From assembly GCA_977030845.1 (NCBI GenBank), contig OZ365115.1, positions 31,248,001 to 31,312,000 of the forward strand: a stretch of 64,000 nt of DNA, read 5' to 3'. Made by a program: the position numbers and the translations under genes. Shown piece by piece: positions 1-64,000 of this stretch. The first letter of the stretch is position 1. The number at the start of each line of letters is the position of its first letter. The DNA comes from Fimbriosthenelais zetlandica (lineage: Eukaryota). The notes under the pieces are model-generated. The model was not told the origin of the DNA, searched no databases, and saw only the letters and a list, made by a program, of their open reading frames with translations.

Positions 1-1109
1 ACTGACTCTTGCTGGAGAGATTCTCCAGCAAATGTTGGTATTGGAACAGGGTCAGGAGTGGACATTTGAGCCAGGTCAGATGGGTAGGGATACCTAGTGG
101 GTATACTGGATGGCGCATCTGAACCCCGCGAAAACCCTTAGATTTTACAATATTCATTGCTGCAAATGCTATGCCTCATGAGGTAACCCAGTGTCAAATA
201 TACATAATTGGGAAATACATGGAAAGGACATAAACATGATTCTATGAAAGTATTTACTTAACATACTAAGAGACCTACCACTGTTACACTATATTATGTC
301 AGATATATCCATCTTAGATCATCAGTGTCAGTGGTAATTATTAAGGGGTAATTACATGAACTAAGCCATGGAACCGTTTAAACGGTCCCAGGTAATAAGT
401 TTGATTTGGATCACGAGTACACTCATCCGGTGGCATGGTAAAACTGGGCATACACACCTCTTAAACTTCTACCCAAGCCAAGCATATGTGAGCTGTACCT
501 GGATTTTTTGTTTGGTATAGGTTACCTAGGAAACGTGCTAGTTGGCAGGGGAAGAGGAAGATAATAGATCCAAATCATTTCGTCCATACCAAATTGACAT
601 CATTGAATTAAATTAATGACATTTTCAACAAAAAATTGCATTGTTTACTCTCATAACTCTGGACTGAGTTATATTCAAGAACATTATTGCTCTTTCTGTT
701 GAATTCGTGTCTCGATGTCATTTCTTTAAGAGTATTTCCTTTGCCCATTTTGTAAACTTGGTAGATGTAGGATAGTTGTACATTAATCCATTAGAAATTG
801 TTATAATTAAGAATTGGATTTTGAGCAAGTAATGGGAGGGAAAGTTGATAATTAATTGTTGATTACAGTCTGCTCTCTGAGGCATATAATTACTCAATTT
901 GACAATAAAAACTGTCCAGAAGATTGCAGATCACTCTGTACAAGACATACCATTGTAAGTAACCCCTCAGCCGAGCTTAACCTACCAGGCTGAAGAATGA
1001 CATTTTGTTCAGGGTATTAAAGTTTACCCGGTACAGAAAGATCATTAAACCCTAAAATCCTTTGTGAACAACGAGGTTTATGTTCATTGGATTCCCGCAG
1101 GTAAAGGGA

Positions 1110-1340
1110 AGATGCAGTAAAGGTGTGGAAAGGCATCGGGCATGTGAATGCACTTAGCGTCACCATATATTATCCAATACTGTCTTCAACAAAGATCCAT
1201 GGCTAAATCTTCAAATAACCCAGGGACAGTAGGGCGCCAAGCCTTCAAATGCTTGACCAATTTTTGACCATTTTCAAACACCTTAGGCAAAATACAACCA
1301 TTATCATACATTTGCTCTAAAAGTAATTTGGGACTGTAAA
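1110..1340 (-). pseudogene. Possible degraded Maverick/Polinton protein-primed DNA polymerase B fragment
   Basis: LLEQMYDNGCILPKVFENGQKL then, after a frameshift, FVEDSIG*YMVTLSAF resembles the remembered pPolB exonuclease region (YLYDN.ILP.VI.NG.K ... FIDS.NF.PM.LS.F). By-eye only. Confidence 0.3.
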
Positions 1341-2067
1341 CTATGGGTGCTTCAAATAATGGTAGCCTAAAATAGCTTCGTGAGGAGGAAAGTTGAAAAT
1401 GTGGGCATATAAAATTTCTACGTGAACGTTTATTGTTGAAAGGTGCTCTTATATACAGGCCTGGCAGAGGTATAGTATGTGCACCAATACATCTCGAGTG
1501 TTAGGCGAAATTCAGGCTTGGAATGTTCCCAATGCCTGTTTCAAAGGCTGTTGGAGGAAATTCAATTCCTCTGCGTGTCAATCATACAGACAGTGACACA
1601 GGTTTGCCAATCCTTGCTCAATTAACCCGCTTTTCAATGTTTTACATCCATACTGGTAGATCATACATGCATTACATGATAAAATTTCCCAGCAGAGGTA
1701 ACTGCAGGCGATGGGGATATAGGGGTTGTAGGAAGGAATGGTAGTTCCCACCATATCAAATATTCATTGAGTTATGCCAGTCTAATCTTTTGTGTTTACA
1801 TGCAATGTATTCAGAACACCGAATATATTTCAACATCCTTACTTATTTAAGGCATGGAGATAATACATTGCAATGTCGAAGACTGTGTGTCTACATCGAT
1901 ACATTCTGAATAGTTATAAATAATTATATAGTATACATATTGTATTTCAACATCATGACTCATCTAAGGGATAGAGAAAATGAAGAAAAAATGACAATCT
2001 AGTGCCAACAGCAAGGCAATAAAACCATGCCTATTTATGATTATTTTGATATTAACTTTTCATTTAC

Positions 2068-2505
2068 CTCCACGTCATAATAGGTTTTCCATTTGACTTC
2101 GGTCTCTTCCACATTCCAGTTGCTCTGGTCATCGGACGTGGCCCAGACTTCGATCACCTCCACGATCTCATGCTGAGGGTTGGTTAACTCAAGGTCACTC
2201 CTGGAGGAAATATCAAGGTCAGCCAGAGCCGAACTGCCAAGGTCACTCCGGTAAGAGAGGTCCACGCTGTCATTACCATAGAGATAGGAGGAATGGAAGG
2301 AGGGATTGCTCTCCTGGCTTGTATTGCCATACTGGGGCTCACTGTAGGAGGATATTGAACTATGAGCTACGAGGGGTGGTTCCTCTTCATATTGAGGGGG
2401 AAATACAGTAGAGACTGGACTGAATTCCAGACTGGAAACAGAGGTCATGGAGCGGTCCTGATCATCCTGATCAGATCCTGAAGATCGGAGCTTTATGATC
2501 CTCAT
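2068..2505 (-). CDS. Probable alternative first coding exon (146 codons, Ser/acidic-rich) of the same minus-strand gene
   Basis: ATG at 2505 (A at -3) with an in-frame TGA 21 nt upstream; peptide MRIIKLRSSGSDQDD...KWKTYYDVE; donor GAG|gtaaat at 2068, phase 0, the same phase as the 7419 donor. Confidence 0.55.
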
Positions 2506-5500
2506 ATTTCGTTTTAGGTAATTTCAGAGAATCCGTCAACCTCAGAACTGAGCGTACTTTAATGTCCACTGGCACCACAAATATCAAAGGAAATCCAAAA
2601 ACGATCGAGTGGGTGTGGCTCCTAAAGCCTAGACTTAATCCAAGAAATCTTCAGGAAGTTAATCCAACTGATTATCTTCCTTCAAACAAAACCTCCAGGG
2701 GTCAATGTTTCAAGCAATCTGGTCATTTGAAGAAGTAACACTTCGTGATTTTACCAGAATTTCCAAGATTATCCACAGTGACTTTAGGGAAATGATGATC
2801 TTTTGGTGGAAGTAAAAACTGGAGACATGCAGCTTGACTCGGGCACGGGATCAGTGACTATGAGAAGCCGGTTTGACGTGCTGCAATTAGTGCGAGCAAA
2901 TTAGTGATCCCAGGTTAATTGCGCTCCATGCATACTGCAGATCAAGCAATGCATGTTGCCAGGGCAAAATATGGATCCACATTAAGCGACCGACCCACTC
3001 TTCCTATGTTTAATATAATTGGATTTTTCTCCCTAGTGATTTTGAGCGTTTTAATTCATTCAAGGAGCTTGAGTGAATCCACTTGGAAGCTTAGAAAGTG
3101 TATGTATAAGAACAGTGGCAGATACAGATGTGATATATATCCAGCAATGGTGTCATGGATGGTTGCCTCTAGGAGTGTGAAGGGTGTATAGAACTACATG
3201 TATAGTGTGGCCTTATATCATAAGGGTAGGGAATGGGTTTAAGACCTTCTGAGAGAGAATTGCCTTATAGGGCTTTATAAACATGTCACGGCACCTGCTG
3301 CTCAAATGTAACTGCCACATCAAGCATACAAATGAAAGGGGGAAAGATATATCCATCCCAGTCCATAATAGAAAGGTATACCCATGAGCGTTGAGCCTTG
3401 GCAATTTGAAGGTTTCAAAGTCTAATACATTTTCCTCTATTGAAACCTGTTGTCAGAGTGTGTCCTACAAATATATGTTGCATATGTAATCCAGATGCTA
3501 AAAGTAAAGCAAAATGTTGGATCTTTTCCTTTGAGAAATTTAAACATCACAGAGCGGTACCCAGGTAAATCCAGTGCAACTCACAAATCTTCTACGATTA
3601 TGTTGATTCTAGTCAATATTAGAATCTGATGGAAGTGTCCCCTGGCCAGCTGGACATAGAGTGGACAGTGGTCAAGATTCCGTCCTCTGACCTCTCACTC
3701 ATCCCTCACTGCCCTAACCCACCTTCCGTCAACACTATGGCATTTTTCTCACCTATACTGATCTCTGGGAGAGTCAGGCCAGACAAAACATACTCTGGCT
3801 TCTCTTCCAAAAACGTGAACTTGTCAAATGTTAGCCGAAATTACATTATTTTTCATTCAACTCATTTGACAAAGGTGGTGAGAAATATTACTTGCAACCT
3901 TCAAGAGAAATTTTGCACTAAATGTCCAAAGAACATTTGAATAACACGCAAAAATATCCCTCTGCAAGAAACCAATCTGTACATTAATCGCTAATTGTGC
4001 ATTAGGTTTCCCTGGGGCTTTGAATATCTGATAAGTTCATACAGGAAGTATTTCTACCTATATGTAATTCAGATGAGGAAATTGTATGGCCTCAAGAGGC
4101 ATACTGCAGAGTGATAACCAATTATGCTTTGATGGGAGTGGATGAGGCATCAGATACATAGAATGTTGCTAATATTATAATATTAGATTCAGTGTCAAAA
4201 GCATCACTTTTTTCTCGGACATTAGAGGTCATATTGGTCTGCTGTTGTTTCTGGTCGTCAGCCAGGATTCCAGGTATTATACATGACGCAATTTTTGACT
4301 TTTTCTCGGAGGCTCCGAGCTCGGGGAGGTTTTAGAGGCGTGATGATGCCAACATGTGTTACCCTGTGTACCATGTCACAAATGTCAGGTGGGTGGTCGG
4401 CCTGCCACCACAGGTAAATAACATAACTAATACTGCCCGACTATTCCATAAACAACATTCTGTTTTCAATGAATACAATCCAGAATCAAAGCCGTTTCAT
4501 ATCAATCACTAGTGAATTTAGTGTGTAATTCATAACTTTTAAGGAACAAGAATACAAGAGTGAAATGGGTAAAAATGTGTTCAGCAATTGGGCCCGGCAA
4601 TTCCTCTCACCATAGACAATAGGAGACATGGCTGACCTTTCATATCATATGCAAGAGAGAGGGTGATCTATCAAGATTGGACAAATGAAACTACAGTGGA
4701 CTCCCTCCAAGCGGCCACGATTCACTCTTAACTAAAAGGCCTGATTCTCCAAGCACTCGAGATGAAGATCTCAGAATCATTTTTTCTCAAGCCATCGTTG
4801 ACTATGCCCTTGGGGATGATATGTCAGATAGGGAGATAAGAGGGTATGTTTTTTAAGGTAATATGGGTCTCATTAGGCCCTCAGGGTAGAGTGAGGTGTA
4901 CCATTGATGTGCACCTGTAATGCCAGGTGTGAGAACATCTTGTTTCATCTTGCCAGCAGCAAGCCTCAAAACAACTTGAACCATTACACCTGGGTAAATG
5001 GAGCTAAGGGTAACAGGGCCCTCATAGCTTCCCATCAAGCAGGGGGGGTTTTCTGCTAATAAAATCTTCGGTCCCCTCCGACTGAATATGCCCCTAGACT
5101 ATCAGTGTCAAAAGCGATACATACTGAGTATGAGTGATACTCATGTTTATGTTACTTCTCATTTCAACTGCCAAATATTCGCCCCCTTATTCAGACCCTT
5201 GATGGTTATTTGTCCCCACTCAAATAGTTTTTATGCAATTAATATTGACTGCATGAAGTCCTTTATTATTCATTGAACTGCAAATTAAATATTTCATATA
5301 CTCTTATAATATCAGAGCTGCAGGCACAGGACTGGGCTAATTATTTTTCCAACTTCAAATATATATGCAAAAATCATAATGATTTCATGACTTGACTGGA
5401 CCAATTTTTATGAGCAACTCAAACGTGTATTATTTGCCATGATCAGATGGCCAGTTGTAACATGACTTAAGTTGAGTAATGCCCACTAAAGCCCGGTACT

Positions 5501-5587
5501 TCATGCTAACACAGGTACAAAGTACTTGAGGTAGCACCCCTTTTCTCAGCTGCGACTCATGGAGACCTCCCGGTTGTGCCGGCTCAC

Positions 5588-5820
5588 CAGATTCTTGTGT
5601 TCCGATGAACCAAACAAATGTGATGTTTATCAATATTTATTACACGAGCAGTGGCGAGAGATGCAGCAAAATATGACTAGAGGGAGGCAGAGAGGGGCGA
5701 TCTGCCAGCGCCAGACTAGTATGTGAGATCTACCAGAGCTGACCGCAAAGAGAGAGAGGGAGAGGAGAGAAGTCGCTGAATCAGCAGAAGGTGCTCTGCT
5801 GCTGGTATTTGGTCTGAGCC
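5588..5820 (-). other. Candidate non-coding first exon of the minus-strand gene
   Basis: GC/CpG-enriched patch ending in AATCTG|gtgagc at 5588; no ATG inside; 5' boundary is a guess. Confidence 0.25.
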
Positions 5821-7418
5821 GGCTGTAGAGAATGCCAGCTGGGCCTTTTGACTAATATTCTGTGATCAGAAAGTGGAAGGGACACACTAGGACCTGATTA
5901 GTGATGGCATGGGAAAATGTGTTCCTTGGTTATCATAAAGTGCTTGTCGATTGGTGTCAAGAAGAATGTCTGATCATGGTTTGTCTGCCATAATATGGCT
6001 GAGGAGAAAGTGTTACATTGAAATACAGGGACTGATTAGAACAGATTTTACTGTGGTTTAAATTCGCCGGGCACAGTAGAATGACATAGAAATGCAGGAG
6101 ATGAATGGGGCTATGTCCTGGACTCATGCAGTTATCCCAGAAATCTACCTCCAACTGCCTGGTAATGAAAAGCTGCTTCAAAAAAAAGCACCACTAACTC
6201 AATGGTTTATCTGACTAGCAAAAAAAGTGATTTTTCATTTTTCAGACGAGCCAGTAGACTGAGCCCAATACAAGTGAGCGACTAGTGGCCACTTGGCTAT
6301 AGGAGCGATAGAGGGAAGAGTTTAATGGGATCATGTTTAGTGTTGACCTCAGCTTAGAAATGTCAGACATTTAAAATTTAAATCCAATGCGGAGAATGAG
6401 TTGAAGCCGAGCCAATGCTTGACAAGGGCTGAGATGTTGGTATTCACAGACCTTTCCTTGCCCTTTTTATGTGATTTTCAGGTGAAATACCGTTTGTATA
6501 TCTGAGACATTGGCAGGGATTATGTTCACCCATACAAGCCGTCCCCAGACGCTCATGGACTGGCAGGATTAATGGTGGTTAAGTACGATTATATTCTACC
6601 ACTTTCTTCATCTAAGTATCTCGGAATCATCTTGGTAGGCCTATATACTCAAATCATTTTCTTCATTTTGATTTTTATCAAATGGATCTTTTTGGACTGA
6701 TTGCTGCTTAAGCAGGAGTATTAAGAAGATCAGTCTTGAGATGGTGCTGGCAGATCCTAGACAAGTACTACTAGTAGCTCTACTGATACTCCACTTCTCG
6801 GGTTACCCCCACCCCGCCCAGCCAATACACCAGCTCCAGCACAAGAAAAAAAACTCATCTCTCTAGAAAAAAAGACAGAGAGAATGCGGCCATTGCTGCT
6901 GCTGAAGTGGCACCGAGACAGTCTGCCCGTGCACCAAGTACTCCCCAGATATATAAGTCAGATATATGAGACGGATATCTCATACTTTCTGTGATACGGT
7001 TTTAGTTCTATAGTCAAGTGTATGGAAGTTAGACTTCATTACCTAGCCTGATTTATAAAGGTGAAATGGAGATCATTAACTAAGACAGTTAATGACATGG
7101 GATTTTATGATTATCAATGATTACACCATTGATAATCAACGACTATCATTGATAATGGCACGATATGACAAAATCAAATATAACTGACCAACATAGGACT
7201 GAAATTTAAATCCAGTTAGAAAAAATAAAATACATTAAATTCATGGCATGGTTTCTGGTAATCATTTTTGTTTCAAGTACCGGTACCTGAAATAAATCCG
7301 AGATTAACCCAGCAAAGGACAGCCAGAAATGACCCTAACAAAAATGAAGGATGATCATACACCATTAATAATGAATTACGACTTAAGGTGTAGTGAGGTA
7401 ACGTTAAGACAGACTTAC

Positions 7419-8144
7419 CGTGGGCGACTGCGGGGGAGAATAGCGGTCCTCCATGGTGTATGAGGCTTCTGACGTCACTGTGAACGACGCTTCAGCTGAG
7501 ACGTTGGACTCGTCGTTGTAGTCGGCTTCATCATGGTACTCCTCCTCATAGTCATGGTGACCGTTGGTCTCCGGTGGACCTGACGTCATCAGGTTATCAA
7601 ACTGTGAATCATACTCACGTCGTTCGTTATCTGACAACGACGTCATGTCCTTTTCGGTTGCGAGTGTGACTTTTTCTGGGAGGTCGTCTTTTTCGACGAC
7701 TGAATTCTCTTCGTCTTCTTCCTCGTCCTCGTCGTCGTCTTCCTCCTCGTCCTCCTCTTGGATTAGATCAGGCTGCGCGTGGATACGACCTTCAGAGACG
7801 TCGTAAGAGCCTTCAAGACCCTCAATGTCATCTGTGGTCAGGGCGCCGCCTAGCAGGTCAATCTGACCGTGGACGTCGTCGTGGGTTGGTTGTGACGTGG
7901 CAGGAAGATTGGAGGAGAAGGGGTCAAAGTCGTCCCCAGTGTCCACTTCTTCAGTGACTTCCCCAAGGTCTATAAGTCCAGTTGTGTGATGGGAGGTTTT
8001 TGTGTTGTTGCTAGCTTCTTGGTTCTGACCAAAGGGGTCACTTCCCTCGAAAGGGTCACTGGGACTGATTGTGTCTGGGGACTCAACTATTTGGGCAAAG
8101 GGATCAAACCCTGTGAAGGAAGCTTTCTGGTCGTTGTCACTGGG
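7419..8144 (-). CDS. Large internal exon (242 codons) of the acidic DPF-motif protein
   Basis: Acceptor ctgcttcctttccag| at 8144, donor ACG|gtaagt at 7419, phase 0-0. Open frame PSDNDQKASFTGFDPFAQ...SDPFEGSDPFGQ...DDFDPFSS...EEDEEEDDDEDEEEDEE...YSPPQSPT. GC and CpG content much higher than flanks. Confidence 0.82.
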
Positions 8145-9077
8145 CTGGAAAGGAAGCAGGCCATCCTCAATTAATATGTGACTATGATTATAGAATAGTG
8201 GGTACAGGGTCCAGGATCCAGGGGGAGGGGGATGGATTTCCCACCTGGTATGGTTATTTCATTATTGAGATTCTTAGTATTGCAATATTACAGAGCCACC
8301 ACTCGTGTGAGGGTTATGCAACTATACATGGATGAGATCCAAGGCTTAAATTGTCTACATTTTAGTACTAGAAGGAATTGAATGCACGACATTGACTCCA
8401 TGCTTTCAAAGGCTATATCACTCTACATATATTCCGCTTCTGTTCAAGGTTTTTCATCAATGATTTTTTATACAGAATTTAAAATCAATTTAACAGAGAT
8501 AAACGATCAACCAATTTACTTGAATCTTTTCCATACTCACCTCCGGTTGATAGGAGTGGACATAGAGTAGATACCAAATAAAAATATACGGCCTGCTACG
8601 TACAAGAAGTAATTTTGGTTTGAAATTTTTCGAAAGAAAGGTATGACTTGATCAGTGGCATAATATAGAGTAAAATGCTCAAAGCCTTTAACTACATACA
8701 AGACAATGTCACAGGGCAAAGTGAACAAACTAAAAAATCTACAAAAGGCAATCCAAACTAATACATTTCAGAAGGATTAAGATTTGTTTTGTGGGTTGAA
8801 GGCAATCCTGAAAGTAGTGGGTGAATTGGTACCTATAAGTACATGTTTGTTTTAGAGTGAAATTCATGTTATTGTGATTTCTAGTATGTGAGCCAAAACA
8901 AAAGAGAGTGCAAATTGTGTGATACTTAAGTTTCTACCATAACAGGGAGGGAGAATTTTTAATTGGGGGGGAAATGAAGAATGAAAATTAAAAGAAAACC
9001 GGGGGAACGTATTCAGCCAATATTGTCATTAATATGGATAATAATGAATGTTAAATCATTAGTAACTTTACCATTAC

Positions 9078-9206
9078 CGTCTGGTCATATTGGGTAGAAA
9101 AGGGGTCAAATGGATCAGTTGAGGTGACCCCTGTTGTGTCCTTGACCTCTCTAGGAGGGTCAGAGTTCATGTCATCAAGGTCAAGAAGGGAGTCTATGTT
9201 AGACAT
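9078..9206 (-). CDS. Probable start-codon exon of an unidentified acidic DPF-motif protein (exon extends 5' to an acceptor at 9262)
   Basis: Minus strand: tatttcag| at 9262; CTCACCATG at 9206; peptide MSNIDSLLDLDDMNSDPPREVKDTTGVTSTDPFDPFSTQYDQT; phase-0 donors ACG|gtaatg (9078) or ATG|gtaaag (9072). Same composition and motifs as the 7419-8144 exon. The frame is also open from 9262, so the true start could be further upstream. Confidence 0.62.
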
Positions 9207-12200
9207 GGTGAGAGGTGGATATGGTTGAGGGGATGTGGTGTTGAAGGAACGTTCACACACTCCTGAAATAGTGAATTATTGGGTTATACTTGAAGGAAAA
9301 TACTGAGAACAACTATGTGGACTTTAAGAACAAAGTCCTTATCTCTAGATTAAGAGCAAACAGAGCAAGAGCTTTTCAGAGTGAGTTGAGGTGAATATGA
9401 GAAATTTGCTGTCATTCATTCACAAAGCATTCAAGAACAGCACAATGTAGTTTTCTCTAATTCATAGACATTGTATTCAATGCAATGAACGGCTTAACTA
9501 AGGAGTTAGAAACTCCAGAGGAATAAAAATGTTCATGTACAAGGCTTATTGCTATGCTAATTCATCTTGTCACATGGAATGCTTAAAGGTGAAGCATTAT
9601 GCATCTATATTAGCAGTTCAAAACATGCTCAAAACAGTGGAGGAGGTCCTCCGAGAAATTCAAATTTCCTGAAACAAAAATAGTGTTCCAAGAGGATGAA
9701 CCTTTCTTTTTCATATTTAACAAGAACTTTTGTCAATAAAAAATAGGATTTAAAATTCCCGCAGTGTCATGTGCAATCTTTTAAATAACCTGTACACACA
9801 CCAAGCATTCATTCACTTAAAAAAATTGTAAACATCACAGTCACTTCTATCATCTGTAGACTATAAGCAACCCCAAATATTTTAAAAGTTGATGTCAGAT
9901 ATTAGAACTAAATGTTAATTGTTTGTGTCGGTGTTATTCATGTGCCAGAAAAGCCAGATGAAAAAATAGGTGAGAATTCTACTAATAATTCATGAAAACA
10001 AGGTTTAGATCTGTTTTTTAAATAAGAGAGAAATACACAAATAAACCAAAAGCTATTCTCTTCACAAAATATATATATTCCAAGATATATTCACTAAAGT
10101 AAGGTAAAAATAGGTAAGTTTCAAAACACAAATTTGCTTCTAATATGAATTTTTTTTAAACACAAGCAGACCTGTACTGAAACACAATAGGGATACATGT
10201 ATATGAAAATAGATTAAACAAATGGGAGATGGTTCAATTACGGACGTAGAAAGTTGAGATGTAGTGATTAGAATTTGTTAATAACACACCGTTCACTCAA
10301 TGACACACAATGAACACCAAACTTCACTTTTATCACAAAAAAGTAAAAAAGGTGATAGAACGTTACGCTGCTTGATGTTCCCACTTGTTATCAATAAAGG
10401 AAAATACGTAAAAAATATTGAATTTTATGGCACATAGAAATCCTGTAAAATACTAACCGACACATTCTATACACATTCAGACCAGCTATATTTTAGTTTA
10501 TCATTCTTTTTTATATTATAGCTAAGTTTATGTTTAATTTGTCAAATGATTCTTTAGCAATGACTCAAATATGATGTTTAATATTATAACATGTAGGCCT
10601 ATTTAACAAAATTTATCTTAACCACGATCTTAGAACTTAAATTCACCCCAACGAACTCCAGGAGGTCAGATCAGTGAGAAAGCTCATACTTTTAAACTGA
10701 CAACACATAGATCTATCATGGTGCTATTTTTAGCTTCTTTAGTGATATTAGCTGTGAAAACCTCCTAATGCATTGAACCTGTAAACCCAATTATAGGGAA
10801 GTCGGAAAATATCATATTCATAGTATTATCTAGAGACTGTGGGACAAAATTAGGGACTACACCTTCTAAACTAAACTGATCATGGAAGAGTTTTCGAGTA
10901 TATTTTGGGTCTATAAGGGTTAAGGAGGAGGAGATCAAGGAAGAATGTGTGTGGGTTGAACCCTGACTATCTCTGACTGACCAGACCCAGCTGGTCAAGC
11001 TATCAGATGCTCGTATAAACTGACCTCCTTGATCCTTTCATTTGTACTACAAGGAATTAGAGGGAAGTGAGCAATGCCCTGCACTGACGGTTCTGAAAAT
11101 GATCTAGCAGAATTGTAACCCAAATGAATGTCCTCAATAATTATCTCAGAGAATACTTAATCATTCCCAAATGCTGAGAAGTATCTGGTCTTTTGTAGAA
11201 AATGGTCTCAGATATTTCTGAAACTAATCAAATTACCAGGTATGGGGAGATTTCCCATGAAAAGGATAGAAAGACAGACTGAAGAAGGGATAAGACAAGC
11301 AAATGTGGCGCCGTCTGGTAGAGTAGAAAAGTAACTCAAGATGAGGGCTGAAGCTTAGAGCTCTGCTAAGCATATACCATATATTAAATCTATACTTCAT
11401 ATCACTCTACTTCCCATGTAAGACACATGGAGGCGCATCTAGATCATTATTGTCTTTCTCTTCTTTTTAATTAACACCTCCTGAGAAATAGGAAGGCATT
11501 TAATGGTCTGCCTATAAATTTAATAGGAGCTGAAAGATCTAGTTTCTAAATCACTAAATTCATTCTTTTAAAATAAAATAGTCAGAATAATGGAGTATTA
11601 TCCCACAATTATTTAATAGTGCAGGTGGCAAGAGTATGACAAGGGTGGGCATAATATTAATAAACGACATGGAGAGGAAGAGAGCGGATACAGAGAGACT
11701 GATGGAGAGCTATAGATCTCCCTACATAATAAAGATAAAGAACTCTGCTTCAATGAATGGATGACAGATATTCCCCGAGATATATCAACATAGGTGACAG
11801 AGAAGGATAAAGTATCGGTGCAAATAAAGACAGATGACATGGGCTAAAGATATTACATCCAAGGCTTGAAGTGGAGTGGGAAGGGGCAAGAATGGCCATT
11901 AAATTACTGGAGTTCGTAAACATTTTGAAATTCTTCAGCAGAACCTTATAATTAATCTACTCTCTATTTAATATTGTGGATTTAAAATGTTATCTTTCAT
12001 TTATAAGAGATGAGGATGACATAGGAACTTTCATTGATAACCTTTCACATAATCTTCATATGAGATGACAGGTCCTTTTCATTACCTGAAGTACAGTTAG
12101 GTGATTCAATCCTCAGCTCCTCTTCCTTGAAATAATCATAGCCAGAGCTACATAGAGCGGATAGGGAGACGAGGACAGGCTCACATAGTGACAAGACAAT

Positions 12201-15200
12201 GTGGCTCAAAGGCACATACAGTGGCCCATAGAGGCTAAAAGGCACCGTGGGCCAGAATATAGAATATATGGATTACTCTGTAGTAATAGATGACAGATGG
12301 GAGGAGACTTTGTGAGGCAGGTGGATATTTATATATGAGGATTATGAGAGGGGACCCATGCTAGGCTGATGTTAGCCACTCTCCTCAGCTGACTCATCAT
12401 TTCAAGCGATTTATGACTTCCCCATGCTAACAAGGGAACATCCATACAAGAATAAACACTGGTGAGAAAGAGCAGGGAGCAAATGAAGAAGAGCATCAGG
12501 GTAGGGAGCAAGAGAAGAGCATCGGGAAGAAGGGAAGATGAAGAGAGAACACTTATCATGGGGAATATGATGTAAATGAACAGGTGAACCAGCAGGAAGA
12601 AGAGAACATGGGATAACATTGAGAGTAGGATATAATTTATAAAGGAATAGGAGAAACGTTAGGGAGAAAGGCTGTAAGATAGATTAGCAGCCACTGATGA
12701 GGGAAGAAGAGGAGTATGAACAGATGCAAAGGAATTGGAGAAGTGGAGAAAATGAGTTATAAAAGTATAACATTGCATTGATCCGTGGCTGTATAATGAG
12801 TGTGAGAGAGTGGTCGTCTAACAGGGAAACCTTCCATGTTACTGCTACTACAAACACACGACAGCCACGGCAGCATTAGTGTCATTACAAATATGGCCAT
12901 AACACGGCATGTTTCTTCATCACCAAGGCCTGCCGCCTATTAGATGGTCTGCCGAGACCGGCTAAACATAGCAACTGAGGGAGGATGAGGCAGTAAAGGC
13001 AGCTCTTAATCTTTAATAATTAATAAGCAAGTGAGAAATGTTCGCGAGAGATAAATCCTGACAAAAAGTCCACTCAGTAATAAGCTCGGAATAAAATCTC
13101 AATCCATGCATATAAGACTGGAAAGCATATATCAACAAATTATTATCAAAAGACATATCAAAAGACATTTTTGTTCTATTAATGACTCTAAAATAAAATA
13201 TTTGCGCTATAAACAGTTAATCTATTGTTCTCTTATATCAAAAGGTCACTGACCACCATCAGAAAGGATAAAAGATAAAAGGCTGAATAGATTTAATACA
13301 AAGTTCAACAGTTTCATACGGAGGCTAAAAGGGACTTATGCAGATTGTTCCTCAAGATCTGAATTATATATGGGCAGAGAAAAGGTCAACCTCAGTTACA
13401 TTTAACTGGTGTTAGAAAAAACACTGAATATCCAATACTTCAGCTCTCCTTTCAGCTGTACCAGACCAATAAGCTGTGGAGGGGGAGGTGCCATATCTCA
13501 ACTCCAGACGGTTGCTATACTTGAAGATCAACAATTTATGAAAGGAAAAGCTCTAGAAAATTACCACATACTGTCTTGTGCCAAAGCACACTGTCTGTTC
13601 AGTCACCACACATGCCACATGGCTACTATTATTTCCGCTAATATCGTTTGCACTTTCCATGAAAAAAAGACTTGTTTAACAGCAATAATATTATGGATTA
13701 AGATATTGCACTACGAGTTAAACATCATGTTACACTGAACTGATCAAGTTGCAATGTTTTACAAAACATAAGCACCGATGGAATAATATATACGTAGTTA
13801 TAACATGACATATATACCTTGTAGTACAAAGGACCTGACACATAATGCATGTCACCAGGAAATATCAAGCATACGGCCAGCCAAATTTGGCAAAGATCAT
13901 GGGGACAGAGAGTAATGGTTTGAAATGGCAGCAAAGCGCCATTGTTATGGCTGACTTGCATGATTGGCAGTAGTTTAACAGGATGAGTTAGAGCATGTAA
14001 AATCATAGAGGGAGGCAAACAGTGGTGAGAAGAGGATCAGCGGGGGGCTATAGTAATGCTCGCATTCCACCCCATCATTCATATCAAAAAACTATGATCC
14101 CTCTCACTGCGTACTGCTCCTCAATTACATGCCATACCGTATCATTTAATATGCCACTCCCAGGCATGTGAAAGGCTAGAATACATGGAGATTTAATTTT
14201 GAGGAAAGGCTATAGCTTGGGTCATTTTTTTCATTTTGGCTGTTTGCTGTTCGCGAATGAATCGTTGAATCTTCTCTTACTGATTTGATAGATGATATGG
14301 GATTAAGAGCATATTATATTGAAATATAAGGTAATAAATTGCCTATTGCCTGAACTTTAGAAAATTGGATCGTAATGGGCAACATAAGCTTCGTTTTTAT
14401 TACTGGTGAAAGGCTAGTAAATTCAAAAATTCAAAACAAAAACTATCCTAATTTCGATTAGCACAGCAATGACAGCCTGCAATAACTTAAACGAAGAAAA
14501 ACGAAAAAATAAAGGGAAAATAACCATTGAAAATACTTTCTTATTCAGACAAACAGAATTAAATTCCAAACGAGGCAATTACCGGAAGTATAAGCGTAAC
14601 TGGCCACTTCCGGTAGGAAGGAAGCAGGCCTACTTGCCAGTCTCCTCATATACCACCTGGAGCCAATCACCTAGCCTGCCCATTCCCCCCTGTCTGCCGA
14701 CAATGGACTGACCCTTAATGACCTATTTATCATGTAGAAAGGGCCTGCTCTTATGACCTTGTCCTCAGTGACCCTGAGCACAGTGAATCTGGTGGATGGA
14801 CCACCCCTGGATGGGTTATCAAAGGCGGCCATATTGTTCACGCTTCACTATGTCTGGCTCTATTGCTTCCATGTGTGTGCATTAATCCATTCACCACTTG
14901 ACTTCCATGACAAATATATTAATATTGTACTAATGATTAATCATACTGCAAGGGTTTACAAATTTTCAAGCTTAATGCTGAATTTTTAATTGGATATTAC
15001 TCATCTGACGCAATTTGCATTTAGTCATAGACAAGTCAAATGATACATACAGTCAGTCATTGTTCAAGGTACTTAATCTGAACCATTGGCCAGGAGTGAT
15101 TCTGGGGCGTTATGTATGGGAAGTGGTTATGGGCAGGAAACATTGAGGTCTTTTACCCAGCAAAAGGTCTGTGATTAAATACCAATAACAAGTGGTATGA

Positions 15201-18200
15201 CCAGCTATAAATAAAGATTAATACTCAATGCTTCCACCCTCTCTCCATGCTACAAGTCTATACTCTCACCCCATTCATCATCCTTTTCTCACCCCAGGCC
15301 TCAGTTGTTATGCCTATATTGATTCGTTCCAGACACATTTAATGCTCTTCCATATAAATCTGCTGTGATTACAGGATAGGGGTATTATTATTTATTTATG
15401 CATAAATATATCACAGAACATTTCACACTGATTTGATAAGAAAAGGCACCCTAGGCTAGCTAGCTATAGCTGATAAAGTTGTATGGATATTAAGATTTAA
15501 GTGCCATTTCCAGATCGAAGTCAGGTATCTTGTTTTTTTTTAAGTTATATCCTGATCTAATTTCTGTTATTATATTATACGCTACGATAAAAGCAATGTA
15601 AAGTCCATCAATTACTGAAAGGAACTTCGAATATCCACTGAATCAGTCTGATATAACATGAAATTCAAAAACAAGGTAATTCCCCTTTTAGGACTCTATT
15701 AGATGGACATTCTACTGTGGGCCTCTGGTTTTCAAATATGTTTAAATTTGCAATCAAATGTCTGCCATTCTTCAGGCTGCACTAGGCGACCCCTGTAACT
15801 GTAGACCGCCTATGTCCGCCAGTCCATCAATCAGTCTCCAGTTAGATGTTGCAGCTTTAAGCTGAATAGGAACGACTGGTATAAAACATGGAAATAGCCA
15901 TGAAAAGACTTTAAATCTCCGGCCAGGGTAGGTATCCCAGGCTCAATGAGGCCCTGCTCGAGCAGTTTGTATGCCAAGGGAGGTCCTACTCTATAGTCTG
16001 AGACTCCCTGGGTTCAGGCCAATAGTCTGTTAGTTCAGCAAATATATAGGGAAGACATTGAAGGAACCAATGTGAATGTTGGCGTGGAGTATACAGGAGA
16101 ATATGTGCCCGGGCCAGACAGGGCTTTTTCTATACTACTATGTACATCCAAGCTATAACATCCCACAATGGACAGTAGACCTGCAGTGGTAAATTCTAAA
16201 TTATAAAGTTACCTAGCGCTCCATTTGCATGACATTTCCAGGCCAATCGCTAGAGGCAGCTAGAAATACATTAGTAAGTATATCTTGCGTGGGAGTTCAT
16301 CGCTTTAATTGAACAGAAATTCACTTCAAATAAACCAGATATTTCAATCATTTTTAGTGAAGCAAAGATGGGAGGGTGGTTGATAGATTAAAACTGTTAT
16401 TTCTTGTGGAGATTCTATCTCTCAAACTGTGAATAATACCATATGGTCAGTGAACACAAGGTTCTTAGACCTCTGATGTGTTTAATATATTATTTTTGCA
16501 ACAAGGGAATATCGCCTTTCCCTATACTACTATCAGATGCTGCATCAAGAGTCTCCTATACTGACAATGAATTTTTCTTGCCTTCGGGCATAATCCTTTA
16601 GGAATAACAGACATTCTCCAAATAGGACATCAGAGACATGCAAAGGTGCTTAGATACACGATGCTGTACTAAAGGGCATGTTCCTGATCAAAATTCAAAA
16701 CCAAATTAAAATACCCAGCGTTCCCTGGAGCCAGTGTCTATAAATATACACCAGTACATCGATTTAAAATCGTGACTGGGAGCTGAAATCTGACAGGACC
16801 TAATTTGATCTCCAAATATGTTCTGTACCAGAGCAGCACCTATAGTATCCAGGGAAAAATAGAAGTATACTCAAGATCCATTTACTATGGAGCTGTTAGA
16901 ATGTATATTCATCAGCAAAAAGATTACTTTTATACCATTGTTCAATTCCAATGAAATCACAATAAGGCATGACAGAAAACGATCAAGTGATCAACTACTT
17001 TGATCTGCTAGCTGGTATAGAGACCATATCTACAGTGATTATGTGGATTATGCCCTCTATGACTGTGTATAGAGATAAGTGTAGTGTGGTATTGATTACA
17101 TGGCCTCCACCAGCTTGTTGACACCTGCCCGCAGGCAGTTAATCCCGGCAGTGTGTAAATTACAGGTGAGTGGTGGTGGTGGTAGACACCCTGGAGGAGG
17201 TGGGAGAGGAGGGGGGAGGTGGAGGAGGTGTTATCAGGGATACCAACCAATGATGCTACTATTACTACACGTGTAAGGTATAGTTAGGATGGCCTCATGC
17301 CAGGGTTTGGATATACTCATCTCTAGGACAGTTTGCAGGAAAGCAACATGGCATGATGTGTTGGGAAAAACCATTGATTTTATATGTGAAGTTTCCATCA
17401 GTTTCAGAACATTAAGCTTCTATTATCCCCTACACATGGAGAATGAAATCCCATATTCTCCTTTCTCCAAAATAACAGATCATTGTTGACCAACATAGTG
17501 TACTAACCTTCATGAGATAGTTGAATTATCAAAGTCGTCCCCACGAGGTCATATATAGGGTTGGGTCGTATACGACCCAAATATATTTAGAATCATGAAG
17601 GTAACAGCTTATTCTTATTCAGGGGTCATACTTGGCATATATGGCAATTATCTTAAACTGGCTGAGATCCAGAAATAGTTCATAGTGATCATAGAAGGGT
17701 CATTACTTGGTGTATACGGTGCGATCCAAGAACACCAATATTTACAAGGCGCATAATGACAAGGCATAGTATACTCTCAGATGAGAGGCAGAGAGAGAGA
17801 ACAAATCATTCACCTGTCCCATTTTGCAGAGAATATCCTATGAATTCAATTTAATTAATATTTAATTTCATTCAAATTTAATGAAAGTGATGTATCGTAT
17901 ATGAGCAATGAATGGGAGAAATCTAAAAGCACAGAGGGATGTAATGGATACTAAAGTCTGAATTGGTAAAAAAAATAAAAAGAATGAAGAAAAGGCAGCA
18001 AGTCTAATATTCACACCAGACTGATCTCTCTATAAGAGCTTGGTCACGCTCGGCTGATCACACACACTTTTCCCTGTAGGACAAATTTGACCCCTGACCT
18101 CAGTTTGACCTACTTTGTCCTTGCTCTGGTGATCCTATTCTATAACATTTTATGGTTGCATGTGAGACAGGGAAAGGGGTACCGGGTACTATAAGAAATT

Positions 18201-18836
18201 GTATACACTTTCTAGTGGGCTGTACATCCACATAATTTGATATGACAAGATCTCTTCAAATTAAAAAAAAATTAAGATCCATATAAAGTGTTTCCCAGAC
18301 GATAACTCTGCATGGATATAATTTTATCTGAGAAGGCTTAAAAATTCCCACAACAAGTTGTCTTATTTGACCTCACAAAAGCTTATGGAAGCCACACATT
18401 TTAAATAATTGATGGTAACAAACTTTGAAAAGGTAGACAAAATGAAAAGGTAGAGCTTAGAGTAAAATTTTACTCTAAGGGAAGAGCATGAGATCGGCCA
18501 AAATAGCATGGAGAATATCAGTGTTCATTTCGGAAATCAATGTTTTCCAGATGTCAAAGCCACTCAACCGACCATGTATACATGCAGTGTAAATCAAACA
18601 ATGCCCATTTCCAGGTGTCAATACACAGTATTTCACAACAACAGTATGAACAGAGCCCGCTCAATTCTCCCGTACACACCGCAACAAAATGCACAATTCA
18701 CAGAGCCAGAATCAAATATCAAGACTGGCCCTGAATATATTCATGAGTTCCAGCCATTGCCGCCCTTCCCACTTCACCCTTCTGATCAGGCCAAACCAAA
18801 GTCCCCATCATCTCAGGTGGTCCATTCAATTTATCA

Positions 18837-19063
18837 GTTGCCATGGTAACGGCTTTATCCCACATCATCAGTGAGGGGGTAGAATGTTTGATCGGTTTGG
18901 TTTCTAGTCTCTCTGGTTTGATTGAAGTGGCAAGGGTCGTGGTGGTATTGGGTGTTGAAACCAGACTGGTTCTGTATAGTGTAGGGGACAAGAGAAGGAC
19001 ATGTTCATTTAGGTGGAAATTAACATTATTGGGGCCAACACATGATAGCGTTGTTATGGCAAC
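18837..19063. promoter_or_regulatory. Pair of RFX X-box motifs
   Basis: GTTGCCATGGTAAC (18837-18850) and GTTGTTATGGCAAC (19050-19063); both fit GTHNYYATRRNAAC. Confidence 0.5.
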
Positions 19064-22000
19064 GTCTGATTCCCTGTATATTGACTAGAAGAAAGGCCAC
19101 TGACTATACTATACTTGGGTATATTCATGTTCGGTTCTTAATCTATATATGCAGTAGAGAAGAAAATGTAGAACTTTAAATTTACGCTGATATTACTCTC
19201 GTTCTTGATTAGCAAACATTTCAAATTTAATCAAATCCACAGAGGATTAATAAGCTTCACATTGAAATCCTAGTTGAGATTAAAATCTTGTTTCACGTCC
19301 ATTCAGCAGCTATGCTTCTTTTACAAGCCTGTCATCATATTAGACAGTGGGAGACATGGCCCTAAATTATATCCCAGTTAGCAGCACTGGGTGTAGGGTG
19401 TACTGCCTTCAGAGGGCCTTGTTGTATAAGACTCACGGTTTCCTCATTAGTTGGCCAGTATAAACATTGTAGGTGAACCGCAGGGCCTGGTAAAGCCTTC
19501 TCCGTGTAAACTCCCACTAGTCACGTTTTCCAATTACAGGCATTTAATGCTGGAATTTCTATGCACCCAGGAACCGGGGAACTTCCAACTGCAGCCAAGA
19601 AATTTTCATTGATGTCTGAGACACAAGTTTGAGATACCCTAATGAAGTATGGTTCAATAAATGGAACTGATAAATGGAAGTAAATACCTCAGTAATGAAA
19701 TCAATATGCAGTTCAGTAGTCTCGTAATATAAACAGTTGGATATATATGTGATACATATAAGTGCATAAAGAATTTATCCATTCATATGATAAATTGCAG
19801 CTCCATAGATTATGACATATTGTGATATGAATGTTTTCAGGCTTAAAATTAGTTGAGCAATCTGACAGGTGGATGGAGGCATTTGGAGGTGATTGTATTC
19901 CCAGCTGTAAGAGCAGAATAAAACATGAGTCGATTCATTTACCCGCATAGAGGGGGAATGCCTCATTCACTGCCCACTGTTAATGTGCATATAGAGGCAT
20001 GGGAAGGTTACCATCCTATCTCTCCCTTAATACATGCCTGCAGGCAACCATCCCTCCTGTATTACAATGATAAGGATTGTTAAGTCTGTCCATAAAACAA
20101 GCCATTCATTCTGGATTTCATTTCTCCAGATCGTTTCATTTAATAAAAGATTCATGCGATTATATGGGTAAATTGAGTTTAAAATCATTTGAAAGATACT
20201 ACATTGTGGTATTAAAATAAACCATTGAAAAAGCTTTTGCAGAAGAAGTCTGAAGAGTCAAAAACCATCTTGCCATTGATGTTAAATGCAATTTTACACC
20301 CATCTGCCTTTTTAATGGCAATGACTGGGATTTTCACTGAATCGCTTCCACTACAGCACGGGTACAAGGCACATTAGGGACGCTCGGCTGAAAAAATGGT
20401 ATTTTGTGGTCACAATTCAGGCTAGGCATGCAACGGTTGCTTCCGAGTTTAGACTCCAGACAGAATCAGCTAGCAATATGCCAATACAGTTGTAAAACAG
20501 TAACATTGGATGGGATGGGAAACTGGCTAATAGTGGAATATTGGCTGATGCATGGTAAGGCAGTCTCAATGCGTGTTCCCAACTTTATGACAGGGGGGAA
20601 TTAGCACAGTATTACCCGAGGTCATAAGACCTTTGAAGGTCATAGTTGAGGGCTTTTATGAAGCTAGAATACCAGGAAGGTGTATACACAATGGGTATGT
20701 ATGAGTCAGATAGGGGAGTCAGGAATAGCCACTCTTTATAAAACAGATTTAGCACCTATAGATACTCCCTGAATAGTGGGGTACGTACAAGAGGGGGATC
20801 TTCCCAAGTCATAGACAGGACATCCTTCACTGACTAGTACAGGACTCTATGAAGTTTTTCCTGCTTGAAGAGGGATGTTAATTTTTCAGGAGTGCAAAGT
20901 ATAATTCTTGACCTATTAGTATAGGGCTTTGGGACTAGCCCTTAAACCAAGAGCTATCATAATGTCATGTTCATTTTTTCGTGGTAATCCCTTTAGAATG
21001 TGGCACTGGATATAGGTATGTCATACGAAAAAAATGTCATATAATAATTATTTCAAAACCGATGAATCTTCATACATGGGAATCAAGGAATTGTATCTAT
21101 ACATAGAAATGTTGAGTCCCTCCAATGGCAAAGTTCTGACATCTGAATCTTGAGAATTACTCTCGATATATATAGAATGTACTACGTAGCAAATAGTTTC
21201 TTGGTATTCGATATCTGATAGTAAGATAAGGTATAATAGGCTACACAAGGGTAAAAGCCTGAGTGGGACATACACGAATAACGTTAATTATGTATGGGAA
21301 ACGAGGTATCTAATGAGTCTGGGCTATAAATTACTCTAGCCAGACATCCAGTATTACCCTTTGTCATTTTCTAGCAGGCCAGAGCCTATTGTAAAACTTC
21401 CCAATATAGCTGACAGCTCCAGATCAAGATCAAAGCTATGAAGCCCATAATGGTACCATCATAATGCTAGACCGTATGGTACAGGACAGAATATATTAAG
21501 AAATTGTATTCATTGTCATAAGTATGGGTTCAATCATTTGAAAATTAGGCTCTATACTACTTCTAGATATTTCTCACGTGTAAAAAAGGCATTGCCTTTT
21601 GAAATGTTAATTGGATTGTCCCCACAGGAGTCATAAGGACTTAGTGATCTAATGGTAATTTATCTGGGACAAAGACTAAATCTAGTTACAAAACATAGGG
21701 GGTTGAAGAATATGGACATTTATTTTAAGACTGTCTATGGCTCCTTTTCGGTTTAATGTCTCAATGGTTGACCTGCCTTACTTGACAGGTTCAATACCTG
21801 CAGGCAAAAAGGTGCAAAAAGGAAGTGGATGATTTACAATGTGAGGTAAACACCACAGGTTAGCTTTAGGTAATGTAATGAATACAAAAGTTTCCATGAA
21901 ATCATTGGTCCGAGGCCATGATCACTGATGTATGAACAAATATACCAGAGATTAAAGCCTGTGATATAGATCCAGATTATCTTAATCTATTGTATTAGCT

Positions 22001-22834
22001 TTCATTGATCGAATAAATAGAAAAGTGGTGTCTCTGACCTCTGAATATTCTTATCAATAAGAGGAGGCAGCTCACCAGGCCAAAATGAATGAAGACTAAT
22101 ATTTGTATTTGAAAATCAACAAACCGACAAAGAAGTCCTTTGTTAAATACTATCCTTTGTTATGAATTTGGGGTAAGGTCTCCTTCATCATATTCAATGA
22201 CATCAGCAAGTGACACCAGCACTAATTCACCTTTCCAGACAGACACCTCACAAAAGATCTATTTACACAAAGAAAATTTATAAAATCTTAACTAAATTGT
22301 ACCAAACAATAAAATAAGTATTACCTATCAATATTCTAGTTACAAATTGGGAAAAGAATTACAAAATCACTCTTTTTAGGATCAGTGATGTGTATTTTAT
22401 ATGACACTTTCAGATGATAGATATGTGGAGACAGAGAGAGATGTGTCATGGATTCAGTTATACCATAAAAAAATAATATCATCCAGGTTAAATATACATA
22501 TATTTGGATGATAAGGAATAATCCATTCCAGTTTAAATATGGGCCAGAGAGATTCCATATCAGAACACCATCATTGTTTATTTATGGTCTTTTAATCAAT
22601 GGAGAGAGAGCTGATTTGAAAAGTGGGCAGGGCTGAGTACAGGGGACACCTGCTCCTGACCAGCCTGTGTGTGGGGATATGACTCAGACCTGAGGCTCTG
22701 AGCCATCTCTCTCTCTGAGGCCAGGCCATGCCTTGTCTAATGTACAATCCCTGCTCGTGCTAAACGTGCAGACTAGAGAACAAGCCATCTGGTCCTAACA
22801 AAGGCAACACCACCTGTCCTTATACTGCCAGGCT

Positions 22835-22920
22835 GAGGGGAGAAGGGGTGGGGAGAAAGGGGGAGAAGGGGTGGGGAGAAAGGGGTAGAAGGGGGGATGG
22901 GAGAGGGAAGGGGGTGGGGC
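22835..22920 (+). repeat. G/A-rich low-complexity repeat
   Basis: ggggagaaggggtggggagaaagggg duplicated, followed by further G-runs. Confidence 0.85.
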
Positions 22921-24102
22921 ATTGCGAGAAGAGAGGCACTTTAAATCAATGCAGGACATTAAAAAGTTTTCTTCAGCAAAAGTAAATCTTGGACTTTTTG
23001 AGTCCCTACTCTTTATTCCCGATATACATTTTCTAAAATCGATTACTGGTATGAGGTTTGTACACCATTGTATCAAATAGTCATGATCCAACAGAACCAT
23101 GAGAGGGGAAATGGTAAAATGTTTGTCTACTGCATAGAAGAGGGAGTTGACTGTACAAGGAAAGGCACAGTATTCACACAATACATCTAGAGTTGTATGT
23201 AGCCTGACGCCTCTATCTGTTGTCATTTCATTATGCTGTTTACAGTAACACAACTCTCTCCTTTTCACTCTCTTGGCCTTTCAGGGCACACTTCCTATCC
23301 TAAACTATACCATCTCAGGCTGTACTCTAGGGACAAAACCCTGCAGTGTTGTAAGGCCAAGCAAAGTTGGATCTCTTTAACTATTCAAACTACAGGAAAT
23401 ATCTCTGATGTTGGGCATATTATATCCTGCAAATATCAATATTAGATGTGATTGGCAGATATCATTATTTTTTGTTGTAAAGACATATGTCTATTTTTTT
23501 GGACTAGTGGAACCAAATAAAAATACATACAAGTAAATGCCATATAAACAGGGATGTACATTGTAGCTAAGTATATCAAGTAGCCCATTAACAGCTCAGG
23601 TGGCTGGACCTTACACTGATTCAAACCATTCCCACACTAAACCCAGCTCAGATTATTCATGCTTCTTGATTTCAACATTAACACAAACCACTAATACTAA
23701 ACACCCATTTCCTCTCCTAGTTGTACGCTTAGGAATACCTTCATTCGGAAATTGACATGATTCTTCTTAAATGAATTATGAAATGTTTTTTTCTTATATC
23801 CGGAGCTGGAGGGAAGGTCTCTATTGATAAGAGAAGCGTGGGAATTGGGTTGCTTTAAAGGTAGAGGCTGTATAAAATCTAATTCGTCTCAGTGGGTTCT
23901 GTACCAGAATGGCCTAGAATTACTTTAAATCATTGCCATTTGCTATGTATGCTTTCCTTCCCTCTAAATTTAGAGTAATTTTACGCTAAGCTTTAAATAA
24001 GAAAAAGATTCTAGACCATCTCAAATGAAGCTAGAACGGTACCTAATCTTTGATCCAAATATATATAATATAAACTCATCTACAGTAACAGAATGAATGC
24101 TC

Positions 24103-24213
24103 ATTACTCCATGGAACTATCTTTATTTAAATCGTAACTATTACTCCACGGAACTATCTTGATTCAAATCTTAACTATTAATGCTGGGAACAAACTTGAT
24201 TCAAATCAGAACT
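24103..24213 (+). repeat. 37-bp minisatellite, 3 copies
   Basis: ATTACTCCATGGAACTATCTTTATTTAAATCGTAACT / ATTACTCCACGGAACTATCTTGATTCAAATCTTAACT / ATTAATGCTGGGAACAAACTTGATTCAAATCAGAACT. Confidence 0.85.
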
Positions 24214-24962
24214 AAGAAACTGGTCGGACGAGAAATCCAAGACTATAATTTTCTCCCCCCAGAGGCTGAACAATAGAGGCTTATTTTGTGATGTATAATA
24301 TATATGCTTTGCTTATCGACTAGGAATGTTTTCTTTTTCAGACTGACAGACAGAACTAGGTTGAGCTTGTGGGCGGGACAAATCAAGACAATTCCCAAAA
24401 TGGACCGAGTCGTGCGGTAGCCTAGGGACACAGAGAGAAGATGTCTAAAAATATTTCACCTGAAGTCTTGGGATATTTTTATAAAAATTATATCCATCAC
24501 ACTCCAGAGCAGTGTTTAGTTCCATTAGATTAGTTTATCATAAATCTGTTAAATATCTCTAGCTTGGGTAATTATTATATTATATTGAATCAACACATTA
24601 TCTCATTTGATCGATGAATTTGTTTACTACATAAATTTTCTTCTCTACAGTCATATATTTTTTCAGTTGTTCATATTCATCTACTATTAAACTTTCATCA
24701 AAGTGACTCAGATTTTTCCAATAATCCAGTCATTTTCATGATTCTATAATTCCAGTCATTCAACACACCCGTCCATTCATCTGTTCGGCACAAGCATCAC
24801 TGCTACTGACCACACACCGAGGTGACCAATACACATTCCAGACAAGCTTCACTCATGATCATTTCTTCACAATCCAATTGACAATCAGCAATTAGTAAAA
24901 CAATCATCTAAACCACTCATTAGCACGTCATTGATTGCAATTAGCAATAAGCTGTCACCGAT

Positions 24963-24983
24963 TCCAGAACCATGGACAGCACT
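24963..24983 (+). promoter_or_regulatory. RE1/NRSE-like motif
   Basis: TCCAGAACCATGGACAGCACT matches TTCAGCACCATGGACAGCGCC at 17 of 21 positions. Confidence 0.35.
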
Positions 24984-25295
24984 ATGTGACAGCTATTCCG
25001 TGACCATGCTTGGCTTTATTGACACCAGCAGCTCTTGCATGGTTAGGCGAGCACCGGTTGGGCTGCTAGTACAATGATAATGACAGCCCTTCCCCAAGCC
25101 ATCCCTCCTGCTTTCACACTCACAACTCAATCCCATAGAAAACAATGATAAATACCTGTCTGTGGATGCAGTCAGCAGATGGTTGCTTAAAATCCCAGAT
25201 GATCTTAATCCAGATTGCTCTTCTCCCTCCCTGCCTTGCTTCTGACTGCTGGCTTGGTCTTCCTGCAATAATCCAATGGTAAGAGAGAGGTAAGA

Positions 25296-25445
25296 CGGTG
25301 ATGGTGGTGGTTGGGGGTTGAGGTTGTATATGTGTGTGTGTATTGGGTAGTGTGACTGGAGGGAGTGTGTGAGTGTATGGGTGGGTGGGTGTATCAGCAG
25401 TGGGAGTATGACCGTGTGTGGTGTATGGATGGGTTGGTGGAGGTC
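25296..25445 (+). repeat. G/T-rich low-complexity tract
   Basis: ggtggt, gtgtgt and gggt units. Confidence 0.8.
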
Positions 25446-26714
25446 CACACTCACTGTTTCCAGTGGTCGGGCAGCAGGGAAGCAGCAAGTGGAGTGAGGG
25501 CAATGCAATGAGTGCCAGTCTTCAGCAGTGGCAGGACTGGCTTGTGAGGAGGGAGGGGCACTCTGTCACAAGCATTTATGTAAGCTTTTATGTACATACA
25601 TGTACAATGTCTACTGCATGCTATGTTTGAATCAGGGTGTTCTCCACGGGTTCAGTATGGGAAACATTTTGGTCAGCAGACATACATTTCCATTGTTAAC
25701 AATGAGCACCAATTCAACAATGAGTACCTAATTTTTTTTTGTAAATTCTAAGTTCTTTGCATTTCCTAAAATACCAATTGAATGAATGGGGAAAGTAAAT
25801 CATCTTTCAAAAGACCCTATTTTATATGAAGTACCCCAACCCCAGTCTAGTCTATGGGAACACAGGCCGTATATGGGCATGGCCGGTCACGGTTGGGAGT
25901 TGAGAGGCGGACTGGGAGGGGGGCAGGGGAAGGGGAAGGGGGAAGCAGCCGGGCAGGGGTTTCCCACAACCAGTATAAGGTGCTACCCCCCATAAAAAAG
26001 TAGGTCATGCGTCACGTGCCCTTAGCTGCCCCCACCCAGTACGTGTCTACACAATATCAGCAAGGCCAAGAAAAAGGAATAGTGGGTTAATGGAACAATA
26101 CGTAAAGGAAATTGACTAAAGGGTAACCGTAAATATATATCCACCAGCACTTAAAGTAATAGCAATCTGTCCTAATAATGAAAGACTTGGCTTGTGGACA
26201 AATTGTCTTCCCAAAGCATTAGAAATCAATATCTTCCAGTCCAAATATTGGACTGAATTTTATGAAGGAGCAGACCAGAGAGAATGTAATTATTTACAAA
26301 TTGGGTCTGGCCTGAGGTGTATCACCCGAAGGCGTAAGTGCATAGGCCTAATGAGAAAGCCAAAAAGGTAATAAAAGAACAGGAATGTAGACAGAAAACA
26401 ATAAATCACGCTTTCTTCAAATTTAAAATAAAATGTGGGACACCTTATTCTCAGGTCCTGCAGGATGTCTTATTTTAACATTGTCCTAACATAACATTAG
26501 AGACTAACAAAACAGATTTTTATAAAACATAATTTAAAAATTCAAATAGCCACAATTATATTCGGATAATCCAAATTAATGTGTACCATAGATCATGATA
26601 TGGCACCGATAGACACCGATTCAGACCATATGATGAATCGCTACTGGGAGGGAAATAAGAAAAATCCCTTAAAGATTGGGATGATTAACTGGTTCATACT
26701 GTGACCAAGTCTAA

Positions 26715-26960
26715 TGGGAAAGAAACGTCTGAGTGATGTATCGACCAGGAGTCCAACAGGGAACTGGGAATTGTACCTTTGTTATTCAGTCCCTAGCTCG
26801 GATCAGATTACTCAAATGAGGATAGCGTTTCCTTCAATATACTGCAACACAGACAATAGATTAGGAAGAACTACATCAGTCTATTTAAGTTCCTCCATCA
26901 GATGCAGTCTAAATATGCTACTGATAGTCACCAGCATCTCCAATGAGGGTTTCGCAAGGC
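26715..26960 (+). pseudogene. Heavily degraded LINE reverse-transcriptase fragment
   Basis: Frameshifted pieces GKETSE*CI / GVQQGT / LGIVPLLF resemble the RT motif GV.QG..L.PLLF, followed by KYATD (YADD-like). Confidence 0.3.
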
Positions 26961-29665
26961 AAGATAAGGGGCCCCTGGGCTTCTGCTAGTCTATAAATTA
27001 TATAATTATTTCTACCATCATCAAAATTAAATAGTTTTTACGAGCGTTCAAATGATAGTGATAAGATAATATGAAACTGATAGCTTTATAAATGGTTCGT
27101 CTATTTGATCTATTCAATATCGAGGGTGAAAACCTGACAACCATTTAAAAGAAATGCGCAGGTTGGAATATTTGTCGGACAATTACCAAAAAAGGTCATT
27201 ATTTACGTTTTCCTGCATTTTTTAATACTTGTCAAATTAAACCTCTATTTTGACAGAGGACCTGTTCATTTACTCATATCTCATGTGAAATATTGTCAAC
27301 ATGTGTATTGGAATGAATGTGTAAGCACACACAACACACACACCCTCTCTGACCTCTTGTCAGCAGGCTGTCATAACATGCTTTATTTAGAAAACTTTGG
27401 TGTGGATATGAATTTTAATTGTCCCTGCCTGCATGGTTACAGATAAATAAGGCAATCAATAATAACTCTGTCAATATCAGAGAGGCTGTATTAGTTAAAG
27501 AGGGGATTAAACAGGCAAAACACCGGCCACAAACACCCCCGATCCACTGTGTGTGAGATCACAAGTGGAAGTTTTAAAACTTTTTTTTTACTCTCAATGG
27601 AAAATTTATGAGCCTAGATTAGGGACATGCAGGGTGAACTTTTGGTGAAATACATCAAAGTCAAACTGAATCTAACTTGATCTTTTTATCATATCAACTG
27701 CTTTTACTAGGGCAAATCTTTTTCTCTTCCTTTCGTTTTTATCCCCATTTCCTTCTCATTTATTTTAGTCACAGTGGGAGGTGAACGACATCTATAATCA
27801 CTGTACAATAGTACACACGGCAACATTTCACTTTGTTCCATTTTGACCCGTTTTTTGGACTTCTTCCAACACAGACAACACGTCAAGTTCACTGGAGCGT
27901 GAATCACTCCACACAATATCAATAATTATCTCTATTAAAGGAGGAAATGGAAGCTCTTTACGAGTGATTTCAGTCCAAATTCAAATAAAATATGTCCATC
28001 AATTTGGCTCCAAGATGGGTAATTATTTTTTTATAATTGTTGAAATTTAATTTAAATTGCCCATTTCCTTATAAACAAGTAATTTCCAAATCATTCTCCA
28101 TTAAATATATATTAGCGGTAAATGTCATCTTAAATGCCATATATATTACACACATGCAGAAGAAAGTTTATGACATTATTTTCACATCAGATAGTGGTAA
28201 GCACTGTTTCCTCAGAAACACCTAAGGCATTTAAAAAACTATTAAAATCTAATAGTTATTGGCTACCAGAAGCACCACATTATATAATAGGCGACATGTG
28301 TTCTCTAATCAGACTTATTGTTGCCCGGTGACGTAATGACCAGGGCTGTGACGTCATGAGCGTCTGGCCTGGCATGATTAGGTCATGGGTTATGTGATTT
28401 ATATTATTGCCATGTGTCAATGAACGCCTGTGATAAGAGGAGGTCTCCTGAACTGACATCAGACTGTTATAGATTATTTCAATTATCAATATCAAGGGAC
28501 ATTAATTTTTAGCAGCCGTTGGAACTCAGTTCTATAAATATCATATTATCAAATATCAACATTCCCAGAAGCATTTAGCAACAGCCACCAAATCAGGAAT
28601 ATATATGAGATAAAACAGCTTGCTATCCAATTGCTTGCCATTTTCATTGGTACTGGGAAGATATTGGCTCAGTACCGCCATCTGGTCCTGATCTGTGAAC
28701 TAATTTTGGCATTGTGCCTGGGACTGGCCCCCCTTTCTCTGTCCTACTCACATAGGCAGTGGAAAGGTAAAAGGCAAACATAAGAACGCCTGCAGATACT
28801 GCCTTTTGCCTTTGAATGGCATATACAATCCCTTTATCCAGCACATTATACATGTACCAGAGTTATGCCAACTTATGGCTCAATTTATATTGAACAAAAT
28901 ATATGTGGTGCTTAAAAAATGTTTTATACATGCTCAGATCCCCTGGGTTTAAAGTGACCCAGATTTAGCCATATAAGGGCGTTCACTTACAATCTCATTT
29001 GCTATGCAGAGGATAGAGCTTTCTGCGGGATGTTTTAGCATCGTGGGAAATCAAACTGGATGTTTTAAGTCATATTAGGAGTGATGGAAGAGTGTTAGGG
29101 AAGGGCTGCATTTGGGAAAAGACTCGCGTTTTGCATACAGTTCTTTGTTTCAGGAGAGAATAAAATAAGTGGGCAATTTATCATGGTGAAAGGTGTCAAT
29201 ACTCGTGGAATTTAAAAAAAAATATGCAGAGCCACTAAAGTAAGCCACTAAGTAATGCTATGCTAGTTCTGGAGAGATTGGACCATAATATTGGAAGGGG
29301 TAGGCTATATAGAATCAATAAAATAGGCTCCCTATAAATTAATGCTGCATGTTAGGCCCAAGGTTTTAAACATGAAAGATAAAAAATGCTAATTTAACAG
29401 AACTAATCTCACTAATATAGTTCTCATCACGGGCACTCTCCTACATTTGAATAATTGATGCTCACTAATGTAACTTGTAATGAGTAATTAACATAACTAG
29501 CACGTAATTAGGTCACACCAGAAAAGGCCCCTGAACAGGCAATAATCTTCTAATTTCCTAACTCTATACCTCATTTGGGAATATAATGTTTGCATTGTAT
29601 AAAAAATAGCAATTTCAAAAGTATCATTCCCTGAATGAGGGACTATTGAATGGATTAAAGAGCGA

Positions 29666-29730
29666 TTGGATTGATGGATGAATGAATGAATGAATGAATG
29701 AATGCTTATAGAATGGTGCCTGAATGAATG
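29666..29730 (+). repeat. (GAAT)n microsatellite
   Basis: Six perfect GAAT units 29680-29703 with degenerate GGAT flanks. Confidence 0.9.
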
Positions 29731-30565
29731 TGAATATGGAATTGTTGATTTGTTGATTAAATGGAAATTGAAAATGAAGTGGAAATTTCCAGAAAGTTAA
29801 AATCAAGTCTCGGAAATGTTGCCAGTCGTGACTAATTAAAGTTCAATGTGTGAAGTTAAATAGTCGTGTAAAATGGTGCTAACTGGAGAGCGGCCTGCCG
29901 CGCGTGCTGCAAATCACCAAGTAAATTCATTTCCCCGAAAAAAAATAACTTGCCGTACAAGAGCTGAACGACCGTCAAATATCTACAGTGTCTCACCTCC
30001 TGGATGGAATGGTTTTACAGTAAAATATTGTTTAATATGTCAAATTAATTTAATAATTGATAGAAGCTCCAGGGCTTTCCTAATTTTGTTCACCGTTAAT
30101 TTTATTTAGTTCTCACAGAGCATAGAAGTCACCATGCTTCATGTTTTTTATCAACTTTTATTTACATTAATTCTTTTAGATTACCCACAGCTCCCTCCCG
30201 GACCAGACTTTAAAAAGACCAGATCAAAGACTTCCATTTTAACCCAATCATTCTCTTTCATCATTTGTTGCGTTTGGCCCAGAGCCAGTCCTTTGACAAA
30301 GAACAAGGTTTTACTTCATGGATCATTTTAACATACGTAAAAAGTTGATAGTAGCTAATCACATGTTAATTGGCCTTTTTTTCTTACACTCTCCCCCTTC
30401 ATCTCTTTCATGTAATTCGTGATATTCATGGTATAGTAGGAAATATCGGGTTATAGATTCGACCTGCTTCTGTTCACCAAACACTATAGGCCTAATATAC
30501 ATTGCATACTCTAAGGTTTTAGTTTCTAGATAGATTTGACGAAAAAGATTCCAAAGTAAAATGCT

Positions 30566-30890
30566 AAGGATGGATGGATAAATGGGTGAGTGGGTGAATG
30601 AATGGATGGGTCAATGGATGAGTGGTGAATGGATGGATAGATATAGATGAATGAATGATAATTGGTGCATTGGGTAGGTGTGGATGGCTGGATGGATAAA
30701 TGGATAGACGACTGGATGATGGACGGGTGAATTGGGCCGGAGGGTGTGAGGTGGGTTGGTGGATGGACGGATGGATTAAAGGATGAATGATGAATTCCCA
30801 ATCCTGTCCATCATTATGTGTATTGGATGGCTCTCCATGACATTAGAGTTGGATATCTAATTGAATGAATGGACGGGTGAATAAATAGTT
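30566..30890 (+). repeat. Degenerate (GGAT/GAAT)n tetranucleotide repeat
   Basis: Repeated ggatggat/gaatgaat/gggtgaat units; source of the IHPSI-type ORF on the minus strand. Confidence 0.85.
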
Positions 30891-33729
30891 ACCATAAATG
30901 AGTTAAATCGCTTACAGTCTGGCACATATCCATGTGCCTTGCTGGTGATTCACACCTCCCGCGCCTCATCTAATAACCTCAGCTACAATTAACTCATTAC
31001 ATGCTAATTAATGTCACTGCTAATTGCCCAGGTACATGTCACAACCTGCAATATATGGCGCCTCACTCCAAAAGAACAGAAAAAGATAAAATGAGATACT
31101 TTATATTATATTATCTAATGTTGCCAGTTGAGTGTATGATAAAAGGATACTCAACACCTTTAACATGAAAATATTCTTATTCTCCTTTTATCAACAGATA
31201 AGGATGACAAGTTAATCCAGGTGAGGACATGACACATGACACTCTTACACTTTGACAATTAAGTAAAAATAGGTGAAAAGTCCTTACAGGGCATTCATTG
31301 ATAGGTGCTTTTATGGCCTTTGTTTTCTAACTTATCAGAGGCATGATTTTAATGAGGTAAGAATTCTTACATCTGAGTGGATATAATCTTGAAATGGGAT
31401 TTTTTTTCACACGTTTACTTGAAAAATGAAAGCAAAATAATTGATGATAACAGTGCATTCATACACTGCATCAAACACAGATATCGGAGCACATTAAAAT
31501 GCAAAATTAATCTTAACTTAGGAAATAAACTACTCATAATTATTAATCGATTTATCTTGTCAGATTATCATGAGTGGAACAAGCCCTTAACAACATCAAG
31601 GAATTGCACACATATACCACTTATTCCCCATAGTGAGTTCGTGAAGCCTCGGGCACTACATGGGTACCAAGAAAAGTGACCTGTGTTCAGATGGCATCAG
31701 TGAATATTCCACAGCCCCGGGTAATTCTTTGTAATAGAGGAGAGGGAACATAATATATGATTGTGATGACCTATAGGAATTCCAGGCTGCTATAAATGGC
31801 CATATTAATCAAAGGCAACACCAATAAAAGATGAGCATGCCTCCAGGCCAGAATATAAGCTACCGTCTTTCTACAATTAATAATTAAGACAAACTTTGCA
31901 AGAGACAAACCAAGCAACTGCCAGCAATGGTTATCATATCTTATGCTTAAGAAAATTTTCAAATATAAATTCTCCAGTACACTTTCCCATCTAGCTATTT
32001 ATTCTAGAATTGTATATCATGATCCTGATGTCATGGTCTGTAGTGCACCCCAAAATAGCAACTCCCTCGCAAAAAGAATATAATAGAGTTCATTTTATGA
32101 AGGAAATTATGTGAAAATATCCAAGACCAAGTGGCCACCATGTATGGTACTCATCTGCGAGGTACATATATAGAGATGATAACCTGTAGCCAGTCAGATT
32201 GATGAGAATGTTGCCTAAGGCTGACCCCGACCCACAACACAAGCTTCTTGATCTATCGTCTGCAGGGCTTTCTGCAGGCAAACAAGAAATTCTCATCATA
32301 GAGAGCCTGTATATGGGACGAAAATATAGCCTTGTCCCACTCCATTTTCAGATTTATTACCTCAATTTTTTGTCTTATATTTTCCTATTATTTAAAATAA
32401 TTATGAATAATCATTTAAATAAAAATCAAAGACTTTTCAGTGCCCCACGGACATCCCATACATAATTTCTGAATCATTCGAGGCATAAAATCAAGCACTG
32501 TGGGAAAAACTAAGTAGGGGGGAACTCGCATGTAATTTAAAGGCAAGAGGCTAAGAGACATGCAGCCAGTATAAATACACCCACCCGGAATCACATTGTA
32601 TATGTCACTGTTGAAATATCACCTAATAACAAAAGAGGGGAAGAATGTAACATTAGCCAGACACCAGGGGGTTTATGTACCCCTAGAGAGACAGGGGAAT
32701 GAGAGACATCATACTTACATCTCTACATTCCCCTCTGTTTATTCGCCCTGTTTGCATGCATTATAAAAGGCCCGCATGACAACACAGATGTCATGACTAA
32801 ATAAACGCCATTATATACCGAGATATGGTGTGTGAGAAGACCCCACAATGTGGCACTCATGTAACTACTAGTACACCCAACTATCAGTAATCGGAGTATC
32901 TCCACAAAAAAGGCATATAAAACTAAAACATAATTTGAGTCTATTTAATTTTACCCCAACCCAAATGGAAATATATTCATGAAAGTTTTATCAGAAAAAT
33001 TAAGCATTTTACTGACCACAAATCAGAGGATAGTTTCATTGGTTAGCTGGCAGTTTTAAACAGTGCATAAAAATACACAAAGAATAAAACAAGTTAAAAA
33101 CGAGGGTTGGTGGAGTAAAAACAGAACAGGATGGGACGGTTGACAACCTACATTACCCGAGAGGGAAACGGTCCTGTTTATATTTAGATGAAATAGGATG
33201 GAAACCTAACCTAGATGGGAAATCAAACAAAAATGTGGATCTAAAAGCTACAGTACATATAAATACTACATAACATTTAAGGCGGGGGGATATTCCTTGC
33301 GTTATTTCTCCATGGCAAATATCTGAGTTCTAAAGAAATGAATATTTGCACAGAAAAAAGCTTTTATAGAAATGGGTATATATATTAGAAATGGGCCAAG
33401 TGTCTGAGTAGATTGGGCGTAGTGTACAGTGGAATATGATTCATGTGATAAAAGTAAGAAGAGTGGGACCTACATAGTACTAATAGTAGTATATATCATT
33501 CATTATCTTTATCATATTGGAGGCACATACCGTCATTCCATATCTGTCTAGTGTACAGTACTTGTAGGGGTTAAACTTACACCAGAAATATACAGACTTT
33601 AACCATAGAACCTATGCTTTAACCAACATAATAAAAACACTATTAATAGTATTTGATATAAAATTATTGGTATGAATTAATTGACTTGGGCTTCTAACTT
33701 TGGGTCTCGAATCCTTTGGTAAATAAATA

Positions 33730-35010
33730 TTTTTTTTGTTACATCTAATTTATTCAGGAGGTGCATATAACAAGATCAATATACAACAAGTGGCCTCAGG
33801 TTACAATGACCCTGGTCTTCCGACCACTTCCTGACCACATACATAGAGGGGAAAAAATAGATGCATCGAGGACATGAGTAAAAATATTGAACAATTAGAT
33901 TTCAATATGCAGTTTAAAAGTAAGCGATATGTTTAAAAGTCAGGATGTCAACAGCTAGTCAGTTATAAAGAGTTAGGAGTCATGCGGGATTCAGGCATTT
34001 CCGGGTATATATATACACTTATTCATCCAAGGAAACACGCACAGACAGACATAACAACGACATACAGATTAACACAATTCACAATTTACAAATTACACAC
34101 AGATTATGTCAAGGTGAGAAAACGGAATATGTTAGACAACTTGACAACATGCAGACATGGAACATAATATATACATCAATATTTACAATAATATGTACAA
34201 TTTAAACGTGTATTGAGATCAACACATTCATATGGTGAATTAGGCGTACTTGCAGACACAATAGTTGGGGTGGATAAGATGAGGAACAGATCACATTGAT
34301 ATATAGAGTGATGAGTACATAAAGGAAGCAGACCAACAAGTGGAAATATGGAAATCGGATACAGATTTTTAGTCAGGAAAACAATTTTGGGTGAGGTAGG
34401 CTTTTAACCGGGATTTAAAGCAATCCGGATCAGCAATAATTCGTAGGGCAACAGGAAGTGAATTCCAAGTATCGACAGAGGTAAATGGGAGTGATTTCGA
34501 GACAAATGATGAGATAGGGATGGGAAGCTTTAAAAGAGGAGCAGCATTTATTCTAGTTGGGACACCATGATCGACGATATAGTTGGTAGCACACTGATCG
34601 ACATATATGAACCGATGGGCGTTTTTTAATAGATTAAACTTGGCTCTGTAATCAAGGGTGAGCAGGTTTGCCGCCTTATGGAGAGCAATGGTTGGCGTGG
34701 TTTTATTGGATAAGGTACAAATACGTAGAGCCCTATTCTGCAGTCTCTGGAGTTTTATGAACATATGAGCCGGACACACATTAAAACAGAAAAGAGAGTA
34801 GTCAATTAGAGGTAATAAGAATGTTTTATAGAGTTGTATCGCCGTGCATTTACTCATATTATGTCTGATCAGATGAAGGAGATGAAGTTTGCAGTTCACT
34901 GTATTAGAGATTTTCGTAATGGCGTCTTTAAAGTTTAGACAACAGTCTAGTCTTATACCAAGGTAATCAAATTTATCTACCCAATGACACTTATCCCTGC
35001 CAATACAGGT
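33730..35010 (-). mobile_element. 5'-truncated non-LTR retrotransposon (L2/Crack/CR1 group), 3' end of RT ORF plus 3'UTR
   Basis: Stop-free frame 35010->34369: VDKFDYLGIRLDCCLNF (late RT motif), YKTFLLPLIDY, KLQRLQNRALR, WNSLP....FK.RLK. Then ~620 nt UTR, AATAAA (33754-33749) and an A8 tail (33737-33730). No TSD identified. Confidence 0.85.
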
Positions 35011-36449
35011 CTATATTATCTGTCTAAAGAAAGAAGTCGGTTAGATTTAGTACAGACCTAATAAAGTCTACACTTTCTCATGACTTACTTTGAGTGTTGG
35101 GAAGTGTAGAGTAAATCCAGACTTAGAGGTAGTGTATGTGCCACTGTACTGACCTAATCCTATTTGTCCTAATGATAAAACATTGCACCGATATCGATCT
35201 CCAGTGTCAGATACCTCCCACCAACAGCCTCTCCCAGAATGTACAATACTTACATACCTGACCCACTACACACTGACAAAGACAGGACCATTCTCTAGAT
35301 CAACCAACTGTCCAGAAAACCTACATCCCAGAAACACTATGCATGGCTAGAATATAAATTATTCCAAATGTTTTATATGGTAAGTCCTAAGGTACCTAGC
35401 CTAATATATGCTGGAAACATGGTCGTTTCTGAATTAACATAATATATTTCAAAGGAAAAATGAAAGTAATGATGAAATATAATCTGGTACATGTTCGGAA
35501 TCATTTTACCACTGTTTGCCATGGAAGAAAAAAGTGGTGAAGTGCTTGGAGGAAGTAATAGAGGGAGAGGACCGTTATCCATGGTATTGATTGTATGCTA
35601 TGGGCTTTAGTATCACAGTATTAGAGATAATCGCTGCTATATCGCGGGTCAATAACACTTTCTGGTTTTATCAGATTTACTACAAACACATCAACGTCTG
35701 CAACTGGGATGTGAGGCCAATAAAATCAACCTTAAACAGGAAATCAATATTCCATCAAATATCAGTCTATCGTACAGTAAATTATGGACAATTACATTTT
35801 AATAGATTTTATACAGACAAATCACTATTTGGGCAGGTGTTACAGTTTCAGCCAATCAATTTTTTGATGCAAAATCGAAATGAGCAGGACCCGTTATTAA
35901 ACATTTAAATGTAACACTGAAAACCGTTTTACTCATTCCCGCAAGATCATTTATACCAAAGATTTTTAGTTTCTATTGAAAATTCAAGTCAGTCTGGCAA
36001 CTCATCAATTGGTTTCCCAGGAGTCACTCTGTGTACCTAATTACCAGCTTAAGTCTAAATCGGTCCATTGATATTTAACATTCATACATTCATTTCCCTC
36101 TGGATCAGGTTGTAGTGGTGGTACATTTCCTGGACCACACATCGAGGGACCAGGCCTGGGGGATGTGTAGATATGGATTTCTTGTATTGTCTATAGCTTG
36201 TAGAGAAGGGAAAGCTGGTGGTGACAGCAATGAGCTGGTTTTTCCCTTGTTATGTGATGATTTAATTAGGACTAGTCTCCCATGGTAGGAGGGGTTTGTG
36301 ATTGTTTGCTGAGAGCTGAGTCCAACATCCATAATAAGCGCCTTGTCAATATGACATTTCAACACTGCGTAGACTTGCTACCGTCCATTACTGTTTAACT
36401 GAACATTGGTTCATTTGCATGTAACATTACATTTAATCAGTGAATAGTT

Positions 36450-36715
36450 GCTTAACGTCCAGTCAGCAATTCTTCAGTTATCTCTGGACCAGAAGGAAAA
36501 ACGTTGTTGGCTTGGTCGTCTCGAATGGCAGCAATGGTTCTTTTACATGCCTCTAACCATAGACAGTGGGGGACAAGACTGACCTTTGATATCCCAGTTA
36601 GAGAAAGCAGCATTGAGTTGAAAAGGGGAATTGCAAATTTGGAGGACGCTTTGGGAATTGAACCTGGGACCTCCCATATTCCAGTCGAACACCCACCCAC
36701 CTGAGCCACAGCCCT
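36450..36715 (-). mobile_element. tRNA-derived SINE
   Basis: Minus strand head GGCTGTGGCTCAGGTGG (A-box-like) ... GGTCCCAGGTTCAATTCCC (B box, 36664-36653); body GGCATGTAAAAGAACC; tail GATAACTGAAGAATTGCTGACTGGACGTTAAGC. No intact tRNA cloverleaf apparent. Confidence 0.7.
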
Positions 36716-36817
36716 TTGCTACTACCATCGATTATAGGTCATTTCTGTAACACTAGATTCAACCAGCCATTATCAAATCGCTGATCAATGCTGATACCAA
36801 GATGGGCGATGAATATG

Positions 36818-37003
36818 AAGGAGTAAAGGCTGGAAAAAGCTTGAATCAATATTACATTTTCCAAGACAATATTCCACTCCAAAGCACCATCTCCATCTCA
36901 CTCCCTCACCCGAACCGCACAAACACATTGTGAATCTCTCAAACAAATAAATACTTTAACTGCAGTCTTAATTCAGTTTCCTTGTCTGGAGGCTAATTTC
37001 AAG
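36818..37003 (+). repeat. ~185-bp direct repeat, copy 1
   Basis: AAGGAGTAAAG...CTTGAATCAATATTACAT...AAATACTTTAACTGCAGTCTTAATTCAGTTTCCTTGTCTG...TTTCAAG, repeated at 37956-38136 with scattered substitutions and small indels. Confidence 0.9.
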
Positions 37004-37279
37004 GTTGGGGAAACAAAAATTGATTGACTGAAACTGTAACACCTGCCCAAATAGTGATTTGTCTGTATAAAATCCATTAATGACTGATATTTTGATACTG
37101 TTGATTTCCTTCACACACAACCTTTTCTTCCCCACCTCCCGTTAGGCCTACAGCTAAACTCATTTCCTTATCTCCCATCCACTCCCCAACCCGTGAAAAC
37201 AGTGCAAAACTTGCCACAAACAAACCGGGAAATCATATGAATACTTTAAATTAGTATGCGTTTGGAATATTTACTCTTA

Positions 37280-37900
37280 CGGAACATTGAAAACTCGCCA
37301 CGCTAGAGATCTCGCGACTGGTGCAGGCAGCCATTTGTATTTGGTTCCAATCAACACAGCCAGCGCCCAACACATCAGATCGGATTTCACCCCAAATTAT
37401 CAACATCAACAAGTTAATTTGAACGTCAAACGACGCCTAAATACCTACCGCTATTATTAGTAGACATTCAGATGGAAATTGAGATGTTTTGCTCTTGATT
37501 TCGGGGAAGACAGGGCAGACAAGCGCACAACGCCGGCACCTCGTGCATGATCGAGCCGATGACGTCATACCGAGAGTTGCCGGATGTCGGCTCTGAGACC
37601 GGCATGTAGCGTCAACGAAAATGGGTAATTTACAAAACCAACGAAAACGTCAGCAAAAAACACGGAAATAGAGCAGCATTTATAAAATCAAAGTTTTGCC
37701 ATGGTTGAAAATCAGTTAGGAGTGCCTTGAGAACCACTAGCCTCCAATCCGACATCGACATGATAGTTCGCCCCTTTGTCGACGGTGGCGCATTGGTAGC
37801 GGCGGCCCGGCAGTATTTCGAGCACCAAGTTTCCCCTGACTTGCCACTTTGGGCGCCAATTATGAGGATAAATATGCAAATAAGGGGTGATGTCATGAAG
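37280..37900. promoter_or_regulatory. CpG-rich, promoter-like island
   Basis: Visibly CpG-dense in a CpG-poor background; TCTCGCGA 37310-37317, YY1-like CAAATGGCTG (minus, 37337-37328), CRE TGACGTCA 37560-37567, ETS-like CCGGATGT; minus-strand donor CC|gtaaga at 37281. Confidence 0.45.
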
Positions 37901-37955
37901 GGAGGTTACATACATGTTAATATTTCGATTTGTTAAATCGATTTAAATGTGGAAC

Positions 37956-38136
37956 AAGGAGTAAAGACTGGGAAAAAACTTGAATCAATATTACATATAT
38001 TCTAAGACAATATTCCACTTCAAAGCACATCTCAGTCCCTCACCCAAGCCGCACAAGCACATTGGGAATCTCTCAAAAAGAAAATACTTTAACTGCAGTC
38101 TTAATTCAGTTTCCTTGTCTGTAGGCTGATTTCAAG
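37956..38136 (+). repeat. ~185-bp direct repeat, copy 2
   Basis: Same sequence and orientation as 36818-37003. Confidence 0.9.
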
Positions 38137-41100
38137 AGCGGGCAAAGAAGGCCAGGCAAAGAGAGATTTGAATCAGGCCCTGTGTTAACTCCTTGAATTC
38201 AAGAAAATACTGATCCCTATGGGAAGAATAAATGAAAGATACATGTATGTCATAATTCTTTAGTCCTCATATTTTGTTTTTCCTATGGACTTGGATTGGT
38301 AATGGATCTAGTGATAACGGTGTTTTCATTTCATTTTCTGCCTGTCTCCACGTTGAAAAACAACATGGATCTAATCCAGCTTACAGCCTAATGGAATAAA
38401 CCCACCTCCCACCTAAACCTGAACGACAAATGCTTTAAAACACTCACGTGGGTGTGTGCGTATGTAAAGGAATACACTCTAAGGTAACACAAGCCGACCC
38501 ACGGGATACAAATACCCAGAGCAAATGACAGCATATCTACAAGTAACACTATACACATGCTTACATAAAAAGTTCATTTGCTGTGTCAGAAGACTTCTAT
38601 ATGGGATATTTTTTCTGTACCGGTAAGAGGGAAAGTAACCCCACGCCAGTATAGGTAATATCCGGACCACCAGACCCAGAGGCTAATATTATCATTGGGA
38701 AGTTGTATTACTATTGTACTGACACCGACAGTGCCAGATTCGTCAGGCCAGACAAGTGGGATGGTAGGTTCATATACCGTACAAGATCCGAGTGCAAGTT
38801 TGTAGGGGACAAATCTGTATCACAGAATCCACACATGGTCCAAATTCTCAATTGTTTCCATGATTCATCACATAGTGATTTATAAGTTACATGTATACAT
38901 ATAAAATATTCTTCCAATAAATATTTTGTCTTTGACTTTTTGTTATATATTTTTTGTTGGGGGGTGGGGGGGGTGACTGATAACTCCACTTTTCCCCCTT
39001 CGATTCTTGCAACTTCTTTCAGCAGTAGAAAACCAAGCGGAGCAGTGGGAAGTACCCCAAGATAATTGCAATGAAAAGCGCTGCAGAAAATGCAAGACAA
39101 AAACACTAGCGCAGTTACTCCATTAGTAGTGTATAGGCAGAGAAAGGGCCGGGGCTTGGCTATAGGATGGATTGATGATTGAGCTGTAGCCAGGATAGAA
39201 CCATGTAAATAGCCCTACAGTGATCGTCAATGAGCTGAATACAAGAGAGATCCCCCAGGCAGCAGACGGAGGTGGCCATCCTTCCTTTACCATTTATATT
39301 ATACTGTACCGCCAGTATACTATAATGACAGATGTGGAGAGATATGTATAGGACAATGATAGTTCTATAGACTACCATACTCCAAAGAAAAGGTCTTCTA
39401 AATTTATCAAATATTTTTCTTACATATTCTCAGTTTAAAATAATGCCAAATGAATAATTCAGTGAACAATACATCTATCCTTGACCAAGACAAATGCCAA
39501 GTTTGCTTCCACTGTCTGATGCCATTAAAAACTTTGGAAACTAAGCCTGGATAATCTCTGAGCCCTGATCAAACTAAAGTCCATCCACGAAATTAAAATC
39601 CAAAGAGATGGTAGAAAGGATTAAAATGTAATCAATGATCTCGAACACTTCAAACTTAAAATCTTCGCCTTGGTGGCAGATTAAACACAAAAATGACCCA
39701 GAAGCATTAAACTATATGATCTGGGTAACTAAATACATTCAATAAAACTAATATTGTTCAGGGGCTATTATATTCGGTCTGGTATGAAAGCCACTGGAGG
39801 GTCCAATTACACCATCTCTCGTAATTATCAATTATCCCTTACAGGGCACTTCTAATGAGAAAAAACACTGCTCAGATATTCTGGTAACTATGGCAACACT
39901 GTCAAGGCCCCTGAGGCTGGGATTAAAGCCCTTTATACCCAGGAGAATCAATATATACCATGGCGGCACTGGTAGTAGTAGGAAGGGCTTTAGTATAGGC
40001 CTACATAGAAAAGCCGGGTAGGCTGGGCCACGGGCTGGTCGTTCCCATGCAGCCATAACCCTTCATTGATTCTATTTTTATTGAGACATCCACATGCTCT
40101 GAACTGTTCTCGGACCTTTGCAAAGGAAGGGTTAAAAGAATGTATGACATGATCGCAGACGCGATCCCTACTGATTCATTTACAGGAAATCAATGTCTCA
40201 GAGGAAATCGATGAGGAATGGCTGGAGGGGGGAGGAAGGAAAAGGATCTGTCCAGGAATTCCTGGATGGAAAGGGTGTAAGGTGGAGTGGCACCTTCATT
40301 ATTATGCTATATATTGGGGGTCATGGACCCCCAGCTGAAATATTCATCTAATTGATAATAAGTATAGAGGAAAGGCGTAATTTTCCATAAATGAGTGAAC
40401 AGATTATCAAGGATCTTTAAAGGAAAACCTCTAAAGAAATAAATATGTAATATATCAAATTAAGAATAAAAGATAAACTACTGAATACTAAAGTACATTT
40501 CAACATTTTGTAAACAAAGAAAAAGAAAAAGAAACTGTCAATATTTTAAATACTGTAAATAGAAACAAATAATTTTGAGGGTCCATTATATAAAACATAG
40601 ACTGTTTAGTGTATTTTGGAGGAGAGGCTATCATTTATTTAGACCCTATGTAGGGCCTACTGTATATGAAGATGGCCCTAATCCCTATCACAAAGATCAA
40701 TAATTGCTCCCTGGTCGAGGAGTTACTCGGGAGGAGCTCAGTGAGGTCCTGAAGCTACTGACTGAGGATGTACCCCCACCATCTTCCCACTAACAAGACT
40801 TCCTTCACACGGTTAACCCAGGGCAAGCTAGTCTTGCTCAGAGCCAAGCAGGCTTCTACCAATGACATTTATTTCAATTTTACCACGCGGTACGGTCTTT
40901 AATCAACTTTCGCAAGTTATTTGATGATTGCTTCCAACCTCAGTTCATCTGCTAAAACAAGTATCAGCCAATGCAAGATACATTATATTGTCTTAGATTT
41001 GAGGTCATTTGATAAACTGATAAAATTAAATTTTGGCAAAGTAGTATAGAAAATCTGGGGTATAACACAGGTTAGATTGAATAAGGGAAAAAGGATCAGA

Positions 41101-41338
41101 AATGTAGCATTTTCCTGAGTCAGCAGAACGTGCGGAGGTTAAAAGCTTTCTTCAATACCTAGACTAACGGATCATCCCTCCATAGTGGGTCAGTAATTCA
41201 ATTTCTACCTCCCATTAGTCCATCCTTGGGCGTCTTGCCTCCTTCAAGTCCTTTCCTTAACAAACAATAGCCCAAGGTTATGTGGACCTCTCACCGGGCT
41301 CTATTGGCGTACTGAGGGTGGGTAGAGAATACATACTG

Positions 41339-41700
41339 ATTCTCTCCTCTCTACTCTCTCTCTCTCTCTCTCTCTCTCAATATTTCTCCTTTCTCCCCAC
41401 TCTTTGCCTCAATTTTCTCCTCTCTCCTCATTCTCTTTCCTTCAATCTTTCTCTTCTCTCCTCACTTTCTTCCCCTCAGTCTGAGTAAGTCTCTCTGTCG
41501 ATATCAATCCCTCGCTCAGTTTCTTCCTTTTCTCTGACTCCCTTCCCATCACTCTTCCTCCCATTTCACTCACTGCCTCTCCTTCCCACCCCCTGTCTCT
41601 GTCTATCAGCCCTTTGTCTGTCTCTCTATAATCTGTCTATCTCTCTCCTACCTCACAATCACCCTTAACTTTCTCTTTTTCGATAGTTATTGTTCTCTCT
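41339..41700 (+). repeat. (CT)n microsatellite and polypyrimidine tract
   Basis: Pure (CT)n 41354-41378 inside a ~360-bp C/T-rich stretch. Confidence 0.9.
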
Positions 41701-43487
41701 GTCCTCTAATTATATCATAGCCACATCCAAAGTAGACGTGGAGGGAATTATTGGAATGATGGCCTATTTCTATACCAATCCTGCATGCCAAATACCAAAA
41801 GATAAAGTCATATAGCGGGCCAGCAGTTATCATTTGATAGTAGGATCAGTAGTGGGGGAGATAGCTCGGGCCCGTCCCTCCTCATGAGCGCTATCTAATA
41901 TTGATGGAACATGGGTTAGACAAATGAATTTCTCTTTTTCTTCTGTTCCGAGAAATGGAATCAGAAGTATACGGATTATGTCCGGGATATGTGTGGATTG
42001 AAAAACAATACATTATCAAGTCTGACAGTGATAAGATCAAGGGGTGCATTTTGCTTTGATGTTATACGGCTACCAGTAGATGATTTAATGGTATTTGACC
42101 ATGCAGGGTTCCTTCGAAAACGTCATAGTGGTACCATTTCGGTTAAATTTCAACTCCAACAGCCTTGCTGCTATGACAGCCGATATTAAATTTCGTTGAC
42201 GAAAGTATATTCCCATCCCCATTGCAAACCTGTCTCTTGACTGCCGGTTCTCTGCTAGGGACTGAATTATTCAATCCTTTTCACCATGCCTGTCTCCTCC
42301 CATCCCCTTCAAACTATAGGAATGTGAGAAAAGGTGTCCGGCGGGAGATATATTAGCCTGCTTTAATGTACAGCCTTATCTTCTTCCAACCTTAGCTTTC
42401 AATCATAATCCATCAATATCTGACAACAGTATATCTCTATCATAATCAGTCAATTGTTAATTATTCATTTAACACGTGTCTGTAGTATCAAGTATATTAT
42501 ATTCTAAAAGCAAGTCTTTAAGAGCTATAAGCTGCTGTATCTCAGTCTAATGATCTCAAATGCTTTGATCTATAGACTATTAGCCTTGATTAAAGCTTTA
42601 AACTTAAAGCAGTGGCTCTATGATGACGAGATTATATTAAAGTCTAACAAAAATAATCTTGCCCACTTGTAATGTAGAGACTCCATCAAGATTAAAAACA
42701 CTCATCTCAACATTGGTTTTCAGTGCATTCAGATTCCCAATACCACTCCCTCTCCACTAGTCTACCTCCTAAAGGGAAATACAAAGCAATGACACTACAC
42801 TTATCTTGCCTGCCCATATGGACTTTCCCCATAGTTTCTGACCAGTTTTTGGATCCCTGCATATTCTATACTCAGTGCCACCACAAGTCCCATTGGTCCA
42901 GTATGGGAAGACCTTGATAACGTTGTTTTGGACACCAGTTGGCATGGAGTGTACATGATCCAGCTTCAACTTCAAGCCAAGCAAAGCCCACACATGCAAT
43001 GTTACATGCGAACACCGGGCAGAACAACCAATATTTCTTTTATTTGTTGCTAGAGTACTTTTACATAGTAGTTGCCTATAGAGTCTTTTCCATGACTATA
43101 AAAGTTATAAATTGAACTGTTTCGAGGAAAATTTAATACCGATAATCATAACACAGGAATAATGGAATTATGTGTTCTTTCATCCATAGCGATCTAAATG
43201 TTTAAAATTTAACACATTACAAACAAAATGTTATTTTTTAAAACACATGTTATCACATACAAAGCTCAAAACGTTGAAATATTAATTCATTACTGAGTTC
43301 AATACACATGCTCATTGGCCACACATCATACTGAGTTTCACATTAAAGTAACCACTCCCAGCCTGAGGCCAAGCTCAATCATACATTCTTTATGAACCAA
43401 GGACCGAAAAATGATTCCACACCAATTGCTCCATCAATAAGTTAAAGCAACAAAAACTGACAGAAAAAAGCCGAAGAGAAATGATGC

Positions 43488-43815
43488 CAGTGGCAGATCC
43501 CGAGGAAGTCGTGATGGCTTCCCGAGTACATTGCTTAACACATTCCTGTCTGTAGAGTCAAGGATGGATATAGTTATAGGTTATCTGGCCCAATGGGGGC
43601 AAGGGGTTGGTTGGCAGGGAGGTGGGGGAGATGGGGGGGGGGGGATGCGGATGTACCGATCTGCCCAACCCCTCCACACACATCCTTGAGTGTACATTCT
43701 GAACACTTGTGCCGTCCCCGCTACGATTTTCTAAAATATTTTTTATATTTTGCGTTTGAAGAATACATAGAAGTTGAAATCAGCACATCCCCCCTCCCCG
43801 CTAGATCCGCCACTG
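43488..43815. mobile_element. MITE-like non-autonomous DNA element, ~328 bp
   Basis: Imperfect terminal inverted repeats CAGTGGCAGATCC (43488-43500) and GGATCTAG-type end CTAGATCCGCCACTG (43801-43815); G-rich interior; no TSD seen. Confidence 0.5.
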
Positions 43816-46800
43816 TATATAAGCAGATAATCTGACGTGATCCTTTTATGGAGGGACGCCTGTCGGGCTCGGGGGCAAGCACAGGTTTCTACATTAGGCT
43901 TCAAGCATTGATAAATACTCTCTATATATGCAGATTCTCTCTTCGCTTCTTTCTAGAAGCGTCAGCTGAACCGGTAATCATCGATGCTGTCGTGCAGCGA
44001 TTTGAATTTAGATGTGAAAAGAGGAGAAGGTGGAAGATGGTCTCCCTGAAAGGATCTGCCATTCCTATATGGGCCTTAAAACTGGCTGTCTATGGTGTTC
44101 AAGGAAGATCCCTTACTATAAAGTCATGTCATATGATGAAGGTCCAACTGTATACATAATAAATTATGTGATGGATGTATGTAAATATATTCATTATTAT
44201 GTACATATTTCAGTATGCCTGATTTGGCATGTCTTTTCAGGACAATTTTTGCCAAATTTATTTTCTGACAACGTTAAATGGGTATGGACCACTTACAATA
44301 AGTGGGACAATATTGTGTAGCCTGGCACTAGAAATGTACCCTTTAAGCAACCATTCTTCACTAACCATTTTACCTTAAAATGATACATTTCCACGTAACA
44401 CTCATTATCTGCAAAGTTTAACAGATTAGCAACTAACGGTACAGTCAATCATGAAGGCCACATAGCATTCAGGTTCACCTAAAGTGATTTCCAGACAAAA
44501 AAACTTCATGGACAGGGAGGAGGAAGGCAAGACAAGCATGTCACTTGTCTCTGGGGACATTACGACCTCCCAGCAAGCAGAGCGGACTGTCAGTTAGTGA
44601 TACCCTGACTTCCATGTCATACAAGATGTATGCCAGGCCGTAACTTGCCATTATAAGCATGATTATGTACAGCTATGGGTCCCAGTGGATGTCCTGGCAC
44701 GGCTACTTTATACTACTAGACACAAATGATGGCAATCAAGTGTAAGCCAACTCTGGAGAAGTGCAATTTGAATTATGCAAGATGGTCCTTATTAGAGAAT
44801 AGTGGGATTTGTCCCTGCGATTCTGCCGTCTCTATGATCTAAGAGCATTATAAAGCCACTTAACCTGCAGTAGATTATCCATTTGAAAGGGACAAAAGTC
44901 AAGGGAAATGCATCTATTATAAGGGATGTAATTCAGAGCTTAGAGCACCAGCTCATTCAGGAGTCTCCATTCAGCAAATCGCTTTGCATACCTCTGCATT
45001 ATTATTGAATATCAATTATTTTCTTCACTTTGTGGCCCTCAAGAGACATTGATACAAGTTGAATTGAAACCCACAAGATGTCAGTCTACTAAACCTTGCT
45101 TCCCTAAGGAATGCAGTACACGGTCCCTGGATTGGTACAACGTCAGTTGCAGCAGCAGTATTACAGGATATATAGGCAGCAAGTCATCCCTGCTTGCCTT
45201 TCAGGCTATAAATAGAACAGGTCACTGCTCCCACATGGATTTTCCCGTGTCATATACATACGGGAAACCTGAGATGCTTGCTCTGTGTAAGGGATGGAAG
45301 CATTGCTGATTTTTAAATTATTAAGAATATAATAGGAGATATGAGCAAGCGCTTACCTTTTATGCTTACTGTCTGTCAGCCAAAATTGATAATGAATGGC
45401 TGAAAATGTTGGCACAGACAAATAGTTCCATCAGATAACATACCTTTCCTGCTTTCGTGCAAGCACATCATTTAGAATGACCATCAATTTAGGGGAAAGT
45501 CAGCAAAATTTTAAAAACTAATATATTTAACGTGACATAGAGCCTATAGGAGTGACAAATGAGAGGAAAACACGCAATGATGTAGCAACTAGACTTGCGT
45601 ATCTCTCGTGCTCTGCTGAGGACCTCAGAAACAGCAGCTGTATTCAAAGGAAAGCTTTGTAATCATTCTAATGAACTCCGAAATAAAAGCATACATTTCA
45701 ACATGTTGGTTATTCATAAGAGCATATCTGACAAATTTGGACTGAAATGCAATCCTATGGCCATAGGGAAGCAAGTCTAGTTTTCCCCCCTCAGAGAGGC
45801 TGAGACTCAAGAGACATGACCATCAGTGTAGTGAAGTGAAGGACATTTTATTGATCTTCAATGTGTAGCCTGGGAAGCCAGTCAAGTAGAAGCCAGTGGT
45901 GGGAAGCCAGCCCGGGCTGCGGAGAGAGAGATAGAGAAGCCATCTGTCCCCAAAATCAGCCATTATCCTAAAATAGAGGCGGTGGAGGGCATTTTTCCAC
46001 CCCTTCCCTCTACCCAACATTGATGCACATAACATGTCTGATATTAAATGCTGCAAGTAAGTTATATTTGGAAGCCATTTGTGAGTGAAACAGAAAATTA
46101 AAGGACAGATTCTGGCTTCCCCAGCGCTCACTGAGTCTGCCTGAATAAAAGGGTTGAGACCTTCATTGCTCAGGGTCTCGCTCAGCACTAACCCACTTGA
46201 CTCTTATTTGAGCAGTTGGCTATACATACTTTGAGGGTTGGGGAGCATTCTTTGAAACGCTGCAGTGGGAAACGACTGCAGACATTTTAAGGAAGAAGCC
46301 ACCAACATCTCGATAGAGATGCCTGCTCTATATTTGCACTATATCTACTATAGTTGCTCACAGTGTACATGCCCAAACTTGTTTAAAGCAACACTCCGTT
46401 ATATATTTGTAAAGAAATAATGTAGAAGCTATAGATTGCATGGAAGCCATATCTAAATGCATGGTAAGAAGCCATTCATGCCTTTGCTAATATTAACAGC
46501 AGGTCGCACGGTAGGCTGAGGGAATCTACATGGCTGTGTCTAATCAGCCACGTCAACTAGAATTAGCCAAAGGGCAATGAGGAATGAGTATTGGCAAGGG
46601 CTTTGGGAAGCTGCGTATTGCAGACATGTGGATAAAATAGACTGCCCATATATTTGTATGTACCATGATGATTTGACCATATTTAAATACGTTGTCGTAT
46701 AATGCGGAATAACATTGAATATGTGACAATGCAAATGTAGTAAGTACATAAAAGCTTTTCTATTATTTCTTCCATGAACAATGCCCACTAATAATGGCAC

Positions 46801-48691
46801 TATCGTTGGCACATTTTACCGCCAGCTGAGGCAGACTGCAGAAATGTGTCATTTCCTGGTATTCTGCCAGTCTTCTCTCTGTACCAATGATTGGCATTCT
46901 GGCAGACAGATATATCCCAGCCAACTCCCTCCACCCTTCTCAGTCAGAGATGTGAGGTACAGTGAAATAATTCTACGTAGTTTGTAGCAAAAGAATACCT
47001 ATATCAAAAATAAACAAATTTATATGATGAAATGCGATAATTCTATATATTTTAGAAAAGCCCTCCTAGGGTAAGCCCATTCTGCCAAATGGAGTGCTGT
47101 CAAGTTCAAGTGGAGCAATCTGCCAGTAATTTATAGGCGGTATAGCCTTAATATTCGTTGGCACAGTATTAAAAATGTCAACCAAACTTGTAATTTTCTC
47201 TTGACATCTCAGCTACTTCTAACAATAATATAACCTCATATTTCTCCATTCTCTCGCAAACAGACTGTCAACTAATAGCATAGAACTGGCAGACGATATT
47301 ATCCATTCATTTACTTTTTCTTAACACTACAAGTATTTTTGGTCAATACTTAGTTTGGAGTACCTTTCCAAAAAGATGTCAACCACTCACAAGGCATGAG
47401 AACCGCCTCTAGTCAAAACTTTATAGAGCAAGTCTTAGTGAACAATGCCTGTCTGTTTGTTTCCTTAGGTAACGATGATCTTCTAAAATGGTATCACAAA
47501 GACATCTGATTCAGAACAGTCCTCTCTAAAATACCCATTTGTACATTTTGAACCATGAGTCAAGTAGATGGAAAAATATTCAACGAAATGAAAAAAAAAT
47601 TCCATCCCTTTTAACCGGACCAGACTAGATCGTTTTAATTTGATCTTCCATTTAAAGAAAGCAATACATGTACATATGTCTATGTACATTGTACATGGTA
47701 TAATAATGTTAATATCATCAAGCAAAAAACATACATACCTTTTACCAAGCTTAGTTCTCTGCAGGGAATGTCTGAATGGTAATCCAGAAACCCAGTATCT
47801 GGAAAAGTCAATTTTCAATTTTTAGCTTACATTTATGAAGCTTTGACGCGTTCTCATAGTTCTGTATGTATTTTTGCAATGCGATGTTTATTACATTAAG
47901 GTCTAAGCGACATAATATATCAAAGTGGGAGGATTGCTTTACAAAGAATCTGTGGTCAGTCATATGTATAAGAGAAGTCGGTGAATTGGAAAGACTGTCA
48001 ATGAAACTAAAAGAGACTGAACTTGGCATGACAAAAAGGGAATATTAACGAACAAAGAAACACCAGGAAATTGTATAATGACTGCATGCATCACCATAGA
48101 TCTTACATTACCAAGGTCGTAAATGTGCGAGAAATAGAAGCCTGCATCTAGGGGAATTAATTACAGATATTTCTATAAATAGAATGTTCTCTTCCAGTAA
48201 ATTATTTCTGAAAACTAATAAGTGTGTCATGGGACCATTTTAACACGGGTCACTTGGCTCAGTTCCTGTATTAACTTCATCTACAAGCTAACAACTTGTA
48301 TCCTACCAACGAGTATAGAAAGAAGTACTCGTTGTCCTACTCACTGAGGGGAGAGGTGGTACATTAGACTATACTAGTCTGTATAGGCCTTCAGATCTAC
48401 CAAGAGGACAGGATCAGATTGAACATTTGTACTAGTATCATCTGATACAACAATTGTCATCAGGTGTTATACAGCATGTTATATATCAGCATCAGTAAGG
48501 AATATCTATAACGTGAGTTCAAATTGAGTAAATGTTCCCCAAATGGTGTGGTGGGGAATAGGATAGAGCAAGTAGGTCATCCACAGGTCAATGCCACTGT
48601 AAGTTTCAGGATTTGAGGCAAGCATCACATCATCAGTGGGGCTCTGATTTAGGCGGAAATCTAATTCCGTCTCACAAGTAGACCAGAAATC

Positions 48692-49816
48692 ATGGCGGAC
48701 ACAGCGCTTAACAAGAGTCTCCGACAGTTTTTAGAAGAGCGTGGAACGCCATTAGTGTTTGATCTCCTTGAAAAGATAAGGTCAGATGCCAATGAGATCT
48801 TACAGTTTGTACAAGCTACGGATCCAAGATTTAAAGGGCAGATAATGGAGGTTGGAAGTCTGTCTACTGGAGTCTCAGCAGTCCATATTGATGAGTGTGA
48901 CATGCTGCTTATTCTTGAAGTCCCGGGAACTTGGTCCCAGGAAAGGCATTATCCGAATTGTGCAAGATTCCAATTAGACCCCAAAACGACAGCATGGAAG
49001 GATTGTATGACAAAAGATGGCTACCTCCATCCACGTTATGTGGCCGATCTCTTCTATGAGCATGTTTGTCATGCTGTTTCCTCACTTCCAAATCTTAAAA
49101 GCACTAGTGTGAGTGGGGATGGAACAGTGGCCACCACAATCTCCTTTCAGCTTCTTGCCCTGACAGTCAGTATTGACTTGGTCATCGCAATAAAGTGTGT
49201 TGGCTGGCCAGGAACAGCCTCACCAAAGTGGCTTCAGGGAAAAACAAGATGGCCAGGTCCTGATACAGCCATGAGGATTCGTGAGGACGGATTCCACCTG
49301 GTGGCCAAATCAATAGACGGTGGACCCAAATCAACAGAGACCTTATGGCGACTGTCATTCTCTGCTGCCGAGACACTTCTCCTGCTAGATATTGACGACA
49401 ATGACGAAGGTGTGGATGCCGGTGCACGTTATTGTCATAAACAACTCTTGAAAATTCTCAAAACTCTGCGTAAATTCAAATTCACAAATTCGCGACAAAC
49501 CCAAGTAACGCCAATAATCACTTCGTATCATTTCAAAACTCTGTTGCTCCATGAGAGTGTTGCCCATCCTAAGAAAAATGACTGGACCCAGGACAAGCTC
49601 GGAGAACGCTTCCTCTCCGCCATCTCCTCATTCCTAGAGTGTGTCAGAGAAGAAAACCTGCAGCATTTCTTTGTTCCATCAGTGAATCTTTTGGAAGGAC
49701 GCAATTCGAGATCCACTGACAGAGTTCTAGAGGCAATTTTGGAAGATCCAATCAAGTTTTTGAAAGAAATGATGGATTCAAGTCGGGTCAGCGCATTTCA
49801 TAGCGAGTGGAAATAA
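48692..49816 (+). CDS. Mab-21 domain / cGAS-like receptor (cGLR) nucleotidyltransferase, 374 aa, intronless CDS
   Basis: Longest ORF in the window. Motifs in cGAS/Mab-21 order: VGSLSTGVSAVHIDECDML (G55-S56, E68, D70), SIDLV (D162), GWP..A..W, WP, FHLVAK, WRLSFSAAE, LLKILK, SYHFKT, W....LGERF, L.HFFVPSVNLL. Upstream CTAAT branch point (48661) and AAG/TAG tandem acceptor (48676-48681) suggest a 5'UTR intron. AATAAA at 49812, 49886, 49983. Confidence 0.93.
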   Translation: MADTALNKSLRQFLEERGTPLVFDLLEKIRSDANEILQFVQATDPRFKGQIMEVGSLSTGVSAVHIDECDMLLILEVPGTWSQERHYPNCARFQLDPKTTAWKDCMTKDGYLHPRYVADLFYEHVCHAVSSLPNLKSTSVSGDGTVATTISFQLLALTVSIDLVIAIKCVGWPGTASPKWLQGKTRWPGPDTAMRIREDGFHLVAKSIDGGPKSTETLWRLSFSAAETLLLLDIDDNDEGVDAGARYCHKQLLKILKTLRKFKFTNSRQTQVTPIITSYHFKTLLLHESVAHPKKNDWTQDKLGERFLSAISSFLECVREENLQHFFVPSVNLLEGRNSRSTDRVLEAILEDPIKFLKEMMDSSRVSAFHSEWK

Positions 49817-52736
49817 AAGAAATTATGAATTACCTCTACTGCAGACTATAGTAAAATTAACTCATAGACTGATAGTATATTGTTCAATAAAGTAAAACTA
49901 CCTGTATTCACAATTAATCGATTAATGACGCAGCTCAATGTTCAAGAAATGTCTCTTGCTGAATGTAATCAAAGGTTTTAGAAATAAAGTCTATAAATAT
50001 CTGATACATTGAAGTCTGGAATGTTTTCTCTTTATCGAAGACGTATACAAGACCATGTAGATCATTTCTAACTGGAGAAATATAAGTGATCGATGGGTGT
50101 CAGTTGCGAACACTAGTCCATAGAATGAAGTTCAAGCATCAAGTGATCGTAAGGCAAAAATCAATTACAAATTTCCCATATGATCCAGCAGTGTGTGGAT
50201 GTTTGTATATCATGTCCAGACTAATAGATCATTTCTGACGTAAGACTGGAATACGCACTGCCCTTCATCATGCTAGCCAGTTCAAGGGCTTCCAATATAT
50301 CCTATAGATTCACGAAATATTGAGGAAGGAATTCACCATAATCTAGCCGAAATGGTGCAATTCTGAAAAGCCCATTCAAAATATGGCATATATTAGGAAT
50401 TTGGTTTTAACATTCAAACATGATTTTTCTTTATCGAAAGAGGAGGAACCTAGTTCTTAGGGCATGTAAAACACTGAGTTGGCATGGGAGAGGACCGAGG
50501 ATTTCCTGCTCGAGAAAGGAACCCAAACAACAATATTGACATAGGCTTATCCCCATCCCTGGACAAGACTCACAACTGTTTGTCAACTTTACTCCACGGC
50601 AAATATGGGAGAATTGCTGGCTGAGACACGTTTTAGAAATTTCAGTTGAATCGAAAATATCTTCCAAAAATTGACATAATTTAGCCAAAAATGAGGCTAA
50701 TTGACCCCTCTTGTTTATCACTCAAGCAATATCATAATTGTACCATAGCTTACCTATGGATCCACACGCCCACTATTTATATTGATTTCAAGTCATAGAC
50801 GTCACACTATACATTAGATCCTACTTGAGGAGCCCCTATTTTAACATTTGAGAAGATGGTAGATATGTACAGAATGACACCAAGTGTTCTACATCAAAAG
50901 GCCTATACATGTACCGTTATTTACAATGTTATGTGGAAGTAAATAATGGTATAATGCATGCACCTCCGCATATATTATAGAAAGACCCTGGAAGAGTGGG
51001 CCTAGCTTTGTTAATGAAAAGCGTTATAATAGGCTCACAATGAGTACTTATTCTTAAAATTAAATAACCTTGTAATACCATCTAATTCATGGCTGGGTCA
51101 GATGCACTTGGATACACATCCTTGTGTAATATTCTATTTGACCTAAAAACACCTGCATTTGTTCTTTGATATAGCACACAAAAATCTGGTAATATGTAAT
51201 GAACATGCATGCAATGGAGTGATACTGGATACTCATAAATTATACACCAGGAAAAAGAAATCTACTTAACTAGCCGACTCGAGAATAATATTAACCAAAT
51301 CTGTAGGCACTCAAAAGGGAAAGAAATGTCCATTACCGGGTAACTCTAGGAATGATTGACAGACCCAAATAGACAGTAGGCTAAGGCCTCTTCAGAATCC
51401 AATTTCTTTTGTACAGTACCAAACTTGGCAATGATTTGCATGGATGAGAGACTGCAGCTATTAGACAATGAATCATGAGTAGCTCTTACACATTCCTTGC
51501 GAGGGGAGAGACGGAGGGGGAAGGCAGGGCTATATTTAGCTCAGGGCTGTTTATGATGTGCTGTATGTAATTTGGCATAGCGAGACAGAAAAATCAATAA
51601 AACTGTTTTCTTCCAGTTTTACAGGAAGGGACGGGGAGAAGGAGGTGGGCTTAATCGGCCCTTCCCAGGGGCCTATATATATATATGAAGAAACATAAAA
51701 TGTTACAGGGAGTTTTGGGACGGAAATGTCTTAGTGAGCAGCTCTACCCTAAAGCGACTACCTTTGGGACTGACACCAGGTCAACCAGCCCTAGCAATGT
51801 CCTCCTATTGCTAAGTGCCAAGCGAGGGAGCTACCGTACTATTCCCCATCTATTTTTTCAGTTTCACTAGAAATTTTGGCTGATACATGACATGGGGAAT
51901 TCACACCACTCAGACATGACTGATGAGAAACTATACATTGAAAAACATTCTGACTCAGAGGTTAATTGTGTTGTAACTTGTGGCCTACTATCTATGGCCT
52001 GTTGATTTGGGAGGGATGAGTTGTTTTATGGCTTATGACTCCATTGAGTGGATCTTTCACTGGGTAAATGACCTGACATGTCGAGGGAAGGTGATGTGAG
52101 TCATATGTGATCCATGTAGAAAACTCAGAAGTGGATTGGAATAATGACCCACCAGTCATGACTGCCTATTGATCTTGGCACGCATGGCTGTCTGGGTGGG
52201 AATGACTGGACATTGGGCCATCTAATGGAAATCTATCAGAAAATATCGAGGGGCCAGGATCAATAGAGCTATAATATTGCCTATTTTTTTCAGGCCTTCT
52301 TTAAATTTAGCCCATTTACCACTATGGTATTTTTTGCTTTTGTTAAATATCACGATATGAATTGTTAGGCCATATCAAATATTTTATGCCCATTTAATGA
52401 TTTATTAATATTAGATCTAGATTGAAAAGCCTTTTTTCCCTCCTGAACAATACCGGTACCTGATTCAACGAATTATTGTGAGCTGTATAAGAAAACTTTA
52501 TGCAGGAGACAGTTGAATTATGAGCAGAGCCAAAATAGCAATTCACTGACATAGCCCATTTGTCTCTAAAGGCCTAAACGAGTGAAGTGAGACTGAGTCT
52601 GAGACATTGATTGATGGAAAGGAATGGCTCGTGTTTGGGGACACGCTTTTCATCCACGCCGCACTCCTAGAAAACGCAGGCACGTTCATCGGACTAGTAT
52701 GGACAGAGATCTATAGAACTTATTCTCCCAACTCAC

Positions 52737-53100
52737 CTTAAAATATCCTGTCCGGGGCAGAAGAAGAAAGGGGAAAATGTTAAAGAAATCCTCCGACGAT
52801 TTTCAGGCACACACACCCGTCCAAGATACTGCAACGACTGGCTGTTGAACTTTACTCCCGCCGGTGATAATGATTCCGAGATAATTCATGTATTTCCTTC
52901 GTTGATATGAATAGCTGAGAGGGGAAACCTGGGAGGATGAAACATATAGTTCTCATGTCATTGACTAATTATTTGTTCTGAATCGTCATCTCCGTATTTG
53001 CTGGTAGAATCTCGATTAGTACAATCACTTTCAGGGCACCTGTTCTCGGAAATGATTACGACGGGGAGGAAGATGGAACAGCACTTTATACATAGGCAAA
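52737..53100 (-). other. Candidate non-coding first exon of a transcript divergent from CABIN1
   Basis: Consensus donor TTTAAG|gtgagt (intron starts 52736 on minus) at the edge of a CpG-enriched block 300-600 bp upstream of the CABIN1 ATG; 5' boundary approximate. Confidence 0.4.
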
Positions 53101-53377
53101 ATCCCGATAAGGAAATGATTAGAAATCCCCAAATTTGTAGATATATAAGGGTTTTTGATCGCCTTTAAATCGTAGTTCACGCATTTTTAATTTAAAACTA
53201 TAAAATGACAAAGATAGAATGATCAATTGCGGAATTATTTTTTGAATACACGTGGTTACGAAAATATCAATACACAATTTGCTAGCTCTGCTTATTCAGG
53301 CGGTGTGCAGAATGGTGCTGAGACAAAGGATTTTATTTCTCCGTTTTTCTCCAGATTTTGGCATCTAAACGTAAAAA

Positions 53378-53380
53378 ATG
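53378..53380 (+). CDS. CABIN1: CABIN1 coding exon 1 (ATG only)
   Basis: AAAAAATG|GTAAGT: A-rich start context followed by a consensus donor; next exon starts IRISALN in phase 0 and has no ATG of its own at the expected position. Confidence 0.7.
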
Positions 53381-56300
53381 GTAAGTTCCCATTAAAGATA
53401 AAGTATCTAAGATAATGACTGTACCGAAAATATGGCTAAGAAGACTAAAACTGCTGAGAAATCAGCCATGGTTAGAAAGAAAACAATCCGAAACCTCTAT
53501 TATCGCCCAGCGTCGCGCTCTGGAAAGTCAAATTTTAAGCCAAGTTTCCTTTATCTAAACGAATTGTATTGTTGTGCAGATAGACTGTAAGAAGGTTGCA
53601 AAAACGATATTGTCTAATTTGGAAGTAAATGGGGCTTTGGTCAGACATTGGACGGAAGTAATTTCAAAGAAATGTCCCATATATTTGTTAATGTTTTTGC
53701 CACTTCGCCGAAACAACTCTTAGCTGCCACCTTGCGTGAAATGTCAGAACTAAGGTGGATATACCCGTCTGCTGAAAGTAAAACCCTATTTATGTACCCC
53801 CACCGTTGCAGACAATATTGTTGTATGATGACAATCTGTGCTTGCCTACTTTCCTCATAGCATAGGCTTACCGGTAAGCCTACCTTGTGAAGAGTCAGTT
53901 GATAAAGGTGATCCTGCTGTGGTTTCGCCCCCCTCCTCTTGGGGGGGGGGGGGGGGGGGTGTGTGTACCATAGCTTCAGATTGCCACTATGATAAAAAGG
54001 GTATGGCCATATCTCTGTTAAACCATCAATCGCCACATCCGTGGACATTCCTATAGAAATCATTGCTTTTTATTTTTTTTTAAATTTTGTTATACATCTA
54101 TATCAAATGAATTCTCTATTTTAGATAAGGATATCTGCACTTAATGATTCATCTGACGATGATGAAAGTCAGTCAATATCTAAGAGTCGTCCAACGACGA
54201 AGGAGGCCCAGGAGTCGGCTGCTCTCGCTCTCTATAACCGAGCCTTGGATCTCCTCAAACGAGGTGATGAAAATGGGGCTAAAAATACATTCCTTCAACT
54301 ACTGGAAGCTCCTTTCATCAAGAATGTAAGTTTCATAAATATTTTTTAACTGAATTAGATGGGTCTTTTTCACTTTACATATGCTTTTCTTTCTTTATTA
54401 GTTTCTTCTTTTTTTCGTCATTTTTGCAAATAATTATCCTACATGTACCATTATCATTATATCCAGGCTGAACCGTCCACCGAGAGTGAAGTGCTGGTGG
54501 ACCCAGGACTTGTCGTCAAATATTCTTCATACAAGAACCTTGGATCAATGGCTGCCCATCGAGAGGAATATGAAACGGCTATGACTTACTACCTCGAGGT
54601 ATAATATACAACTTTTAGCTTTCATTTTGAACTCAAATCGATCTTTTTTTACAACTCTGAAATCGATCTCGCTGAGATTCTATTTGATGGATATAATATT
54701 ATAGGACGATGTCCTTTTAATCATGCCTTACCATTACTGACTCAATAACGTTACTTATGATTGATTATAAGTTTTGTAATTATTCTTTCTAGGCGGTGAT
54801 GGTAGATTCCAGTGATGTAACAGTGTGGTACAAGATAGGAACCATCGCTAAGAAGCTTCACAACTATCCCTTGGCTCGTCACGCATTTGAACAGGTACAC
54901 CCAAGCCTCCCCACTCAAATTACTTTATCAAAACTGAACTGGCATTTTTGAACTCCACATTGTAATTGATTTATTTTATTTAAAAATTATTGTGTTTTTC
55001 AGGGTTTAGTCTGCCAGCCTCGTCACTGGCCCTGTCTGGACAACGTTATCACTGTTTTGTATGCTCTATACAACTATGATGGTAATTATACTGTTCCCAA
55101 CCACTATCATTTTAGCTGTGAAAATAAAATTATTAGCGATTCCAAGCTGAACCCTAAAGTTAATTGTTTTAATTAATTAAATTCTTTTTCAGCCTGCCTT
55201 GTGTATATTGCACGCGCCCTTGAGAGAGATCCTGGCTACATCAAAGGTATCTCATTCATGGAGAAAATCTTGGAGGAACAACCATCCTTGAGGAGACATA
55301 TGGGTCATCATTTTACCTCATGGTAAGAAAATGTCTTTCTCTGTACTCCACATTGATTTTTGAAACCAGATGAATCAACAGTACCTCCACAAATGCGAAT
55401 ATTTCACCCATGATTTATTTGATTCTTTAAACTCTTCTATTTTTTAGTGACCAGAGCATTTTCACAAACGAAGTTGACCAGGATGAAGCAGACGAGGTAA
55501 GTCAAATTTTCAGAAGTGTCAAATTATTTTATTTTCAACATTTGTGGATGGATTTAGTATAAGGTATACCGTATATCAAATGATACTATCTCAATTTCCT
55601 TTTATTAAACCAGTACATCGATGAGGCTGTAGCAATGAGGAAAAAGAAGCAAGAGCTGTGTCAGCCCAAGGAAAGACCAACTGTCAAATTTACCCAACCT
55701 CTCACTGCATTCACGTAAGCCTGACACTTCATTCCTATGCCTTTGATCAAAAGAACATTTTCATTGGATATCATTTAACTATTTTAGATATGAGGGATGG
55801 ACTTGGCTAAATCTATCTTGTTTTTTTTACAGCTGGCACAAGCTGGGATCTTGCTTTATGTCCCTCTACGACCACATTGCATCATCAGAACCCCCTATTG
55901 TAAGTTCCCTGATTTTGATTTGTTTTTATTGAAGAACACATTGTACATAACCGATCCCGCCATGCGGCGTCATTACATAATATTTTACATAATGTCTTAC
56001 TTATTTTAACATTTAAAATTTCAGACTTACAGCTGTAAAGTCGATTTGAAGGAGAATTTAAAACTACAAACAGAAGCTGAAGAATCACCTACTGCTCCTG
56101 AAGTTATCACTGATGTCCCTGCTTCATCAACCACCACTCCCTCCACCCCTCCCACCACCACTTCTACCTCCACCACCACCACTTCTACCTCCACCACCAC
56201 CACCACCACTACTACCACCGCCACTCCTGCTCTGGAATCATCTCAGATTCAGGCAACAGAAGAAGCTTCTCTCTTACCTACTGAAACAGCAAACAAAGTG

Positions 56301-59300
56301 CCTGAGAGTGAGAAAGAAAAGGAAGGTGGAACTGGTGAAATATCTGATGTGGACCACATGCAAGTCGAGACGAGCAAAATGGAAAATGGTATGGGAACTC
56401 CCTTTCAGATATATATGGAGCATGCAAAATCAGATTCACTTTCTTAATCTAAAAAGGTTATTTTAATGAAAATGAATTATGTTTTCAGTCTTGACAACGA
56501 GTGAGACAAGGGAAAGAGAGATCTCCAAACGTGGACCAAAAAGAAAAAAGTTCATAGCTGATAATAGTGAGAAGCGAAGATCTGCTCGAGTAAGTAATAT
56601 TGAATTTATTTATCAGCACTGTTTAAAATAGTCGAATACGCCAAATCACTTTCTCTATCTTGTCCATTGAACACAACATTTCTTATAGCTTATCACGTGG
56701 CGTACTTGGTTTTCTTTAGGTTCGAAACACTGGCAGCAAACCAGTAGAAGACCAGTTCAAGATACAAGAACTGCTTGTCAATCTCCTTCCTACTTCAATG
56801 ACGTAAGTTTCCAACTTATCCAAATAATCCATTCAGTGTTTGAATGTAAGCCCCTTCAAATCATGGTCAGAGGCGGATTCAAAAATGTTTCCCTTCCATT
56901 CAGCATTCGCCATACCTCACTTTCTCATGGCTGGACAGTGGGCAGTGGGAGGAGAAGGAAGGAGGGGGTGGGTGTGGTCAAGTCTAAATCATCCACACGC
57001 TACCTCCCCGTGTTGGGGAGTGGCGGGGGTCCAGTTGGGGTCCAATCCCGGGTTTTAGCTTGCAACATTGTGAAACTTTGGTCATGCCTCGCCGCTTCTG
57101 AAAAAACGTGAGGAGGGGGGTGGGCGGGGGGGAGGTTCAAAGCTACTAGGGTCCGGATCTTGGCTTTTCTTCTGGCTTGGCAGTGGAAGGTGCTTGTGTG
57201 GTGGTGGGATAAGGGAGGGTTCAATCTCAAGTCTGGGTCTTAGCTTTTAAGCCTGTGAAACTGGTCACGCCTCACTGATTCTGAAACAAAGGAGGTGGCG
57301 GGGTGGTTGGGGTTCAAATCTAGGTCAGGGTCATAGCTTTTACCTCATGTGAAGTCTGACCTCCGCTGGCTGACCAATAGGGTGTTAGGGTTATGGGATT
57401 AGTATAGGGGAGGAGGTTAGGGTTAGTAGAGGGGGTTAGGGTTAGTAGAGGGGATTAGGGTTAGTTATATGTGACTCTTGGGGTGGGCGTCAGGCGAGTG
57501 GCTATATAATTATGTACATTGATTGATTGCCTGTGATTGGTGGGGGACATACCTCTTGATTGAAAGCTGTCATCAGAACTGATGTAGTACGAAAATGAGT
57601 TAATTTAATAATCTGTGTCAGACACAGTATACACTATTATAAGTAATAGAAACTGTCATACCGAAAAGATTCCATGTACCAACAACAAGTTCAGTAAGGG
57701 TCTATTCAATGGGATCCCTGTGCATAATACATACCCTTCAATTCTTATTGAAAAATCAATATTCTCAGGCAAGTCCGTGTGGAGGATGAAGGGACAGAAA
57801 GCTCCCAGGAGGAACCAATGGATGTAACGTCTCAGGAGAACAGTACCCAGCACACATCCCAGGACTCGGGGACAGACGGGGCGGAGGACGGGGCTTCACG
57901 GGTGACTGAACTCAGAGACACCGAGCAAACCGAGGTGCTCGACTTCCTAGAGAAACACCAAAACAACTCAGGCATCATCGACCTGCTCAATGAGTACCTC
58001 ATTATACTGTCACAGAGAGCTCATCTCTCATGGTAAGTTTTTATATCTAAGATATCCTTTTTTATTAATTTAATTGATTTACATGAAATTTCATTTGATC
58101 TTCTAACATAAAAATAATGATTTTTTGTTGGTATTTGCGATAGGTATAGCCTTTTGAGTCTGATATAGGATGTTGAGGATTTTGTTACTAAAATTCTATA
58201 TGAAATTTAGTTCAATCTAAGCAAATATTTGTTTCTACAAACTAGCTTTTGCCTTCGTTTTCTTGCAGGCCAGAGGGTTTAGCTCAGATCTATATTAAAT
58301 GTTATACAAGACTTCACAAGCATATACAATACCCTGGTTATCTTTGGTAAGTATGTTTATCATTTCATTTGTGCTTCTACTGCAAATGTTTTGTTATTTG
58401 TAAATATTCTGGGCTGAATAGAGATATTTATATTTATACACTGGTAGCATTCTTGAAACACACTGATGATAAATTTTTGTTTTAATTGGTATTGCATTAA
58501 CGTTCTTTATTAATTTGTCTTCTTGCAGCAAAGATTCCTCTCATGAAAGGATTAGAAATATGTCTAAGGTAAGGTGGAGAAATGAACCCAGTATCTGTCT
58601 CAGACAGTTCTTCATATATAAAATGTATTTCAATGAGAATTATCCTTAACCTTTACTAAAATTAAAAGTGAATTGATCTTGATTTTCAGATGAATCTAGT
58701 CCATGCTGAATTGAAAGTGGATCGCTGGGTTGGTACCAAGTCTAGGGCCTCTCCACCCCGACGGTAAGTCCTTGGTTACTGTATAAATTTAAAAATTTCC
58801 AAGTACCATGTTTAAATACTTTTTATGATTTTAACCTTGTGTATTTCTGTACATCAGGTCTGGAGGGGGTAGCCAGGGGCTGGGATCTAACTTTGCTGGG
58901 CCTACTTTCCGTTCAGACCTGGTCTATCTGGAAGGTGTAAGTCAATGTCAGGACATCTTTGACGACGAATGGATCAACTTTGTCATCAGAGGTGAAAAAA
59001 CCTACATTATATTTAGCATTCAAATGAAAATTACAATTAACAGTCGAATCATTTTTATCTGTAATGAAAATAATGGTTATTTTACCCTGAATTGTGTCAC
59101 TAATATGTATACATGCTCAATTATAATGTATATTTTATTTTTGCTCATTCAGTTTTCTGGATGAGTGCGAAGTTCCGGATGTTGGAAGGGAAAACTGCTG
59201 AATCTATCACTGATTATGAATGTGTAAGTTATATGGGATATAGTTGTAAAGGAAAACTCTTATATGAAAATTATTAAAAGGACATTACACTGATTTGGTG

Positions 59301-62300
59301 GGTTTCCATTGATTATTGCTGAAAATCGCGGTGAATTATTCGAGACGAAAATAATCTTGCTTATATTCCAACATTGAGATTGTGGTGTATTTTTTTCAGA
59401 CGTCTTCCTACTTAGAAATCGCAGAGAAGGAATCAAATGGACAGGTCACACTAGCACTACCTCACATTCAACACGACAAGGAGGTCACACTGGGTTAGTA
59501 CATAAACCCAATATTAAAACAAATATATTGAATTGAGAACCTGATTTGAAAATCTCTTTATTTCAACCTAATTGAACAATGAATGAGTAATGAACTTCCA
59601 TTGGTTTTCAGAGAAAGTGAAGCAGCAAGTTGAATTGTTAAAGCGCTGTCAGTCCCAGGATAAGATGCAGGGACTTCATGATAGTGGCGAATACGATAAG
59701 GTCATCCAGCTACTACTTGAGACATTTGAAAACCCCGCTGCCAACAAGGTACAGTATCTTTTTTCTTTCATGTGAATGACACATCATACATGTTGTTTTT
59801 AAATGTACATATACATCCCAAATATAATTTATATCAATAACTTACAATAATTTGTTCTGCTTTCAGGTTCTTGAAAATGAAGAGAGACATGCCCAAATTA
59901 TTCTATTGGTGGAATCTCTCTTTAAAATGAAGGATTATAAGGTGAGTAATTGTCTGAAACCGTTCTTAAAATGAGTTCATGTGAGTAGGACAATAAAATA
60001 CATTACATATATTAAAAGTAAATACCGAAGTAGCCAGGAAATGCTTTCAAATTATGTTATATTTTAATATGCACTTTTAAGTTATTAATATGTTAAATAT
60101 ACATCTGTATGTAATGCTTTTTGTAGCGGTGTATCATCTGGGGTGAAGTGTCCCTCAATGAAGCCATACAGAAGTACAATACAGCTTCCACTAACCAGGC
60201 GCGAGATGAATGGGCCAACACAGCTGTACAACTCATGGACGGCATGGACAAGTAAGACCACTCTAAATTATACTTTCATATTTTATACTTTTATTTATAC
60301 TTTCGTGAAAAACATTTTCCAAGTTTTCAAGTGTTGAAGGCACATGCAGCCATTCAGAGGGAATGCTTTAAGGCATCTGTCGCAGTGAAAGGGTTAAAAT
60401 GCCTACAATATAACCAGTAAATCTATAGTAATACCTATTTTGTTGTAGGGCTATAAGTGCGGAGCAGTCGGCCATCCGCAGCCTGACGTCCAAATGCCTG
60501 GTCCGCTTCACACAAAACCTCCTCCTCATCATAGAGGCAGCTTTTGATGTTCCTGAGAGCGCGCATGAGATGGGCATCCCTTCTATGTTACCGTGGATAC
60601 TCATCTATAAACTCATATACTTGTGAGTACATCATTAGTTTCATCATGTATCAAGTTTCATTTAGAACTCATCTTAGTTTCATATCGTACCCTAATCAGT
60701 ATCAGATGCACTCCTATCAGTATCAATTATCATATCCGATCACATGCTAAAAAATTATATATAACACAACCCATAAATATAATGAACTCATTAACCTTGT
60801 CCGCATGTCAAAATGTTGGAATAATTGTGAAATCTTTAGAAGTCTTTTAGGTTATTTTTGTTAACAGTTGAAGATAATGTGTTATTTTTCCTGTTTAGTG
60901 AGGAGTGTCAGCAGGGTGAGGGTGTGATGGAGGGGGAGGGGGTACAGGTAGATCATAGTGGATCGTTGAGTCTATTAGAGACCGCTCATGAGCAGCTCGG
61001 CCGTCGCTCCTGGTGCTCTAACTGTGACGGCGCTCTACTGCTCTTCATTGTCAGCGAGGTCAGTACTAGAAATAAAACTCTTCTTTTCATAATTTTATAA
61101 ATATTTAGTTGAAATAAACTCAACTAATACGTCATTTATTTCGTGCATTGAATGATTCATCGATTGATTCATTGATTGATTCATTCATTCATTGATTCAT
61201 TCATTCATTCATACATACTTAGTTACTTTCCTCTTTAAATTCATCTTGTCATTCCTCTATCCTTTTATATCACGGATTCATTCATTCATTTATTCTTTCA
61301 TCCATTCCTTCATCAATACTTTCATCCGTCCTTTTATTCATCCATCATTTCATTCAACCATTCACAAGATCATTCATTCATCTACTGACCTGTTTCTATC
61401 GTTTTAGCAGAGTTTAACCTTATTTGCCTTTGACCTACAGATAGTGAAGGAAGTACAGAAGGATGAGGAGGAGATAACCGGGTGGGGAGACTATGACCAT
61501 ATACTCGAGCAGTGTTTCTTCTGTCTTTATGGTCATCCCAACAGACGGCGTGCCAAGCACCTCCAGGACCACAGCAGCAGCCAGGTCACATTTTATTCCA
61601 CTAACCTCAGTAAAATATCTACAGAAAAAGATTTTATTTTTCATGAAATTATCTTGAACAGTTAATATACCCACGAGAGCTGTCAACAGTTTCTCACCAT
61701 GGAAGATTAAAATTTACAATTTCTTATCTTTCCCTTTTACCACAATTCCCCCATGTATCGAACCATTCTGGCTTGAACGATATAAGAATCTCCTTGAGTT
61801 TCATCTGGTGAATTTTAAACATTTTATTTCAGATCTCGTTAACATGGACTAGGGCAAACCATGTGTTCGCTTATTTCAAGCCTCAGACGATGCCGGAGTA
61901 TGACAGTCTTAAGACGAGCACCGTGTCGGGCGAGCTGGAGGCTCTCCTCCGCCGTATCTACATCATGATACCATCTGATACCAAACCATGTTAGTCACAC
62001 TCGACTAGAAAAAAATTTGATAATTCAAAAAATGTTTATATTCTGAAAATAGTGCATTCTATGTAATAGATCAAACTATAATTGTATTTCTAAAAAAACG
62101 TCACAAATGTCTGTATAATTATTACAATGTTCATTACTTTTGTTCATCTCTGTGTATCTAATTAATTTATTTTATTAAAAAATTTCTAGCCTTGACAGTG
62201 GAGCAGATCACTGCTTACATTGAAGGTACAGCAAATGAGCCTCCAGACATTCCCGATGGTCAGGAATTCTCAATGTAAGTATTCATTTGTTCGTTCATTC

Positions 62301-62779
62301 ATTGAATCATTCAATAATTCATTTATTCATTCAATCATTCAGATTCTGTCATCTTTGTCGGGATTTGACTCTAATCTCATATATTGGCTTCAATTTATTA
62401 ACTCCGAATCTGTCTTCCTATTTCAGGCCAATTGTCGGAGAGTTATATTACCTTCTGGCTGACTACTATTTTAAGAACAAAGAACAAGGGTAAGTAAAAC
62501 CTGTTATATTGATGAATTTATGACATTCCAACTTCCGTCTTACATTTTGAAAGAATCTTAATTCATCACTTCATATTCCAATACATATACATGATGTACA
62601 TGGCAGTACTATTCAGTACCGGTACTTTCATTAAATAATAATTCTTACAATTGTTTTGTAATTTCAGAAAAGCCATCAAGTTTTACCTTCAGGATCTCTG
62701 TGTGAACCCAGACCGCTTTGACTCCTGGGCTGGTATGGCCCTGGCCCGCGCTTCACGCCTCGAACAGAAGCTCAGCCTG
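53378..62779 (+). CDS. CABIN1: Calcineurin-binding protein cabin-1 (HIRA complex subunit), 5' part; 29 coding exons, incomplete at 3' end
   Basis: Spliced peptide matches remembered CABIN1 motifs: M|[114 protein letters not shown]. Exon lengths sum to 3399 nt (1133 codons), all junctions GT-AG and in phase. Confidence 0.95.
53941..53959 (+). repeat. Poly-G run (19 nt) in CABIN1 intron 1
   Basis: G19 read directly. Confidence 0.95.
54125..54325 (+). CDS. CABIN1: CABIN1 exon 2
   Basis: ttag|[16 protein letters not shown]...LLEAPFIKN|gtaag. Confidence 0.92.
54467..54598 (+). CDS. CABIN1: CABIN1 exon 3
   Basis: ccag|[44 protein letters not shown]|gtat. Confidence 0.92.
54793..54894 (+). CDS. 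CABIN1: CABIN1 exon 4 (TPR)
   Basis: ctag|[34 protein letters not shown]|gtac. Confidence 0.93.
55003..55081 (+). CDS. CABIN1: CABIN1 exon 5
   Basis: tcag|[26 protein letters not shown]|gtaat. Confidence 0.93.
55193..55322 (+). CDS. CABIN1: CABIN1 exon 6
   Basis: tcag|[43 protein letters not shown]|gtaag. Confidence 0.92.
55448..55496 (+). CDS. CABIN1: CABIN1 exon 7
   Basis: ttag|(C)[16 protein letters not shown]|gtaag. Confidence 0.88.
55614..55714 (+). CDS. CABIN1: CABIN1 exon 8
   Basis: ccag|[33 protein letters not shown]|gtaag. Confidence 0.9.
55833..55899 (+). CDS. CABIN1: CABIN1 exon 9
   Basis: acag|(T)[22 protein letters not shown]|gtaagt. Confidence 0.9.
56025..56388 (+). CDS. 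CABIN1: CABIN1 exon 10 (Thr/Ser/Pro-rich low-complexity insert)
   Basis: tcag|[13 protein letters not shown]...TTTTTTTTT...ETSKMEN|gtatgg; phases fit the flanking exons. Confidence 0.85.
56489..56589 (+). CDS. CABIN1: CABIN1 exon 11 (basic, NLS-like)
   Basis: tcag|(V)[33 protein letters not shown]|gtaagt. Confidence 0.9.
56720..56802 (+). CDS. CABIN1: CABIN1 exon 12
   Basis: ttag|[27 protein letters not shown]|gtaagt. Confidence 0.9.
57417..57464 (+). repeat. 19-bp tandem repeat containing TTAGGG (2.5 copies), in CABIN1 intron 12
   Basis: TTAGGGTTAGTAGAGGGGG, TTAGGGTTAGTAGAGGGGA, TTAGGGTTAG; another TTAGGG at 57385-57390. Confidence 0.85.
57769..58032 (+). CDS. CABIN1: CABIN1 exon 13
   Basis: tcag|[15 protein letters not shown]...[33 protein letters not shown]|gtaagt. 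Confidence 0.9.
58269..58346 (+). CDS. CABIN1: CABIN1 exon 14
   Basis: gcag|(W)[25 protein letters not shown]|gtaagt. Confidence 0.88.
58529..58568 (+). CDS. CABIN1: CABIN1 exon 15
   Basis: gcag|(C)[13 protein letters not shown]|gtaagg. Confidence 0.8.
58690..58763 (+). CDS. CABIN1: CABIN1 exon 16
   Basis: tcag|[24 protein letters not shown]|gtaagt. Confidence 0.85.
58858..58991 (+). CDS. CABIN1: CABIN1 exon 17
   Basis: tcag|[44 protein letters not shown]|gtgaa. Confidence 0.87.
59153..59223 (+). CDS. CABIN1: CABIN1 exon 18
   Basis: tcag|(V)[23 protein letters not shown]|gtaagt. Confidence 0.88.
59400..59493 (+). CDS. CABIN1: CABIN1 exon 19
   Basis: tcag|[31 protein letters not shown]|gttagt. 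Confidence 0.85.
59612..59748 (+). CDS. CABIN1: CABIN1 exon 20
   Basis: tcag|(E)[45 protein letters not shown]|gtac. Confidence 0.9.
59867..59941 (+). CDS. CABIN1: CABIN1 exon 21
   Basis: tcag|[25 protein letters not shown]|gtgagt. Confidence 0.9.
60127..60251 (+). CDS. CABIN1: CABIN1 exon 22
   Basis: gtag|[41 protein letters not shown]|gtaaga. Confidence 0.9.
60449..60622 (+). CDS. CABIN1: CABIN1 exon 23
   Basis: gtag|[29 protein letters not shown]...[13 protein letters not shown]|gtgagt. Confidence 0.9.
60899..61058 (+). CDS. CABIN1: CABIN1 exon 24
   Basis: ttag|EECQQGEG...[29 protein letters not shown]|gtcagt (an in-frame alternative donor lies 9 nt upstream). Confidence 0.9.
61150..61385 (+). 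repeat. Degenerate (ATTC)n repeat in CABIN1 intron 24
   Basis: attcattcattc arrays; a shorter one at 62282-62342 in intron 27. Confidence 0.85.
61441..61584 (+). CDS. CABIN1: CABIN1 exon 25
   Basis: acag|[48 protein letters not shown]|gtcac. Confidence 0.92.
61833..61989 (+). CDS. CABIN1: CABIN1 exon 26
   Basis: tcag|[52 protein letters not shown]|gttagt. Confidence 0.92.
62190..62274 (+). CDS. CABIN1: CABIN1 exon 27
   Basis: ctag|[27 protein letters not shown]|gtaagt. Confidence 0.9.
62427..62489 (+). CDS. CABIN1: CABIN1 exon 28
   Basis: tcag|[20 protein letters not shown]|gtaagt. Confidence 0.93.
62668..62779 (+). CDS. CABIN1: CABIN1 exon 29 (last confident exon in window)
   Basis: tcag|[37 protein letters not shown]|gtaaac. 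Confidence 0.93.
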
Positions 62780-64000
62780 GTAAACTCTCTTTTCATTTAC
62801 CTCTTTTAGTCTTAAGCTTCATTTTTTTAGTTTAATTTCATTTGTGTGTTTTCGTTCAGCCCTGTGAATTTTGTCTTGTGCATTTTGAGGGTGCCATACA
62901 GGTTATGTGGACACGGGCCTATTAGATTTATCAAGTGTTTCCCTTATCTCATGTAATTATAAACGTCAGGACTGGAGGAGCCCCTCCCACCTGTCAGTCA
63001 TCCTTCTCACCTCATTCTATCATTTAGCATGGACTAATGAAGTCATAGTCACGAACTGCACAGTCCGTACCCTAGCTCATTTTCTCCTTCCTCTGTTTTT
63101 CATTTTCAATACTGCTGACTATGTAATATACATGTACGCATAACCTCCTTACATCTCATATGTCAAATCAGTTCTTCTTTATGTATATACAACTATCCCT
63201 ATAATTTAGCGATTATACTCAATATCCTGAATCTATAATATGTTGTACACCAATTGGAGCTAGAAATTACAGGCAACTTGATGAGCTTTTCCAGTCCCCA
63301 GAACTGAATCTTAGAATCGTGATCTAACCTTCTAATCGTGATTTAACCTTCCTGAATGGGGGAGAGATATTAGTTGACAGACTTGGCCTGGCGGCAGTGA
63401 TATAATAGAGGTAGCCAGGTGGTGGAGGCTAGAGTGAGGGGCGTGTTTAGTTGACACTTGACACTGTCCTCCACCCACCTCTTTCTTCTTCAGGTGGGCT
63501 CGTAATGAAACGCTTGTCTTCATCTGTTCTTGTTATATGATCAGATATTTTTTTTAATGAAGGTACACTAATGGCCTGGCCTCCCCAACCCACTCCATTG
63601 TTACATCAGTAATTAAAGATCAACTGTCATGTTATCCTCTCTTTTCTTGTGTACCGGTAGTTTTAACAAAATCTCCCCTCACGAATCTGCTTCATCTCTG
63701 ATTGCTTATTACCAATGAAACGAAACACGGGAGGCTTTCACCCAAGCCATCTGATGGAGAAAGAACTCACGTAGGCCATTCCTCGTGGGGGGTCTATTTT
63801 AAGACACGGAATTACTTTTCTCGTTCTTCGACCTACATGTATATACTTAATTATTTTATTATGTTACTGGTAGTAACAATAATCATTATACCAGGGCCTA
63901 CGTAACATTGAGTTATTATCTAAGTTCTTAACGCGGCCCATCAAGAAATCATTACGTAATAATCTCAGTTCAGTGTCAGTTAATGACTAAGTATTTAACA

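Follow-up and report, generated by a model that had tools for sequence, protein, structure and literature searches.

A predicted minimal cGAS-like receptor with a complete set of catalytic residues, encoded by an intronless gene of Fimbriosthenelais zetlandica

Among the pattern-recognition receptors of animals, the cGAS-like receptors (cGLRs) form a large family, most of whose members have neither a known ligand nor a known product. Li et al. (2023) catalogued 3,020 cGLRs with putative active sites from 583 species, some bivalve genomes having more than 200, and screened 140 of the catalogued proteins (PMC9980059). The characterised enzyme closest to the protein described here is Sp-cGLR1 from the coral Stylophora pistillata (PDB 8GJY; UniProt A0A2B4RP11), which is a dsRNA-activated 3'3'-cUA synthase (PMC9980059). 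The two proteins have the same minimal architecture of about 375 residues, consisting of a Mab-21 core and a C-terminal domain. Both have intact GS, [DE]x[DE] and D residues, both lack a zinc thumb, and in neither is the GS preceded by Q or T, the residue being K in Sp-cGLR1 and V here. They are, however, only about 25–26% identical, and Sp-cGLR1 falls in another clade of the tree described below. A close Stylophora relative (P0053) has a pI of 9.5, compared to 6.3 for the present protein.

Vertebrate cGAS (mouse 4O6A and 4K9B; human 6CT9 and others) has its catalytic residues and its WRLSF, LKxxK and SYHxKT motifs in identical places, but it is only 20–24% identical to the Fimbriosthenelais protein and belongs to a separate clade. 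The latter lacks an unstructured basic N-terminus as well as a zinc-ligand pattern, its spine helix is not basic, and V54 precedes GS where vertebrate cGAS has T. MAB21L1 and MAB21L2 (5EOG and 5EOM) resemble the protein in having a two-domain fold, a length of about 360 residues and an intronless gene, and they provide the top raw sequence match in the PDB. On the other hand, MAB21L1 is without the GS loop and the third Asp, and the model of the Fimbriosthenelais protein fits cGAS better.

The gene and its locus

The window, by which we mean the whole 64-kb stretch of DNA that was analysed, contains only one open reading frame (ORF) of at least 200 residues when counted from a start codon. This is the gene considered here. 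Its features are as follows, in window coordinates.

48692..49816, plus strand: complete coding sequence of the 374-residue predicted cGLR, single exon, stop codon included (ORF, Pfam, HMMER and motif check)
48662..48664, plus strand: in-frame upstream stop codon TAA, nine codons 5' of the ATG
49886..49891, plus strand: first AATAAA, a polyadenylation-type signal by sequence, 70 nt 3' of the stop codon
49983–49988, plus strand: second such AATAAA, 167 nt 3' of the stop codon

The ORF runs for 374 codons from the ATG at 48692 to a TAA. Because of the upstream in-frame TAA, the start is limited to this ATG, which has A at −3 and G at +4. Within the 447-Mb genome the locus occurs once, and the sequences on either side of it are likewise not repeated.

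A gene that is intronless and isolated might be a silent or decaying intact copy, for example a retrocopy, with no current function. No recognisable neighbour turned up among 20 further open frames in the window, none of which matched a Pfam family. Several observations speak against such a copy. The frame is open over its whole length at a G+C content of 39–41% around the gene, and the nearest relatives, two proteins from unannotated ENA assemblies (46% identity, 383 residues; 44% identity, 380 residues), match it in length and start. In comparison with the 44%-identical orthologue (L036), pN is 0.38, well below a pS of 0.77 that is itself saturated. No poly-A tract or flanking repeat was seen at the locus. 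The MAB21 orthologue and most of the other Mab-21 genes in this genome likewise consist of one long ORF, and the lack of introns is therefore the norm for the family here. On the grounds of the open frame, the conserved length and start, the low pN and the missing marks of retrocopying, the retrocopy or pseudogene reading was rejected, and we regard a copy with no function as highly improbable. The same comparison indicates long-term purifying selection on the gene, whose magnitude (dN/dS) is not quantifiable because the synonymous sites are saturated.

The remainder of the window has some features of its own. The second-largest open frame, at 7407–8258 on the minus strand (284 residues stop to stop, 180 from a GTG), matched no Pfam family and occurs once in the genome. 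At 56130–56224 on the plus strand there is a tract of ACC triplets with a perfect 21-nt repeat (2.5 copies), within a 145-residue open frame at 56010–56444; this is perhaps a coding exon of low complexity, or else simply a microsatellite. A tandem 19-mer at 57410–57465 (2.9 copies, 94% matches) contains GGGTTAGGGTTAG, an interstitial telomere-like motif. About 7 kb upstream of the gene, at 41341–41482, are a TC-rich microsatellite and four tandem copies of a 34-nt unit.

Domains, active-site residues and fold

The domains and the catalytic residues of the protein are encoded at the following positions.

48890..49384, plus strand: Mab-21 nucleotidyltransferase core, PF03281, residues 67–231 (Pfam E-value 5.2e-19)
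49433..49738, plus strand: Mab-21 C-terminal helical (HhH/H2TH-like) domain, PF20266, residues 248–349 (Pfam E-value 2.3e-24)
48854..48859, plus strand: codons for G55-S56, the nucleotide-binding GS loop, preceded by V54 (aligned to mouse cGAS G198-S199)
48893..48901, plus strand: codons for E68-C69-D70, containing the first two metal-binding acidic residues, on strand 68–75 (mouse E211/D213)
49175..49177, plus strand: codon for D162, the third catalytic acidic residue, on strand 157–169 (aligned to mouse cGAS D307)

The earlier note had proposed a search with the two Mab-21 profiles as a check, and both are found; with E-values of this size the match to the Mab-21 family is not due to chance. 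A HMMER search of solved structures gave its best matches to human MAB21L1 (2.9e-27), coral Sp-cGLR1 (1.4e-26) and mouse cGAS (1.6e-23), and the alignments to cGAS cover residues 26–335.

Residue correspondences were read off the HMMER alignment with mouse cGAS 4O6A_A, a chain that starts at residue 146 in the numbering of the entry. In this alignment G55-S56, E68/D70 and D162 match mouse G198-S199, E211/D213 and D307, the established catalytic set of the enzyme, and the WRLSF, LKxxK and SYHxKT sequences match the corresponding motifs of cGAS. The established equivalents in human cGAS are G212/S213, E225/D227/D319, R376, K414 and S435–K439. The earlier note had described the ORF as retaining the full catalytic set of cGAS, listing G55, S56, E68, D70, D162, R220, K257 and S278–T283. 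All of these are at the positions it gave, and the catalytic match to cGAS holds.

The published sequence pattern for cGLRs is h[QT]GS-X8-20-[DE]h[DE]h-X50-90-h[DE]h (PMC9980059). The protein has the spacing of this pattern, with G55-S56 followed by 11 residues, E68-C-D70-M, a further 89 residues, and I-D162-L. It fails the strict form h[QT]GS, having V54 instead of Q or T, and passes a relaxed form. It is of interest that the residue before GS is K in the active Sp-cGLR1, A in a bird cGAS, and V across the clade to which the protein belongs; Q or T at this position is therefore not truly defining. V before GS is also conserved in another paralogue group. Q or T may thus be better regarded as a preference, and no bar to membership of the cGLRs, and might have a bearing on base choice.

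A structure was predicted with AlphaFold2 from an alignment of 54 sequences, with a mean pLDDT of 91.8 and a pTM of 0.90. In the model, GS follows a strand at 49–54, and the core fold thus begins before the Pfam boundary of PF03281. E68 and D70 are on strand 68–75 and D162 on strand 157–169, which in the prediction is the canonical arrangement of a nucleotidyltransferase. The metal site was judged by placement in secondary structure and by alignment only. Using Foldseek, the model superimposes on DNA-bound mouse cGAS with a TM-score of 0.80–0.86, on the crystal structure of Sp-cGLR1 with 0.70–0.75 and on MAB21L1 with 0.67–0.72. Among the reviewed UniProt models the top match is Sp-cGLR1 (TM-score 0.81, E-value 1.4e-26). 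The model therefore has predicted structural homology to known cGLR/CD-NTase enzymes, and the comparison with cGAS that the earlier note had suggested comes out in favour of its proposal.

Judged by its sequence, the ORF is a minimal cGLR, consisting of the Mab-21 core and the C-terminal helical domain, with no appended domains and with a complete catalytic set.

Position in the Mab-21 family

A word-indexed protein search with the protein found no match at E ≤ 0.001, while an exhaustive HMMER search found 1,275 relatives. After the two nearest relatives noted above, the next are mollusc proteins from Mercenaria, the chiton Liolophura and Mytilus, with 31–40% identity.

A maximum-likelihood tree was calculated for 105 sequences. 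The protein lies within a clade of 15 sequences with 100% SH-aLRT support, in which all the named members are molluscan. These include Liolophura XP_064605946.1 (named 'cGAS-like receptor 1'), Mercenaria XP_053391764.1, and Mytilus CAC5386221.1 and XP_052060768.1 (for which the NCBI names are 'MB21D1' and 'mab-21-like'). The mollusc proteins match the Fimbriosthenelais protein in length and in the V-G-S, E-x-D and D columns, but they are distant in sequence and their annotation is automatic. No biochemical characterisation of them was found in the literature, and none of the accessions of the clade was found in those parts of the supplementary tables of PMC9980059 that were examined. The clade thus appears to be uncharacterised. 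This agrees with the earlier note, which had described the protein as an uncharacterised cGLR whose ligand and product cannot be predicted; even the nearest characterised relative, Sp-cGLR1, is only about 25% identical.

The catalytic and associated residues (V-G-S, E-x-D, D, R220, K257 and S-Y-H-x-K) are kept throughout the clade at identities of 31–46%. Several of its members (P0005, P0006, P0008, P0012 and others) come from Logan contigs of 1.2–1.8 kb, each containing a full ORF of 360–380 residues. These contigs look like assembled transcripts, and if they are, then relatives of the gene are expressed in other species.

Vertebrate cGAS, recognised by sequence names, forms a clade separate from this one, and so does MAB21L1/2. 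The MAB21L1/2 clade includes, at 100% support, the MAB21 orthologue of the same genome, which is a different gene (L002, on contig C37, a frame of 402 residues with a Pfam Mab-21 score of 158 bits). It is 29% identical to the protein described here. The earlier note had pointed out that MAB21L1/2 proteins lack a complete catalytic set, and this is borne out: the columns in MAB21L1 (5eog) and in the orthologue read N-G or D-A for the GS, E-x-E for the acidic pair and Q for the third Asp, the orthologue itself having NG in place of GS, E-x-E, and Q in place of D162. A tree constrained to unite the protein with MAB21L1/2 is 61 log-likelihood units worse, and the AU test rejects it (p = 0.008). 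Membership of MAB21L1/2 was thus rejected on the separate clade, the AU test, the low identity, and the retention of GS and D162, and the phylogeny comes out as the earlier note had anticipated. The computational checks turned up none of the refuting observations that the earlier note had named, and its reading is supported to the extent that computation can reach.

The genome contains at least 20 Mab-21 open frames (loci L002–L035). Most are single long ORFs of 430–880 residues, and these therefore have extra regions beside the Mab-21 domain. A column-by-column alignment shows that GS, [DE]x[DE] and the third D are kept in about 15 of 21 frames. The present protein is therefore one among many candidate active cGLRs in this genome. 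Some of the Mab-21 genes are clustered, with a near-identical tandem pair on contig C11 (3799599–3806665) and a third copy on the same contig (4494499–4495272), and a convergent pair at C22:1263980–1270518.

Ligand, STING and predicted function

The earlier note had compared the protein to nucleic acid sensors, and by implication its ligand would be a nucleic acid. A classical sensor would be activated by dsRNA, as are Sp-cGLR1 and Drosophila cGLR1, or by dsDNA, as is oyster cGLR1, and would make a cyclic dinucleotide for STING. Sp-cGLR1, the characterised protein nearest in sequence and fold, is indeed dsRNA-activated, and the model superimposes best on cGAS in its DNA-bound form. The latter is no evidence for a ligand, however, because AlphaFold often generates active-like conformations. 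The charge of the protein argues against a sensor of this kind. It has a pI of 6.3 and a net charge of −4, with a net charge of −1 in residues 1–49. A hand count from the alignment gives about eight net positive charges in the spine segment of mouse cGAS, whereas the counterpart here is neutral. In place of the zinc thumb of vertebrate cGAS, for which one His and three Cys are the established ligands, the protein has an acidic loop:

49385..49429, plus strand: acidic loop, residues 232–246, with six D or E residues, at the position of the zinc thumb of vertebrate cGAS (alignment to mouse cGAS)

Aligned with mouse cGAS, this segment shows no zinc-ligand pattern, the net charge of residues 232–250 is −4, and the acidic loop is predicted with a lower pLDDT of 77–81. 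The protein therefore has neither the zinc-thumb ligands nor the basic spine and platform of a vertebrate-type cGAS. In the published panel, all cGLRs that sense dsDNA or dsRNA have a pI above 8.5, and for the acidic 'auto-active' cGLRs a ligand that is not a nucleic acid has been proposed (PMC9980059).

Because of the pI and the lack of a zinc thumb and of a basic spine helix, a nucleic acid ligand, as implied by the earlier note, is doubtful. In favour of such a ligand, some members of the clade are basic, with pI values of 8.6–9.2. Given the spread of pI from 5.3 to 9.2 over the clade as a whole, charge is only weakly informative about the ligand. On balance we regard a classical nucleic acid sensor as unlikely. 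The sequence features are suggestive only, and hint that a long dsDNA or dsRNA ligand in the style of cGAS is less likely than another ligand, auto-activity or transcriptional control.

The earlier note had reported no STING gene in the window, and this is so. A search of the genome located two STING loci elsewhere:

C10:31923129–31923621 (31.92 Mb), minus strand: STING locus, PF15009 exons above the curated cut-off
C22:3366564–3368707 (3.37 Mb), minus strand: STING locus, PF15009 exons above the curated cut-off

Each locus has two adjacent exons that match the ligand-binding domain PF15009 (L013–L016, L037 and L038). One of the exon matches on C10 contains a TAG. None of the 14 control genomes matched in the same PF15009 search. 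A STING receptor is thus present in the same genome, at two loci.

On the basis of these observations, we hypothesise that the protein is a ligand-switched cyclic-dinucleotide synthase which acts through one or both of the STING proteins in innate immunity, and we give this a probability of roughly 0.6. A ligand would switch on the cGLR, which would then join two nucleoside triphosphates to make a cyclic dinucleotide. This would be read by one or both of the STING proteins of the genome, leading to an innate immune response.

An intact motif is no guarantee of activity, to judge by the analogy of the Mab21 proteins of shrimp. These are related to cGAS, make no cGAMP and bind neither dsDNA nor dsRNA, and yet they are antiviral; LvMab21-1, -2 and -3 act with IKK-epsilon, in an activation that takes place without cGAMP synthesis (PMC12928593). 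With this precedent, and without the basic ligand surface that known sensors have, the Fimbriosthenelais protein could be a non-enzymatic Mab-21 scaffold that works by binding a kinase or another protein, with the fold and the acidic residues kept only incidentally. The conservation described above argues against this. The clade is so divergent that its retention of the GS, E-x-D, D, R220, K257 and S-Y-H-x-K residues would be difficult to account for unless nucleotide binding and catalysis were under selection. Moreover, in the non-enzymatic MAB21L1/2 lineage the catalytic residues have been lost, and they have also been lost in MID49/51, another non-enzymatic lineage. A scaffold of this kind therefore seems to us rather unlikely, and the cyclic-dinucleotide synthase remains the preferred reading.

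A more specific and speculative proposal concerns the clade as a whole. It may represent an old, mostly single-copy group of lophotrochozoan (mollusc- or annelid-type) minimal cGLRs in which the surface that binds nucleic acid has given way to a neutral or acidic one, with an acidic loop instead of a zinc thumb and V instead of Q or T before GS. Its members would respond to a ligand other than nucleic acid and perhaps make an unusual nucleotide product. The ligand would be, for example, a cationic metabolite, a peptide or a protein. We consider this possible, if some way from probable.

With thousands of cGLRs already catalogued, and about 15 in this genome, the protein is a fairly ordinary addition to the family and changes no current view. 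It is nevertheless a clean candidate for biochemistry, being short, intronless and single-copy, with an intact active site and two STING genes in the genome. On its near-neutral charge it belongs with the cGLRs whose ligands are probably not nucleic acids, the least understood group. If the clade does respond to a ligand other than nucleic acid, it would offer a defined and conserved entry point to the 'unknown ligand' cGLRs.
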